Source: a virus. Taken from it: a DNA stretch of 5,467 bases. Shown here one piece after another: positions 1 to 5,467 of the stretch. Numbering within the stretch: position 1 is the stretch's first letter; each line of letters opens with the position of its first letter. The notes beneath the pieces are model-generated. The model saw only the letters and a program-made list of their open reading frames with translations, did no database searches and was not told the DNA's origin. A program made the translations under genes and the position numbers. The stretch is from IMG/VR virus record IMGVR_UViG_3300017598_000085; one strand, 5' to 3'.

Positions 1-121
1 AGTTCGTATCTAACGCGCCAAGGCTTGTTCAGGTAGGGAGCAAAAGAAGGTAACAAAGGCAGGTGTAATACAACAACACAAAACTCAACATTCTGATGAT
101 TACGGGGGAGATAAATAGAGA
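1..121. repeat. Left copy of an exact 121-nt terminal direct repeat. This is assembly redundancy from a circular genome of 5,346 nt, not a biological repeat.
   Basis: I compared bases 1-121 with 5347-5467 base by base and found them identical. The repeat cuts through ORF 96..338 and through a hairpin in the noncoding region, as expected for an arbitrary linearisation point. Confidence 0.95.
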
Positions 122-338
122 GTTAAGGAATAAAGGGCAGCATAGGTGGGAAAAGCTAGAAGCAGAAGCACCTTACCACATAAAACAAGACACATGTAGA
201 CATTGTGAAATACGACGGAGAAGGTGGTACAATGAAAAGTTAAAATGGACAGAGACGGAATACGTCAACACAACAACGGGAGAAATACACAAAACAATAA
301 AATGCAAGACAAAACAAATAACAATATGGAAACAATAG
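96..338 (+). CDS. Hypothetical small protein (80 aa), charged, with a CxxC pair plus one later Cys
   Basis: ORF with ATG at 96 and TAG at 336-338. It is the first ORF after the long noncoding region. The translation is not low-complexity (WEKLEAEAPYHIKQDTCRHCEIRRRRWYNEKLKW...). It overlaps the next plausible start (326) by 13 nt, the same compact style as the other gene junctions. I recognise no family. Confidence 0.4.
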   Translation: MITGEINRELRNKGQHRWEKLEAEAPYHIKQDTCRHCEIRRRRWYNEKLKWTETEYVNTTTGEIHKTIKCKTKQITIWKQ

Positions 339-556
339 CAGAAAAAAAAGAACAACTAATAGAAAGAACGGATATAAAGGATACACCGTTTATAATAATA
401 ACAACAAGAGGTAAAAGCTTCGGAACAATGGGAAGCTACCGAATAACCGAAGAATACGACACAAAAAAAGAGGTATCACAAGAATTAAAAAAAATCACAT
501 GGAATAGAATAGTGCAAGTGATGGAAATACTTACAGAATTAAACAAAGCAAGATGA
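326..556 (+). CDS. Hypothetical small protein (76 aa from ATG 326; alternative starts at 302 or 245)
   Basis: The frame is open over 245..556. The part from Met-326 (METIAEKKEQLIERTDIKDTPFIIITTRGKSFGTMGSYRITEEY...) looks like a real mixed alpha/beta protein. The 245-325 extension is N/Q/K low-complexity and overlaps ORF 96..338. The TGA stop (554-556) overlaps the VP1 ATG (553-555) as ATGA, which suggests translational coupling. Confidence 0.55.
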   Translation: METIAEKKEQLIERTDIKDTPFIIITTRGKSFGTMGSYRITEEYDTKKEVSQELKKITWNRIVQVMEILTELNKAR

Positions 557-2553
557 AAACAACAATAGGAGGAGACCGCCTAGGAAGCGGCAACAAACAG
601 GAAATAAGTAAAAAGAACTTCGAAAGGTCAACCCACGACCTAAGTTCTAAATGGCGAAGCTCAATGGCAGCGGGAACACTAGTACCATTCATGAACTTGG
701 TCGCTCTACCAGGAGATAGTTTCGAAATAGACCTATCAGCGGAGGTAGTAACACTACCAACGATTGGACCACTATTCGGAAGCTACAAAATCCAACTAGA
801 CGTATTCGAAGTACCTTACAGATTATACAACGCAGGACTACAAATGAATAGACTGGGCGTAGGAAACGATATGGCAACGGCATTCTTGCCAACACTAAAC
901 GTATATGCACAAAATCACGCAGAACAAACACTAACAAACGCAGACAACGAACAAATAAACGCATCCTGCATATATAAATACCTAGGAATTAGCGGAATTG
1001 GAAGCCTAGAAAATGAAACGGAAAATCCTTGTATACGAAATTTCAATGCAATACCATATTTAGGTTATTGGGAAATATTCAAACAATACTACTCAAACAA
1101 ACAAGAGACAAACGCATATGTAGTACACACGGCAGCCCAAAGTGAAATAAAACTAGCCTCAGCAAAAGTGTTAACGAGCAATGTAGAGGACGGTGATATG
1201 CTAACGGCAGGAGGACAAGGGGTACAAATACTCAATCCAGGTTTCACAACATCTGTACGTTTCGCAATAGATGGAACAACAACGTTCGTACCCGACCCTA
1301 ACTACATAACAGTAGAATACAACGGAGAGACAGTAGTACTGAGTGAACTATTCACCAGTGTAGTTTGGATTGACAACATTCAAACATTAGTAGGAAATGG
1401 ATTTCTAGGTACAATAGGACTACCGAGTACATTAGCATACTTATCAACAACCCTACCCGTAAATTACGGGGGATCGAGTGAGATTAAACTAAAATCCTTC
1501 AGACTAAGCAACATCGACAAAATGAGGGAGAAAATATTACAACACCCATTCGATTCGGGAGCGTTCAATATCTCTAACCAATTCCAACCATATACACTAC
1601 CACACGTAACAAATGGACAAGGAGCAAATACAACCAGGTCATGCCAATATACACAAGAAGGTCTAGCAGTAAAAACGTATCAAAGTGACCTATTCAATAA
1701 TTGGATTGATACAGAATGGATAGACGGAACGAATGGAGTAAACGCAGTAACGGCAATTAGTACAACGGGGGATTCATTCACACTAGACACACTTAACCTA
1801 GCTAGTAAAGTGTACAATATGCTCAACAGAATAGCAGTAAGCGGAGGTACATATGACGATTGGCTAGACGCAGTATACGCACACGACAGAAGCAAACAAA
1901 AAAGTTCACCGGTATATCACGGAAGCCTAATAAAAGAGCTACAATTCGAAGAGGTAATCAGCCAAGCGGAAACGCAAGACGGGTTAAATACAAACCCACT
2001 AGGAACACTAGCAGGACGAGGAAGGCTAAACTCAAAAAATAAAGGGGGATATGTGAAAATAAGTGTAGACGAACCTTCTCAAATCATGGGAATAATTTCA
2101 ATAACACCGAAAATCTCATATTCACAAGGAAACGATTGGAGCGTAAACCTAAAGACGTTCGATGACTTACACAAACCACACCTAGATGCGATAGGGTTCC
2201 AAGACCTAATCACAGAGCAAATGTCACACACAGATACGACATTTAGCGCAGATGGTGAGCATGAATTTAGAAGCGCAGGAAAGACACCTGCATGGATAAA
2301 CTACATGACAGACGTAGATAAAGTATACGGAAACTTCGCAGAAGCAAATAAAGAGGGGTATATGGTGTTAAATAGAAGCTATGACATAGCGGAAAATGGA
2401 AGAATTGAAGACCTAACAACGTACATAGACCCTGCAAAATTCAATAACATCTTCGCACAAACAGACCTCAGTGCACAAAACTTCTGGGTTCACATCGGGA
2501 AGAAAATAACGGCAAGAAGAAAAATGAGTGCTAAAGTAATTCCAAACCTATAA
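553..2553 (+). CDS. VP1: Major capsid protein VP1 (Microviridae F-protein family)
   Basis: A 666-codon ORF ending in TAA. The N-terminus (FERSTHDLSSKWRSSMAAGTLVPF..LPGDSFEID...FEVPYRLYN) and C-terminus (NFWVHIGKKITARRKMSAKVIPNL) match the conserved ends of Microviridae capsid proteins as I remember them. The large size fits the Alpavirinae-type capsid rather than the shorter gokushovirus VP1. Confidence 0.95.
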   Translation: MKTTIGGDRLGSGNKQEISKKNFERSTHDLSSKWRSSMAAGTLVPFMNLVALPGDSFEIDLSAEVVTLPTIGPLFGSYKIQLDVFEVPYRLYNAGLQMNRLGVGNDMATAFLPTLNVYAQNHAEQTLTNADNEQINASCIYKYLGISGIGSLENETENPCIRNFNAIPYLGYWEIFKQYYSNKQETNAYVVHTAAQSEIKLASAKVLTSNVEDGDMLTAGGQGVQILNPGFTTSVRFAIDGTTTFVPDPNYITVEYNGETVVLSELFTSVVWIDNIQTLVGNGFLGTIGLPSTLAYLSTTLPVNYGGSSEIKLKSFRLSNIDKMREKILQHPFDSGAFNISNQFQPYTLPHVTNGQGANTTRSCQYTQEGLAVKTYQSDLFNNWIDTEWIDGTNGVNAVTAISTTGDSFTLDTLNLASKVYNMLNRIAVSGGTYDDWLDAVYAHDRSKQKSSPVYHGSLIKELQFEEVISQAETQDGLNTNPLGTLAGRGRLNSKNKGGYVKISVDEPSQIMGIISITPKISYSQGNDWSVNLKTFDDLHKPHLDAIGFQDLITEQMSHTDTTFSADGEHEFRSAGKTPAWINYMTDVDKVYGNFAEANKEGYMVLNRSYDIAENGRIEDLTTYIDPAKFNNIFAQTDLSAQNFWVHIGKKITARRKMSAKVIPNL

Positions 2554-2557
2554 AACA

Positions 2558-2890
2558 ATGTACAGATACAAACAAAGACGAAAATCGTCACTAAACGTAG
2601 AACGAGAACTAATAAGCGGAGAATCCATAGAAACAAAAGTTGAAAGGATAACAACTCAGAAAGAGCCAATTAAAGATGGAGCACCCGAAATATACACACC
2701 CAGGAATGAGGGAGTAAACGCAGCCTATGACATCCGAACCGATAGGTTTGAGATAGCAGCAGATGCAATGGACAAAGTGCACAAATCTAAACTAGCAAAA
2801 AGAGACGCAAAAGCGACTCCCGTAGTAAAAATGGAAAACAACAAAGAAGAAAAATCGTCAAAAGACGAGCCATTACGAGGAACAGAATAA
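2558..2890 (+). CDS. Small hydrophilic protein (110 aa) between VP1 and VP2; possible internal scaffolding (VP3-like) protein
   Basis: ATG lies 4 nt after the VP1 stop, and the ORF ends in TAA. The segment GESIETKVERITTQKEPIKDGAPEIYTPRNEGVNAAYDIRTDRFEIAADAMD resembles a motif (..PIxDGAPxIYTxRxxGVxPxYxIRTDRxExA..) that I recall from small microvirus proteins. The functional assignment is an inference from position and size only. Confidence 0.7.
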   Translation: MYRYKQRRKSSLNVERELISGESIETKVERITTQKEPIKDGAPEIYTPRNEGVNAAYDIRTDRFEIAADAMDKVHKSKLAKRDAKATPVVKMENNKEEKSSKDEPLRGTE

Positions 2891-2895
2891 AGGAA

Positions 2896-2914
2896 AGGGG
2901 GCTAACAACCCCCT
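2896..2914 (+). other. GC-rich stem-loop immediately after the 110-aa ORF (AGGGGG-CTAACAA-CCCCCT)
   Basis: A 6-bp perfect stem (2896-2901 with 2909-2914) with a 7-nt loop, starting 6 nt after the TAA at 2888-2890. No T/U tract follows (AAACTTTAG), so it is not a canonical intrinsic terminator. It could be a weak terminator, an RNA stability element or an ssDNA signal. Confidence 0.5.
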
Positions 2915-2988
2915 AAACTTTAGACTAAGTAGTACGCACGTAATCAATATATAACAAGAGAATAAAGCTTTTAAGAAAAGCACGAAAA

Positions 2989-4005
2989 ATGGGAAAAACT
3001 AACAGCGGCATGGGAATGCTATCGGCAGCCAGTAATATAGGCGGGCAAATAATGGACGGAATAAACCGAAGAGGACAAGAGAGAAGAAACTTCAGATACC
3101 AAAGGAGACTGATGGGACACCAACAAGAGAACCAAATGGCACTAAATCAACAAGGACATGACTTGTCATACGAAATGTGGAAGAAAACAAACTACCCCGC
3201 ACAAGTAGAAATGATGAAAGAAGCAGGACTAAACCAGGGGTTAATGTATGGAAGCGGCGGCGGAGCAGGAGGAACAACGCAAAGCGGAAGCGGCGGAGGA
3301 GCAGGAGGCGGAAATATGGGGATGTCACCTGCAGGAGGTAGCAAAGGAATAAACATGCTCGAACAAAGCCAAATAGCACTGAACGCATCACAAGCGGATA
3401 AGAATAAGGCAGAAGCAGAAGCTACAAGAGGTTATAGAGCAGACGAAGCGACATCAAACATAAACCTAAAAGAAGCGAATACACAATGGCAAAAAATACA
3501 AAACGACATAGCAAGCGGAACACAACAAGACCAAATGGATGCCATAATATCAGCGGCAACAATTGGAAAAAACGAAGCCCTAAAAAGCGAAGGAACATAC
3601 CAAGAAGAAATAAACATGGTGTTTAAAGAATCAATGGGATTAACGATAGGCAATATCTTAAACCAAGCAAAAGTCGAAAACGTCAAACAAGCCACAGACA
3701 AAATGATAAACGACATGGAACTAGCATGGCAAAAATTAAACATGGACTGGGTAATAGACACAGAAAAAATAAGACAAGGAGACGAAAAAATAAGACAAGG
3801 GGACGAACAAATAGCACAGAAAGACGTTCAAATACTGGTAGACAAATTCAAAGCGGAATTTATAGCAAACCACCCGAGTCTAAGCCAAAGCGTAGGAAAA
3901 ATAGCCGCAGATTTCAAATACGGAATAAATGCAATAGTCAAACAACTAACAGGACAAGATGGCAACAAATACGGAAGAAGAATATCCACAAAAACGGAAT
4001 TCTAA
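2989..4005 (+). CDS. VP2: Minor capsid / DNA pilot protein VP2 (H-like)
   Basis: A 338-codon ORF ending in TAA. The N-terminal block (..YEMWKKTNYPAQVEMMKEAGLNQGLMYGSGGGAGG..) shows the (M/L)K.AGLN..L..G plus Gly-rich pattern typical of microvirus VP2/H proteins. The C-terminal half is Q/E/K/A-rich and looks helical or coiled-coil. The position between capsid and rep also fits. Confidence 0.85.
   Translation: MGKTNSGMGMLSAASNIGGQIMDGINRRGQERRNFRYQRRLMGHQQENQMALNQQGHDLSYEMWKKTNYPAQVEMMKEAGLNQGLMYGSGGGAGGTTQSGSGGGAGGGNMGMSPAGGSKGINMLEQSQIALNASQADKNKAEAEATRGYRADEATSNINLKEANTQWQKIQNDIASGTQQDQMDAIISAATIGKNEALKSEGTYQEEINMVFKESMGLTIGNILNQAKVENVKQATDKMINDMELAWQKLNMDWVIDTEKIRQGDEKIRQGDEQIAQKDVQILVDKFKAEFIANHPSLSQSVGKIAADFKYGINAIVKQLTGQDGNKYGRRISTKTEF
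3763..3804 (+). repeat. Tandem 21-nt duplication inside VP2, encoding EKIRQGD twice
   Basis: 3763-3783 is GAAAAAATAAGACAAGGAGAC and 3784-3804 is GAAAAAATAAGACAAGGGGAC, with one mismatch (3780 A versus 3801 G). A partial third unit (GAACAAATA) follows. Confidence 0.95.
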
Positions 4006-4992
4006 ATGTGCCTATATCCAAGAATAGTCAAAAATCCAAAATACAGAGCAAACAAAAAAAACGGGGGGAACATTCCCCCCGTAACAGATGACAGAAAACT
4101 ATATGTGCCAATAGGATGTCAACAATGCTTTGAATGTAAAAAACAAAAAGCAACGGCATGGAGGGTAAGAATAAACGAAGAAATAAAAGAGAACAAAAAC
4201 GGCAAATTCGTAACACTAACGCTCAGCGATAATTCAATAAAAGAACTACATAAAGCGATAAAAGACAACGAAAAAAGATTCGAAAGAATAATAGACGAAA
4301 ACGGAATAAACGGATATAACCTGGACAATGAAATAGCATCAATAGCAATAAGACGATTCCTAGAAAGATGGTGAAAGAAACATGGAAAAAGTGTAAGACA
4401 TTGGCTAATTACAGAAATAGGAGGAAACAGAACAGAAAGAATACATATCCATGGGATAATATGGACAGATGAAAACGAAAAGGAAATAATAGACAGATGG
4501 AAGTATGGAAGAATACATATAGGAGAATATGTAAACGAAGAGACATCGGGTTATATAGTAAAATACTTACATAAGCAAGACGAAAAACATAAAATATACG
4601 AAAGTAAAATATTCACTAGCGCAGGAATAGGGAAAAACTACATAAACAAACAAACAGAGCAACGACATGAATACAAAAAAGGACAAACAATCGAGTATTA
4701 CAGAGACAAATACGGAGTAAAATACGGACTGCCGATATACTATAAAAACAAGCTATTCACAGACCAGGAGAGAGAAGAACTATGGACAGAGAAGCTAGAT
4801 AATAAAAAAAGGTATATATTCGGCAAAGAGATAGACATAAGCAACGGAGAAGAAACATATAATAGCAGCTTAAAAGAAGCACAAGCAAAGAATAAAAGAA
4901 TGGGATATGGAGACGGGGCAATAAATTGGACAAAGAGAAACTACGAAAACCAAAAACGACTACTTAAATACAAAAAAAGATGGAAAGCGTAG
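4006..4992 (+). CDS. VP4: Rolling-circle replication initiator VP4 (A-like HUH endonuclease), interrupted by an in-frame TGA at 4372-4374
   Basis: The ATG directly abuts the VP2 stop (TAAATG). Upstream of the TGA are the N-terminal Cys cluster (C2, C38, C41, C44) and motif I FVTLTLSD (4207-4230). Downstream, in the same frame, are motif II RIHIHGIIW (HIH at 4444-4452), motif III GYIVKYLHK (4549-4575), then SAGIGKNY and GLPIYYKNK. The frame stays open from 4375 to the TAG at 4990-4992 (205 codons). The first in-frame ATG in that stretch is only about 30 codons from the end, which is why the ORF track missed it. The total is 328 codons including the TGA position. Confidence 0.9.
4061..4082 (+). 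other. Perfect 8-bp GC-rich stem-loop inside the 5' end of rep (ACGGGGGG-AACATT-CCCCCCGT)
   Basis: 4061-4068 pairs perfectly with 4075-4082, leaving a 6-nt loop. It is built from the codons GGG GGG AAC ATT CCC CCC, whereas Gly is mostly GGA and Pro mostly CCA elsewhere in this genome. Confidence 0.6.
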
Positions 4993-5099
4993 AGAGACTA
5001 GCAGACTGGTTCTACTATACGGGGGTAATGTCATCAACAATAGTAGTAGTGATTATAGTAATAGCGACAATATCAACAATACTAGACATACTAGAATAA
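4980..5099 (+). CDS. Small single-pass membrane protein (39 aa); lysis-protein candidate
   Basis: The ORF runs from ATG 4980 to the TAA at 5097-5099 and was hand-translated as MESVERLADWFYYTGVMSSTIVVVIIVIATISTILDILE. It has a hydrophobic stretch of about 20 residues. The start overlaps the rep 3' end by 13 nt. It fell below the ORF-track length cutoff. Confidence 0.45.
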   Translation: MESVERLADWFYYTGVMSSTIVVVIIVIATISTILDILE

Positions 5100-5120
5100 A
5101 CAAACAAATAAACAAACAAA
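5097..5120 (+). repeat. Perfect tandem 12-nt repeat (TAAACAAACAAA x2) directly upstream of ATG 5122
   Basis: 5097-5108 and 5109-5120 are identical. The sequence is a run of (C/T)AAA tetranucleotides. Confidence 0.9.
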
Positions 5121-5121
5121 C

Positions 5122-5226
5122 ATGATAGATATAATACTAGACAACGCAAACGAGATACTGCAATGGATATTGGCAGGAATAGTAATATTCAAAGGGATAT
5201 TTCATACACCGAAACGAAGAAAATGA
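5122..5226 (+). CDS. Small hydrophobic protein with a basic tail (34 aa); second membrane/lysis candidate
   Basis: The ORF runs from ATG 5122 to the TGA at 5224-5226 and was hand-translated as MIDIILDNANEILQWILAGIVIFKGIFHTPKRRK. It has a hydrophobic core of about 16 residues followed by KRRK. If TGA were read as sense, it would gain only 6 more codons before the TAA at 5245-5247. Confidence 0.35.
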   Translation: MIDIILDNANEILQWILAGIVIFKGIFHTPKRRK

Positions 5227-5346
5227 AAACGACATCAAAACAATAATTCAAATAGTAATGAGAATCATTATGATAATTAAAGAGTGGAAAGACTACCAAA
5301 AGAAAAAAGACCAATGAGCCAAAAGGCTCTGAGACGTACACGAACA
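5227..5346 (+). promoter_or_regulatory. Main noncoding region of the circular genome (continues into 1-95; about 215 nt in total) with nested inverted repeats; candidate promoter/origin region
   Basis: There is no convincing ORF here. Hairpin GAGCC-AAAA-GGCTC lies at 5316-5329. Inverted repeat ACGAAC-AA-GTTCGT lies at 5340-5353. GAACAAG (5342-5348) is complementary to CTTGTTC (5370-5376, equal to 24-30). AGGT(A/G) recurs at 31, 48 and 61. I could identify no recognisable promoter consensus. Confidence 0.4.
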
Positions 5347-5467
5347 AGTTCGTATCTAACGCGCCAAGGCTTGTTCAGGTAGGGAGCAAAAGAAGGTAAC
5401 AAAGGCAGGTGTAATACAACAACACAAAACTCAACATTCTGATGATTACGGGGGAGATAAATAGAGA
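5347..5467. repeat. Right copy of the exact 121-nt terminal direct repeat (circular-genome assembly overlap)
   Basis: Identical to 1-121. Confidence 0.95.

Follow-up and report, generated by a model that had tools for sequence, protein, structure and literature searches.

A single, probably one-off C>T transition to TGA in the replication initiator gene of a metagenome-assembled microvirus

The replication initiator (Rep) gene of the microvirus genome studied here is interrupted by one in-frame TGA (positions 4372–4374, plus strand, Rep codon 123), which we regard, with a probability of roughly 90%, as a one-off private C>T transition by which, in this one assembled genome only, the CGA codon of an invariant Arg123 became a stop, and not as a decoding feature. 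The window, i.e., the whole stretch of DNA that was analysed, comprises 5,467 nt and corresponds to the IMG/VR record IMGVR_UViG_3300017598_000085. An initial annotation, made from its letters, had offered three readings of the interrupted gene: programmed UGA readthrough, a host that reads TGA as sense, and a nonsense mutation or sequencing error. The third is the one borne out by the comparison with related genomes, as the stop is private to the window and both its siblings and its wider relatives encode Arg at this position. One detail of that reading has to be corrected: the transition had been proposed to lead from TGG to TGA, and the actual change is from CGA (Arg) to TGA, that is, C>T.

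The first 121 nt of the window match its last 121 nt exactly (1–121 vs 5347–5467, a repeat without strand). This terminal redundancy indicates a circular genome of 5346 nt that was written out with an overlap. The strand given consists to 45% of A, and all sizeable ORFs in the ORF list of the window are encoded on it, i.e., on the plus strand. They comprise two small overlapping ORFs (96–338 and 245–556), the gene of the 666-aa major capsid protein VP1 (553–2553, with a match to the Pfam family Phage_F), a 110-aa ORF (2558–2890), a 338-aa ORF in the position of the pilot protein VP2 (2989–4005) and the frame of the Rep or VP4-like HUH endonuclease (4006–4992; 328 codons, interrupted at codon 123), which was recognized from its translation, Pfam PF23343 and homologues. 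The order VP1, small ORF, VP2 (pilot), Rep is that of the Alpavirinae-like, Bacteroidales-associated Microviridae, a likeness based on gene order and Rep homologues. In GenBank, the closest entries are listed as unclassified ‘Microviridae sp.’, with Rep proteins at most 57% identical. One of the near-identical sibling contigs described below, L004, also has a total length of 5467 nt, with a rotation that differs from that of the window.

Translation of 4006–4992 gave 328 codons with one internal stop, at codon 123, and the letters of the window confirm the reported context TGG TGA AAG (4369–4377). The placement of the catalytic motifs relative to this stop was likewise as annotated. HUH motif I, FVTLTLSD (codons 68–75; 4207–4230, plus strand), is located upstream, whereas motif II, HIH (codons 147–149; 4444–4452, plus strand), and motif III, YIVKYLHK with two catalytic-type tyrosines (codons 183–190; 4552–4575, plus strand), follow downstream in the same frame. 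Residues F68 and T70 of motif I, H147 and H149 of motif II and Y183, K186 and Y187 of motif III are invariant in alignments of 30 and 50 sequences. When the frame is read through the stop, it matches the Pfam family PF23343 (REP_ORF2-G2P) with 46.8 bits against a cut-off of 27.8, and the match (residues 105–191) spans the interrupted position. Motifs I to III are placed on a single uninterrupted polypeptide in the sibling proteins P0121 and P0123 (328 aa, intact) and not in the window.

If the TGA terminates translation, the product is a 122-aa N-terminal fragment (4006–4371, plus strand, as in the ORF list; identical to protein P0124), which carries the invariant Cys2, Cys38, Cys41 and Cys44 together with motif I and lacks motifs II and III. 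The remainder of the frame does not provide a usable start, as had been noted before: ATG, GTG and TTG are absent in-frame for ~175 codons after the stop, the ORF list of the window contains no ORF of at least 40 aa with one of these starts in the same frame past the stop, and the first in-frame ATT or ATA is codon 135. We therefore rejected reinitiation after the stop, which would in any case yield a product without motif I.

A structural model points in the same direction. The AlphaFold model of the Rep of a 92% identical relative (mean pLDDT 86.8, pTM 0.82) places motif I in strand 66–72, motif II in strand 146–153 and motif III in helix 178–188. Residue 123 is predicted inside helix 103–126, which in this model joins the motif I strand to strands 131–138 and 146–153 and to the motif III helix. 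Given this position within the linking helix, the stop would cut one compact domain. Searching the model against PDB folds returned weak matches (E of at least 0.02), headed by the HUH nuclease domains from Reps of a parvovirus and circovirus type; these matches fit the HUH family and are uninformative on residue 123.

The column of codon 123 is invariant among the relatives of the gene. A protein search with the Rep sequence yielded 2067 homologues, the best of which is a complete protein of 328 aa with 92% identity. Among aligned proteins, all 30 in one alignment and all 50 in another have Arg in this column, within the stretch E-R-W-R-K-K; of the residues that the initial annotation had considered here (W, G, R or other), it is thus R and not W or G. 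At the nucleotide level, two 92% relatives have AGA, and Arg is encoded in all 85 viral loci (AGA 64, CGA 12, AGG 4, CGT 2, CGG 2, CGC 1), which were collected with two retrieval patterns, one demanding Arg at the column and the other not. The same holds for the seven loci derived from bacterial genome assemblies (7 of 7). None of these 85 viral and seven genome-derived loci contains an in-frame stop within Rep.

The origin of the TGA can be traced by means of four contigs from four other JGI samples that are 99.7–99.95% identical to the window, found by a pattern scan and an exact-protein look-up. These siblings are L003 with its identical copy L006 (sample 3300017527), L004 (3300017613), L005 (3300021152) and L007 (3300021183). 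All four have CGA at 4372–4374, with C at position 4372 in place of the T of the window. Close relatives with a sense codon and without TGA, which had been named earlier as a test of whether the stop is a simple knockout, are thus present both among the siblings and among the wider relatives. Compared with every sibling covering the respective site, only three positions are private to the window: 343 (G>A) and 3492 (G>A), both synonymous, and 4372 (C>T, CGA to TGA). From the CGA of the siblings and these three sites it follows that the TGA arose from CGA by one transition, which is either very recent or did not take place in the phage at all. The part of the gene 3′ of the stop (4375–4992) contains zero private changes, so nothing shows that it has spent time as a pseudogene. 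The two private synonymous changes mark the window as a distinct haplotype and not merely as a miscalled copy of a sibling. All three private changes are G>A or C>T transitions, which fits a deamination-type spectrum, with three events being too few for a test.

The protein data give the same picture. A cluster at 90% identity around the closest relative contains four intact Reps of 328 aa and a single fragment of 122 aa, that of the window, and in the protein collection this fragment (P0124) is found on one JGI contig of 5467 nt only. A scan of metagenome contigs with the 32-nt context, in which the codon itself was replaced by NNN, returned no match. The TGA is therefore private, it occupies the place of an invariant Arg and, as detailed below, nothing in its vicinity would promote readthrough. 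We infer that the 122-aa fragment is non-functional and that the change is recent.

Two origins come into question for the stop: a lethal or defective allele of recent date, or a mistake made in base calling or amplification. In case the change occurred in phage DNA, the genome would encode the 122-aa fragment without motifs II and III and would constitute a replication-dead allele. The mutant strand could have been packaged by wild-type proteins in the cell in which it originated, and a minority variant might then have turned into the assembly consensus, for example if one circle was over-amplified. In case the change occurred outside phage DNA, it could have been introduced while the sample was handled, in library preparation or amplification, or in the course of sequencing, assembly or consensus calling. 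Two aspects count against this explanation of a one-off transition. First, the window is an assembly consensus, so that most reads presumably had T at this position, and a lethal allele would be expected at low frequency, unless over-amplification of one molecule or tolerance of the allele had raised it. Second, the two private synonymous changes mentioned above speak for a haplotype of its own.

A nonsense change of this type is unremarkable. Deamination of cytosine, which leads to C>T and is the main form of decay in ssDNA, proceeds ~100 times faster there than in dsDNA and dominates the mutation of ssDNA phages (PMC4032129). Among all C>T and G>A substitutions that the window can undergo in VP1, VP2 and Rep, ~7.7% create a stop, a share that makes one nonsense change unremarkable, and Rep alone has four CGA codons able to become TGA. 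The data series contains a second private nonsense transition, as judged from sequence comparison. In the contig L045 (IMGVR_UViG_3300017527_000215), which shares its sample with L003, one codon of VP1 (position 226–228) has changed from TGG to an in-frame TGA, the only one in this gene. Of 82 loci, 78 have TGG in this column, and the other 10 Trp codons of the gene are TGG as well. When siblings of L045 were sought, only L045 itself was recovered. A literature search on premature stops in Rep genes of microviruses found nothing directly usable. Overall, one private nonsense change or base-call error is no more than would be expected in a microvirus assembled from a metagenome, and it carries little biological weight. 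The two cases found here, in the window and in L045, suggest a practical caution, namely that isolated in-frame TGAs in assembled ssDNA phages should be checked against near-identical contigs before recoding or readthrough is considered.

Several other explanations assume that the allele is real and maintained. The genome could be a truly defective one that persists by co-infection, with Rep supplied in trans by wild-type siblings. We consider this improbable. It is true that wild-type siblings circulate in several related samples and that the structural genes of the window are all intact. However, the allele is present on one contig only, and nothing points to the adaptations of a cheater, as neither a deletion nor an additional origin nor a further private non-synonymous change is present. 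The gene A initiator of phage phiX174 prefers to act in cis, on the genome from which it is made, and rescue of rep mutants in trans is poor. By analogy, this cis preference would make long-term rescue by a helper less likely here as well. A search of the literature on the cis action of phiX174 gene A gave nothing directly usable.

The gene A mutants of phiX174-type phages also offer a close parallel to the interrupted gene. Like the window, these opal or amber conditional-lethal mutants have a one-base stop inside an HUH rolling-circle initiator with the rest of the genome intact, and the mutant in the window would, like them, be viable only with suppression or leakiness. In contrast, they were laboratory mutants kept in suppressor hosts, whereas the window is known only as one metagenomic contig. 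In addition, the Rep of the window belongs to a clade distant from the phiX174-type initiators, with a relation at the Pfam level only (PF23343).

Leakiness without any programme is the basis of another explanation, according to which unprogrammed termination failure lets a few percent of the Rep be completed, with R123W or the wild-type residue, and a natural opal mutant lineage persists in this way. For a catalytic initiator, occasional decoding by Trp-tRNA, or rarely by a near-cognate Arg-tRNA, would suffice. The stop has the context UGA followed by A, and the two further private synonymous changes would fit a lineage that has been replicating for a while. In reporters in E. coli K-12, ~2–4% of UGA readthrough was measured, resulting from competition between Trp-tRNA and RF2 (PMC10570021). 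These rates refer to E. coli, though, and the host here is probably a member of the Bacteroidota, in which they may differ. Moreover, the residue given up for Trp would be an Arg that all of more than 90 relatives share, the RNA 3′ of the stop does not form a stimulatory structure (z = -0.97 and +0.47, see below), and the allele is known from one contig only. Altogether, we judge this explanation very unlikely. Still slimmer is the chance that the TGA allele is both real and viable through basal UGA leakiness, with Trp or a near-cognate Arg inserted at position 123, a low level of initiator and perhaps a free Cys-rich N-terminal fragment. If it were, the allele would be a natural gauge of how little Rep a microvirus needs at minimum, and nothing here suggests so.

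Programmed UGA readthrough, the first option of the initial annotation, would produce the Cys-rich fragment of 122 aa in quantity and full-length Rep in small amounts, in the manner of the A1 protein of phage Qbeta. Its sole support is the layout, i.e., a frame that stays open for 205 codons past the stop without an internal start. What Qbeta and the window have in common is a very small genome in which a long open frame continues past a UGA. However, the stop of Qbeta is conserved and both products are functional, whereas the stop of the window is private and splits a single catalytic domain. TGA was found in none of the four siblings, none of the 85 viral and none of the seven genome-derived loci, nor in the 92% relatives. 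A programmed stop should be conserved, so these comparative data refute programmed readthrough, to which we assign hardly any remaining probability. The surroundings of the stop do not favour it either, as they contain no structure, Rfam family or special context. RNA folds of 4372–4470 and 4340–4420 were no more stable than those of shuffled sequence (z = -0.97 and +0.47, respectively), a DNA fold beside the stop was not significant (z = +0.71), and a search of the window against Rfam, SECIS elements included, gave no family at threshold.

That the host reads TGA as sense, i.e., as Trp (code 4), Gly (code 25) or selenocysteine, is about equally implausible, as it has nothing in its favour beyond the presence of the codon and is contradicted by the invariant Arg column, which is not Trp, Gly or Cys, by the CGA of the siblings and by the use of TGA as a terminator. 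In the window, TGA terminates orfB and a 34-codon ORF, and it terminates Rep in 6 of 80 relatives. The observation that all other Trp codons are TGG and that no other gene has an internal TGA proved correct: 26 TGG codons (orfA, orfB, VP1, orfC, VP2 and Rep) stand against the one in-frame TGA in the window. It had further been argued that recoding would cost nothing because each of the two other TGA stops, at 554 and 5224, is backed up by another stop within 4–7 codons. This applies to the stop at 554, which is followed by a TAG four codons on; after the one at 5224, the next in-frame stop comes only 18 codons on. Selenocysteine insertion is rejected as well, as Rfam matches in the window, SECIS included, remained below threshold and no significant hairpin was found 3′ of the stop. 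A scan of the window for tRNA genes detected none. In-frame TGA is a feature shared with the Spiroplasma phage SpV4 (code 4), the Gracilibacteria and Absconditabacteria (code 25) and stop-recoded crAss-like phages. Recoded genomes contain in-frame TGAs in large numbers, placed in Trp or Gly columns, and they avoid ending genes with TGA. In contrast, the window has one TGA, in an Arg column, and uses TGA for termination as well.

The likely hosts also argue against a deviating code, and together with the invariant Arg column and the terminating TGAs they lead us to reject, as far as sequence can show, the earlier proposal of TGA as Trp or Gly. Bacteroidales, the order with which the relatives are associated, use the standard genetic code. 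Relatives of the Rep with 34–52% identity were found in contigs assigned to this order. Five of the Rep relatives (34–50% identity) are located inside contigs of 39–128 kb, which were assigned to Paludibacteraceae, Bacteroides, Dysgonomonas sp. 521, Phocaeicola and Rikenellaceae. Their embedding in such long contigs suggests that they are integrated Alpavirinae-like prophages and that the wider clade has hosts among the Bacteroidota.

The comparison with the siblings also revealed a divergent stretch in the capsid gene. Next to the end of its contig, L006 has 28 differences to the window in ~110 nt of VP1, compared with only 2 in the remaining 3927 nt. The divergent patch corresponds to 960–1068 of the window, compared with 3928–5001 of L006/L003. 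Recombination or hypervariability of the capsid could account for it, as could an assembly that joined different strains.

Furthermore, the Rep gene contains the strongest inverted repeat of the genome, with the perfect 10-nt arms ACGGGGGGAA/TTCCCCCCGT at 4061–4082, overlapping Rep codons 19–26 (N-G-G-N-I-P-P-V). Folded as ssDNA, this hairpin reaches -11.1 kcal/mol (z = -5.7). Its arms use the rare codons GGG GGG and CCC CCC; genome-wide, GGG accounts for 18 of 126 Gly codons and CCC for 8 of 39 Pro codons. When 67 distinct relatives are compared, the arms co-vary: at the base of the stem C-G alternates with T-A, GGC occurs together with GCC (Pro to Ala) and GGA together with TCC (Pro to Ser), so that pairing is restored. 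The number of cells in which both sides had changed was 36, compared with 8.4 ± 6.5 in shuffles and 1–13 in slid controls. More compensated versions of the hairpin were found in the Bacteroidales-associated relatives that appear to be integrated. Based on this pattern of substitutions, we consider the element at 4061–4082 a candidate for a replication-related hairpin within the coding sequence.

A second hairpin of the type G5-loop-C5, GGGGGCTAACAACCCCC, with extended arms is located at 2888–2922, in the intergenic region from the 110-aa ORF to VP2. A strict pattern search identified a G5/C5 hairpin ~0.8–1.5 kb upstream of rep in ~30 of 84 relatives, some of which lack the hairpin inside rep, and ~8 more of the 84 have a G5/C5 match elsewhere on the contig, possibly at the equivalent site if the circle is followed over its junction. 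For other microviruses, it has been suggested that hairpins of this kind are minus-strand origins (PMC9865509), and the one at 2888–2922 is possibly a minus-strand origin or a terminator.
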